This document shows positions 1-64,000 of a DNA stretch of 64,000 nucleotides, in pieces (positions within the stretch are counted from its first letter, which is position 1; the number at the start of each line of letters is the position of its first letter). Under the pieces are notes generated by a model that was not told where the DNA came from, did not search any database, and saw only the letters and a program-made list of their open reading frames with translations. Origin of the DNA: Octopus sinensis (taxonomy: Eukaryota); NCBI RefSeq assembly GCF_006345805.1, contig NC_043012.1, positions 34,162,001 through 34,226,000 of the forward strand. Direction: 5' to 3'. Position numbers and translations under genes: made by a program.

Positions 1-56
1 CATATATATATACACATACATATATAATACACATACATATATATACATATATATAT

Positions 57-88
<32 letters not shown>

Positions 89-651
89 ACATACATATAT
101 ATATACATATATATATACACATACATATATATATACACATACATATATACACATACATATATATATACACATACATATATATATACACATATATATACAC
201 ATACATATATATATACACATATATATATATACACATATATACATACACATATATACATACACATATATACATACATAAATATATATATACACACACACAT
301 ATATATACACACATACACATATATATACACACATACACATATATATATACACATACACATATATATACACACATACACATATATATACACATACACATAT
401 ATATATACACATACACATATATATATATACACATACACATATATATATATACATATACACATATATATACATATACACATATATACGTATACACATATAT
501 ATATATACATACATATATATATACACACATATACACATATATATACATACTATACACATATATATACATACATATACATATATATACATATACACATATT
601 TATACATACATATACACATATATATACATATACACATATTTATATACTTAC

Positions 652-685
<34 letters not shown>

Positions 686-778
686 ATATATTATATATTA
701 TATATATATACACATACATATGTATACATACATATACACATATATGTATACATATATACATACATACATATACACATG
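1..778. repeat. Compound (AT)/(AC) microsatellite array
   Basis: Continuous atatac/acacat repeats. The C/V/Y/I/M-rich ORFs here are translation artefacts. Confidence 0.95.
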
Positions 779-1052
779 GAAATTGTAGTTGTGATACTTG
801 TGCCGGTGGCACATAAAAAGCACCATCCGAACGTGGGCGATGCCAGTGCCGCCATGACTGGTACTTGTGCCAGTGGCACATAAAAAGCACCCACAACACT
901 CTCTTGAGTGGTTGGCGTTAGGAAGGGCACCCAGCGGTAGAAACACTGCCAGATCAGACTGGAGCCTGGTGCAGCCTCCTGGCTTCCCAGACCTTGGTCG
1001 AACCGTCCAACCCATGCTAGCATGGAAAACGGATGTTAAACAATGATGATGA
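779..1052 (+). mobile_element. SINE family A ((GAT)n tail)
   Basis: gtggttggcgttaggaagggca...catgctagcatggaaaacggatgttaaa followed by a (gat)n tail. About 12 copies in the window. Confidence 0.85.
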
Positions 1053-2050
1053 TATACATATATACACATATACTTAAATATACATTTATGTATACATATA
1101 TATATCCATATATAAATAGATATACATATATACAAATATATACATATATGTGCATATAGATATATGTATATATACATAAATACATATATATATATATAAT
1201 GTATACATATATACATACATACGTATATATATATACACACATACAAAAATATATATATATACACATACATACATATATGTATACATACATGTATATATAT
1301 ATATATATATACACATAAATACATATACATACACACATATACATACACATACACATACATGTATATATACAGGTACATACATGTATGTATATACATACAT
1401 GTATACATATACATACATGCATATATATAAACATATATACATACATGCATATAAACATATATACATACATGCATATATATACATACATGCATATATATAT
1501 ACATATATATACAGATATAATACATATATGTATATATAGACACGTATGTATATACATATATATTTACAATATGTATATACATATTTCCACACACACACAC
1601 ACACATATATATATATACGTAGATACATATATACAAATGTATACATATATATATATATACACACACACGTATAATATATATATATATATATTATATACAC
1701 ACACACGTATAATATATATATATATAATATATATATATATACACACACACGTACATATATATATATACACACGTACATATATATACACCCACGTACATAT
1801 ATATATACACACACGTACATATATATATACACCCGTACATATATATATACACACGTAATATATATATATACACACACGTACATATATATATACACACACG
1901 TACATATATATATACACACGTACATATATATATACACACACACGTACATATATATATACACACACGTATATATATATATATATATATACACACACGTATA
2001 TATATATATATATATATATACACACAGATGTATATATACATACATATAAA
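1053..2050. repeat. Compound microsatellite with a higher-order ~20-bp unit (tatatatacacacacgtaca) in its 3' half
   Basis: Directly visible; cacgta recurs at roughly 18-24 bp spacing over 1690-2025. Confidence 0.9.
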
Positions 2051-2051
2051 T

Positions 2052-2436
2052 GCGCAGGAGTGGCTGCGTGCTAAGTAGCTTACTTACCAACCACATGGTT
2101 CTGGGTTCAGTCCCACCTTGGGCAAGTGCCTTCTACTATAGCCACAGGCTGACCAAAGCCTTGTGAGTAGATTTGGTAGACGGAAACTGAAAGAAGCCCA
2201 TCGTATATATGTATATATATATGTGTGTGTGTGTATATGTTTGTGTGTTTGTTTTTGTCCCCCCAACATCGCTTGACAACCGATGCTGGTGTGTTTACGT
2301 TCCCATAACTTAGCAGTTCTGCAAAAGAGTCCGATAGAATAAATACTAGGCCTACAAAGAACAAGTCCTGGGGTTGATCTGCTCGACTAAAGGCAGTGCC
2401 CCAGCAAGGCCGTAGTCAAATGACTGAAACAAGAGA
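2052..2436 (+). mobile_element. SINE family B (tRNA-like head, CORE-like ccttgggcaagtg, internal microsatellite)
   Basis: ggagtggctgcgtg..ggttcagtcccac..cttgggcaagtg...tgactgaaacaag. About 15 copies in the window. Confidence 0.85.
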
Positions 2437-2439
2437 GCA

Positions 2440-3110
2440 TATATACACGTATGTATATAAACATGTATGTAACCTGTTACTCAGAGTAACAGGTTTTGTT
2501 GAATTTTCTGCTGCTTTAAATAAACACGCATGTATACATATACACACGCAAATATATATATATATATATACACACACACGTATATATACATACACACACA
2601 CAAGTATATATATACATATATATACGTACACATATATATATACATACACATATATATATATATAAACATACATATATACATACATACACACATATATAAA
2701 CATACATATATACATAGATACACACACATATATATAAACATACATATATACATACATACACACATATATATAAACATACATATCCATATATATATACATA
2801 AATACATGCATATATATATATATATCCATATACATACAAATATATATCCATTCACATACATATCCATTCACATACATATATATCCATACACATATATATA
2901 TCCATACACATACGTATATATATCCATACACATACGTATATATATACACACATATACATATATATACACACATATACACACATACAAATATATATACACA
3001 TATATATACACACATATATACATACATACACACATATATACTCACATATATATGCATATACACACATATACACATATATACATACATACATATACACACA
3101 CCCATATCCA
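2440..3110. repeat. Compound (AT)/(AC) microsatellite array
   Basis: Directly visible. Confidence 0.9.
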
Positions 3111-3449
3111 TTAGTGTTTGTTTACATCTTCAATCGCTTCCTGGAATGTGTGGTGGGCATTGGTGTGTCAGTTTGCTTTGGCAGGTCATCATACTTTTCT
3201 TGAAATACAGTTATATAAGTTCAGGAAGGGCCCCACATGTGGAACAATGCCTCAACATACTTCTCTAACCCATGCAAGCATGTAAAATAAAAACTTAAGG
3301 AAATGACCAAATGAATACACAATCTATGCAGTACTTCCCTCTGAAGAAAATGTTATGTATTGTCTTCAGTACGTGCAAGCTTGCTGAGAGATTTGTATCC
3401 CATCTTGATCCTGTATTATTTGAGGGAGGTCTTAGGGGAGGCATCTAGT

Positions 3450-3900
3450 GTCTCCAGTGAGTCAATCTACATATGCTGTGTTCAGATGACCTGCTCATGT
3501 ACAGCTTTGCTTTGACATCCACAGCAGTACGTCTCTCACCTGCTCCCGTTCAATTTGTCAGCAATGGCCCACGGAGGGCAAGTGCCTTTCCTTTATAATG
3601 GTGGAAACAGGCAGTAAATCTCTAAACAGCTGTTTGTCGGCTGGATGAGTTCTCCAAAATTTAAGACTGCTCTTAACATTTACTTGTGCTTATAATACTT
3701 GTCCATTTGGTCCCCAATTTGCAGATAGAAGAATGGCCTGTCGTTATGCAGGCCAGCTGTGAATACCTAATAAGCAGTCTGCAACAAAATTATAGGTTGC
3801 CCTTCAGCCAAGCATTACATCCATCAGCCACCCTACCAAGGTCACAATGAAATCCTAAAGCTCCAAAAAGAGCAGAAATGTTACTATCATTGGAAAGGAG
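3450..3900 (-). mobile_element. Highly decayed RTE-like LINE 3' ORF fragment
   Basis: Residual LxYSQL...G.P-like C-terminal motif on the minus strand with many stops. Confidence 0.35.
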
Positions 3901-5833
3901 CATGGTGGTAGCATATGGAATGCAAAATATAAAATACTTTGTCTTTTGATTTCTTCCCACTTTACAGAACAATATTACACATTTGTGAAACCTAGTCTGG
4001 GAAGCCCATCAGTTTGACTGCCACTGCAATCATCTATAGGCCCTATGACCATAGACGAAAAATTAGCAATCAAAAGACATTCCATGACTCACATTAACTT
4101 CAGAAAATGTGGTAAGTATAGTCTGAATTTATACATCAAGATAATAGTGTTAGCTTAAAACCACCCTTAATGTATTTTAATTCATGTCCCATAAGTGCTG
4201 AAGAACCAGGTGACTCACAGGGCAGGCTTCTTTCAGCTTCTGTCTATCCAAACCCCTTTCAATGCTTTGGTTGGCTCCAGTTTAATGGAGGAAGAATCTT
4301 GCCTTAAGACACTCTGCAGTAAGACCGAATCTGAATCCACAGCTTGAATATACTTTCCTCATGTATTCAACCATATATGAATAAAAATGGCTTATCACTA
4401 CCACCACCAATGGTTCTCGAGGTCCATATAAGATTTTGGGGTCAACACAAGCAAAAGAGTAAATTGGATCCACAATAGTATTTTATGAGACTATGAAAAA
4501 ATTTTGCTTTAGATGCATTTATACTGTGAAACAGTTAGGTTTCTTTCTCTGGAATTTTACATAGCTCAGCCTACACAAGGGAATGCTTGGTAAACAAAAT
4601 AGAAATTTTGAAAGGAATATTTATAAAACTAGTTTTAAACAATGAATGGCTACAGGGTACCAAAATAAAATAGTATTCTAAGAGATCCACAAAGAAAAAA
4701 CTGGCTAAGAACCACTGATCATCACCATCTAATTTCCATGATGGACAATGAGTGTCCAAGTTAGTTATCTGAAGGTATTACCTTCCTAGTTGGTATCATG
4801 TTTGATATGGCTCCTACCGTTTCTAAACAGACTACAACAGTTATATGGGTCATGTAGACTTGTTAGTCAAGTTGCTGGCCAGTTGTTGCTTAGTCTCAAA
4901 CCAACCCTAGTGCAGGCATAGCTGTGTTAAGTTTGTTTCTTGACCATATGGCTTACACATGGCTTATAGTAGAAGATGCCTAATAAACCAGTGCATGGTT
5001 TCTTGGGCAAGAGCCTTCTGATGTAGCCCCAAGTACCAAAGCTTTGAGAGTGGATTTGTTAGGTGAAAACTGAAAAAAGCCCTAAATAAATATATGATAG
5101 TGTACAGGACAGAATATGAAACAAATTACACTAAAATCAAGGGTCATCTTAATCACTCAGTATACAAATCCATACTATAACCTGCTGTGGTTTAGAGTGC
5201 CACCAATATGTTACAATCCAAACTTAGTCCTACAGTTGTCTCATAAAACAAGATAGAGTTTACAAATTTAGGAAAAAAAACATATGCGGTATACGTTATC
5301 AATGTATATTAAACATGCTTCCAGTAAAAACACTTGGCAACATGGATGATATTTCAACTGTTAGTGAGGCACTGGGCTCTGCCTTATGCACTCACCAGCC
5401 ACTGCATCAAGGGTGAAATATTACCAGGAAATCTTAAACAGTGAGTATAACTGAAAACCTACATTTCAAAAGAATATTCTAGGGGTGTGGTATTTAAGTA
5501 CATGTTTGTATTTGTGCATGTGTCTGTGTGCTTGTTTACATTTGTTCTCCAAAAATCATTGAGGTACAAGTGATGTTGTCATTTATCCATTGGCTTTGCA
5601 CCTTCAAAGAGTGAAATTTTTAAATTCTTTACTTGAAAACAGTTATGGGTCAGCAACAGGAAGGGCAACCAATTAAAACATTGCCTCAAAAGTACATTTG
5701 CCTTACCCACAATAGCTTGAAAAGCCAGATATCACAAAAATGAAGGCATTTATACACACACACACACACACACACACACGAATATATATTTTTTATAGAC
5801 ATATACTCGCAAATATATTTTTTATAGACACAT

Positions 5834-5868
<35 letters not shown>

Positions 5869-6264
5869 ACACACACACACACAGATATATATATTCAAAC
5901 TATATAAATATATGTAATTACATAAACACACACACATTTACATGCACATTCACACAAATATGAAATGCTATTTTAAACAATACCTACTTGAGTGTTCCAA
6001 CATGGTGACACGCATACAAGAACAATCTCCCAGCCATTCCCACAATTTTCCCTTTTCTTTTAGCATACACACTGCTAATCCTGCCTTAACTATAGACATT
6101 ATATTTGAATGATCGCTTTATCCATCATAATCTGCCTATCCATAATAGAACACAACACAAACAAACTGGAGATAAATTAAAATTTTTGATAAAAATTCTG
6201 AAAAGTTAAAACTGAAATCAAAGTTAATGACAAATGCAATAATTTGGTGCTGGTTGGCACAAGG

Positions 6265-6352
6265 AAATGAAACAATTCAACAACTAGAGAAATAATGACA
6301 AAAAAATGTCTTTTCTAGCGAAGAACTGTTTATTGGCAGAAAATGGTTTATT
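6265..6352 (-). terminator. Candidate intronic cleavage/polyadenylation site in CSTF3 intron 3
   Basis: On the minus strand: two AATAAA (6347-6352, 6329-6334), a CA about 22 nt after the second (6307-6308), then a U/GU-rich tract (tttttttgtcattatttctctagttgttg). Confidence 0.45.
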
Positions 6353-7090
6353 TTGTTCAAAGACTGTAGTTTGAAAAGAATATATATACACACATATACA
6401 TATATATATATATATAGATATAAATATATATATATAGTGTAGATACCTGTAAAGAAAATACATCAAAATGAAAACAGATGTTATGAATAATTTTTTTTTT
6501 TTCACTACAGACCATTCAACACAAATTGCATTTTCTAGAACAACAAACATCTCCCAAACACAGACACACACACACAAACATATTCAACAGACTAAAGCTT
6601 TCAGAAAAACATTCATTCACACAGCCAAAAAAAAAACATTTTGTTCAATGACAAATTGATTGATATTTTTCAGTACTTTCTCTTGAAAATACTAAAATAT
6701 TGATTTTATTTCTACAAATTTTAACATTAAAACAAACAAAAATTTTTAAATGCTAAAATTCAAAACGCGAAAAGTAACTTTTAAAATTTCAAAATAGTTT
6801 TTTGAGTTAGTGGTGTCTAATTGAGAATATTTTATAATTATATTTCTATTATGGAAACGAAATTATAACTCAAGTCACTTGTCATTGAACAAACAAACAA
6901 CCTCTAACACATCCATTTACAAAATCTATGTCATGTTATTTACTACACTGCCTGATATAAATTATTATCTATTAACACTGACAATAAATATAATGTAAAC
7001 ACAATTTTGTGTGTGAGTAGACTGTTTGGTAACAGTTGTGGGTGTTAATCTCCATTATCACATAGGTATTGAAGACAATAAAAACAACAC

Positions 7091-7121
<31 letters not shown>

Positions 7122-8897
7122 TAAATATGCAGTTTCACCATTCCTACTTAACTGTTTTAAGGGTACTATAGTCATTATGGTCAATTTGAAAGAGTATTTC
7201 TTCAGTAATATTTTAAGAGAAGATACAAAGAAACATTTACTAAACATCACGTTTCTGTTGACTCCCTCGGAACATGTTACTCATAACATCTACTATTTCC
7301 ACTAAGACTTTTTTTTTTTAAAATCCCAAAACTATATTAAATTCTCTCAAAAGATTCTTTCACAGACAATAAGGATAAAAGCTAGAGAAGTAGCCTGCCA
7401 TATTCTGGAACCAATTTATTCTATTTTGAGGGCATGGCGGTAAGCACTTGGTTATAAAATTGCAATAAACTTTTTTTTAATTCAATGATATATTCTTGAA
7501 TGATTTGCTCACAAATGTTTATGAAATCATTCTTCATAGAATACAGTGTGAATAAGAACAGAGTGACACATCTATCAAATGGCATCTCATGTCACAAGTT
7601 AACAGAGCTGCTCTTCATTCTTGCTGCCTTCCTTTGATAGGCTAGTTCTCTAACTTTTACAAACATACAATGTTTTCCACACTCCATTTCACTACCAAAT
7701 TATTCTTTATACCACTGTCAAAAACTAATTTCAACTCTATTGTTTTCCCCTACAACTATAGCTTTGTTTCTGCAATCTAAATCTTATATAGAAATATGCA
7801 TCACAGTCAGAAATGGCTTTGCTCTATTTATTGTTCTATTTCCTCCTATACATCAAACTCAATTACCACTCACTCACGCACACTCACTCACTACTGCATG
7901 CATGAAGAAACAATCTAAATAGCATTGAAGACAAACTCGAAAAAATCAAAACGCAAAAAGCCTGATGTCAGACTGTTTTATGATTTCAATGTACAGTGTG
8001 TTCCCCTCCATCTGGCCTACTGGAGAGGAACTGCCTTTCAAGGCTGCTAGTAAAAATTAAAAGTGCTGATATCTCTACAGTAGCAAACAAAAGTACCAGA
8101 ACAATTGGAGAGTTAAAAAAAAATTATAATAAATCTTCCCCAGCGTGTTTAAAATATATAAAAAAAAAAAACAGGAAGGAAGGAAAAGATTACACTTATG
8201 GCATTAATGAACAGAAAACTCTTGAAAAATTACTATTATTTCTTATACTCATACAAGGTGCAAAACTTTGTAACAAAGAGTTAGAACCAACTGAATGAAC
8301 GCAGTACATAACTGGTACTTATTGACTCCCAGAGCAAGAAAAGACAAAGTTGATTGCAACAAGGTTTAGACTTAGAATGTAAATTAAATACTGAAACTTG
8401 TCTGGTACTGACCATTTTTTGCCACATGACCATCCCAAAAGATATATAATTAAAGTTATACTTTGTTGTGTTAAAATATTGACTCTAGATAATTATGCTT
8501 TTTCTTTAATTAAACATTTTCCTAATGACCAGTTTCCTTGCTTGTAATAGTGACTAATGTATTCCATATGAGAAGGGAATCATTAAATAAATGCCACATT
8601 AGCAAACGCATTGATGTCACCCAAAACACTAAAACCTTTTTTTCAAATTTTTATATTTAACCAAAAAGAAAAAACTTTTCTTTTTGGCAAGTATTATAAA
8701 TTTAAATAAGAATGGTCATAAAGAGAAATTATATTTCTTTAAAATTATTTCTATTAAATTTAAATCCATATTGATTTTTAAGTTGCTACTTACTCAACTA
8801 AATTTCTAAATTAAAACAGTTACAATTTGCAGTTAATATTTCAAATCTTTTCTCATCTAAACTAAATTTAAAAGTATTAGTGTATCGCATAGTGTTT

Positions 8898-9120
8898 CAT
8901 CATTTAGCGTCCGTTTTCCATGCTAGCACGGGTTGGACGGTTCGACCGGGGTCTGGGAAGCCAGGAGGCTGCACCAGGCTCCAGTCTGATCTGGCAGTGT
9001 TTCTACAGCTGGATGCCCTTCCTAATGCCAACCACTCTGTGAGTATAGTGGGTGCTTTTTACGTGCCACCGGCACAGGTGCCAGGAGAGGCTGGCAGTCA
9101 AGGCGGTGCTGGCATCGGCC
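8898..9120 (-). mobile_element. SINE family A
   Basis: ctggatgcccttcctaatgccaacc core, matching other copies. Confidence 0.85.
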
Positions 9121-9269
9121 ATCGGTATAGATTTAAGCTCTATTATTTTACCTTCCCATGATTATAAAATCTACTCATTTTTTTACTTGTTTCTGGCATT
9201 AACATAAAGTGTTTTAGTTGAGCAAACCAATCCCAGTAATTATCTTTTAAAGCCTTGCACTTATTCTAT

Positions 9270-9520
9270 TAATTTCTTTTGTTGAACTGCTAAGTTATGG
9301 GGACCTAAACCAACATTGGTTGTCAAGTGGTTGGGAACACAGAACTACACACACGTGCATCCACACAGGACGGGCTTCTTTCAGCTTGCTTTAACCAAAT
9401 CCACTCACAAGGCTTCGAGTCCAGGGCTATAATAAAAGACGCCTGCCAAAGGTGCCACACTGGGACTGAACCTGAAATCATGTAATCAGGACGCAAACCA
9501 CTTACCACACAGCCACGCCC
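9270..9520 (-). mobile_element. SINE family B
   Basis: ccactcacaaggct...gggactgaacc...ccacacagccac, matching other copies. Confidence 0.8.
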
Positions 9521-10120
9521 ATGCCATACTATATAAGATATATGAGTATAGAGGCATTTCTCACACAACCAAATGGAAAAGGTATTAAATTACTCAGGCT
9601 ATACATTATTTGCATTGGCTATAAGCATTTTACTGAGTCACTGAGCAGAATAATTCTAGCTGCTGGGAGTAAGTACCAGGCATTTATAAGAAAGCTTCCT
9701 GCATCAGATAAGCATTCCACATGAGAGAAGGATGATACAGGAAACTAAAATGAATACTCTATGTACTAAGATATCAGAAAGAGAAAATAATAATCCCAAC
9801 CAATAAAAAAAGTTTTAGAATTACATATTTTTATACATCCTTACACATTTTGTTTCTTTTTGTTTCTGTTTTTTTTTTTCTTTTTCATTTTTGTTTTTAC
9901 TTTAAAACCTCATTTTAATCAGAAGTAAAAACAATGGCCTAATACACAATTATAACTGCAGCGAAAAGATACTTGGGAAATATTACTGGACTGTATATTT
10001 TCTCTTTCATTGCAAATAATGGAGGGGTGGGCCTTAATATAAAGATATATCTCAAGTGTTGTCAGGTACATTTGATAGCCATTGTAGAGATACGCTCCTA
10101 TATAACAAAGATTTATAAAC

Positions 10121-10216
10121 CTCTTGCTCAATGTAACTCTTCCAATAGCGTCCAGCATTAGGAAACTGTGTTACAAGCCTCTCATAGGTGTTTCGGGCAT
10201 CTCCAATCATTTTCAT
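10121..10216 (-). CDS. CSTF3: CstF-77 coding exon 3 (HAT repeat)
   Basis: 96-nt exon bounded by ttcag| and |gtttat, phase 0/0. Translates to [32 protein letters not shown] versus human [32 protein letters not shown]. Confidence 0.95.
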
Positions 10217-11038
10217 CTGAAAATAAAGAAACAAAATTCACATGACACTAATTGACTTTCTTAGACAAACAAAAAAAAAAAAAAGAAAAGAAATGAGAAA
10301 TTCAAAAAATTAATTTGGATTTTATATGAGAATTATGTCTTCATAAATAAATTTTCCCAAAAAAGTCCATTGTTAAATAAAATGCTCATGTGAACATGGA
10401 TGCAGGTTAAGTAAAACTAGAAAACCATTTGTGTAGTCAATGTTTTATGGTTAAAATGCTCCTTGAAATGCCGTTTTCATTATTAGTTTTTCTAACTCAA
10501 TAGATTTCTCTGTAGCTTGTCTTAAGCTCTGTGTGTGTGTGTGTGTGAACTCAATTAAGGAACAGTTTGGGGATGAACGAAATCGTAATTATCAAAGAAA
10601 TTCAGTGAGGTTCCTTTAATAAAAAGCAAACCATTCAAATTCAAATACCACCAACTTTAATATGTTAAAGAATATTTCAATTTATGCAGAATGGTTTTCA
10701 ATCTAGACAGACATAAGGTTGGCAATTTTGAGAGGAAGGTTTTAGTTGATACTGTTCACCCAGTACTTCACTGGTATTTTATTTTATTGAACTTGGAAGG
10801 CTGAAAGGAAAAGTTGGCCAAGGCAAGATTTGAAAAGGTGGGGAAATATCGCAAGGTTTTTTTTTTTGTTTTTTTTTTGGATACTCTAACAATTTTGCCA
10901 GTTTGTCACCTTACATGTATGTATAATAAATAGCAGTTTGATATACTGACAATTGACTTCTGTGTTGGTAGCCTTCCTAAACAAAAATAAGGTGATTATA
11001 GGCATTTCTTTGCTATTTTTATTCAATATGTTTATTAG

Positions 11039-11094
<56 letters not shown>

Positions 11095-11900
11095 AGAGGG
11101 GGAACAAAAGAACAAAGAGTGAAATTAACGAAGGGCTGATAGAAATAAAAGAATAGAGTTGTACAAGATTTAGATAAATATATATATATATATACAAAAT
11201 GGGACAAGAGCACACAACATCCAGACAGATGATATAAAAAAGGGACAACAAAACATCCAGATAGATGATACAAAGAAAACAAGGACGGGTCATTTGGAGT
11301 TTTCTTTCCTCAGTCAAGTTCCAGATTATCTTTGCAATTTCAGCTGGTTATACTTGAGATTGCTCCAATCTGGCCAGCCCCAAGGAAAAACAAAGCTAAG
11401 AGCATTAGATTCCTTGGAAGAAGACATCGAATGTATACGAAAACAAGGACAGAAAAAAAATGGAGAATGTTACACAAATATAAATAACAGAACATAACAA
11501 CAGGTGTCTTTCGACTAACGACGAATTAAATTAAGCTGGTGTGTGTGGAGTAAAGTCTTATGGCAGGGATACAAAATTTCACAGGCACAGGGAGGAATAT
11601 AGATGTTGCATGGAGGACAGCTGAACCAAGAAAGAAAGGTCAGACTTGGCCGAACACTGGTCACGTGGGGAGAGAAGTGAGAGAGGTAGAGGCAGAGGGA
11701 CAGAAGAAATAAGGAGGGGGAGAGAAAAAATGACAGGGACACAGTAAAGTGAAAAGAGGAGGGAAAGTGAGCATGAAGAGAAGGCAAGGAAATGTGAGAG
11801 AGGGGGAACAAAAGAACGAAGAGTGAAATTAACAAAGGGCTGATAGAAAGGAAAGAATAAAAGAATAGAGTTGTACAAGATTTAGATAGATATATACTTA
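11095..11900. repeat. Repeat cluster with an internal ~90-bp direct duplication (about 11100-11180 and 11800-11890); possibly Penelope-related
   Basis: ggggaacaaaagaac..gagtgaaattaac..aagaatagagttgtacaagatttagata occurs twice. The tacaaaatgggacaaga..aacatccaga block recurs at about 11190 and 12340. Confidence 0.55.
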
Positions 11901-11934
11901 CATATAAGAGACCAAAGTCTACATACGCAGATAT

Positions 11935-12225
11935 ATATAACTTATAAACAAGGGCAAAAGAAAAAAATTTCAATGCCAAATATGCCGAAATAGACTTAAT
12001 CATCAATAATATTTTCTTATCGTATTTATCGCTGATGATGAGAAAATTCTAAATGAATTAACTCAGAAATTGGGACCGATCCGATAATAGTGAAATTTTT
12101 TTAGAAATTTCTATCAGCTTACTTCCGAGATGCGTGCTTATAGTGATAATTTATATGGTTATTGACAACTAAGTCTAATTCGGCATTGAATTTTTTTCTT
12201 TTGCCTTTGTTTATAAGTTGTCTAT
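11935..12225. mobile_element. Fold-back/MITE-like element with ~70-bp inverted repeats
   Basis: aacttataaacaagggcaaaagaaaaaaatttcaatgcc (left) is the reverse complement of ggcattgaatttttttcttttgcctttgtttataagtt (right). No clear TSD. Confidence 0.7.
12026..12087 (+). ncRNA. Candidate type I hammerhead ribozyme
   Basis: ttatcg-CTGATGA-tgag[19 nt]ctca-GAAA-ttgggaccga-TC-cgataa. All core residues are present and stems I, II and III can form; pair 10.1-11.1 is U-A rather than G-C. Confidence 0.5.
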
Positions 12226-12302
12226 AAATTTAACCTTTAAAGGTATTTTTTTAATATGCTGGCCATTGATAAAATTTTTTCGAAAATTCTATCCTATATT
12301 AG

Positions 12303-12341
<39 letters not shown>

Positions 12342-12699
12342 CAAAATGGGACAAGAATGCAAAACATCCAGACAGTTAGGTGATACAAAAAAAGGGACAA
12401 CAAAACATCCAGATAAGCGAGAGTGAGGAGTTCATATCAGCAACAGCTGTTTCATTGTAAAAGTGTCAGTTTTCATGATTTATCTACCCATGAAGACTAG
12501 TACCACATCTTTGCTTATGTAATTGACTGCAATGATGATTAGTTCTAAATACCATGCCTTTAACTAAACAAACATTTTTAAGACCTTAAGAATCTAATAG
12601 AGAAATTTGCATTTAGGCTTTGGTATACATTGCTAATCTTTGTAGTAAATGGCATTCAAGGACAGACTAAGTCTAAGAATTGGACAAGTTGTCTAACAC

Positions 12700-12900
12700 A
12701 CAGTTCTATATTTAAGAGATGAGGAATTATGTACATTATTTTACATTTGACGAATATTTGCCCTTATCTTGTTTGTTGTTAACACATTTCAGCTGATATA
12801 CCCTCCAACTTTCATCAGGTGTCTTAGGGACAATGTAAGAGACAACTTAATGAAAGTCATATTGAAAATGTCAATATAGAACAAAGATAGATAAGTAAGC
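12700..12900 (-). mobile_element. Penelope-like terminal fragment with a degenerate hammerhead core (12781-12826)
   Basis: Minus strand acac-CTGATGA-aagttgg-agggtatat-cagct-GAAA-t-gtgtt. Stem I acac/gtgt is intact; stem III and the cleavage triplet are largely deleted. Confidence 0.55.
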
Positions 12901-14139
12901 CATGTTTGATTCATTCTCCATTATCTACCGTCAATGCATAGGAAACAGACATGATAATCTGCACAAAACTTGCTGCATACTTCTACAAAACTCAGAATAT
13001 CTGATATGTTTAAGATTTGAACTATCTTCCATCAAAATGTTGAAAGTATCTAAATCTATTCCCCAAGAATGGAAAGTTAACTCAGGTGCGACACAATTCC
13101 AACCAGAATTGTAAGGAAATACACAGCTAGTCAGTGACATTGACCGAAGAGGTGAATTAGACTTTAATTAAATCAGTTCTTTATTTTTTAGTCAGGATTA
13201 TCTAGTGTTTAGCATCTGGTTCTAAACATAGACTTGGAATACCTCCCATCTCACGACAGTAGGTTCTCATTATTTTACAGCATTATTTCTTGCTGGCACA
13301 GATTGGATGGGTCATTTCAATCCAAGTTAGTTCTTATTCAGAGTTACTGTCCATCTAGAAAGATCAGAGGATCAGGTCTCAAAGGTTTCACTTTCAGCTT
13401 GGTTTCTATGGCTAGACACTGTTCCTAACACTAGTCACTTTAAACAATATATGGGACACATTTTATCATGGCACTAGCAATAGATAGGTTGTCATGTCTT
13501 TAACAAGACTAAATGGTCCTACAGACCCTATACTGTTTTCACCTGTTTGCCAATTGCCTGGAACCCCATAAAACTAAAGAGTCCTCACTACACTATGATG
13601 TGTTTGCTCACCCAAGACTACATGGCTGGCTGAAAAAAAAAACATGAATAAAAGAGAAACTGATCTGGATGAGTGAAGAGAGTAAGAGAATGAGAGTAGA
13701 AATTGGGTTATTGGGGCGAGACTGGTAAGGGGTGAGATAGGTGGATAGTAGTAAGAATGACTAATGACTCATTGTACACAATGGGTAATGGTAGAGTGTA
13801 TGAGGTACAAATAGATCTGGTACAATCGAACAGACCTCATAAGGGATGGCATGAATTTGAGGTGGGTTCAATAACATCCATTGTTTATAATGTTATAAAT
13901 AAATGTTTATAACCATCATTGTTTTATCATCCATATTGCCATGCTCACATGGGTTGGACAGAATTCTTGGGGTAGATTTTCTATGGCCCTTCCAGTTGCA
14001 ACCTTCACTTGTTTCTAAGCAAAGTAATATTTCCCATAGTCAAATAGGTTTTTTTTTAAATTAGAAACAAAGGTCATGGCTTGCACGAGGGTGACTCATT
14101 TGCAAATATTACATGATGTCAAGATGAGACTAACACTCA

Positions 14140-14290
14140 CACACGCAAATGGTCTTCTTTCAGTCTCCAACTATCAAATTCACTCACAAGGCTTTGATTG
14201 GCCTGAGGCTGGTAAAAGACACTTGCCCACAGTGCCACACAGAGGGACTGAACACAATGGCAGAGAAGCCACCTCTTAACCACACAGCAA
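14140..14290 (-). mobile_element. SINE family B, 5' part
   Basis: cactcacaaggctttg...cacttgccca..gggactgaac. Confidence 0.75.
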
Positions 14291-14378
14291 CCTAAAATTA
14301 ATTAGGTATCAGTTAATTGGTATTCATATACACATCTGAATATACAAGTTATAACCAATGAGTGGCAACACAACTATT

Positions 14379-14657
14379 ATCATCATCGTTTAACGTCCGC
14401 TTTCCATGCTAGCATGGGTTGGATGATTTTGCCTGAGGGCTGGCGAACCTGTTGGCTGCACCAGGCTTCAATCTTGATCTGGCAGAGTTTCTATGGCTGG
14501 ATACCCTTCCTAACGTCAACCACTCCAAGAGTGTAGTGGGTGCTTTTACATGCCACTGGCACAGGGCCAGTCAGGCGGTACTGGCAACAACCTCGCTCGA
14601 ATCTTTTACACATGCCACCGGCACAGGTACCTGTAAGGTGATGCTGAACAGAAACTA
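14379..14657 (-). mobile_element. SINE family A
   Basis: catcatcgtttaacgtccgctttccatgctagcatggg start, matching other copies. Confidence 0.85.
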
Positions 14658-15140
14658 GAAAGAGTATCAAATTACAACACCTATTGGTATACAGAAACTA
14701 AAAGCATGAATGTGTTTGTCTCCCAGTCTTGACATCAGATGATAGCTGTAAGTGAGCATCACTGTCAGAGGAACAGTATCATTCACTTCTGACCTTCAGT
14801 GAAAATATGTCTAGCCATGGAAGAAATATTAATTGCTTGGAAACAAAGTAAGGGTTGGCAGCAGTAAGCCAGAGAAAAATCTGCCTCAACAAAACCTGCC
14901 TGATCCTTGCAAGCACGGAAAAGTAGAAATAAGAATGATGTTGATAAATCAATCATCAATATATTTTACAATAATAAACAATTTTTTAATAAACACAGAG
15001 ATGTAACAACAGTAATAGCTTGGTATTTAAAAAATATAGCTGCTACAAATATATATAAAAGAGAAAATCAGGATTGTGTAAACAGTTAATTCAATAGGAC
15101 TGAGAAAATAAAGAGAGCAAAAAAGTTGAAAGAGACTTAC

Positions 15141-15242
15141 CTGGGCATCTCTGATTAGAACACTCCATGCCTCAGTATCATAGGGGTATGCAGAAATTCT
15201 TTTCTCAGCTTTCTTTACTTTATCGGGTATGTAACCTATTTC
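15141..15242 (-). CDS. CSTF3: Cleavage stimulation factor subunit 3 (CstF-77), coding exon 2
   Basis: 102-nt exon bounded by tttag| and |gtaagt, phase 0/0. Translates to [34 protein letters not shown], aligning with human CstF-77 [34 protein letters not shown] (human sequence from memory). Confidence 0.95.
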
Positions 15243-15899
15243 CTAAAGTGGAAAACATAACATTTGAATAAGTCAATTCCCAAATAATAAAACACATCAA
15301 ATAGTATATATAAAAAAAGAAAAAAACCCTAACAACTACTTTGCAACAAGTATATGCAATATTTTCCAAACATGTACATACAGATATATGAAAATAAATC
15401 CTTTTTGCTAATAACTTTTTTAACAATAGAAATATAATTAATCTTTCGTACATATTTTGAAACAAAAGAAAACCATTTAACAATGTATGACAATTTTTTG
15501 TATGTGCATGAGTGTGTGTATATACATAAATAGATACATATTTATACATGCAGGCATGTACACATACACACACAAACGTACAAATACATATACACATGTT
15601 TGTGTTGTGTGCAAACATCATCATCATCATTTAACATCCGTGTTCTATGCTGGAATGGGCTTGATGATTTGACAGGATCTAATAACCTAAATCATACTTC
15701 AGTGTCAGCAGCTTTGATATGGCTTTTACACCAAATGCCCTTCTTAACACAAATATATATGTGCATGTACACACACACACAGATATATATACATACAGTC
15801 GTACATACATTACAGCTATAGGATGTCACACTGGCACTTAACTCTGGATGCACAGTTCTTTATATCCAAAACAGCTGTAAGCTAATGAAGGTGGTTGAC

Positions 15900-16060
15900 T
15901 ATGCAACTCCTAGTTGGTCATACATTTAAGGAACTTGCTTCCCAATCACTTGGTTACAGGTTCAGTCCCACTACATATTATGAGTCTTCCACTATAGCCC
16001 TGAGCTGACCAAAGCCTTGTGAAGGGATTTAGCAGATGGAAACTGAAAAAAAAAAAACTT
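15900..16060 (+). mobile_element. SINE family B, 5' part
   Basis: ggttcagtcccac...accaaagccttgtg...ggaaactga. Confidence 0.7.
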
Positions 16061-16181
16061 TGTGTGTGTGTGTGTGTGTGTGTGTCTCTCTCTCTCTCTC
16101 CTTGTATCAACCTTGCATCAAAGTTGTAAACAAATATTATTGTCATGCAAGCAGTATCATTCATTTCTAATAGACTGCAAA

Positions 16182-16402
16182 CAAGAACAGACAAAGGGAT
16201 TAAGTCAATTATATAGACCCCAGTGGGAAACTGGTACTTTATTTATTCTGAAAGGAAGGTAAAGTCGACCTCAATGAATTCAAATTCCGCCGAGGTCGAC
16301 TTTGCCTTACATCCTTTCGGGGTCGATGTAATCGACTTAATCCCTTTGTCTGTTCTTGTTTGTCCCCTCTATGTTTAGCCCCTTGTGGGCAGTAAAGAAA
16401 TA
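16182..16402. mobile_element. Fold-back pair of SINE family C segments flanked by a 20-bp duplication
   Basis: Inverted segment 16182-16275 plus forward segment 16279-16402. Flanks are catttctaatagactgcaaa (16162-16181) and catttctaataggctgcaaa (16403-16422). Confidence 0.75.
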
Positions 16403-17059
16403 CATTTCTAATAGGCTGCAAAAAACACACCTGTCCATGGAGAAATATTACCCTGCTAGGAAACAGGTGGAGGCTGGTGACAGGAATGGTATCCAGCCAT
16501 AGAAAATCTACCTCAATGAACTAACTCATGCAAGCATGGAAAAGTATAAGGTATGTATATTAGAGTTGAGATTTCAGTTATTTTTATTTTTATCCTTCAC
16601 AATCCAATAAATCAATATCACAGTCTGTGTTCAAAGTAATTTCTTTTTATGTTGTCTCTGTAAAGACCATTGTTTTTATTATTATTAATTAATCAGTGGA
16701 AGGAGGAGTGACAGATTGTCCTACACTAGTGAGATTGGTGTGGTTGATTGATGATCAATTTAATAATCTGAACGTCAATGTCTACAGATAAAAACCAGAT
16801 TAAATGTAGGCTATTAAGAACCAATAAAATAGTCCTTTCTTTAAGTATGGTCTGTTTGCATGGAGCAACTCTACCGCATGTATGTAATACTACAATGAAG
16901 AGTTAGTAACTGATCAGAGCTGGGATATTTTTTGGCCAAAAACAAGAAACCTCAGCTCTGTGATGCAGTTTTGGCAAAATTTTGTGATGCCTAACTGATA
17001 CAGAAACACTTTGAAGGTCTGCCAAACTCATGTCCAAATCAATCTTTAAAGCACCTCCC

Positions 17060-17640
17060 ACAAAATCTGGGGCAATAGAATGGGAGCTACAAAGAAGCCA
17101 TTAGCCTAATGAACTATACTGCAAAAATCTTGTTAGAAATAGATCCCGAAATAGAATCAAGCCGGAGATATCAGAAGCACAATGTGAATTTGTTGAGGGT
17201 AAAAGAACAGCTACTGTCATGTACTTTGAAGTACATCATTGAAAAAGTAATTGAAATACAAGACCTGTACCTAAGTTTCATGAATTGCACAAAAGTATTT
17301 GAACAAGTATGCCATGAAGAAGTCACTACACTGTTAGACAATATAAATCCAGAAGGGAAAAGACTTAGGAATAATCGGAAATATCTGTTTGGCAACAAAC
17401 AGCAGCAATCAGAATTGGAAATGAAATTGAGAGGAAATCAAAAGAGTATAACAAGGAACTTAGATATTACTAGGCAATTTTCCACTATACGGTTAAGTAA
17501 TTATGTGATCTAATGAACCTCAACCAGATTTAGAGAGGACAAAATTTCAATATTGGTATACAGCTGATGACAGTCTTCGTAGAAAAAGCAAAGGAAGATC
17601 TACAAATGTTAGCACTATTAATGATAAAAAGATGTTTCTA
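17060..17640 (+). pseudogene. Decayed RTE (BovB-like) LINE reverse transcriptase fragment
   Basis: TLKYIIEKVIEIQDLYLSFMNCTKVFEQVCHEEVTTLLDNINPEGKRLR resembles RTE ...ERAIEVQKDLYLCFIDYTKAFDKVRHEEL... Confidence 0.75.
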
Positions 17641-17998
17641 GATTTACCACTTATTCTCAAAGTACAAATTCAAATTAATTATAATTGTATAGCATGAAAA
17701 TGTTTAAAAGCAAAAAGTTTGACACTTTCATAAATCTTTGATTATATCAATATATCAAGCCATGAAAACTCAGAGTAACCTCTTCTCTCTCAATTTTTGT
17801 TTTTAATTTTATTTGCAAGAGTTCATCCTTAGCCTCATCTTTTACAAACACCAATGAAGGAACCTCTCTGTAATCACCCAGTCTGCTGGAAACAGCAATC
17901 AAATTCACACTCTAACCACTGAGACAAGGTTAAACAACAACGTAATCAGGTTTGGCAGCTATAACTACTATCAAGTGTAAGGCATGTGCTTGTCAGTA

Positions 17999-18222
17999 AT
18001 TAACCCTTCTGTTACCATATTTCTATTGAAATAACACTGATTTTGTTTCAGTTGATTTTTGAAAATAACGAATTTAGTAAAATAATTTTATTATTAAGAT
18101 GGTTTGAAACATTAAATTTTGATGGAAGGCTGAAGGTTTTAATTTAGATAACTTTCAAAAAGGAAGTTGACATCATACAACCAAAGACGAACTCAAGCAG
18201 TTTGACATCAAAAAAGTTAAAT
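17999..18222. mobile_element. Old piggyBac-like MITE
   Basis: ttaacccttc...aaaaaagttaa ends; interior resembles the 31904 family. Confidence 0.5.
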
Positions 18223-19189
18223 TGCAACAACTCATATCTCGACATTCTTTAGTTCATAAAAATTAAATAAAAACTAAAAGTTTAAATATTTAGAAAAACA
18301 AATTTTAGAATTAAGTATGGGGAAAAAGGGAATTAGCCTCAGGATAAATTGTAAGACTCAATTCCATTTCCTTTGGCTTTCTTTATGGTTTAGAGAGAGA
18401 ATATTTATAATAAAAAAGTATAAAGTACATAATGGTTTTGTATAATTTTTGAAGAGTAAATTGCTTGTCTAAATATTTGGTAAGATTATTTAGACCTTGC
18501 TTAACCCCTGATCTCCAAAGGCGTTCTAGATGTGACCATTCTTTTTCATTCTATTTTTGCAAGTATAGTGTATTTTAGGACTATATTATTCAATGCATTT
18601 TTATATCATAAATAGAAGAATACAATACAAGAGATGCAGCACAAAGTTTTGTCAGTGAACAGGTCCTGGTCTCAAAGCGACGAAAATATTTTGACAAATT
18701 AAACTTAAATTTTGAAGTGAATCTAACGGTTTTTGTGTGTTTCTTAAATGGCTAATAAACACCTTCCACGCTGCAATTGTTTTCGTTCCAGCACACGATC
18801 TCAGATCAAGTCACTCGCTATGCAAGTACATCTCCGTAAATACAATTCAACTGTTCTTTAAATGCGTATAGCAGCTCATTTTGATGATTTCAGACAGTGA
18901 ATGAGTATTACAGAAATAATCAGGATAGCTAATAAAATTCAATAGAGGTTGAGAACTAAGGAAAGTTGATTTTACTTTTTACTTCTTTAACAGAAAATAT
19001 GAGAAAGATGTAAACAGTTTTGAAACTAAAATATCTTAAGATATAATTTGTTACTTCCTAAGGCAATCTGCTTGTAATCTGTTGAAAATGTATCATCTGT
19101 CGCTGTTCATTAAATAATAACAAGACCCAAGTAGTTACATGGTAAAAAATATTTTACAAAACAATCATGCTCCATTACTAGTGCCAGAG

Positions 19190-19523
19190 CGGCTATCTGG
19201 CCTCCGTGCCGGTGGCACGTAAAAGAGACCATTCAAGCATGATCGTTACCAGCATCACCTTACTGGCACCCGCGCCGGTGGCATGTGTAAAAGATTCGAG
19301 CGAGGTCATTGCCAGTGCCGCCCGACTGGCCCCGTGCAGGTGGCATGTAAAAGCACCCACTACACTCTCGGAGTGGTTGGTGTTAGGAAGGGCATCCAGC
19401 TATAGAAACTCTGCCAGATCAAGATTGAAGCCTGGTGCGGCCATCTGGTTCGCCAGCCCTCAGTCATACGCCCAACCCATGCTAGCATGGAAAGCGGACG
19501 TTAAGTGATGATGATGATGATGA
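19190..19523 (+). mobile_element. SINE family A
   Basis: Internal gtgccggtggcacgtaaaag units and a (gat)n tail. Confidence 0.85.
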
Positions 19524-20429
19524 TTGGCATAAATGATTATATCTAATCTGGTACTGAAAAACTGATTTAACTCAGGAAAAAGCAATAAGGAAATATAGCT
19601 ATCAGTTGAACAAATTTTTAAAAATCAAAAATAATTTGATTCTAAGTCTGAAAAGTTTTATCAAAAGCAAATAAAGTTAAAAAAGATCTTTTGGAAAGAA
19701 AATAGGAACAAGCTACAAAACCATTATCACCCATAATAATGTTTATATTGGGGGGGGGGGGAGACAGCATTTGTTTTTACAAGATTTTTTTTTCAAGTAA
19801 AATTCAAAATTAAATACATAATTGCAATTATTTGTGTTTCATATTCTTGATAAAAATGAAAATCCAAACAAAGTATTTTCTCTTTATTTTTTAATTCCAG
19901 CAATTTACTGTTTTTAACTACTACTACCACTATTACTACCAGATATAACTATTGCAGTAATAGGTTGGTTACTCTGAACAACAACACATTAAATTATCAA
20001 CATGTGTTAACACTAGAATTACCGTTTACATTCCAGCTTTCAGACACCAGCTATTCGCCCATTAGTTCTCTCTAATCTATTCAAATCAAATCTAACTACA
20101 TCTAAAAATAGAGTAACTTTTGTTGCCAGAATTATGCTTTTAGTATTTAATAAAATGTCACAAATAAAATTTTCATTACAGTGCAACAACCAAAGCATGT
20201 AGCACTACATATATAAAAAAGGAACTATGGAAAAGATTTAAAACATATGTGAGTCATGATTGTTCACCAAATTTCACTGACAAAACTTTGGCCAACCAGA
20301 GGCTATGATGGAAAATGGTCAACAAAGGTGCCATGCAGTGTACTGAATTCAAAACCATGTCAACATGAAGTATATAACCATTTGATTTGAAGTACCAAAC
20401 ACAAACTTAGGAAATCATCATTTATCACA

Positions 20430-20593
20430 CCTAGCACCCACTACACTCACGGAGTGGTTGACGTTAGGAAGGGCATCCAATCGTAGAAACTGCCAGATCA
20501 AGATTGGACCTGGTGCAGACTTCTGGCTTCCCAGACCCCAGTTGAACCGCCCAACCCATGCTAGCATGGAAAGCAGACGTTAGATGATGATGA
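20430..20593 (+). mobile_element. SINE family A, 5'-truncated
   Basis: cacccactacactc..ttaggaagggcatcc..gatgatga. Confidence 0.8.
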
Positions 20594-21497
20594 ATATCTT
20601 GAAATATTTTTATCTTCAATTAAAGACAGTGTTTAAATTACTATTTATAAGAATTTTTTTTCACAAACTTATGGAAATGAATCTTCAAATAGAAATACAA
20701 CGCACAACATAATTAGGTTTTGAATTTGGTCCTAAATTCTAACAGCATCATCATTACTTAACATCCTTGTTCCATGCAGGCATGGGTTGTTTGAAGAGAT
20801 CTGATGGAGCCAAGGATTTCATCATGCTCTCATATGGCTTCTACTGCTGGATGCACTTCCAAATGCCAGCATGTACTGGATGCTTTTTTCTTTTGTGCCA
20901 CCAACACTACTGAGGTTACCATGCAGCTTGCAAGAATGGACCTCAAAGAAGGGGAGGGGCAGTTTGATATTAGAGGATGATGAGAGGTTACAGTATGAGA
21001 GAATGCGCAGGGGTGGAGGGGGAAAGAACAGGTTCTTGAAGAAGAGCTGCATGATCACTAACAATTTTAATAAAATCCTACAAAAAAAGGATAAGTTAAG
21101 GCTAATTGAGAAAAGTTAGGCTTCACAGAGATCACTGGAGATGGATTGATATGTAGGTAAGCCCATCAAATGGAAGGAAAGGGAAACTAAAAGACAAAAG
21201 TTCATCACCATCTCCAGTCACCTGCAAAAGATGACAATCCTTGTTACCCAACAAAAAAAGTTACATACTACTGAGAGGTGAATATAACAGTGAATGGATC
21301 CATCACATACCAACAAATACATTTATAACCTTCCAATAAAACATATTCATCAACACAACTATCTCACCAAATACTAACAAGAAAACTAGTATTCTCATAG
21401 AGAGTAAGCTACATGAAGCTAGTGATGAGAGATGGTAAGCAGCCTTTGTAGGTTTCTCCCATCTCAAGTAAAATGTTGTACCAATAGGTCTCATTAA

Positions 21498-21945
21498 CCC
21501 TTTTGATACCAACCCGGCAAAAACCAGCTCTGGCTCTGTGGTAAAATGTCTTGTTTTCATAAAGTTTTGAATTAACCCTTTCATTACTGTATCTATTTTG
21601 AGATGCTCTGTGTTTCTTCCAAATTATTTTAAATATAACAAAAGAATTTAGTAAAATAAGATCGTCATCATTAAGCTAGTGTTAGGAACATAAATTGTGA
21701 CTAAGATTTGGTGGAAGATTTTAATTCAAAACTTATGAAAACAAGACATTTATACTAAAGAGCCAGAGCCAGTTTCAGCCGGGTTGGTAACGAAAGGGTT
21801 AAAATTTTCCACCAAACCTTAGTAACAATTTATGTTCCTAACACTAGCTGAATGATAACGAAGTTATTTTACTAAATTCATTTTTATATTTAAAATAGTT
21901 GAAAGAAACACACAGCATCTCAAAATAAATACAATAACGAATGGG
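21498..21945. mobile_element. piggyBac-like MITE with an inverted copy of the same family (21576-21798) nested at its internal TTAA
   Basis: TTAA at 21494-21497, 21572-21575, 21799-21802 and 21946-21949; CCC...GGG termini. An uninterrupted copy lies at 31904-32124. Confidence 0.85.
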
Positions 21946-22174
21946 TTAAATACTTATTGAGTCAATGTTTCTGTAAGAATGTTCTCATACTTTACTTTTA
22001 TTAAGTCTATTGATGTGACTATGGATAAATTGAAGGATACCACTGGTTTCACAGTGACATACATTTACAACTATTATTCCATGTCAAGACTAGGAGAAGA
22101 AAACATGCCCACAAACACACATTTATATAAAAATATGATGCATAGCTGTGTTGTTAAGTAGCTGGCTTCCTAAC

Positions 22175-22345
22175 CAGGTGCAGGCAAGGCTGTGTGGTTA
22201 ACTAGTTCACTTCTCAACCTCATGGTTCCAGGTTCAATAGGAATGCATGGCAGCTTGGGCAAGTGTCTTCTAGTATAGCTCCAAGCAAACCAAAGCCTTG
22301 TGAGTAGACTTGACAGATGGAAACAGAAAGAAGCCCAACACACAC
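22175..22345 (+). mobile_element. SINE family B, 5' part
   Basis: ggctgtgtggtt..ggttca..ttgggcaagtgtcttc..aaagaagccc. Confidence 0.75.
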
Positions 22346-22529
22346 GCACTACGTTTATTAGCAACAGCAGCAGTATTAATACCAAGAGGTAATATTTATC
22401 CCCACTTAAATGTGGATGTTCTGTTAGAACAAACTATACTGCGGTAGTTATCATGAAAGAAACTCTATTGGTTTTTGGTGCAAAATGCACTCGTTTATAT
22501 CACTAGTGGGGATATATATATATATATAC

Positions 22530-23640
22530 GCCGTAAAAACTGATGTAATTTATGCACTTTTTTTTTCGCAAAAACAAAAATAAACTTAAGGGGGCGCATA
22601 AATTACATGAGTAGATTGTTTCCAGAATTTTGGGGGAATTTTTTTTGTTGCTGAAAAATGACGTACAAAAGTAAACATTTGTATGGAAAGTTAATTCATT
22701 TAATGTCAGAATAGGTTTTTACAGAAAGAATATAATGAAGTTGACTTATATTTATGCTAGACGGTATAATGCTTGCTTTTTCTATATAAATTTATTAAAA
22801 TCATTAAATGGTTAACTACTTTTTGAAGTCTGACATTCATACTGGTAATCACGGTCTGGGCCATATTTTACATTGCTTGGAGTTTCTAACCATTGCACTG
22901 GAGCCCAGCTATTTCCTTAAAGAGATCAGTTTTTCTCCACTTACGAAGTCTAGCTTGCATTTGCCTCCAGGAAGCTATTCGATTTCTCCACGTTAGGACA
23001 ATGAAATTCATCACCACTACCAGCTCTTACTGCATCTAACGCTGACAACAACATAATTCATCCTTGCACATGTCAACTCACTAAGTGAATATGACTTAGC
23101 ATTCCTACAGAAACCTTCATTTACCTTATACAATGATTAATGTTGTTTCACATTCATGTTGAATTATGCAGCAATCTTATGTTCTCTTCATAAAGCACTT
23201 GTATGAACTGGTATGTATTACCAGTTCTTTTGGTTAAGTAGATTTTTGCTATTCTTGTTTATGTCTCTTCAAAGACATGTATATTCTAATTCTAACAAGT
23301 CACTTCTTAAATTTCGCACCTCTCTTATTCAATAAGCAACAAGTTCAACTTGTAAAGCTGTTTATTTTAGCAGGTTACCAAACTATCAGTTTGATCTCCC
23401 AGCTAAAATGGTAACAACTTTCTAAGTTCGCTTGACATTTTATAAGTGTGAAAGGGATTAAAATTTCAATACCCTGTATCAAAGGTTCTGACAAGAATAG
23501 GCAGAAAATCAGAGCTTGAGACGAGAAGACACTTTCGACCAATCAGAATTCTGTTTACGTAATTAGTTTGAGCAGTCACCTTCTTTTGTCAGTTGAGTAA
23601 AGTGTCATCCAAGCTGATCTTTATTGGTAATTAAACTTAT
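22530..23640 (-). mobile_element. Possible decayed DNA transposon (pogo/Tc1-like remnant)
   Basis: TA-run boundary at about 22528 and a short minus-strand peptide (...RLRKWRKTDL...) loosely like a pogo HTH. Weak. Confidence 0.25.
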
Positions 23641-24009
23641 TTTGCAACACTTATGCATATTTATCAGCTTTGTTTCTGTTGATCAGAATTATCAACAACT
23701 TTTCCTGTGATCTTGATTTGAGAAGACATACAGAAGTATACTAAAGATCGGACATAATCTCTTGTGGGCAAGAAATTTTATTATAAACAACACAAACACT
23801 TTGTAATTCTATAGCTTTTAATGTAATACCTGTTAAACAGAAATTATTTAATGAAAATTTAATAAAATCTTATAAGTGAAATTATGTTAAATTCAACTAA
23901 ATTGAAAACCTTTTCAATTTGGAACAAGAAGGGCATCCAGCCATAGAAAAATCATCCTTAACAAATTCTGTCTGATCCAAGCAAGTACGGAAAGGTGAAT
24001 GTTATGATG

Positions 24010-24165
24010 ACAGGCTTCTTTTAGTTTCCATGTACCAAATCCACTCATAAACCTTTAGTTGGTTCAGGGCTATAGCAGAAAACACTTCCCCGAGGTGCCA
24101 CATGATGGGACTGAACCAGGAAACACATAGTTGGGAAGTGAACTTCTTAACTATACAGCTATATC
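24010..24165 (-). mobile_element. SINE family B, 5' part
   Basis: ccaaatccactca..gggactgaacc. Confidence 0.7.
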
Positions 24166-26154
24166 TGAATGGTGCAAACAGCTGATCTTTTAATTAAGTC
24201 AATTACAACAAATGCTTTGTTTTTTTATACGATTAACAGATTTTTTTTTAAATAAATAAATATTAAAAAAATCACTTTCTGCACTGAATCCATCTTTGTT
24301 GACAAGGCATTTAATTGAAATGCAGATCAATAAAGATCAATACTTCTATATTGACGTTTCTACTGATTCCATCAGAATGGATATCAAAGTGAAGCCTATT
24401 AACCTGTAACATCAAGTTAAATATTATGTTTCAATTATTGAGATATTAACTCTTTAAGATTGACATTCTACACACATTTCAGATGTTGTCAGTAATAGTT
24501 ACTCTAGTATACACGACAAATCTGCCTCTATAAAGAAAACAATAACAACCAACAGGACTTCATTTCATTTTTTTTTTTCATTTCATCTAGTTTTAGCTCA
24601 CGAGCTGTGGCCATGCTGGGGCACCGCCATTCGGTGTTGCTACATGATTTTACTTCACGAATGCTTTTTAGCAATTGACATTTGGTGCATGAGAGACTTC
24701 TGGATTTATCTCACATAAATACACACACATACACGAGATACTGTGAGTATCCCAGTTTTTAAGACAGGTACACTGTATCCATGTAGTATGAAGTAACTAA
24801 GAGGGTTGGTATCAAGTTGTTAACTACTATCTCATAAAAGTTCTGTTCAACCACTATAGAAAAGGCATAGAAAATTAAAAACAATTTTATGATAATCAAA
24901 TTATCTTTCAAAAGCAGGATCAGCTAACAATTGAGGAAAGCAAAAAAAAAAAGCCAGAGAGACAACTGATAGGCCATTCTCAGCCAACTTCAGGAATACA
25001 GAAGTGAGAAACAATCTGAAAAAGTGTCAAAGGCCAATACACATCAATTTGTGCAACAAGACCTGCCATATATGCAACGTTGTTTTGAAAGCTCTGTGGC
25101 ATGTGACATTCTGTAGCTAACACAGTTATTGAACTGAGTAGTAATAAATAGCTGTGGATAAATGACTCATAATAAAGTAATCAAGCTAAGTATAAATCCA
25201 AGGTCGGGATTAGCATTATATTAATGTGGATGCCAAGATCCAGAGAAGCAGGCACTAATGCTGCTCTCCTCTCGGCTCTCTGTTATCCTATTTCATCGAA
25301 AAGTTATTTGAATGAATTTAATTAGAAAATATATGCTTCATTATACATTCTCTCTGTTAATTTGTCAGTATTTATAATATTAAAAGTAACAGATTTACTG
25401 ATGGATTCAGATAAAAATAACACGACCATAAAACAAGTATGATTAAATGGTTTGATGTGGGTTGCACTGACTGCTTATCACTTTCATTAATATGCACCTA
25501 GTTGTATAAATAACAACATTATCTCAACAAATGAGTTATGTGATCACTCAAACAGCTATTAATAGCAGCAAAATTTCTTGTATATTACACCTTGCTGTTT
25601 AAATAAAAACAAGAAGAAAGGACACAAACAATGCAGTTCCTGATATACAAAAGACAGGCTGGTCACAGACTTTTATCACAGGTCTATTCACTCAGAACTG
25701 ACCTAGAGCTAAACAACAGCACCAGCTGTTTGTGCAAGTGAATTTGACTCAAATACTAACCCAAATAAGGAATAGAATCAATCTAGAAATGATACAGCTA
25801 AACCAGTTAGAAAATATACAGAAAGCAGTTTTTTATACAATTTTCTGAGAAAAAATGTTGAATTGTTTGTTTAGAGCGGCAGAATGTTGAAGAAACGGAA
25901 ATGACATATGGTTAAATTTACAAATAAACTTTCTAAGACATCACTTATCTGTTCATATAAACTTTGAAAATATTCAATTTTTTTTTAACAAAGAGGCATT
26001 CTAAGAATAACAGAAATAAGACATTGGGTTTTGGGACAGAGTTTATGGACTCCATAATTGCCTGAGGTTTGTGTGTACCCTGTAGGTTTATGCAATACCA
26101 ATGGAATGATAGATTCTAAAACCACTAGCTCATAAGTCAACACATAAAATATTT

Positions 26155-26385
26155 ATTTCTTTACTACCCACAAGGGACTAAACACAGAGGGGACAAACAA
26201 GGACAGAGAAACGGATTAAGTCGATTACATCGACCCCAGTGCGTAACTGGTACTTAATTTATCGACCCCGAAAGGATGAAAGGCAAAGTCGGCCTCGGCG
26301 GAATTTGAACTCAGAACATAGCGGCAGACAAAATACCGCTTAGCATTTCGCCCGGTGTGCTAACATTTCTGCCAGCTCGCCGCCA
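26155..26385 (-). mobile_element. SINE family C, full length (tRNA-like head)
   Basis: Minus strand ggcggcgagctggcaga...gagttcaaattccgccgag..gcctttcatcctttcggggtcgataaattaagtacc...gtagtaaagaaata. Confidence 0.9.
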
Positions 26386-26929
26386 TAAAATATCATTGGA
26401 AACTTAATTCTCTCCAGAGAATACAGACCAACAACTGGGGCTTTACGCAGCAGTATGAATCAGGAAGCTAATGAGTAAAACAGCTGCTGATTCCTAAAAC
26501 TCTGTACATGATTATACATATAGTATTATTAGCAGCAGCAGCATCAAACAGTAATATCATTTTGGAACGAAAGCAGGCTGAACAGTGAACTGGAAACAGT
26601 TTCAATATTGACCTCTCAACCTAAAGTGTACATCAGACTATACAGGAAGGAAAAGGAAGCTTGGAAGATGAATACAGCCAAAAATATAATGAACAAAGCA
26701 GACCAAATGCTGAACAACTTAATAAATCACAAAATAAAAAAAAAAATCAGTGAAAATACAAAACAAAAGTATAGAACTAAAAGAGTTAATAGTTGTATGT
26801 TTAATAGGATTTTGGTGCTTTCTACGACTTCTAGTAGGACAAAACTGTTTATACTCCATCATCATCATCATTTAAAGTCAGTTTTTCCATGCTGGCATGG
26901 GTTGGACAGTTTGACTGAAAACTGATAAG

Positions 26930-28200
26930 CTGGGGCGTTAAGAGGATGGTGTTGCATCAGCGGAAGTTTGCGCTCTGAGTGCTCATTTTTTTATGTCCAT
27001 TTTCTCATTTTTGTATGTATTGGAGAGATTTTCTCCAACACTCACAACTTGTTGCAATTCTTTGAGTTCATTTCCTTCCTAAACCTTAGTCTCCTCTGTC
27101 AGGTTTCACCACTTCTTCCCACATCTTTGAGTCTTCCTCTTCTGCAGCCTCACTAAAATCACTTGACCCTCCTTCATCTATCAACTTCCATACACATGTC
27201 AACACCAACATAGTTTTCTCTCTCTAGCATACTACAACCGATTCTTCTCATATCCAGTTTTTCTCTCAGCTCATTTATTTTTTAGCATCTATGTATATTA
27301 ACATTATACATCCAGTCAAGGCTGATCTGGAACCCAACCTAGGCCCCCATGTCTACGGCGTTCGCCGCTGGAATAAGGAGCGGTTGGAGATCATGCGGTC
27401 GTTAGCCTCAAATCGCCAGGCCTGGTCAGCATTTGTGAGATATGCAGCATTGAGGATGAATGAAACCACCTCAACCCACCCTGGGTGAATGCTGTAAGAA
27501 GAAGAATTCTGTGTACCTTCTATATCAGAAGTCTTCCTTCCCTGTCAGCCTGCCTGTGATCTTATTGCACATCTATAATTTATATTTGGTACACTGTAGA
27601 CATTCGCCCTTTTCTGCATACCCAGTGAAGTGCTGTCATCTGTCTTTTCTAAGTATTCTTAATTCAAGGTTTGCTCCCATATTTTGAAATTCTCCTTTTC
27701 AACAAATGTTCATCTCAGTCAATGCCATACTCAAGTTCCCACAAACAGCTCATCTTAAACTCCTCAGTTGAAGGTTAAAGAATTATAAACAGGAGCCTGT
27801 GAACCAAGCCCTGGTGGGAACCGAACTGCACTCTACATTCCTCACTGAATTCAAGATCTCACCAACAGATTTTGTGTACGTTACGTGGCTTGTATTCATC
27901 CACACCTAAGTTTATAGAAAGCACAGTGGCCTGTCAAAGCCCTTCTCCAGGTCAATGAATGAAAGATAGAGAGGCTTATTCTTAGCTAAAACCTTTTCTT
28001 GCAGTTGTATCATTAAGAAAGTGTTGTCAAGTTGGTTAGTTTCAGCTTCCTTATTCTGTCAAACACTGACTACAATTTATCTATCCATTAATCTGCCACT
28101 AGTATGCCTTCTCTATTCACCCATTTAGAATGATCTATACCTACCCTTACCCTGAGGAGACAGGCTAACTCACCACAACGCCACATCTTAACAATTGCAC
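26930..28200 (-). pseudogene. Decayed RTE LINE (RT core and C-terminus)
   Basis: Minus-strand remnants of ...QEKxLAKNKPLYLSFIDLEKxFDR..., VGxHQGxVxS, WEL and the RGRPxKxW-type C-terminus, with many stops. Confidence 0.7.
27305..27510 (+). mobile_element. 3' end of a different RTE LINE inserted into the element above
   Basis: VKADLEPNLGPHVYGVRRWNKE...LASNRQAWSAFVR..STHPG* followed by an (aag)n tail. Confidence 0.65.
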
Positions 28201-28549
28201 ACATCACCAATCTAACATCACTACAATTTCTCAAGACCAATCTGTTGTCGTGCCAATGCTAATGGTGGTAGGGCCTAAAGCTTTGCACCTAGCAAGAAGG
28301 AAGTTTTCAGTGGTAGGTGGTTATTTGGTGTGATTTCTGTACTTGGCAAGAGGACAATTGATATAATTGTTTGATGACAGTCAACAGGTTCTCATACATG
28401 GACATAGGTTCCCATCTAACCATTTCAATACCTAGTACAGCAGTACTAACATGGATAATATCGGTCCAATATACATAGATTTTCATTGTATTTGTTGTGG
28501 CTGTCATGGTTTCGACAGTTTATTCTGATCCTATCTTTACCTTTTGTCT

Positions 28550-29150
28550 TTTATTCATTTTGGTCATGAGACTGCAGCCATGCTGGGGCACTGCCTTGAA
28601 ACATTTTTAGTCAAATGAATTGGCCCCAGCACACATCATCATCGTCGTTTAACGTCCGCTTTCCATGCTAGCATGGGTTGGACGGTTTGACTGTGGGCTG
28701 GCGAAACCAGATGGCTGTACCAGGCTCCAGTCTTGATCTGGCAGAGTTTCTACAGCTGGATGCCCTTCCTAACGCCAACCACTCTGAGAGTGTAGTGGAT
28801 GCTTTTACGTGCCACCAGCACGGGGGCCAGTCAGGCAGTACTGACAACAACCTCGCTTGAATTTTTTTTTTACACATGCCAGTAAGGCGAAACCTGGTAC
28901 TTATTCTTTTAGTCTCTTTTGCCAAATTGCTAAATTACAGGGATGTAAACACACCAACACCAATTGTCAAGCAGTAGTGGGAGATAAACACACACACACA
29001 TAGCAAGCTTTCAGTCTGTCTTCCACTAACAAGGATTTGGTTGGCCAAAGACTATAGTAGAAAACACTTGCCCAAGGTTCCTCACAATGGGACTGAACCT
29101 GGAACCATGTAGTTACGAAGCAAGCTTCTTACCAGAGCCATGCCTGCACC
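28550..29150 (-). mobile_element. SINE family B interrupted by SINE family A (about 28633-28885)
   Basis: The family B 3' part (catgctggggcactgcc) and 5' part (tagtctcttttgcc...gggactgaacc) are separated by a family A copy. Confidence 0.75.
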
Positions 29151-29689
29151 TATCAACCATTTTGTATTTTATTGTACCACTACACTAAAGAGACTGTCTG
29201 CCATCACTAAAGTGTCTTCTCTATTCTGTCTAATTGGTGGTATTCAGAGCTTTTACTCTTCTAGGTTGCCTTCACTAATGCCGACAAGACACGTCTTGAA
29301 GCACTCTCATCGCAAATGATCACATCTTGTCCCCGTGTGTGTACATTGAACTTACAACGAACAGTAAAAAGTACTAACTACAAATAGGAGTCTTTGTTAA
29401 TTAATCTGCAGCTACACCTGTATATATAAACAAAAACATATACCAGTGTCTTCTAAATTTGCTTTAGTTTGACTTAACAGAAAGAAATAATGTAAAAGTC
29501 TGCAATATGTATGTGTGACTTCGGATATGATACAGGTGGTAAACCGATTCATTGAACAAAAATACCTGGTGGAAATTACTGTAAACTAGTGAATGACCTG
29601 AGAAATTTACAGCCAATTAGATTATTGGTTCATAAAATGAGTGACATATACAAATAGCTGAGAAAACCAAAAAGCAATATTAAAAATGG

Positions 29690-30080
29690 TCCTCATTACA
29701 TTAGGATGGATCCAGACAGTGATGACAAGAGAAACTAGGATTTGTGGATGAGGTCAAGAACTGTATAATAGAGACAGCATTAAGGGAGTGGAGTTTGGAG
29801 AGGGGAGAAAAAGATGTTGGTTATTAGTACACAAAAGGTAGAGACGAGAGGGAAGGACTTGACTACATAGAAAAATGTGATGAGATGAGAGGGTGAAACA
29901 GGTCAAAAGACATCTCTTCATATGGCAGCATGATATAGAGAATGAAAAAGAATGGTTAGAGGGAGAATGAAAAAGAATGGTTAGAGGGAGAATGATAAAG
30001 AAGAGATGACGGGTTATACACAACCAGAACAACATATTGGGCAAGAGACACAAATACAGATGGAGAGATACACGACTCAT
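29690..30080 (+). pseudogene. Decayed RTE LINE fragment (EN-RT linker)
   Basis: Purine-rich degenerate W.W.DEVK-like segment. Weak. Confidence 0.35.
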
Positions 30081-30149
30081 TATTAATGTGTATGTGTGCG
30101 TATGAATGTATGTATGTGTATATATATATATGTATATATATATATATGT

Positions 30150-30359
30150 AGGTCCCGGGTTGAGTCGGGGTTAACCACAGTAAATAAGGTACTCAATACA
30201 TAGCAGAGTAAATTAATTTATTTTATAGAAGGAGCTTCTACAGGACTAGAACTGTTTCATTCAAATGAAATCATCAGGAAGCTTGACACCAAGCTTCCTG
30301 ATGATTTCATTTGAATGAAACAGTTCTAGTCCTGTAGAAGCTCCTTCTATAAAATAAAT
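30150..30359. mobile_element. Penelope-like terminal fragment forming a perfect palindrome (arms 30216-30285 and 30290-30359)
   Basis: 70-bp perfect inverted arms with loop ACAC. Each arm carries CTGATGA-tttcatttgaat-GAAAC-agttcta-GTC on one strand. Confidence 0.7.
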
Positions 30360-30729
30360 AAAATATATATATATATATATATAGTACATTTAAATATTTG
30401 TTGTGCAAGATTTATAACAATATATATATATAAACTGTAGTTAACACAATGGTATTTAGCAAATACCATCAATTAGAAGTCAATCACTTGAGATTTCAAG
30501 GCAGAAAACTGAAAAATATACATTGCTAATTTGAAATGCTTCAAGTGCAAGTGTGCATGCATGCAGTGAGTGTGTATGTGAGCACCTCACAAAATATGAC
30601 AATATTTACACAACTTTTGCATTGAAGACATTTCCCTCTTGTTTGTGAACTCAAATACACACATATAAAAGACAAATTTAATTTATTAAAGAAAACTGTA
30701 TAAACAATTTAACACAAATATAATGGTTA

Positions 30730-31242
30730 TCTATATATATAAAACTGTAGTTGTGTGAGTGTCTGTCCCCTTCGATTTAAATTCCTAACTACTCCCACAT
30801 TTTGTGGTACAGTTTAACCAAATTCGGGTATCTTATAGTCGTGATTCATATCGAGCCCGTCTGAGTATTAGCGCGCGTCTACGATGAGTCTACGATTTTA
30901 AAAATAATTTAACATCATTTTTTATTCCATTTTAATGCATAATTTTTCGTGTGTCGATGGCGGCGGAGTTGGCGTCCATGGTCACACCTGCACCTGTTTG
31001 CTTCTCCCCCTTCTTCCCTCCCTCGTGAAGCTGTGGAGAAGGGAGTGTAAGGAAATCAACGTCGTAAAGCGTTGTCAAGGAGACCAGCGTTCTTTTAGAA
31101 CAACGACTTCATGGCTTGAAGACACCAAAACAGAAATGGCTAAGAAAGCCCGAATTGGCATCTATAAGGGAAGTAACTCTCTAAAAATGCTTATATAGTT
31201 ATTTCCCTTACAAACCCGAGCAACGCCGGGCGATACTGCTAG
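30730..31242 (+). mobile_element. Non-autonomous Helitron
   Basis: A|TCTATATATATAAAA 5' end, subterminal hairpin cccgagcaacgccggg and CTAG|T 3' end; no TSD. Confidence 0.9.
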
Positions 31243-31903
31243 TATAATATAGAATTACATGAAAAAAGGTTACATGTTTATCTTTCATGGTTAAGAGGTA
31301 AGAATTCTCTTTTTACATAGAAAATCTTGACTTTTCCCCCCTCGGTGTTGGCTAACTGCAAGACTAATTAATATTTGACCCCAGATCAAATGCTATCAAG
31401 TAGACATGATCAAAGGAATTCCAACTGTGTGGGGCTTTTTTTAAAGTTGTTGAGAACTACATGTAGATAACACTAAATGGATTAAGTGATTCTAGGGAAA
31501 GAGTTACTATTTCTCACAAGTGAAGGGCCCAAAGCTTGGAACATAAGTATAACATGTTTATGCGTGTGGGCATGTGCAACAGCTATCTGTATGTACTGCA
31601 TAATGTGTAAATATGAATGCAACAAGACATATATAAACAATTGTAAAAATATAAGTTTGTATAGTCACTCAGTCTGACACACATAATAGTTAAATATCCC
31701 TCAAACTTGGCCCAAGCCTTCAAAATTAACGACACATTGAGCACTTATAGTCCGAGATAATTTTAACATGAAAAGAGAATGGCCCTGGCTTTGATCAATG
31801 TTTAGGACTGACCTATGACTAATACAACTAAAAAAAAGCATATCTGAGTTAATGAGACAAAACTTTGAGATCATTCAGGCTGTTAAAGAAAAGTCATACT
31901 TAA

Positions 31904-32124
31904 CCCTTTTGTTACCAACCCGGCCGAAACCGGCTCTAGCTCCAAGTTCAAATGTCTTACTTTCATAAGTTTGGAATTAAAATCCTCCACCAAACCTTAG
32001 TCACAATTTATGTTCCTAACACTAGCTGAATGATAACTAAGTTATTTTATTAAATTCTTTGTTATATTTAAAATTAATTGAAAGAAACACAGAGCATCTC
32101 AAAATAAATGCAGTAACAAAAGGG
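31904..32124. mobile_element. piggyBac-like MITE
   Basis: TTAA|cccttttgttac...gtaacaaaaggg|TTAA. Confidence 0.9.
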
Positions 32125-32359
32125 TTAAAGGTTCCATATCAGATATTTTAGATTTCAAGTACCTCTTCTGATTTTATTACCAACATCACAACCATTTTTG
32201 GAAAGCTTGGTGCATTCAATCAGGTCACAAATAAATTTTTGATAAGCTAAAATCACACAAAATTTCAATATTCACAAAGTTCCTTTTCTATTACTAATTT
32301 CTCAAGAAAAATTGTTTTGATTCTCGTAATTGGCATCAAAAACTACATTGGTGTAGAAA

Positions 32360-32755
32360 TCTTTATATATAAAAGTGAGGTTGTGTGCTGTCTGTTTCCT
32401 ACGATTTAGATTCCTAACTACTCCCACATTTTGCGGTGCAGTTTAACCAAAACCGAGTATCTTATAGTCGTGATTCATATCAAGCCCTTCTGGGTATTAG
32501 CGCACGTCTACGATGAGTCTATGATTTAAAAAAAAATTTACCATCAATTTTTCCCATTTTTAATGCATTTTTGGCATATATAAGGGAAGTAACTCTCTAA
32601 AAATTTATTAAATCTCAGAATGTAAAAAGCTACAGTAACACCTCCACCCCCTTGTGGTTAGCCATATTGAGATGGCTATTATACTTTACATCTCTAAAAA
32701 TGCTTATATAGTTATTTACCTTACAAACCCGAGCAATGCCGGGCGATACTGCTAG
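32360..32755 (+). mobile_element. Non-autonomous Helitron (same family as 30730, different interior)
   Basis: A|TCTTTATATATAAAA...cccgagcaatgccgggcgatactgCTAG|T. Confidence 0.9.
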
Positions 32756-32879
32756 TTTTCTATAAATTAAAAACGACCTGCCATACCTTCTTAATTCACA
32801 TTCAGCTGTCTTAATGTATAGAAATGATACATTGTATTAATGCAGTTCTAGATGTACTTTATCTAAGAGCAATAGGAAT

Positions 32880-33110
32880 ACCTATTTCTTTACTACCCAC
32901 AAAGAGCTAAACACAGAGAGGACAAACAAGGACAGACAAATGGATAAAGTCGATTATATCGACCCCAGTGCATAACTGGTACTTAATTTATCGACCCGGA
33001 AAGGATGAAAGGCAAAGTCGACCTCAGCGGAATTTGAACTCTGAACATAGCGGCAGATGAAATACCGCTAAGCATTTCGCCCGGCGTGCTAATGATTCTG
33101 CCAGTTCGCC
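32880..33110 (-). mobile_element. SINE family C, full length
   Basis: Near-identical to 26155-26385. Confidence 0.9.
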
Positions 33111-33679
33111 ACAATAGGAATACCTTTGATCGTAATTTTGCTCGAAAGGATTGACCTAGGATTAAATAAATAATTAGACATACTATAAAACATCTGTGCA
33201 ATATACAGAGGATCTTTTGTTTGGCTGCCACTTTTCAATTTCTTCTAAGGTGTAATAATGTAATTTTGTATGCTAGAAATATATTTTAGCCATAAATCAG
33301 TAAATAAAATTTGCAAATTTTGGATAATTTTAGCCAATTGTAAACCAGGCACATTCATGCCTGTTTCCATAGTAACAAGCCAAGCTGTTACCAAGCTATT
33401 TACTCACATGGTCATTTTTCATGTATTAAATGGTGGTTGTGAGATATGCTAAAAATAATAGGTAAATAGGCCTTAATCACACACCAAATTTGTTTTCTTT
33501 GCAGAATCATTAATTTCTGTGTGTAGAATACAAATTCACAAAAATTTTCTGAAATTTTCAAAAGATAAAATGTTATGAGGGGTTATATGGTGTGCACAAA
33601 GCAGAATTCTGCCAATATTTCATTCGTTTACAGTCGACTACACATGTCTCACAGAAAACGACAGCTTCCAAATCCTGTT

Positions 33680-33897
33680 TTCTTTTACTTGTTTCAGTCA
33701 TTTGACTGCGGCCATGCTGGAGCACCGCCTTTAGTCAAGCAAATCGACCCCAGGACTTATTCTTTGTAAGCCTAGTACTTATTCTATCGGTCTCTTTTGC
33801 CGAACCACTAAGTTACAGGGACGTAAACACACCAGCATCAGTTGTCAAGCGATGCTGGAGGGACAAACACAGACACACAAACATATACACACACACA

Positions 33898-33961
<64 letters not shown>

Positions 33962-34020
33962 ACGGGCTTCTTTTCAGTTTCTGTCTACCAAATCCACTCA
34001 CAATGCTTTGGTTGGCCCGA
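33680..34020 (-). mobile_element. SINE family B
   Basis: Internal (AT)n tract; matches other copies. Confidence 0.85.
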
Positions 34021-34764
34021 CTGAAACAAGTAAAACAAAACAAAAATATACCTCATTGAAATGTATAAAGAAAGTGAATGCATGTGAATTACCCGATCTC
34101 ATCCCAAATGTTTTTGATATCAAATTCCAACACAACCACAAGCACCAGGACCATATTTGTAGAAACAAAAATTATTACCCTATTTTCAGAAAGTTATGAA
34201 GAAACAAATCGAGGTGTGAATTATCCAAAACTCCACTTCAAAAAATATTTCACAACAAATTTGGAAAATATTCTGGTCTAAGCACCCTCATAACTTTTTT
34301 TATTTTTTGAAACTATTAATGTGCGATTTAAGGGCTGTTGTTTTTAACGCATCCCACGACCACCTCATATCTTCCTTGTTTCTTTGTCACTTTGACATGT
34401 TTTTCAATATTTTTCACCCCATAAACACATTTCATGGAATGATGATGCACCTAAGGGTGATTTATTGCTGGGATTTAAGCAAAAAACTTCGGTTAATGTT
34501 AAATCTAACCCCGGGCCACCAAAGCAAAAAAAAAAAAGGCGGTATTAAACGAATATGAAAACCAAAATGTGCGCCAACTAATCGATTACTCAGCAGAGGA
34601 AAAGATCATTCTGGACCCGGATAGTGTTGCAGCCTTCTATAGAAATGCGGGCGGAGTTAATAATTTCTGGGTTATTCGTATCACTGGACGGCTGTGTCTC
34701 TGCTAACATTGCTAATGGACTTTGTTATTGGATAACCGAATTAATTCCATTGTGAAAAATCCAA

Positions 34765-34982
34765 GGGGGCTAATGCAGTTTCGTACCTCTCCTTGAAAAA
34801 TGTTTTTTTTTATATTTTTTCGGATTCCTTTTCGAAAAAAGTTCTAGATTTAAACGCGGGGGGGGGCATAAAAACTTTTTTTCGCATATTTGTATTCTCC
34901 GACACCTAAAACGTAGGAATCCGAACAAAATATTTTCAAAAAAATGCATTTTAAAGGAGAGGTGTGAAACTGCATTAGCCCC
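34765..34982. mobile_element. MITE with ~29-bp TIRs
   Basis: ggggctaatgcagtttcgtacctctcctt ... aaggagaggtgtgaaactgcattagcccc. TSD not resolved. Confidence 0.7.
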
Positions 34983-35482
34983 AAACCAAGAATTAAAACA
35001 AAAATAATTCGAAAAACAGTGGAAAGTTTTAGAATTAGGGGAGTGTGGGAAGGTAAAATATTTCTTGAAAAAATTTTTTTAATGGATAATATCCATTATG
35101 CAAAAGACATTCCATACAACCCTAATCTAAACCATCTATAAAATATCTCTCTGGAAAATTTTGTTAGAATTAAGCATTTTCCAGAAAGTTATAAAGAAAA
35201 AAGGGCGGGGAGAGGTGCACACATCTTTAATTATGCCCTAAGTATTAACAAATTCTTGTTTTTCTCTTTATTCAATTTTTATGTCGTACGCAAAAAATTT
35301 TTTACAGAATTGCAAAAGTGTGGAAAAAATGTAATTTTGGGGAGAGAGAAGAAATGAATAAACACGTGGTAAATATGGTTTCTTTACTTTTTATATCGTA
35401 CAGAAATAGGATCGATTTTACAGAACGGCAAATATATAGGGGAAAAATACATGAAAAGTAACGAAAGACACCCCCAGAGGAG

Positions 35483-35850
35483 GGTACTACTAGCGAACAG
35501 TGGTCCCGGTGCGCGCTAGCTAGTCGTAAGTAGTCGATCCTACAACGACTTTGCGCCTATGTTTGTATTTCAAGGCTGAATACATATCAAAGAAAATTAA
35601 ATAATATTTTTCGAACAAAGTAAATAAAACGCAAAATAAATCATTTTTTTAACTAAGTAAATAATTTATTTTCTAAAACAATGTGTATAATTTTTTTTAC
35701 ACAAATTAAATATTCTTCGAACAAAGTAAATAAAACACAAAGTAGGGTTGGGTTTAGGGTTAAAAAGTCGTTGTAGGATCGATTACTTTACGACTAGCTA
35801 GAGCGGATGTGCGAGTGCGCGCACCGGGACCACTGTTCGTTAGTAGTGCC
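35483..35850. mobile_element. MITE with GG-ended TIRs and an 8-bp TSD (Merlin- or MULE-like)
   Basis: TSD cagaggag at 35475-35482 and 35851-35858; TIR ggtactactagcgaacagtggtcccggtgcgcg. Confidence 0.9.
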
Positions 35851-36260
35851 CAGAGGAGTTTAAAACTGTTTTTTTTTTTTTTATGTAAATTCAGTATTTC
35901 AAACAGTGGAATATATTTTATTATTATGGCCGGGTTCAATGACGAAAATTAACGAAAACAGTAAAAAAAATTTAATCTTGAAAGTTATTGCAAAGTTTAG
36001 GATTGGTGAAGAAGAAGGGGGGAGGGGTTGAAAAACATGGCTTTTTGAAGAAAAAAAATAATAAGCGATTTATAAGTGTTTTTTGCAATGTGACATGTAT
36101 ATAAAATGTGGAAAACAATCCCAAGAAATTCCATATTATTCGTGACGGACATTCTGAAAGTTCGGACAGATACATGCATGGTCACGACTGGAACGCTTTT
36201 GATAAGAAAACAACACAAAACTACAAGAACTTTTTTTTTTTTAATATGTTTTGCACTTAC

Positions 36261-36440
36261 CTCCGGGGGTAATGCCGCTGTGGCTGTTAAATTGGTTGTT
36301 GTTGCAGCAGCCAAAGCGGCTGTTGATGATGATGATGATGGTGATGTCGATGTTATTGATGAGGTTAGTGGAAGTGTTGGTGAGACAACAGGAGTACTGG
36401 ACAAGGCAGAAACCAGGGTGCAGGGGTTGGTAGCCATCAT
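36261..36440 (-). CDS. CSTF3: Probable first coding exon of CstF-77 (60 aa, S/T/A-rich)
   Basis: ATG at 36440 opens 60 codons ending ...LPPE, followed by a consensus GAG|gtaagt donor. Phase 0 is compatible with exon 2, and it lies just downstream of a CpG-containing promoter-like region. The link to exon 2 is inferred, with no homology support. Confidence 0.6.
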
Positions 36441-36695
36441 CTTGTTTGTGGTTGAATATGGATATATATATATATATATTGGTTTTCTAGTTCGATAATC
36501 GATCGCTTACGACTGTGTTTCAACGTGTATGAAGAAAGGAGTGGGTGTTAAGGTAGAAAAAGACTGTTTTAGATATAAATATATAAATTTTAGTGTTGTG
36601 TGTTGTACGTAGGTGTATGTTAAACGTTGTGTATTTGAATGTAGAGATTGAAATTAGATTCTATATGAGATCGGCAAAATACTTAAACACAATTT

Positions 36696-36721
36696 AGGAC
36701 CACTGTTCGCTTAGTAGTACC
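36696..36721. mobile_element. Solo-TIR remnant of the same MITE family
   Basis: aggaccactgttcgcttagtagtacc flanked by cacaattt at 36688-36695 and 36722-36729. Confidence 0.8.
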
Positions 36722-37199
36722 CACAATTTGTCTAGGAGAGAAAAAAGGGAGACATTAACTTGGAAAAGGACAAAAAAAAAGGAAAAACGGGGAACGAGAA
36801 AACAAAAGAAATTAAAATTTGAATTCTGTGGATTTCACATATGTTGGTATATATCAGGTGGAGAAAAGAGAGATTCGTGAGATGTGGTTAAAAGTGGGGA
36901 GATAGAGAAACATAAAACAGCCCCCCAAAAAAAAGAAAGAGAGAGAAGAGAGAAGAATTAATAAAGTCTTTGTTTTCGCTCCATGGAAGAAGTAATTAGG
37001 TTTTGGTTACTTACAGATCATCTTGATGGCCGGGAGGGGGGAGAAAGGAGGAGAAATTGGGAGGATAAAGGAGGAAAAAATGTGGTGTATGTGTGCGTTT
37101 GGTTTGTGCTTCTTGGGTTAAGCCTTACTACGGATTCTAGAAGTATTCTTTGCCGTTGTTTGTGAGTGGGGAAGAATATTATTTGATGAATAAAAAGCC

Positions 37200-37280
37200 A
37201 AAGTCACTGCAACAAAATGGTCACCGGATAGTCAGGCTTCTGCGCATGCGTGCCGCTGTCATTAACCGGATGTCGGTAAT
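37200..37280 (-). promoter_or_regulatory. Candidate CSTF3 promoter with NRF-1-like motif
   Basis: TGCGCATGCG at 37241-37250 matches the NRF-1 consensus core. Locally CpG-rich and about 0.8 kb upstream of the putative ATG. Confidence 0.45.
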
Positions 37281-37516
37281 TTTAGAACAGTTTATATAGT
37301 CAGGGAATGCTTGCGCTAGAAATAATAAATCGACTTTACTCTTGCTTTAATTTATATGACCACGAAAGGCAAAGTTTGTCCCCACCCAACGTTATTTGGA
37401 ATGAGAATGTCAAAATCCGTTGCTAAATATCAAAAGGCATTTGACAGATGCTCCCCGCCATTAATATTCCCTCCACCATGTCACGTTAGCTTTGTGCTCA
37501 AAAAATGTTCCAACTT

Positions 37517-37888
37517 AAACTAACTTGTCTTTTTCAAAGTATTACCGTATTTTTAACAACATTATCTATAAAATCCCTTTTTTTTTTTGAGAATTGCAGA
37601 GTATGGTTTGAGGATTATTTAGTTTCTTTTTCTAGCATAAGGGTGGTGCCAATCCAGTTTCGCTTTTCACCAAAGCAATTCCACTTTTTACACTTTTGCT
37701 GTAAACTAACTTGTCTTTTTCAAAGTATTACCTTATTTTTAACAACATTATCTATAAAATCCCTTTTTTTTTTTGAGAATTGCAGAGTATGGTTTGAGGA
37801 TTATTTAGTTTCTATTTCTAGCATATGGGTGGTGCCAATCCAGTTTCGCTTTTCACCAAAGCAATTCCACTTTTTACACTTTTGCTGT
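37517..37888. repeat. Tandem duplication, 2 x 186 bp
   Basis: 37517-37702 and 37703-37888 differ at only a few positions. Confidence 0.95.
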
Positions 37889-38896
37889 AGTTTTCATTCC
37901 ACATACACAAGCTTCGCGTCACTTGAACTTTCCAGAGAAATCTGGTTGTCATTTCCATCTGATCGAGCCACCGCTCACTCCCACCAGACCTTCCCTCCCT
38001 TTCTTTATTTTCCAACAATTTCGTCAGATTCGTATGTTTTCGATATCGGAGATTACGATTTTGCCAAAATAAACATGTTTTCAAAATTTTAATTTCCTCC
38101 ATCTCACTCCCTTTGTTTCACATTTTTTTTCGAATTTTTTCTATTAATTAACGAGAGAAATGCAGATATTACGAATTTGGAAAAAATACAAACAATTTCG
38201 AATTTTCTTAGAAAACATCCTGTGTTGCCCCTCCACACCCCTTCCTGTTTTCCAAACGCACAAAACTCGGGTATGTTTTACCTATCGGATATATTCTTTT
38301 GTGCCATGCACAGATTTCTCCTGAAACAACAGACGATAAAATATCAACACCTCACCAGAAAACTAGATATGCTAGAAACAACAGCTGGAAAATATTTTTC
38401 GTCACCCCGAGGTTTTTGGGGGTTTTTTTTTCATTTACAATCTACTCAGCTTACGGAATAAGGTGAACTTGTGACAACTGAGAAAAGTATGGGCAAATCA
38501 TTGTTACACACACAAAAAAAATCGTCTTTGTTTTACAAATCTCATGATAGATAAAAGCTTCAAATTCTGAGGGGTTTTATTTATTTTATGCAATTTCTGA
38601 GAAATTTAGTAAAATCCTGTAATTTGGGGATATTTTAATTATCTATTTTATTTTATGTAAGATGAGATTTTTAAATATGCTTTTCACAAATTGCAAAATG
38701 AAAAAGTAAATCATAATTTCAATTGGAGTTGAGCCATAATTTTGCACATGCGCGAGACAAAGATTTCTGATGAATATATTTACAATAAATCCCTTGCAAT
38801 ATTGTGGTTTACTATTTAAGCTTACATCAATTCCTTCGTGGTATTGTTTTGCATTTGATAAAATAGATATATACAAATTATAAAAATATACAATAT

Positions 38897-39285
38897 TGTG
38901 TGGCTGTGTGGTAAGTAGCTTGTTTACCAACCACATGGTTCCGGGTTCAGTCCCACTGTGTGGCACCTTGGGCAAGTGTCTTCTACTATAGCCTCGGGCC
39001 AACCAAAGCCTTGTGAGTGGATTTGGTAGACGGAAACTGAAAGAAGCCCGTCGTATATATGTATATATATGTGTGCGTGTATGTTTATGTTTGTCCCCCT
39101 AGCATTGCTTGACAACCAATGCTGATGTGTTTATGTCCCCGTCACTTAGCGGTTTGGCAAAAGAGACCCATAGAATAAGTACTGGGCTTACAAAGAATAA
39201 GTCCCGGGGTCGAATTGCTCGATTAAAGGCGGTGCTCCAGCATGGCCGCAGTCAAATGACTGAAACAAGTAAAAGAGTAAAGAGT
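38897..39285 (+). mobile_element. SINE family B, full length
   Basis: Head, CORE-like box and gtaaaagag tail. Confidence 0.9.
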
Positions 39286-40149
39286 AATACAGTACTGTTT
39301 CTACTTTGCAGATTTCACCTATCGCAGGGGGTTTTGGAATGTAACACCCACGATAGTTGAGGGATTACTGTATACATATATGTAGGACCTTGCTTGGCCC
39401 TGCCTCAGATTTGAAACCAAATTCATCCACTTATTGCTTGTCAAAGCAAACAGGAAATCCTTTATTTACATCTCCACACCACATGATTAATGGGAAACAC
39501 TTGACCTGTGCCAGTCAAGGAAAGGTCAGTCCTTTGTTTAGGATTTGACCAACATTCCTGGCCATAGTCTATATAACAGACACCATTTCCTTTCTCACCC
39601 TCTTTTGTGTCAACCATGACAAGAGCAACATTTCCTTTTCATCCTTCAGGGAAGATTTCAGCCAAAATGGAGAAAGACGATGCCACCATTGCCTTTTTTT
39701 CCAATCTTGTCAGCACAGTGCATTCCTTACTCTTTTTCTCTCTACTAGCAGACAGTAACTTCCACACTATCAACTACCAACCAGCAGGCGAACTTGTCAC
39801 TACTGTTATTGCTCACTTGTCAAGCAAATAAAAAAATTTAAACAATATTCCTTCCTCTTTCTGGTGTTGTTCTTCAATGTTCTTCACTTGTTACTCCATC
39901 GCAAGAACCTCAAGTGTTAAAGCTACACACTGCTAATGCACTGGCTATTGATGTTATTCTTTGCCACATCTACACTTTACAATGTTGTCTATCACTTCAA
40001 CAGTCGTCGTAATGTTACCTATTCTAGTCACAATTGGAGTCGTTACCTCTGCACATCAATAAGCATTACATAATCTTGCCACACTGATAACCCCTACATA
40101 CAGATTCATCAGCCACTACATATATATATAAATATATATATATAAACTG

Positions 40150-40590
40150 GACTGACTCCTGTGCAGGTGGCAAGTAAAGAAACACCGTTTTGACTCTGTG
40201 CTTGAGGAGACCTATTGAGTCAAGTACATCAACATCAAAAATCAATGCAAATTGTAGTTGCGATCCCTGTGCTGGTGGCACGTAAAAAGCACTTCCAAAC
40301 GTGGCCGATGCCAGCACAACCTTGACTGGCTTCCGTGCCGGTAGCACGTAAAAAGCACCAACCGATCGTAGCCGTTGCCAGCCTCACCAGGCACCTGTGC
40401 CGGTGACACGTAAAATGTACCCACTACACTCACTGAGTGGTTGGCGTTAGGAAGGGCATCCAGCTGTAGAAACACAGCCAGATCAGACTGGAGCCTGGTG
40501 CAGCCTTCTGGCTTCCCAGATCCCCGGTCGAACCGTCCAACCCATGCTAGCATGGAGAACGGACGTTAAACGATGATGATGATGATGATG
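40150..40590 (+). mobile_element. SINE family A, long copy with four internal gtgccggtggcacgtaaaa-type units
   Basis: Units at about 40159, 40268, 40335 and 40397; (gat)n tail at 40572-40590. Confidence 0.85.
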
Positions 40591-40859
40591 AAATCTCAAC
40601 TCACATATAATTGCTGACAGAAACATGTACAGAAATCTTGTATGAAAATAAGTTATCTTTTACACACCTTGTTTTTAATTCATTGGAATAATCCCAGTGA
40701 TGTACTCCAAGTGTGGTCACTGACCATTGCAGATTTCACACATACATCCACATGCACGTAATTAACATGCAGTTTACCGTAGTAAAATAGTGAAAGTAAG
40801 TTTTTCTTTTTGTGATAAAAACTGAAATGACATCTTGTAATTTCATATAAACACTGCAA

Positions 40860-43060
40860 TGTCATTGGCAGCAGCTGACCATTGTAGGTTGACCATTCTG
40901 CTCAGAAATCTCTGGCAGGATCGCATGTGGGTGACAAGGCCTGCTCTTGAACTGCAGCAGTTATGGCATCTGCCACAAATGAAGTTACTTGATGCAATGG
41001 AGAAGCAATGCCTTTCGTGTGCTCTTTTACATTCGCTCTGTTGTTCTCAATCACTGGAATCACAAGCTTCAGTGAACAGTGCCATTCATCACACTGCTGG
41101 TGTCTGGAGAAAGTCAGAGTTGTTCATGTGTCTCTTCAGCATATCCCTGTATTGCAACTTCTGCCCACTATGGCTCCACCTGCTCTGATGCAATTCAGCA
41201 TAGAAAACTGTCTTTCGGAGCCAGCTGGCTTCCATCCTGCAAACACCTAGTGCGGCTGTGATGAGTTAATGACGGTCTCCACACTAAATGCACCAGCACA
41301 GTGCACGACCTCTTCATCAGAAATGCAATCCCAGCATCTGATATGCAAAATGGAGCACAGATGAGGAAGATGGATTTGCGTCAAGGCCTTTATGAGCCTG
41401 CAGTAGACGACCAGGCATTTTGTGGTGTAAAGGAGGCAAGGGAGCACTGTAGTACTGCACACCTTTACCTTTGTGTTATGAGCAATGTCATGGCAGCTCT
41501 ATTGAGAGCCAAAGGCTTGCAGTAGACTGTATTCACCCCTCAACTCTGAGATCAGAAGAGCTAGTACAAATAACTGCACGATTGAGAAATGTAAAGGCAT
41601 CAGAGTACTTTAGGGGCTCTTCATATACTGTTATTGACTCAAACTCTCTAGATCTATGAGGACTTCTTGGTGGAGTAGTTTAGTCTTCAAAGTATTGAAC
41701 TTGAGACCACAAGCACTAAGTTGTCTATGTAGAGCAGCTCCCTGTCACACATTTTACAAACTTTGATGGAGGCACAAAGATGGATCAAGGTGAAGAGCTT
41801 TCCATCTGGTCTGATGTGGATAAAAACCTCCTTGTGCAGATTGACCCTCATGGTGTCAAGCATAGCTGCAAGGTAAAGAGAGAAGTGTATAGGGCAAGCA
41901 CACACCTCTACTTCACACACTGTGATTAACTGCAAACGCTTCACTAAATTCTCCACCAACTGAGACTAGTCTTTCTTATTCTTGTGTGAAACTCTATAGG
42001 TCTCTATCACTTTCCAAGAGTTTCTTGGTCCACCATGTCAAATGCTTTGAGGAAGTCCACAAATACTATGAAGAGGGGTTGGTGTTGCTTCACTGCTTGC
42101 TCCTGTAGTTGTTGCAGTGTGAAGATTAATGTCCATGATTGATCTCCCTGGCCTGAAACCATATTGACTCTCGGTTTAGATTCCTCAGCCAGTTGAGAAT
42201 GAGTTTCACTAGCACCTGGTCAGCAATGGCCAACAAAGAAATACTCCAGTAATTCCCACATTCTATTCAATTCCCCTGGGCATGCACTCATTAGAAAGAC
42301 AAGTGCTGTACAGCCTCAACAGCTCATTGCAGAATTTTTACTCACCTTTTTGAGCACAACTGAGGGAATATCATCAAGGACTTATACTTTGCAACTTGTT
42401 GTGGCCTTCAAGGCTTTCTCCAGCTCCTGTACAGGGATCTCATGGAAGAGGTCATCTCAGCTCTGGCACTACTCTAGCCATTTGCAGATGTCAAGTTGGA
42501 TGGATCCTTGCTGATTGAACAGGCTACAGAAATGGTTCTTCCACCTAGCTCTGACATCTTGGAGGTTGGAGTGCAGTTTGGTCCCTTCTGCTGACTTGAT
42601 TGGTGCCATTGCATTGTTCCTGGGTTCATAGTTGGCTTTGAGTCTCATAAACTGTGGTAGTCGTGCTTGTCAGCTATGCTCTGCAAAGCTTCTGCCTGTT
42701 TGTACCAAGACCTGCATATGAAGTATATCAAAGATATCTTTTGTATGCAGGTCTTGGATATCTTCATATATCAAAGATGTTTCATGAAATTTTGGTATAT
42801 TACTATTGTAGCAGACGCTTAGTGACAACCTCTCTCTCTGACATATATAGCATAAATATGGACGTAGCAGATAACAGCTAACTTTCAACCGCTTGGGCCC
42901 TGTTGTGTCCACTACTCTGATTGGTTGGTATTGGCGCAGTTTGTCTCTTGCTTTATTTCATGCCAGTGTGTGACCAAACTAATCACAGCCTTCTGATAAG
43001 GTCCTGTGACACAGTCTTCTAAATTCTCTGCTGGAGCATCCTAGTTTGCTATAAAAGCTA
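40860..43060 (-). pseudogene. Decayed RTE LINE, end of endonuclease through RT and C-terminus
   Basis: CACPIHFSLYLAAMLD...FIHIRPDGKLFTLIHLCASIKVCKMCDRELLYIDNLVLV resembles RTE GCVLAPTLFSLYFAAML...IRTDGKLFNL..L...RELLFADD. Multiple stops and frameshifts. Confidence 0.8.
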
Positions 43061-43608
43061 GATCAACAAACCATATTGCGTCTTTGGTTCTCACCACTGA
43101 CCACAGAGCACTCAGCCATGTTCCAGCGACAGACAACAGCTCTAGCAGTATTTCCGGACCTCCATCTATTTCGTTTGTTCGTACGGTGCTTGGTCTCTTC
43201 AAACGAACTTTCGCAGGCATGATGGGGGAGAATGTTAGTAGTTATTTAGCTGTCAGACTTGGCTGATGAGAAATCACGTGCCTAGGTGGCGCTAAATTTC
43301 GAAACCGGTACCGAGTTGACCAGCATTTACTTGTTCTGACCTATTTGAGGTAAGACATTATTATTGTTCACCGATATTTTTTCCTGTCTTGTCTGTAATA
43401 GATTTGTGACTATTCAGTGGTACAGAAGTATTTTTCGACTTCTATCATTGGCGATATAAGTACTCATGTAGTACCCTTATGTATATATGTACATATCTAA
43501 TATTGTATGTATATATTTTATTAATTTGCCTTACGGCTGATAATTCACTTACCACTGGTGATGGTATTTTAATAATACCATCCTTATATATATATATATA
43601 TATATATA

Positions 43609-43650
43609 CTAGCTGATGTACCCAGTAATTCTCAGGGGTTTGGATGTTCT
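43609..43650 (-). mobile_element. Helitron-like 3' end
   Basis: Minus strand ccctgagaattactgggtacatcagCTAG|T. Confidence 0.5.
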
Positions 43651-44522
43651 ATTGAAACATCTTATTACTCTAATATAAGAAAGCAATTTCCTTATAACTG
43701 CCACAAAAGGTGTATACAAAAAACTGTCAGCTGGAAGAGGGAGAGATTGTTGGAGGTTGGAGAGAGAGGTTTACGGAGGTTGGTGAGAGGCAAAGACATT
43801 ATTCTGCTTAGCAAAGGCATCTGGTGTGTTAGCATATTCACCTTTAGGTGAATATGCTAACACACACATATGTATTTATGTATGTATATATTATATGTAT
43901 GTATGTATGAAGGAACCCAAACAAATAAATGAAGATACCAATGTTTAAGATGATACACACTATAACAACAGAAACAGTGAAAAAGTCAGCATAAGAGGGG
44001 GGGGGCATTAATCAATTCATTGAACAAACCCCACTGTATAGCAGCTGACCACCTGTTGGGTTATCATCCTTAAAATCTGCTGAATGAATAGCAAATAAAT
44101 CCACCACCACCACCACACACACCCACATCCCCATATTTCTATCATTCCTTCCCCCACTCCCATCACCCCCCCTACCAAGTACACACAGAAATACCCACAT
44201 AGCTAGATTGGCCTTTGTGATTCATCCCCTAATGCAGTATCACCTGATGAAAGGAAGCAATGATGATGACCAGCCAGATGCTCATGGATAATACTACAGA
44301 CTATACTGTACTCATCCCAAGGATACAGGCTCTGGTGTTAAAGTCACGTGATTTGTGGAAACATGCATAGCAATGCATTAAGTATTTATAAATTCCATCC
44401 TAGAATTATTGCTATTATTATATTTATCCTACATTATAACCATGATGTAACCAAAAAAAACTGACTTACTAATCAGCACCATTAGATGGTAGCCGTCATA
44501 ATGGAACAGAAGCTTTATTTGC

Positions 44523-45090
44523 ATACCTATTTCTTTACTACCCACAAGGGACTAAACACAGAGGGGACAAACAAGGACAGACAAACGGATTAAGTCGATT
44601 ATATCGACCCCAGTGCGTAACTGGTACTTAATTTATCGACCCCAAAAGGATGAAAGGCAAAGTCGACCTCGGCGGAATTTGAACTCAGAACGTAACGGAC
44701 AATGAAATACCTATTTCTTTACTACCCACAAGGGACTAAACACAGAGGGGACAAACAAGGACAGACAAACGGATTAAGTAGATTATATCGACCCCAGTGC
44801 GTAACTGGTACTTAATTTATCGACCCCAAAAGGATGAAAGGCAAAGTCGACCTTGGCGGAATTTGAACTCAGAACGTAACGGACAACGAAATACCTATTT
44901 CTTTACTACCCACAAGGGACTAAACACAGAGAACAAACAAGGATAGACCCCAGTGCATAACTGGTACTTAATTTATCAACTCCAAAAGGATGAAAGGCAA
45001 AGTCGACTCAACTCAGAATGTAGTGGCAGACGAAATGCCGCTAAGCATTTCACCTGGTGTGCTAACGATTCTGCCAGCTCGCCGCCTGCT
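44523..45090 (-). mobile_element. Head-to-tail tandem trimer of SINE family C (184-bp period)
   Basis: Units start at 44523, 44707 and 44891. Only the last unit keeps the tRNA-like head. Confidence 0.9.
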
Positions 45091-45600
45091 TTTATTTGCA
45101 TACCCTTAACTTTACCATATAAAAATTTAAAAGTTATGTATGTATGTAAAGCAGCCCCACATATTAAAGATATATACATACGGGTATCTTATGTGTGCAT
45201 GGGTGAACTATAACCCATCATTCTTGAACTAAGTAGCTACCTTTATTTGTTGCATGATTATCAAACAGACATATTTTGAGGCCCTCTTCTACCTTGTAGT
45301 AAACACAACATATATTTGTTAAATGGTGAATAACACCAGAGAAATGTAAACTAGTGTTAATTTATGTCAATGGGTATAATCTAGCTGCCTAGACAGACTG
45401 GTGAGCCTTCCTGCACTTACAGATGGCTGTCTGTACTATGAAACGAGATGAGCTATAAACACAAATTCCAAAGCTGTGATCTGCTCAGCTGGGAAAATCA
45501 ATAAACAAGTCTACATGTATTGAAAACACACATATACACATGTACTACTTTAACATGTAGTTTACTGCAGTATCCATAGTCTACACTGAAAAGGCTTGAT

Positions 45601-46064
45601 CTGGGTTAGGATTAGGGTTAAGGTTTACGGTCAGAGTTTAAGGGTTAGGTTAGGGTTGGGATTAGGGTTTAGAGCAGTGGTTCCCAAACTTTTTGGGACT
45701 GCTGCCCCCTTGGCACTCAGGCCCCATTCTTAGCATCTCCCCCACCCCGACCAAAACAAATTTTCTACAACAAATTCAAAACCACAGTTTTTCACAAATA
45801 AAATTGAACCTAATTAACCTATTATTTTGTTGTTCTTACATACACCCCCCCCTTTTCACTACCCCATTATCACCTTTCTTTTCTTCAATGCTGGATCTTT
45901 CCACTGGCCCCAGAGGGCAGTACTGCCCACTTTGGAAACCACTGGTTTAGAGTTTAGTGTTAAGGTTAAGGTTAGAGTTTAGATTTGGGTTAGGTTAGAG
46001 TTTAGGGTTAAGGTTAATGTTTAAGTTTGGGTTAGGTTTAGGATTAGAGTTAGGGTTAGGGTTA
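45601..46064 (+). repeat. Degenerate interstitial (TTAGGG)n-like tract
   Basis: gggttaggattagggtt...ttagggttagggtt on both sides of a hAT MITE. Confidence 0.75.
45675..45944. mobile_element. hAT (Charlie-like) MITE
   Basis: TIR cagtggttcccaaa/tttggaaaccactg; 8-bp TSD gtttagag at 45667-45674 and 45945-45952. Confidence 0.92.
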
Positions 46065-46794
46065 AACTGTGCACACTAAAGCATAAATGACCAGGTAGAC
46101 CTAAAGTGGCACCGACAACATCTGGTCACTTACTATTATAAATTCTAGAGCTACTAACATTAAGACAAACACACATAATAGGAAAGACAACCACGGAGGA
46201 ATGACTGCAAAGGCTAGTAGTGTGGTAGCAAATCAATTATTTAATAAAAGTAAAATATAATCGATATGCTTTTATCGGCGAAATGATATAAAAACTACTT
46301 TGCATGCATGTGTGTATGTATGTATTGAAAAGAGCTTTAAACCATCCTTTATATCTATTATACACTGATGTAAGAACAGGTCGTTTATAAAGCTTGAAAC
46401 ACGTGTACCGCGATATCCTTTGTGTTCTGTTTTTGATTTTATTTGATATATGTATGTATGTATGTATGGCTGGATGGGCGGTCGGACGGGTCAATTCATG
46501 CATGTATGCGTGTGTCTGTATGCATGTATGTCTTTGAATGAAGCTTTTGATCACCATTCGAAACTATTGAGTGTTAATTCAACACTGGGGGGGGGGTCAT
46601 TTGAAAGATTCTAGAGTGTAAAACTCGGCTTGGTGGCCAACATTCACAGTTTACATAATTATGTGAATGAACTAAACTTCATATAATGCGTGGCAGCCAT
46701 CATCATTCAAACCTTAGCGTTTGAAGATATCTAGATAAAAGGAAAAGATTGGGGGGGGGGGGATAACAACACACACACACACAAATGTAGTTGT

Positions 46795-47930
46795 TAAAAG
46801 TACAATTAATATCCAACTATCAGTCTTCAAATTTATTGATTTACAGGATCTTTTCGGTTTGAACGGCAGTTTTTTCTAGTGGTGTCATATGAAATTTTCA
46901 CCAATAATTATGACCCTAGAATCGATCTATTGCATTTCAATGTTTTAGGGGTGGGGGGAAGGGTATCTTTTTTTCTTCACAAATGTAAATAAACCCAAAC
47001 TGTTTCTTAAACGAGGGACAAATTCATACGGCACAGAATGCTTTTTACCTCAATAGATGTCATTGATTGGTTGAAATTGCAGAAATTGAAGAAGAAAAAA
47101 CAACAAATATCTTACAAACTATAGAATTTTCTCAATAAAGCCAAGAGAAAAAGATGTTTTATAAACACATTCTACCAGGATACGAAGTTTAAAAGTGTTT
47201 AGTTATGTGGAAATTATTTAAAAAAAACTGCCGTTCAAACCGATTTACATAACTTAAGAGGAAATAAAATTTGACTTCGTTCCAGAGCAAAGGAAAATAC
47301 AATAAGAAATAAACTTTGCGTTTAAAATTAATTGGAAACAATAACAGCGGCAAAGCATTATCAAACACGTGAGCAATTAGGAAAAAACATTATGAAATTA
47401 AGGTTGGTTGGCCAGACTTTGAATTGAGCTGACAAAAAAACATTGACCTTGATGTAGTCACGTTTCGCGCACGTGTTTCATAAATTGCGCCTGTAGAAAG
47501 CGACCAAGAAACACTATTACTGAACTCATTAATCTGTTTTACACCTTTTAAATATATTTTTTCTTCTTTGCTACAAATAATATTTTATGCAGTCCATTGA
47601 GTACAGACATATGTTTTTTGTGCAGTTTTTACTTTTGTGTAATCATATTTACGAAGAAGATAACATGAAACTTATTTCTAATGTAAGTGACGTCATTACG
47701 GAACGGTTAATATAAAAGAAGGAATGTTTCTTATTTCGATCTTCTTGGGTAGCTTGGAATTTGTTTTTTATTTTTCCGCAGCTGTTAAGAAAAAGTAACA
47801 ACTATAAGTTTCCGCAAACCCTGAGTTTCGTTAATAACAGTTGTTGCTCTCGCTGAAGTCAGTTTATTTCCACTGAAAATAAAGAATCACACAGAAAGAT
47901 GTATAAAAACTACAAATTTTTATAAATGTA
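46795..47930 (+). repeat. ~0.7-kb dispersed repeat, copy 1 (interrupted by a MITE)
   Basis: Closely similar to 55290-56020 (ttgaccttgatgtagtcacgtttcgcgcacgtg...gaagtc). Confidence 0.85.
46846..47241. mobile_element. MITE with ggtttgaacggcagtttttt TIRs, inserted into a larger repeat
   Basis: TIRs near 46856 and 47221. gatttaca occurs on both sides; the second repeat copy is empty at about 55330. A related half-element lies at about 52200-52300. Confidence 0.8.
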
Positions 47931-48319
47931 CACGCATTTTCCCTGTCTTTTTTCCTCTTCCGTGTGAGTCTATGAATGTGTATTTATATATTTAAAAATC
48001 TATTTATATATTGAAGACATCCTTTGTGCTTCTTTAGATTCCTTAAATTGCAGCAGGCACGTGTTTGATTTAGCAGTAACTGATTACAAGCTTTTGTTAT
48101 TTTACATAATCTTAGGCAACAGTCGGTTACGTGTGTCGGTGAAGGTGGCGTAGTTGTTATTAATAGATGAAATTGTTTTATTAACAGAACTGGTTTGAAA
48201 TAAGCGCCCACACACATACGCAAATAGCGAAGTTTGGTGGGTAACTGGATATCGTTTAGGCTGTGTGTTGTTTCCCTATATACCGAAGTTAATAGAAAAA
48301 TTTGTGTAGTAATTCCAGA

Positions 48320-50090
48320 ATTAAGCATTTGAACATAATTTATTGTGTTGCCCTTGTATGAAAAGATGTTCATGCATTACCATGAATGGAAACACTAAGC
48401 TATGACCTGCAAAGCAAAATGCATGTTCGAAGTTTAACACCAGGACTGGTTGGTTTTGACATATTAAGCAAATATACAGGTGCCGTACCATGTCGTCTTC
48501 GATATCCTCGATAGAATATGCAGCCGTTAAAGCAGAGAGAGAGAGAGTGTGTGTGTGTGTGTGTGTGTAATTCGAAGCTCGACCCAAGACACTCTAAAAC
48601 TGGTGAGAGTGGAGAGTGTCACACCAGCTCGAACGTCTCGACACTCTGCCAAATTGGCGCCTTTATTGACGATAATTATAGGCTTTATTCACAGAAAGTT
48701 CCAGGCGGATTATAGAACTATCACCGGAGCATTTATTGGACAAGATATCGGTTGCGCACATGATAAAACAGTGATTAAATTGTGAGTTGAAATTCCTATA
48801 TAGCAAAAAGCAGATTCGAATCCGATGCTACACACATTACTTGCTGAATCTGGAAGAAGCTGTTGCACATGAGCTTGCAGGTCGATAAGTCTGCCCTGAA
48901 CTGTTACAGGTCGACACGCGGGAAAGATATGAGCAGGAAAAAAAATTTCTAGGAAGCAAAGCAAGGACTGAACATAATTGTTAGTACAGGGCCTGGTGAT
49001 GGAGATGGATATGCGAACGGATAGAGTTGTGCCTGAGAGTTGGAGACATAACACTAAACAGTTCTATTGAAGAGAGGCTATTATAATAGCAGTAGAAAAG
49101 AGAGAGAGAGAGGAAACTCGACGGAGAGAGGCTAGTGTCAGTCCATTAGTGATGGAATATCAATCAGTCAAGATAGTTCTCTAGATGCAATCGAGGATGT
49201 CTGCATATATTGTAACTAGCACTATGACCCGGCAAGGGGTCATTGCCAGTGCTGCCTGACTGGCCCCAGTGCTGGTGGCTCGTAAAAAGCACCGACTACA
49301 CTCTCGGAGTGGTTGGCGTTAGGAAGGGCATCTAGCTGTAGAAACACTGCCAGATCAGACTGGAGTCTGGTTCACCAGACCTCAGCCAATTCGTCCAACC
49401 CATGCTAGCATGGAAAGCGGATGTTAAACGATGATGATGATGATGATGATGATGACAGCCTATAAATAATGTGAATTATTTTCTGCGCTTCGCAGTGTCG
49501 TAGACGTCCGAGCCGGTATGATGTCCTCTACTGTCGCCAATTTCAGAGTGTCTTGGGCTAAACTTCAAATTGCACACTCTCTCTCTATAGCTGTTTTAAT
49601 GACTGCCTATTCTGTAGTGTGATGGAGGAAAAGGACAACCGAAAAAGAAGCAACGGGAGAAAGAAATACACAAGGCCTTACCTCTGCAAAATCAGTGGTC
49701 ACTTTCATGAATTCAACACGTCTTGTTGCTCTGCGCTCTTTGCTGGAACTGACCACACATGCTTCCTGCCCACGCATGCCCCTTTCACTCTTCCGCCGGC
49801 CCCTGCAAGCCTTACTTCCGCCCACCTCATCTGACATCCTCTCCACCAACACCACATAGCTCATCACAGCCCATAACACCGCTAACACCACATATTCAAT
49901 CGAAGATATCAAAGAAACTGACATGACAAGGCAACTGTATATTTGCTTAATATGTTTAAACTTCAAATAGACATTTTCCTTGCATATCATATAATGCTAT
50001 TTCTACCACACTGTTTCTATATAGGAACTGCAAAACATGAACATCTTTTCATACTAATACAGCACAATAAATCATGCTCAAATGTTTGCT
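48320..50090. repeat. Large imperfect inverted repeat (about 48320-48615 versus 49526-49610 plus 49870-50090)
   Basis: gtatgaaaagatgttcatg, catattaagcaaatataca and cccaagacactct on the left appear reverse-complemented on the right. Confidence 0.75.
49228..49455 (+). mobile_element. SINE family A
   Basis: Core plus long (gat)n tail. Confidence 0.85.
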
Positions 50091-50099
50091 CAAAAGGAG

Positions 50100-51700
50100 C
50101 CAAAATTAATTTCCCTGTTACTGGTATACCAGGGTGGAATAAATTGTGAAGTTCTGAAAAGTAACTGTTAGCCTATGTTTTTCTCTGGTACAAATGGCCT
50201 AGAAGACCCGATAGAAACATCGCACCAAATTTGTGAATCACTAGAATGTAGTGGTAATAATCGATGGTCTAAAGAAAATAGCTCTGAATTCCTGAGCTGC
50301 AATAATCCTTCATTGTCGTTCTAATCCGCAGAAATTAATCGCATCACCTAAGTGTAGAGATATAAACACGAGATCATCCATGTGATGCAGAATTTTTAGA
50401 ACCACTGACATGACATATATACACAGTAAATTGTGAAATACAATCAAAGTGTCTAATGTGCAGTGGGGAATATTTGTCCATTTTGGATCATTAATAGCTT
50501 ATGATCAAAATAAATAATAAAGCTTCTTCCTTCCAGGAAATTTATGTTAGTTAGTTAGTTAATTTTTGGCTCAAAAAGTAAAAAGCAAGGCCATGTAGGG
50601 GGACATGGAGTTATGTACAGGGTGGTATTCATGTAAAGAGTTTAGGCCACTTGTGGTCAAGGGAGACTGAACCGAGCGGTCGTCGGCATCTTCACCATCT
50701 CGTCCGGCAGCTTATTCCATGGATCCGCAACCCAGACGGAGAAAGCCCCTCTCCTTCGATTGAGATGAAATCGTCGCAGATAGAGCTTTTTGGAGTGACC
50801 CCGCAGCTGACGCTCTGGAGCAGGAGTGAAGAACAGCTCTTTCGAGAGGTTACACTTTCCGCTTGTGATGTTGTGAGCAAGAATGAGATCACCACGGCGT
50901 CGTCGTTTTTCTAGAGAATAAAGGTCGAGCGTCTTCAGCCTTTCTTCATAAGACAAATTCTTGAGACCAAGAACCATGCGGGTAGCCAGCTTCTGGACTC
51001 TTTTGAGATGCTGTATGTCTTTGGGGAGATAAGGAGAAGCGGTTTGAATCCCGATGAAAGTGTTTTACTGACAAAAAAGCAGCCAGCAATTCTCACCTGA
51101 AGATACTTTATCTTGTTTTGGACGACTACAAACACTTCAAGAAGAAAGGAAGAGGTTGCCAAGAATTCTGGACAAACTGTTGCAACACTCCACCGATTCC
51201 TACGTTAGATGCATCTATCACAAGGGACAAAAGTGCATCTGGTATCGAATGGGCTAATAGGGTGACTTTCGTTAATTTCTCTTTTATGTCGTTAAAATGT
51301 AATTCTGTTGGAAAGATGTTCTCTATTTTCCGTTTACGATTATGCAGTAATTCCGTTAATGGATAAATGGTCTCCGTGCAGTGCAAAATGAACCACCTAT
51401 AAAGCCAAGGACTTTCGCAACTTCCTTTGACAATGTAGGAACAGGGATTTTCATAATCGCATCTACTTTTGCCTTCAATGGCCGGATTCCATCTTTCCGA
51501 TAATATGTCCTAAAAATGTTACTGATGAAATACCAAAAATGGTATTTACTGGAGTCAGTCATTACACCATAGTGTGATAATCTAATAAAACTTCTTCCAA
51601 ATGCAGTTCATGCAGTTCTTTCGTAACACCCGTAATAAATAAGACATCGAAATAAGCAAACACAAAGTGTAAACTGTGACTGACATTTTAAGACACTCAG
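50100..51700 (-). pseudogene. Ty3/Gypsy pol fragment (RT end, RNase H, start of integrase), split by a CR1 insertion
   Basis: DGIRPLKAKVDAI; LLAHSIPDALLSLVIDASNVGIGGVLQQ..WQPLPFF..ELLAAFLSVKHF | FLEGRSFIIYFDHK..DKYSP..IRHFDCISQF..HVSGSKN; IWCDVSIGSSRPFVPE..LHNLFHPG. Confidence 0.9.
50547..51056 (-). mobile_element. 5'-truncated CR1-clade LINE with a (TAAC)n tail
   Basis: GIQTASPYLPKDIQHLKRVQKLATRMVLGLKNLSYEERLKTLDLYSLEKRRRRGDLI..RGHSKKL..WNKLP, an open frame, then 3' UTR and taactaactaac. Confidence 0.9.
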
Positions 51701-52499
51701 AGAGCCCCCAAAAGGTATGTAACGAATAGCTTCTTAGATTCTTAGCCAAGATTCGAAATCTAACCTAGATTTTTCTCGGATTCGTTTCCTATTGCTCTCG
51801 GCTTTTGCACTTGGAAATTTATGAGGGTCAACTATCAACTTGGATAGTTCTATTCTTTAACTGTAACATTTCGAGAATAACTTCGGTCAAGGCAGATAAG
51901 ACATGAAAAATCCTTTGTTTAGCATGACCTAACTTAGAGAAAATATAAATATGGAACCCAAATTCAGTTCTTCCTTTCATTTTGGCCCCGACAGAAGAAG
52001 CACCTCATACGAGGGACTACACAACTTTCACTCTCTCTACTAGTCAACACACCGCCAGAAGTTGTTGTTGACAGACAACAGCAGTAATTTTATTCAGCTG
52101 AATACACGCCATTGATTAGTTGAACTTACCGAAATACGACAACTTTAACACAAAATTACTTTGAAAATACAAACTTTTCTCAACAACACTAAGAGTAAAA
52201 GATATTTTATATGACACATTCAACCAGTGTCTGAAGTTTGAAAGTGTTTAGTTACAAAAAATTAATTTCTTGATCTGCCGTTCAAAAGGTAAAGATCCAA
52301 AACTTGCTCTATGCCGAACACCTGAACTCCATCGTGACAACCCACCTCATTGAAGAAAATAGCAGGAAAAGGCATCCTTAAATAGCTAAAGGTTGGTTCA
52401 AACAGACCACACTTTTCTGGTTGGGCAAGTGGTCTACTTCTGAACTGATCACTCAACCACCTAAGTACTTTGGTTGAGAGCAAATAATATAAATTTTGT

Positions 52500-53760
52500 C
52501 CTATTGTAAAAAAAATGTCTTCAGCAACATTCAATTTGGAACCATTCAAAACAGTTCAGCATCTCTTGATTGGTTGAAAGACATATATTCAGTTTTCTTG
52601 ACATTTGCAGTTCTATTTTAGCAGCTGATGTTTCTATTCTGCTGAGTAGCTGTTGTGGTCAATCTATTTCATTAGATATGAGTGCAGTATCATCTGTGAA
52701 GTCCAGGTCTGTGATGGTTATTGCTGGTACTCTCCATGATCTTTGCTGATCTATGGTAAAACCAAGGTCTTTGTCACTGTTGTCTAAAGCCTGCTGCATT
52801 GCACAATCCAATACAACTGCAGACAGGTAAGGTGCAAGCGTATCTCCTAGTAGCATCCAAGATAATCATCATCATCATCATTTAACATCTGCTTTCTATG
52901 CTAGCATGGGTTGGACGATTTTGACTGAGGGCTGACGAACCAGATGGCTGCACCAGGCTCCAATCTTGATCTGGCAGAGTTTCTACAGCTGGATGCCCTT
53001 CCTAACGCCAACCACTCCGAGAGTGTAATGGGTGCTTTTTAAGTGCCACCAGCACAGGAAAAAGCGGATAAAGAATTCCATTTCTCCGTCAGATGACAAC
53101 ACATGAGCTCTGGTCTTTCCATAGGTTTTTGCAATGACAAGAACAAGTTCTTTAGGAATGCCATATTCTCGAAGGATGTTCAATATTTTGTAATGATGGA
53201 TGCTGTGAAATGCTTTGCTGAAGTCCATGAAGGTTATAATGGCAAGTAGCTGTCTTGATTCAATTCCTTCTACAACATGTCTCAGAGCTAAGATCTGAGA
53301 TGTTGTTGATCTTTCTAGTCTAAATCCATTTTGATTTGCTCTCAGATGACCATCAAGCAACAGTTGAATCCTGCTGAGGACCATTCGGTTGATAACTTTG
53401 AGTGTGGGATATTGGACAGTGCAATTTCTTTGTAGTTACTTTCATTGCTGAGGTTTCCTGATTTTGGGATCAAGTCAATCTTGGACCACTACTCTGGAAT
53501 TCTTTGGTTCTGCAAAATCTTATTCGCAAAATCCAGTATTATTTCATTCAGATTGCACCTCTTCTCTTCTCTCTTTTTATATTCTCTTATATACCATTGT
53601 ATTTTTTTCTTTATTTTCTGCTTATATACACAGGAGTGTGAAAGACTAAGGGAGTAAATCCCTACAGAAAATTCAGAAAGAAGGCCCCTAAGACAGTTGG
53701 TTGGGAGGACTGAGTCAAACCATCTTCTGGCAGCCCCCGGTGTAGAGAAAACTTCCATCC
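52500..53760 (-). pseudogene. Decayed RTE-type LINE RT, interrupted by SINE A
   Basis: NQNGFRLERSTTSQILALR..FMDFSKAFHSIH..GIP and GDTLAPYL..DLDFTDDTALIS. Confidence 0.85.
52866..53066 (-). mobile_element. SINE family A inserted in the RTE RT
   Basis: Flanked by gataa at 52861-52865 and 53067-53071. Confidence 0.85.
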
Positions 53761-54274
53761 ACCAGGTCCCCAGATGGCAGATAGGGGAAAGGCCTTCAGA
53801 TATGAAGGTTAGCTGTGATATAAAAATGAACAGACCTGACCAAACATACCAAGAGTAAACCTCAATGATAAAATATCCCAGTCTTGAATTGCGGGAGTTT
53901 GGTATGTGGGGGATGCAAGCTCAACAAACTAATTTAATGGATCCACACAATTTCTGCCTCAGCAAGGGAGATCCTGTTTCTAATGCAATCTACAGGAGGT
54001 GTGTGGTTGCTGTCAGTATTAAGTTATTGAAAAACCAAAAAGATGGAGACATGCATGATACAAACACGACACATTTCAAGCATACACATTCTTAACTGAA
54101 CAAATGCACACTAACACAAGGCTTCAATTCACACACATACATATAAACATTAGACTTAAACACACCTGCAACAAATGTACAGTAATATGTAGAACTTTGT
54201 GAATAAACACATATCCATATTTTTGGGATGCAAAATGAAAAATTTGAAGACAGATGATACCCACACAGGTACAT

Positions 54275-54693
54275 GGTTTATCTTGCTTCAGTCATGAGAC
54301 TGAGACTATGCTGGGGCACTGCCTTGAAGAATTTTTAGTCGAATGAATTGACCTCAGTTCCTTTTTTAAAAACTGGTACTTATTCTATCGGTCACTTTGC
54401 CGAACCGCTAAGTTACGGGGACGTAAACACACTATCGGGTGTCAAGCGGTGATGTGGGGACAAACACAGATACAAATATATATATATATATATATGTAAA
54501 ATGTGACAGCGTGTGTACCGTTGGCGATTTTTTCCTCCATCTTCCCTTTTCCTATGTTTCTGACGAAGAGCTCTGCTCGAAACGTTAAATCCCCCTTCTT
54601 TCTTTCCTTTCCTGAGCGTCTAATAACACTATACTTGTTCCACGTCCTCGCGTTGTGTTTTCTCTTTGTGTTTTCATGTTTGGATTAACTGTG

Positions 54694-54748
<55 letters not shown>

Positions 54749-54905
54749 CGGGCTTCTTTCAGTTTCCATCTATCAAATCCACTCACAAGGGTTTGATCGG
54801 CCCGAGGTTCTAGTAGACGACACTTGCCCAAGGTGTCACGCAGTGGGACTGAACGAGGAACGATGTAGTTGGGAAGCGTCTTGCCACACGCCTGCGCCTA
54901 CATGC
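54275..54905 (-). mobile_element. SINE family B split by a Penelope-like insertion in its internal microsatellite
   Basis: 3' part at 54275-54480 and 5' part at 54745-54905. Confidence 0.8.
54495..54700 (+). mobile_element. Penelope-like/retrozyme-like fragment with a minimal hammerhead core (54554-54591)
   Basis: ttt-CTGACGA-a-gagc-tct-gctc-GAAA-cgtt-aaat. Palindromic AACGTT stem III as in dimeric minimal hammerheads; stem I is weak. Confidence 0.65.
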
Positions 54906-55289
54906 AAGTAAAATTTTCGGAAGTGAAAAATCAGGCCCTTGTTACCTCTGTAATAAATAATATGAACATTGTATTTAGAAATAATACATTCATGTCGGAT
55001 TATCATGATTCTTATTCAACCTGTTGGCCACGAACCCAGGGCGCTATTTCCCGGCCAATGCCCAGTATCGTAATACAATACACGTATGTGAGTGAATGTA
55101 TTATGCATGCCTGTCTGTGTGTGTTTGAATTAAAATTTGATTACTAAATGATAAATATTAGTTTTAAATATATGAATAGATTTCATACTGAGTACAATCG
55201 TCTTCATTCATCAGTAGAGAGGAGGGAAAGATTCAGGAAAAAAAAAAAAAAGACTAGGAAATAATACGCATAAAAATATGCAGATGTGT

Positions 55290-56020
55290 TTAAAGTACAA
55301 TAAGCATCCAACTACCAGTCTTCAAATGTATTCATTTACATAACTTAAGAGATCAAATTTAACTTCGTTCCAGAGCAAAGGTAAATACAATAAATAAAAA
55401 CTGGAAACAAGTGAATCGGTAACAGCGGCAAAGCATTAACAAACACGTGAGCAATTAGGAAAAAACATTATGAAATTAAAGTTGGTTGGCCAGACTTTGA
55501 ATTGAGCTGATAAAAAAACATTGACCTTGATGTAGTCACGTTTCGCGCACGTGTTTCATAAATTGCGCCTGTGAGCAGCGACCAAGAAACACTATTACTG
55601 AACTCATTAATCTGTTTTACACCTTTTAATTATTTTTTTCTTCTTTGCTACAAATAATATTTTATGCAGTCCATTGAGTACAGACATATGTTTTTTGTGC
55701 AGTGTCGTTTTTACTTTTGTGTAATCATATTTACGAAGAAGATAACATGAAACTTATTTCTAATGTAAGTGACGTCATTACGGAACGGTTAATCTAAAAG
55801 AAGGAATGTTTCTTATTTCGATCTTCTAGGGTAGCTTGGAATTTGTTTTTATTTTTTACGCAGCTGTTAAGAAAAAGTATTAATAATACAAAACAACTAT
55901 AAGTTTCCGCGAACCCTGAGTTTCGTTAATAACAGTTGTTGCTCTCGCTGAAGTCGGTATATTTCCAATGAAGATAAAAAAAAATTACGCAAAACGATAT
56001 ATAAGAACTACAAATATGTA
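55290..56020 (+). repeat. ~0.7-kb dispersed repeat, copy 2
   Basis: See copy 1. No termini or ORF identified. Confidence 0.85.
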
Positions 56021-56029
56021 TAAATTCAC

Positions 56030-56400
56030 GTGTTCGTGATGACAGCACCAGTTACATGCTTTCGTATTGCGTTGTCAGATAAATTCGTTCGTCTCTTACC
56101 TATATATATATATATATATATATCTTTTGGTTTTACATCCCCTCAACAACTTTTGTGTAGCATTTATAAAATTCTAATAAATTTTTACTTTCAGGCATAT
56201 GACGATGACGGGTCAAGAAGTAAATAATGAGCAGTTTTGGCACCTGCTTCTCTTCATTTTCGATCAAGTTTCTCACACAGACAAAGCCACCCGAGGCATT
56301 TATGTCGTGTACGGAGAATATGCTATTACTGGAAGAACTGCACAGATATGGCTTCAACCGTATCGTTCCTGTCAAAAGACCGACCACTTACAATCTCTGT
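56030..56400 (+). pseudogene. mariner transposase N-terminal (HTH) fragment
   Basis: NEQFWHLLLFIFDQVSHTDKATRGIYVVYGEYAITGRTAQIW resembles mariner EHFRHxLLFxFxxGxKAxxAARxICxVYGEGAIxERTAxxW. Confidence 0.85.
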
Positions 56401-57949
56401 TTTGTTTTGTTGTACTTTCGTTACCATCCTCGAACACACTTATTTTTCCTATACTTCTTCGATATTCGCGTGCACTTGTCTACCCTCTGGCAGCTGAAAC
56501 ATGTTGTTTGAAATCGCTGGATACAACAATATCGTTATTGGTATCGAAATTGTTGTATTGACTGCCGGTCTGACAGACCTTTACATAAGTTTGTGCTGTG
56601 TTTTGGTTTTCTCTTTGAAGTTATTCTGGTGTCCTTCTGTTCCACCTTTTCACGCACATATATACACAAACATACATGTATATGAGATTGTGTATGTGTG
56701 TAGAAGAAAAAAAGATACCTACTGATAGGGATACTCACTACTACCAGTAAAATTTAGAAAATTCGTTTGATCAGGTGAAAGTTGAAAACCTTCACTTGAA
56801 CACTTTCACCTGAATAAACTGCCAAGCGAAACTCAAAGTCCATGTCTGAACAAATTTCCTAAGTATGTGTGGGTTTCTGTGTGCATGTGTGTGGGCGCGC
56901 GCAATGTTTGCTTCTGTGAGTATGTATATGCATATTGCATGTATGTGTGTGTATGTACGTGTATGGAATCTTTTCGCTTCATTTTGAAAATCTGCCGGTC
57001 AAAGCGATAAGATCCCGTGTATGTATATTATAGATATGTTACATGACCGTACGCAGTAGAAATCTAGTTCATCTAAATAATATATCGAATCACTGGGAGT
57101 GCACATTTCAACTCGAATTCGGTGCTATGAGTATAATCTATATCAATTAAACAAACGAAACGAATGAACCTTGAACTGGCAGAGTTGATAAAGCGCCAGA
57201 GAAAATAAATATGCCATTTTTCTTAGATGTTTGAGGTCAATTTCGTTATGCACCTTTAGCAATACAGTACCAATCCAGGGTTATGGTTTTGCATTATTGT
57301 CAAAATGTGGGTCGAAATTCCTTACTGCTGTTTACCTTCTGAAGACAACACCAATGATGACAGTACCAACCTTTATCTTAGTGAGAAATTTGAAGGATGT
57401 AAAATTTCTCTGCAAGCGTAGGTCTAAAGATACATAGACTTTAGGTCAATAAGATAGATAGCTGAACCCTGATTTTCTTTCAAGCTTGTTAAAAAGTTCT
57501 AGAATACTCCATGGGACCTTTAGGCGCAAAATTAAACTTTTCTTATTTGTTAACACCTTCAGAAAACTGGCGCCAAAGACGATTGGCTGGAAAAAATGTC
57601 AATAGGTGTTATAAGGGAGTTCAAAGATATAATCAAAATTAGCTCTGGTCAATATTATCAAATATCATTAATCGTTTGTGGATATTATCTCTATTCAACA
57701 TTTTACCGAATATAGTAATATTATTTGCCAGCGGTTTTGACAATCGAACTCAAACATTCCAAACATGCATACAAATACATACGCGTGCGCGCACACACAC
57801 ATACGTTCAGACTAATTCGAAGAAGTAATTTTGTTGCCATAGTCATCATCAAAACATTGGAAAGATGCAGATCTTGTATCAACACTTTCTATCTCCGGGC
57901 CCCACTCCCCTCTTCGATCGGTAGCCCCCTATCTGATCACGCTATCCAG

Positions 57950-58800
57950 TATTGTAGTATGTGTTGACAGGACTATTCCTGCACCACTCTCAGTCAACTC
58001 TGATGTTACCCAGGTTCGGTTCTGACCCTCACTCTTTTCTTTCAAAACCGCAATAACCCACTTAGCGCCACATTCAGCAACGCCCATACTTTGGCTGATG
58101 ATATAGCTCTTCAATCCTTCCTAACTTTCACCGGTTATGCATCATCCACACGCAACCTAAACGCCACACACTAAATCTGCCTGGATTCCATAAACGGAAA
58201 CCTCGAGAGAATTTCCAGTGCAGTGAAACCAATCTTATCCAACTTAAAACCAAATCTCAAGCACTACTCATATGAACAAAACAGACCTACACCATACCTC
58301 CCCGAAAACATAGGCGGCACTCAGCCAGAGCCTTCGCATATGCTCCAAATGTTAGTCCCAACTGAGGATCTCTCTTGGCGAAAGCACCTTACCATAGCTA
58401 GGGCTGCATCCCAAAGACTGGCTCGTCTTTTCAAAGCTAGGAAATATTTCAGTCCCAAACTGCTGCTGATGCTCTTCGAACCTTAAAAGAGGTCCACAAT
58501 AGAATACTTGCTCCCATATTTGGCACGGTGTCGCTGCTATGTTACATATATGTGCTAGTTTGCATCAGAAAAAGGGTCACTCGATTGAGATACAATCACT
58601 AATTGACAGGTTCCAAAATAAAAACACATTGGTGTGTTTTTATTTTCTATATCGCCACCGTAATTATATGTTCCACGGTGCTGGCTCGTCTTGTGCCTCC
58701 GAGACTGCTGACTCACTCGTTGCGACCATTTACCTGGCTCTGCATTTTCTTCTCGCTCAAATGTTTCCTGCAGGTGTTGACCTGTAACAGTTTAAGTAGA
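57950..58800 (+). pseudogene. Decayed CR1/L2-group LINE RT fragment
   Basis: Remnants of VxQGSVL and xADD, plus LSWRKHLTIARAASQRLARLFKARKYFSPKLLLML. Confidence 0.7.
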
Positions 58801-59032
58801 ACATTAACGACTTGCACGGTCAGGAGCGCTATCTCTTCTTTCACCCACACTCCCCCACAAAATACATACAATCTCTAAGGAAAGCAACCACATTAAAACA
58901 CTATCAACTTTTTGAAAAATGGTTCCATGTATTGGATAATGTAGTTTTAAATGAAATAAAACTGCTGGTTGTGGCTAGGTCTTTGATCCTAAGTTTGTTC
59001 GAAGCTAACCAGCGGCTAAACAAGGTAAATGT

Positions 59033-60008
59033 GGTACTACTAGCGAACAGTGGACCCGGTGCGCGCACTCGCGCATCCGCGCTAGCTAGTCGCGACTAGT
59101 TGATCCTACAACGACTACCTAGCAAAGTAAATAAGACACAAAATAAATAATTTTGGCTGTGTGGTAAGTAGCTTGTTTACCAACCACATGGTTCCGGGTT
59201 CAGTCCCACTGCGTGGCACCTTGGGCAAGTGTCTTCTACTATAGCCTCGGGCCGACCAAAGCCTTGTGAGTGGATTTGGTAGACAGAAACTGAAAGAAGA
59301 CCGTAGTATATATGTATATATATGTATGTTTGTGTGTCTGTGTTTGTCCCCCTAGCATTGTTTGACAACCGATGCTGGTGTGTTTATGTCCCCGTCACTT
59401 AGCGGTTCGGCAAAAGAGACCGATAGAATAAGTACTGGGCTTACACAGAATAAGTTCCGGAGTCGAATTGCTCGATTAAAGGCGGTGCACCAGCATGGCC
59501 GCAGTCAAAATGACCGAAACAAGTAAAAAGAGAAAAAGTTGGTCGTGTGGTAAGTAGCTTGCTAACCAACCACATGGTTCCGGGTTCAGTCCCACTGCGT
59601 GGCATCTTGGGCAAGTGTCTTCTGCTATAGCCCCGGGCCGACCAATGCCTTGTGAGTGGATTTGGTAGACGGAAACTGAAAGAAGCCTGTCGTATATATG
59701 TATATATATATAAGTGTGTGTGTATATGTTTGTGTGTCTGTGTTTGTCCCCCTAGCATTGCTTGACAACTGATGCTGGTGTGTTTATGTCCCCGTCACTT
59801 AGCGGTTCGGCAAAAGTGACCGATAGAATAAGTACTGGGCTTACAAGGAATAAGTCCTGGGGTCGATTTGCTCGACTAAAGGCGGTGCTCCAGCATGGCC
59901 GCAGTCAAATGACTGAAACAAGTAAAAGAGTAAAAGAGTATAACTAGCTAGCGCGGATGCGCGAGTACGCGAGTGCGTGCACCGGGACCACTGTTCGCTA
60001 GTAGTACC
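59033..60008. mobile_element. Second copy of the GG-TIR / 8-bp-TSD MITE, carrying two tandem SINE B copies
   Basis: TSD gtaaatgt at 59025-59032 and 60009-60016; SINE B at about 59153-59535 and 59540-59940. Confidence 0.92.
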
Positions 60009-61744
60009 GTAAATGTTAACAGTCACACACAATCATAGTGCGCGACTTTTGATAAACTTTCTCGCAAGTATGTCTAGATGAAAAGAAGAAGAAGGAAAGC
60101 CAGCAAGGCGAAGTCAATTAAATGAATAGGTTGCACTTCCCAGCAGCAGCGTATGTCATCCAGTTTGTAAAACAGAGAAACTCACAACCACTTTCTCTCA
60201 ACACGGACGATGCAACGTGACTTTCACTAAGTCACGTGCTGCCAACCGACGAATCGCGTCGCTCCCTTTCCCTCACTCCGCCAACAGAGTCGCGCTTTTG
60301 CTTTCTCTTTTTTTCAAAGAACATTACCGCATACTTCATGTCGTTTAGGGTGCTTCATCACTATCATCGCTTCCTACACTAACTCAATGGTTTCATATTA
60401 GACTCAATTATTCATTCCTGACCACCGCAGACATTATACAAACAACATACAACGTGCGTGAATGTATGAATGAAGGCTGCAAGTCTAAGCGATAGCAAGA
60501 AGGCAACCGAAAAGCAAGTGCGACGTTGGATATATTGCATTATATTCGGTTTTAGGATTAATTTTTTCCCCTTTCAAATAAGCAGCCAAATCACATCAAC
60601 AATGAGGCGTTTACTACATAATACAATCGGTGACCAGTCTGGGACATAAAGAATATTCGCTTTGGATTATACTTTTATTCACAATCCTAATTCTTTATAT
60701 CCATTGGAATACTTGATCGTTGTTGTTTTCGTGTTCATCTCTCTTTCTATCTAAATTCCCTGCACAATCAATATACACCGCATTATTATCTATTTATTTT
60801 ATATAAATCTCATATACCGTCTACAGCAAGTGTTCAATTACACATATATATATACACATCTATATCTTACATAAAAAATCCATCATCTCAATTATGTCTA
60901 ATGAATCGGGTAAACATGTCATTCATTGGTTTCGCAAAGGGTTGCGCCTTCACGACAACCCGGCGCTAATGGAAGCTTTGAAGGGTGCCACAACTCTTCG
61001 ATGTATTTACACATTGGACCCATGGTTTGCTGGATCCTCGCAAGTTGGAATTAACAAATGGGGGTAAGTTGTTTTTTCAGTGTTGTTAATTTGTCTACCG
61101 AAATGGACGAACCTTAAAAAAAAACGTAAGTTTTGTTGTTGTTGTTTTCGATCGAATACCCCTTTCTTCTGACATTGATTACAATGTACCACCGTTTGTT
61201 AAGGTTGTCATAATATTTCATTAACTTTTTCCCTCGATATTGACAAACTAGTTCATTTTTTTTTAAAGTTAAACTATCAAATTTCGACAGACTTTTGGAA
61301 TCGCGGTTCCTTAAAGTCCCATATTGCTTGCAGAAGGAAAAAGGAGCAAAAATGCGAAAGATTAAAATTTTGGGGAAAAACTATTATTTTTTTTTTTCAG
61401 AATCGCCATTTTCATTGTGTGAAACACTGGAATATTAAAATCATTGTGTAAGGTATAAATAATGATGACTCCAAAACTCTCTCCGCCTGGAGATCATGAC
61501 GCCATTAACATAATACGTTGATCAGGCTTAAAAGTGGTTCCACTTTGATGAATGTACGGGGCATCGGTTTAATTTTGAACAGCATTAGAGAGAGGTCTTA
61601 CAGGTTTTTCGAAATCATATCACTGACATTTTAGCCTGTGTCGGTTGATCTCTGAACGAAATAGAAGTGAGATCCCCAATATGTAATAAAGTGGCTTTCC
61701 TCAATTAACGAAACGAATAAATACGTGGTTACAGGTAAGTTTAA

Positions 61745-62060
61745 AAGGCAACTGGCAGAATCGTTTGCCTCAGAGAAAAAGATTTACATTATTTACTCTG
61801 GTACTTGATGTTCTGAGTTCGAATTTTGTTGGAGTCAACTTTGTCTTTCATCGTTTCGGAGGAATAAATTAAAATGCCAGTGAAGCACTCTGGTCGGTGG
61901 TAAGTTCTGAGTTCAAATTCCGCCGAGGTCGACTTTGCCTTTCATCCTTTCGGGGTCGATAAATTAAGTACCAGTTACGCACTGGGGTCGATATAATCGA
62001 CTTAATCCGTTTGTCCCCTCTGTGTTTAGCCCCTTGTGGGTAGTAAAGAAATAGGTATCG
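61745..62060 (+). mobile_element. Young SINE C (about 61903-62058) within or next to an older SINE C relic
   Basis: Diverged head at 61745-61890 followed by a near-consensus 3' part. Confidence 0.8.
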
Positions 62061-62784
62061 ACTTACCCAAGTCGGTGGAGCTGGACGACAGTCATCCTCA
62101 TCCCCACAGACTGAACTTTCGGAATTTTTTTTGGTGGTGGGGTTTGACTGTCATCCCGCTCCACCCCCAAGCCTAACAATTATTACAGGTAATGTTATTA
62201 TAGGCTTTTATTTTCATTACTTTACACCATCATTAAGTAAGACTAGTTAACTTATGCCATCTTTGTTAAACACAAAACAAAGCAAAATGCATTAAAACTG
62301 TTTACGAAAAGTCAGCGAGCACGGATCACTATTTGAACATTTTCGGAAATGAAAGAAAAAAAAAGTAAAATTAAAAAACTGGATTGTGTCCTTAAAGTAT
62401 TTCGTAATTCAGAAAAGTCAAGTTATTATGCTCGTATCCCGAGGTCCCCTTCCAAAATGACGCCCCGAAGTTTTATGATGCATCTTTCTTCATTTCTGTT
62501 CAGTCTAACAAATTAACAATGATCTCTCTTATATAGCATCCTATTATTATTCTTTTGCACCTGGGATGCCTTAAAGGGAATATGTTGACCATTTTACACT
62601 CTGGCTGTCAGGCGTGGTTAGGTAGTGTCTTAAAGCTTAGGACCTTAGCTACTGATTTATTTTATGCATCTTTTTCCTTTTCTGCTTTCTGGAAACAAAC
62701 AAAAGAAAAACAAAAACAAAACATTGTCTTATATCTGGTATTGACACAAATTATTGAAATAACTTAAGTAGGAGAAATATTTAA

Positions 62785-63364
62785 CACCCGGCAACCAAAA
62801 AGAAAAACAACCCCTAAAAACAAGTGTAATAGGTGTAAAAAAAATGTATTAAACAAATTTGAAAAAAAGTTGCGCCAACGAATCGTGGGGTGGAGAAAGG
62901 ACTTTCGGAAAATTCACAAGATCCGAAGTTTTCCCTCATAGGAAAATGGATATCTTTCAATGAAATTTTATATAAATACCTTTCAAACGGCATAGATTAT
63001 GATTATAAAGAAATTTGCGGGGAAAATGTTTTTCCGAGCAAATGGTGAAAGGACTTTCGAAGAGAAAGATAAATTATTATTTTTTTTTGCTTGAGTGTAA
63101 TGGAAAAAAGTTTTTAAAAAATTTGGTTAATGTTTCCCCATAAATTTCTTTATAATCGTAATATATGTTGTTTGAAAGGTGTTTGTATAAAATTTCATTG
63201 AAGATATCCATTTTCCTAAAAAATTAGGGAAAAAATCGGATCTTGTGAATTTTCCGAAATCCTCTCTCCACCCCCTGATTAGTTGGCGCAAATTTTTGTT
63301 TTCATTTTAGTTTAATACACATTTTCTTTTACCCCCATTACACTTTTCTTTTGGTTGCTGAGTG
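62785..63364. mobile_element. Fold-back MITE with ~200-bp imperfect TIRs and a TTAA TSD (piggyBac-like)
   Basis: TTAA|cacccggcaaccaaaaagaaaa ... ttttcttttggttgctgagtg|TTAA. Inner arms share gaaaattcacaagatccga and ggaaaatggatatctt. Confidence 0.85.
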
Positions 63365-64000
63365 TTAAAGTAAGCATTAACCCTTATTTTCCTAAATTTT
63401 CGTTGCTTCTTGCAACCTCTTCAGTAGTCGTTGACTCTTTTCGTAATTCCTTAAATACAAATAATTTAGAAGACAAAATTTGTCAGTTAAAGCAAGAACA
63501 GTCGAAAGAAAACGGTAAAGTCCGACAATCTGAATGTACAAAGTACAAGTCTTCAATTTTCAATTGATGCCAATTTTAAGACAATGTTATATATTTCGGT
63601 TAATTTACCAAAATAAGTAAATTCTGGAAATCGAACCGGTGAGTGTGTTAATGAGACATTAAAACAGGCCGACTCACCCCAGACACAAAATATTTATTGC
63701 AAGTTATCTTAGAAATAAAATTCTTTGAGGCCGCTTCTTCAAAGTTATCTCTCTTGACAATTCCTCTCGACGAGACACTGTCATGTTCACATACATGGCA
63801 CACATACACACACCTATAACATACAACAATCTCACACTATTCACACACTCAGCTACACTGTCAAACATACTGGTATGTACTTTTGTACTAATCGTCATGG
63901 ACAGACTCCTAGCATTATATACACGGTCAACGTTGATGCACTGATACATACATAAACACACATGAAGTGTATATTGTCAGCGTGATAAACAGTTGGAGTA

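What the first reader, a model, noticed from the sequence alone, without database searches (positions are those of the whole stretch)
6265..10120. Possible CstF-77 intronic polyadenylation feedback loop in a mollusc-like genome
Seen: the exon-3 donor is weak (GAG|gtttat), whereas exon 2 and putative exon 1 use gtaagt. No exon 4 was found in the 10 kb that follow. About 3.8 kb into the intron there is a canonical poly(A) signal: tandem AATAAA, CA, and a U/GU-rich downstream element. Established: human CSTF3 (intron 3) and Drosophila su(f) (intron 4) autoregulate through an intronic poly(A) site coupled to a weak 5' splice site. Inference: the same rheostat operates here and gives a truncated product ending ...[26 protein letters not shown] (ORF 10052-10234). 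I am not aware of this being described in cephalopods.
Basis: partly seen in the sequence, partly recalled or inferred. Interest (0 to 1): 0.72.

Follow-up and report, generated by a model that had tools for sequence, protein, structure and literature searches.

The report
Octopus CstF-77 intron-3 premature polyadenylation site

Summary
The sequence observations hold. The minus strand carries CstF-77 exons 1-3. Their translation is identical to the first 126 residues of an annotated 770-aa Octopus vulgaris/sinensis protein. The exon-3 donor GAG|GUUUAU is very weak, whereas exons 1 and 2 use GUAAGU. No exon 4 lies in the following 10.1 kb. The tandem AAUAAA/CA/U-rich site at 6352-6265 exists.

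The short-isoform idea is supported by transcripts from relatives. RNA-seq contigs from at least two other octopods, in 29 and 13 collection blocks, join exons 1-2-3 and then run 0.9-1.8 kb into intron 3. NCBI models the same product in O. bimaculoides. The intron position is the same as vertebrate intron 3, and the weak donor with U at +3 is shared with other molluscs and a bird.

The only conserved intronic island is 8097-7908, with UGUA, CAUAAA, CA and a U/GU-rich tract. It lies 2.15 kb from the donor, and two of the three long contigs end there. An ark clam shows the same arrangement.

Feedback autoregulation is inferred by analogy only. No poly(A) tail was seen. This is a new member of a known kind.

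The parts
36261..36440 (-). CstF-77 exon 1, coding part: ATG at 36440, 60 codons, donor GAG|GTAAGT at 36260
   Evidence: tblastn with P0001, the sequence itself, and identity with the N-terminus of O. vulgaris P0300.
15141..15242 (-). CstF-77 exon 2: 34 codons, EIGYIPDK...IRDAQ, donor CAG|GTAAGT
10121..10216 (-). CstF-77 exon 3: 32 codons, MKMIGDARN...SYIEQE
   Evidence: P0300 continues with exon 4 (MKAKNYERVEK...), which is not in the window.
10115..10123 (-). Weak 5' splice site GAG|GUUUAU: U at +3, no A at +4, no G at +5
   Evidence: 5 of 9 matches to the consensus, and a U1 duplex of -4.2 kcal/mol against -11.8 and -16.1 for the two upstream donors. The donor and the next 26 intron bases are identical in three octopod lineages. 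Other molluscs have GTTTAT, GTTCAC, GTTTCT and GTTAAT, and a bird has GTTAAT.
10052..10120 (-). Read-through coding tail (22 codons plus TGA), which is also the conserved donor-proximal intron segment
   Evidence: The same 22-aa tail with the stop at the same place occurs in P0001 (O. bimaculoides), P0002 and P0003. Nucleotide identity is 88-91% out to 10048.
1..10120 (-). Intron 3, first 10.1 kb only; it continues beyond the window start
   Evidence: No exon 4 was found. The annotated gene range is about 138 kb.
7908..8097 (-). Conserved intronic island, the only intronic similarity between the window and octopod contig L002 apart from the donor flank
   Evidence: 78.8% identity over 198 nt, with a core of 96% over 102 nt (E = 8e-42), while exon 3 is 90.8% identical. 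It is unique in the window and has no Rfam match.
7992..7995 (-). UGUA upstream element, a CFIm-type motif
   Evidence: It lies in the invariant block ACACTGTAC of alignment A1.
7977..7982 (-). CAUAAA, a non-canonical poly(A) signal hexamer
   Evidence: Invariant in the window, L001, L002 and L003. The same hexamer heads the single strong site in the ark-clam intron.
7961..7967 (-). Inferred cleavage zone, with CA at 7967/7966 and 7964/7963
   Evidence: The equivalent of 7963 is where L003 ends, with an A in place of the genomic G. L001 ends 2 nt further on. L002 is 100% identical to L003 up to that base and reads through.
7920..7962 (-). U-rich/GU-rich downstream element GGCUUUUUGCGUUUUGAUUUUUUCGAGUUUGUCUUCAAUG
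   Evidence: 78% T+G with three T runs. It is identical between the window and L002.
6265..6352 (-). A possible distal site without supporting evidence
   Evidence: Present as described. It is one of three strong consensus sites in the intron. No homologous sequence from another species could be obtained.

Best explanation
The window holds the 5' part of the Octopus vulgaris/sinensis CstF-77 (CSTF3) gene.

Exon 3 can be used in two ways. It can be spliced across an intron of more than 10 kb to exon 4, which gives the 770-aa protein. Or it can be extended into the intron as a composite terminal exon that ends at an intronic cleavage/polyadenylation site. The second route gives a short mRNA with a 148-codon frame: exons 1-3 plus 22 intronic codons.

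The likely mechanism has three parts.
1. The exon-3 donor GAG|GUUUAU pairs poorly with U1 snRNA.
2. The acceptor is far away, so the nascent RNA stays unspliced for a long time.
3. A sub-optimal poly(A) site 2.15 kb downstream is exposed during that time. It consists of UGUA, CAUAAA at 7982-7977, CA at about 7966-7963, and a long conserved U/GU-rich element.

The hexamer is poor and the CstF-binding downstream element is strong. Use of the site should therefore rise with CstF activity and fall with U1 activity. That would cap production of full-length CstF-77, as shown for vertebrate CSTF3 intron 3.

The AAUAAA pair at 6352/6334 is at most a distal back-up site.

**Shown here:** gene identity, exon structure, the weak conserved donor, the large intron, short spliced-then-read-through RNAs in related octopods and an ark clam, two conservation peaks (donor flank and island), and contig ends at the island.

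**Inferred:** the exact cleavage site, use of the site in this species, and the feedback itself.
For: **Gene identity.**
- The exon 1-3 translation is identical to residues 1-126 of 'cleavage stimulation factor subunit 3-like [Octopus vulgaris]'.
- It matches the Pfam Suf domain.

**Short isoform in relatives.**
- Logan RNA-seq contigs L001-L010 encode P0002, which the index lists in 29 collection blocks.
- L011-L020 encode P0003 and come from 13 contigs.
- Both sets have exons 1-2-3 spliced and then 0.9-1.8 kb of contiguous intron 3.
- NCBI model XP_014768041.1 of O. bimaculoides encodes the same product.

**Weak donor.**
- The weak donor is conserved.

**The island.**
- It is the only intronic region conserved between the window and L002, at 96% over 102 nt.
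- Between the L001 and L002 lineages, identity is 96-100% near the donor, 75-92% in the middle of the intron, and 97-100% over the last 400 nt before the site.
- L003 ends at the CA with a non-genomic A, and L001 ends 2 nt later.

**Independent scan.**
- A poly(A)-site scan with criteria fixed finds exactly one strong site in the L002 intron part, which is the island.
- It also finds exactly one strong site in 10 kb of Tegillarca intron 3. That site again uses CAUAAA and lies 26 nt past the end of RNA contig L030.

**Vertebrate parallel.**
- Luo et al. 2013 describe a weak 5' splice site, a huge intron, conserved UGUA, a non-AAUAAA hexamer, a GU-rich element, a 103-aa ORF and feedback.
Against: - No poly(A) tail was seen on any contig. 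The only non-templated base is a single A in L003.
- L002 reads 72 nt past the proposed site.
- All transcript evidence comes from other octopods and a clam. No short-isoform ORF of O. vulgaris/sinensis appeared in the protein collection.
- Contigs could end for assembly reasons.
- CAUAAA is a weak hexamer.
- The octopus-clam resemblance of the element is not significant by generic alignment or k-mer chaining against shuffles. The motif pattern that matches it was chosen after seeing both sequences.
- Dependence on CstF or U1 levels was not and could not be tested.
Confidence: 0.55

Rival explanations
1. One reading: the functional intronic poly(A) site is the tandem AAUAAA at 6352/6334, with cleavage near 6307, 3.8 kb into the intron. 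The island at 8097-7908 is something else.
For: - The site has canonical hexamers, a CA at the right distance and a 62% T downstream tract.
- It is the only strong minus-strand site in the window with a canonical hexamer.
- L002 reads through the island, so some transcripts continue downstream.
Against: - No comparative or transcript evidence exists for it.
- No contig reaches it.
- Two of the three long contigs stop 1.65 kb upstream of it, at a conserved poly(A)-like element.
- In vertebrates the real site is sub-optimal and strongly conserved, not a consensus AAUAAA.
Confidence: 0.2
2. There is no regulated polyadenylation. The read-through contigs are unspliced or slowly spliced pre-mRNA of a long intron with a weak donor (intron retention), and the contig ends are assembly accidents.
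For: - No poly(A) tail was observed.
- Most contigs break at (TA)n microsatellites.
- L002 continues past the island.
Against: - Introns 1 (21 kb) and 2 (4.9 kb) are cleanly removed in every contig, while intron 3 is contiguous with exon 3 in more than 40 collection entries from two species.
- Two contigs from lineages that are 93% identical end within 2-3 nt of each other at a conserved hexamer + CA + U/GU element.
- Conservation peaks at the donor and at the island.
- NCBI models a terminal exon there in O. bimaculoides.
Confidence: 0.13
3. The conserved island is a different functional element, such as an intronic splicing regulator, an enhancer or an unannotated small RNA, that merely looks like a poly(A) site.
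For: - Conservation alone does not name a function.
- The hexamer is non-canonical.
Against: - There is no Rfam match.
- No splice-site consensus occurs at the contig ends.
- The order and spacing UGUA, hexamer, CA, U/GU tract is that of a poly(A) site.
- RNA contigs end there in octopods and within 26 nt of the analogous element in the clam.
Confidence: 0.1

Closest known systems
Vertebrate CSTF3 (CstF-77) intron-3 poly(A) site and feedback loop (Pan et al. 2006; Luo et al. 2013, PMC3708835)
   Same: - It is the same gene and the same intron position: after YIE[A/Q]E, phase 0.
- Both have a very weak 5' splice site. A bird has GAG|GUUAAU and octopus has GAG|GUUUAU.
- Both have a very large intron.
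- Both give a short mRNA with an ORF of exons 1-3 plus a few intronic codons: 103 aa in human, 148 aa here.
- Conservation is concentrated at the donor and at a poly(A) element made of UGUA, a non-AAUAAA hexamer and a U/GU-rich downstream element.
   Different: - The hexamer is CAUAAA here and AUUAAA in vertebrates.
- No nucleotide similarity of the poly(A) element to vertebrates was shown.
- Intron 2 is 4.9 kb here and tiny in vertebrates.
- Poly(A) ends, the response to CstF-77 level and the response to U1 are demonstrated in vertebrates and untested here.
Drosophila su(f) intronic poly(A) autoregulation (Audibert and Simonelig 1998; Juge et al. 2000, as cited in PMC3708835)
   Same: It is the orthologous gene. 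A truncated intronic-poly(A) RNA limits full-length expression.
   Different: According to Luo et al. 2013, the fly site sits in a different exon/intron context, shares no surrounding sequence and has no in-frame stop. The octopus case matches the vertebrate layout, not the fly one. The fly gene was not examined here.
Composite-terminal-exon switches in other genes: IgM heavy chain secreted/membrane switch, and PCF11 intronic poly(A) autoregulation (PMC6428223)
   Same: All rest on kinetic competition between a weak or distant splice and an intronic poly(A) site whose use depends on 3'-end factor levels.
   Different: They are different genes. The IgM short isoform encodes a functional protein. 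PCF11 uses intron 1.

Membership tests
CstF-77 intron-3 intronic polyadenylation module (vertebrate type) | The host gene is the CstF-77/CSTF3/su(f) orthologue | tested here: met
   The match to the O. vulgaris CSTF3-like protein is 126 of 126 residues, and the Pfam Suf domain is hit.
CstF-77 intron-3 intronic polyadenylation module (vertebrate type) | The intron is at the homologous position, after the codon for the last E of YIExE, phase 0 | tested here: met
   Octopus has YIEQE|GT. The bird Catharus has YIEAE|GT in genomic DNA. Short models from fish, birds and nematodes diverge at the same residue.
CstF-77 intron-3 intronic polyadenylation module (vertebrate type) | A weak, conserved 5' splice site | tested here: met
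   GAG|GUUUAU has a U1 duplex of -4.2 kcal/mol against -11.8 and -16.1 for the upstream donors. It is identical, with 26 nt of flank, in three octopod lineages. Every mollusc examined and the bird have U at +3. No genome-wide percentile could be computed.
CstF-77 intron-3 intronic polyadenylation module (vertebrate type) | An unusually large intron | tested here: met
   The intron is longer than 10.1 kb, because exon 4 is absent from the window. The gene range is about 138 kb.
CstF-77 intron-3 intronic polyadenylation module (vertebrate type) | A short mRNA with upstream exons spliced and exon 3 extended into the intron | tested here: met
   This holds in two other octopod lineages, an ark clam and further molluscs, and in the O. 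bimaculoides gene model. It was not shown for the window's own species.
CstF-77 intron-3 intronic polyadenylation module (vertebrate type) | Mapped cleavage/poly(A) ends inside the intron | tested here: inconclusive
   Two of the three long contigs end within 2-3 nt of each other at the CA of the island, one of them with a single non-genomic A. No poly(A) tail was seen, and one contig reads through.
CstF-77 intron-3 intronic polyadenylation module (vertebrate type) | A conserved sub-optimal poly(A) element: UGUA, variant hexamer, U/GU-rich downstream element | tested here: met
This holds for the island 8097-7908.
CstF-77 intron-3 intronic polyadenylation module (vertebrate type) | Intronic site usage rises with CstF-77/CstF activity (negative feedback) | not testable with these tools
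   This needs knock-down or over-expression experiments with isoform measurement.
CstF-77 intron-3 intronic polyadenylation module (vertebrate type) | Intronic site usage rises when U1 snRNP is inhibited | not testable with these tools
   This needs U1 antisense treatment or donor-strength reporters.
Drosophila su(f)-type intronic poly(A) autoregulation | The site lies in the fly-specific intron and the truncated RNA has no in-frame stop | not tested
   The fly locus was not fetched. According to PMC3708835 its structure differs from the vertebrate one. The octopus short RNA has an in-frame stop, unlike the fly RNA as described there.

The most novel reading that the evidence does not exclude
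The CstF-77 intron-3 'weak donor plus intronic poly(A) site' sensor is not a vertebrate invention that converged with the fly mechanism. It would be an ancestral bilaterian feature, kept at the same intron, with the same GAG|GUU-type donor, in molluscs and vertebrates for more than 500 million years. Molluscs would use a conserved CAUAAA/U-GU-rich site. This would revise the 'convergent evolution' reading of Luo et al. 2013.
Probability: 0.4. Interest if true: 0.65.

Novelty: new member of a known kind. Interest (0 to 1): 0.5.

Why it matters
CstF-77 levels set global poly(A)-site choice, so how cells hold that level steady is a central question in 3'-end processing. The intronic poly(A) feedback is documented in vertebrates and, in a structurally different form, in Drosophila. 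The published view is that these arose by convergence, and none was found in C. elegans (PMC3708835).

Here the vertebrate-type layout appears in octopods and, less completely, in bivalves and gastropods:
- the same intron;
- a weak donor with U at +3;
- a giant intron;
- short spliced-then-read-through RNAs;
- a conserved sub-optimal poly(A) element.

This points to a much older origin and gives a testable site, window about 7963 on the minus strand. It also explains why genome annotations split this gene or call its 5' part 'uncharacterized', as with O. bimaculoides LOC106867628 and the two Tegillarca models KUTeg_006732 and KUTeg_006725.

Tried and rejected
- **Same-species transcripts.** The exact look-up of the 60-aa genomic ORF was not on record.
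- **Octopus genomic intron 3 from other assemblies.** The O. vulgaris/O. sinensis gene range of about 138 kb was too long to fetch.
- **Species names for the SRA runs.** A literature search found none.
- **Deep homology of the poly(A) element between octopus and ark clam.**
  - Smith-Waterman against dinucleotide shuffles gave 59 of 300 shuffles at or above the observed score.
  - Collinear k-mer chaining gave 636 of 1000.
  - Neither is significant, so I do not claim sequence homology of the element across molluscs.
  - The pattern CATAAAA-N(15-45)-TTGTCTT is unique in the window, in L029 and in L023, but it was chosen after seeing the sequences.
- **Structured RNA in 5800-10400.** Only sub-threshold microsatellite-like hits to microRNA models appeared.
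- **P0040 contigs.** They look like genomic or short-intron contigs and were uninformative.
- **The all-short hit list.** I considered and rejected it as evidence that short forms predominate. That tool returned only targets of about 0.55-1.7 times the query length in all three searches.
- **Exon 4 as a hidden 33-nt micro-exon in the window.** No match on the sense strand.
Full report
**What is in the window**

The finding lies on the minus strand. tblastn with human CSTF3 and with proteins found later places three CstF-77 exons:
- exon 1 at 36440..36261;
- exon 2 at 15242..15141;
- exon 3 at 10216..10121.

Their joined translation of 126 aa is identical to the N-terminus of a 770-aa protein named 'cleavage stimulation factor subunit 3-like [Octopus vulgaris]'. 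That protein is recorded on the O. sinensis (GCA_006345805.1) and O. vulgaris (GCA_951406725.2) assemblies with a gene range of about 138 kb. The window is therefore O. vulgaris/sinensis, and a long isoform that splices exon 3 to exon 4 (MKAKNYERVEK...) is annotated.

Intron 1 is 21.0 kb and intron 2 is 4.9 kb. Intron 3 runs off the window after 10.1 kb.

**Check of the observation**

- **Donors.** They are GAG|GTAAGT (exon 1), CAG|GTAAGT (exon 2) and GAG|GTTTAT (exon 3). Predicted duplexes with the U1 5' end are -11.8, -16.1 and -4.2 kcal/mol.
- **Exon 4.** No exon 4 or later exon is present anywhere in the window. This holds with human CSTF3, with 295 CstF-77 proteins and fragments, with the O. 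vulgaris protein, and with a regex for a possible 33-nt micro-exon.
- **The tandem AAUAAA site.** The hexamers at 6352-6347 and 6334-6329, the CA at 6308-6307 and the U-rich tract are real.
- **Chance.** AAUAAA is not enriched on the sense strand of the intron, with 5 copies against about 11 expected.

**Is there a short isoform?**

A protein search with exons 2-3 plus the read-through tail returned three octopod proteins with exactly this architecture and the same 22-aa tail and stop:
- XP_014768041.1, 'uncharacterized protein LOC106867628' of O. bimaculoides;
- P0002, from Logan assemblies of sequencing runs, which the index lists in 29 collection blocks;
- P0003, also from Logan assemblies, carried by 13 contigs.

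The contigs L001-L020 have exons 1, 2 and 3 precisely spliced. They then continue without a break 0.9-1.8 kb into intron 3. Most stop at (TA)n microsatellites.

The same pattern is seen in other molluscs (L022, L023, L024). It is also seen in the ark clam Tegillarca granosa, where contig L030 maps to the genome as exon 1, exon 2, and exon 3 plus 820 nt of intron.

Caveat: none of these RNAs is from the window's own species. Attempts to find such RNAs failed.

**Where does the short RNA end?**

Between the window and L002, exon 3 plus about 70 nt of intron is 90.8% identical. The intron then becomes unalignable except for one island, window 8097..7908. That island is 78.8% identical over 198 nt, with a core of 96% over 102 nt.

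On the sense strand the island reads ...ACACUGUACAUUGAAAUCAUAAAACAGUCUGACAUCAGGCUUUUUGCGUUUUGAUUUUUUCGAGUUUGUCUUCAAUG.... Its parts are:
- UGUA at 7995-7992;
- CAUAAA at 7982-7977;
- CA at 7967/7966 and 7964/7963;
- a 40-nt tract with 78% U+G.

The three contigs that cross the microsatellite behave as follows:
- L003 ends at the second CA, with an A where the genome has G.
- L001, from a lineage 93% identical in the intron, ends 2 nt later.
- L002, 100% identical to L003 up to that base, reads 72 nt further.

Between the L001 and L002 lineages, identity is 96-100% for about 400 nt after the donor. It falls to 75-92% in the middle of the intron and returns to 97-100% over the last 400 nt before the site.

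The scan with criteria fixed beforehand finds one strong site in the L002 intron part, which is this one. It also finds exactly one strong site in 10 kb of Tegillarca intron 3. That site again uses CAUAAA and lies 26 nt beyond the end of the clam RNA contig.

I therefore place the main intronic poly(A) site at about 7966-7963. No sequence from another species covering it could be obtained.

**Limits of that inference**

- No poly(A) tail was seen.
- Contig ends can have assembly causes.
- The octopus-clam resemblance of the element (shared CAUAAAACA, GUCUGAC, UUGUCUUCAA) is not significant by local alignment or k-mer chaining against shuffles.
- The pattern that singles it out was defined after the fact.
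- The island has no Rfam match and is single-copy in the window.

**Comparison with what is known**

Luo et al. 2013 (PMC3708835) describe the following for vertebrate CSTF3 intron 3:
- a 33-kb intron;
- a 5' splice site at the 0.7th percentile;
- conservation focused on the donor and on a poly(A) element with UGUA, AUUAAA and U/GU-rich sequences of sub-optimal strength;
- a 103-aa ORF isoform;
- feedback by CstF-77 and control by U1.

They regard the fly su(f) site as convergent and found nothing in C. elegans.

The intron position is shown here to be the same. In genomic DNA of the bird Catharus ustulatus, exon 3 ends at YIEAE with the donor GAG|GTTAAT. That is the same hexamer as in the ark clam, and octopus has GTTTAT.

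A profile search of 1.84 billion representatives found many short ORFs in which exons 2 and 3 are spliced and the sequence diverges right after YIExE. Among the few that carry names are fish, birds and nematodes.

Literature searches found no report of this in molluscs.

**Verdict**

- The idea of a CstF-77 intron-3 premature polyadenylation isoform in a cephalopod is supported by transcripts from relatives and by the conservation pattern.
- The feedback function is an inference by analogy.
- This is a new member of a known kind. The more interesting implication is that the vertebrate-type module may be ancestral rather than convergent.

Noticed in passing
L021:300-345 (Logan SRR12737824, unnamed species): A full-length CstF-77 mRNA contig joins exon 3 (..ATAGAACATGAG) directly to ..GGAAAAGATGGCTCAAGC (KMAQAYDF..). 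Exon 4 is skipped and the frame shifts, giving a 77-aa ORF followed by an overlapping 592-aa ORF. This could be a second, splicing-based way of making non-productive CstF-77 RNA.
   Followed up: partly
L027:1540-1580; proteins P0008, P0031, P0034, P0041, P0069, P0098, P0111: In several taxa the sequence after exon 3 is a 33-nt micro-exon (e.g. ag|ATGAAAATGCGGAACTTTGAGAAGGTGGAAAAG|gtatgt). Many short ORFs read through the donor after ...VEK, including Argopecten irradians 'CSTF3-like', 102 aa. Read-through there may be another recurrent truncation point.
   Followed up: no
L029 (Tegillarca granosa CM056596.1) and proteins P0005 and P0196: The clam annotation splits CstF-77 into two gene models: KUTeg_006732 (92 aa, exons 1-3 plus read-through) and KUTeg_006725 (459 aa, the rest). 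O. bimaculoides likewise labels the 5' part 'uncharacterized protein LOC106867628'.
   Followed up: partly
window 1-780, 1050-2050, 2530-3100: About 2.3 kb of degenerate (TA)n/(CA)n microsatellite arrays lie inside intron 3, separated by SINE-like pieces. Similar (TA)n tracts are where most RNA-seq contigs of the related octopods break.
   Followed up: partly
window 781-1046, 8880-9130, 14414-14670, 19200-19510, 20418-20620 (both orientations): There are repeated SINE-like elements. Their translations share MLAWVGRFD.GLGSQEAAPGSSLIWQCFY-type peptides in the ORF listing, with at least five copies. One copy sits in intron 3 between the donor and the conserved island.
   Followed up: no
window 52983-53384 (-): A 133-aa ORF matches reverse transcriptase RVT_1 (E = 1.3e-9). 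It is a retroelement fragment upstream of the CstF-77 gene.
   Followed up: partly
window 37505-38092 (+): A 195-aa ORF contains an internal direct duplication (..LTCLFQSIT.FLTTLSIKSLFFFENCRVWFEDYLVS.SSI.VVPIQFRFSPKQFHFLHFCC.. twice), about 1 kb upstream of exon 1. It has only a sub-threshold Pfam hit.
   Followed up: no
L002:1-21, L003:1-20, L011:1-16, L017:1-12: Several octopod transcript contigs begin with a run of 12-21 T directly upstream of the 5' UTR. This is either a genomic T tract at the promoter or the poly(A) tail of a divergent antisense RNA.
   Followed up: no
window 10120-7966 (-): The 2.15 kb between the weak donor and the conserved island contains no AAUAAA. It has only two AUUAAA (9919, 8510), both with A-rich or poor downstream sequence. 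Sense-strand AAUAAA is about two-fold under-represented in the first 10 kb of the intron.
   Followed up: partly
tool behaviour: the search for homologous proteins returned only targets of about 0.55-1.7 times the query length in all three searches. A list consisting only of short proteins from a short query is therefore partly an artefact.
   Followed up: partly
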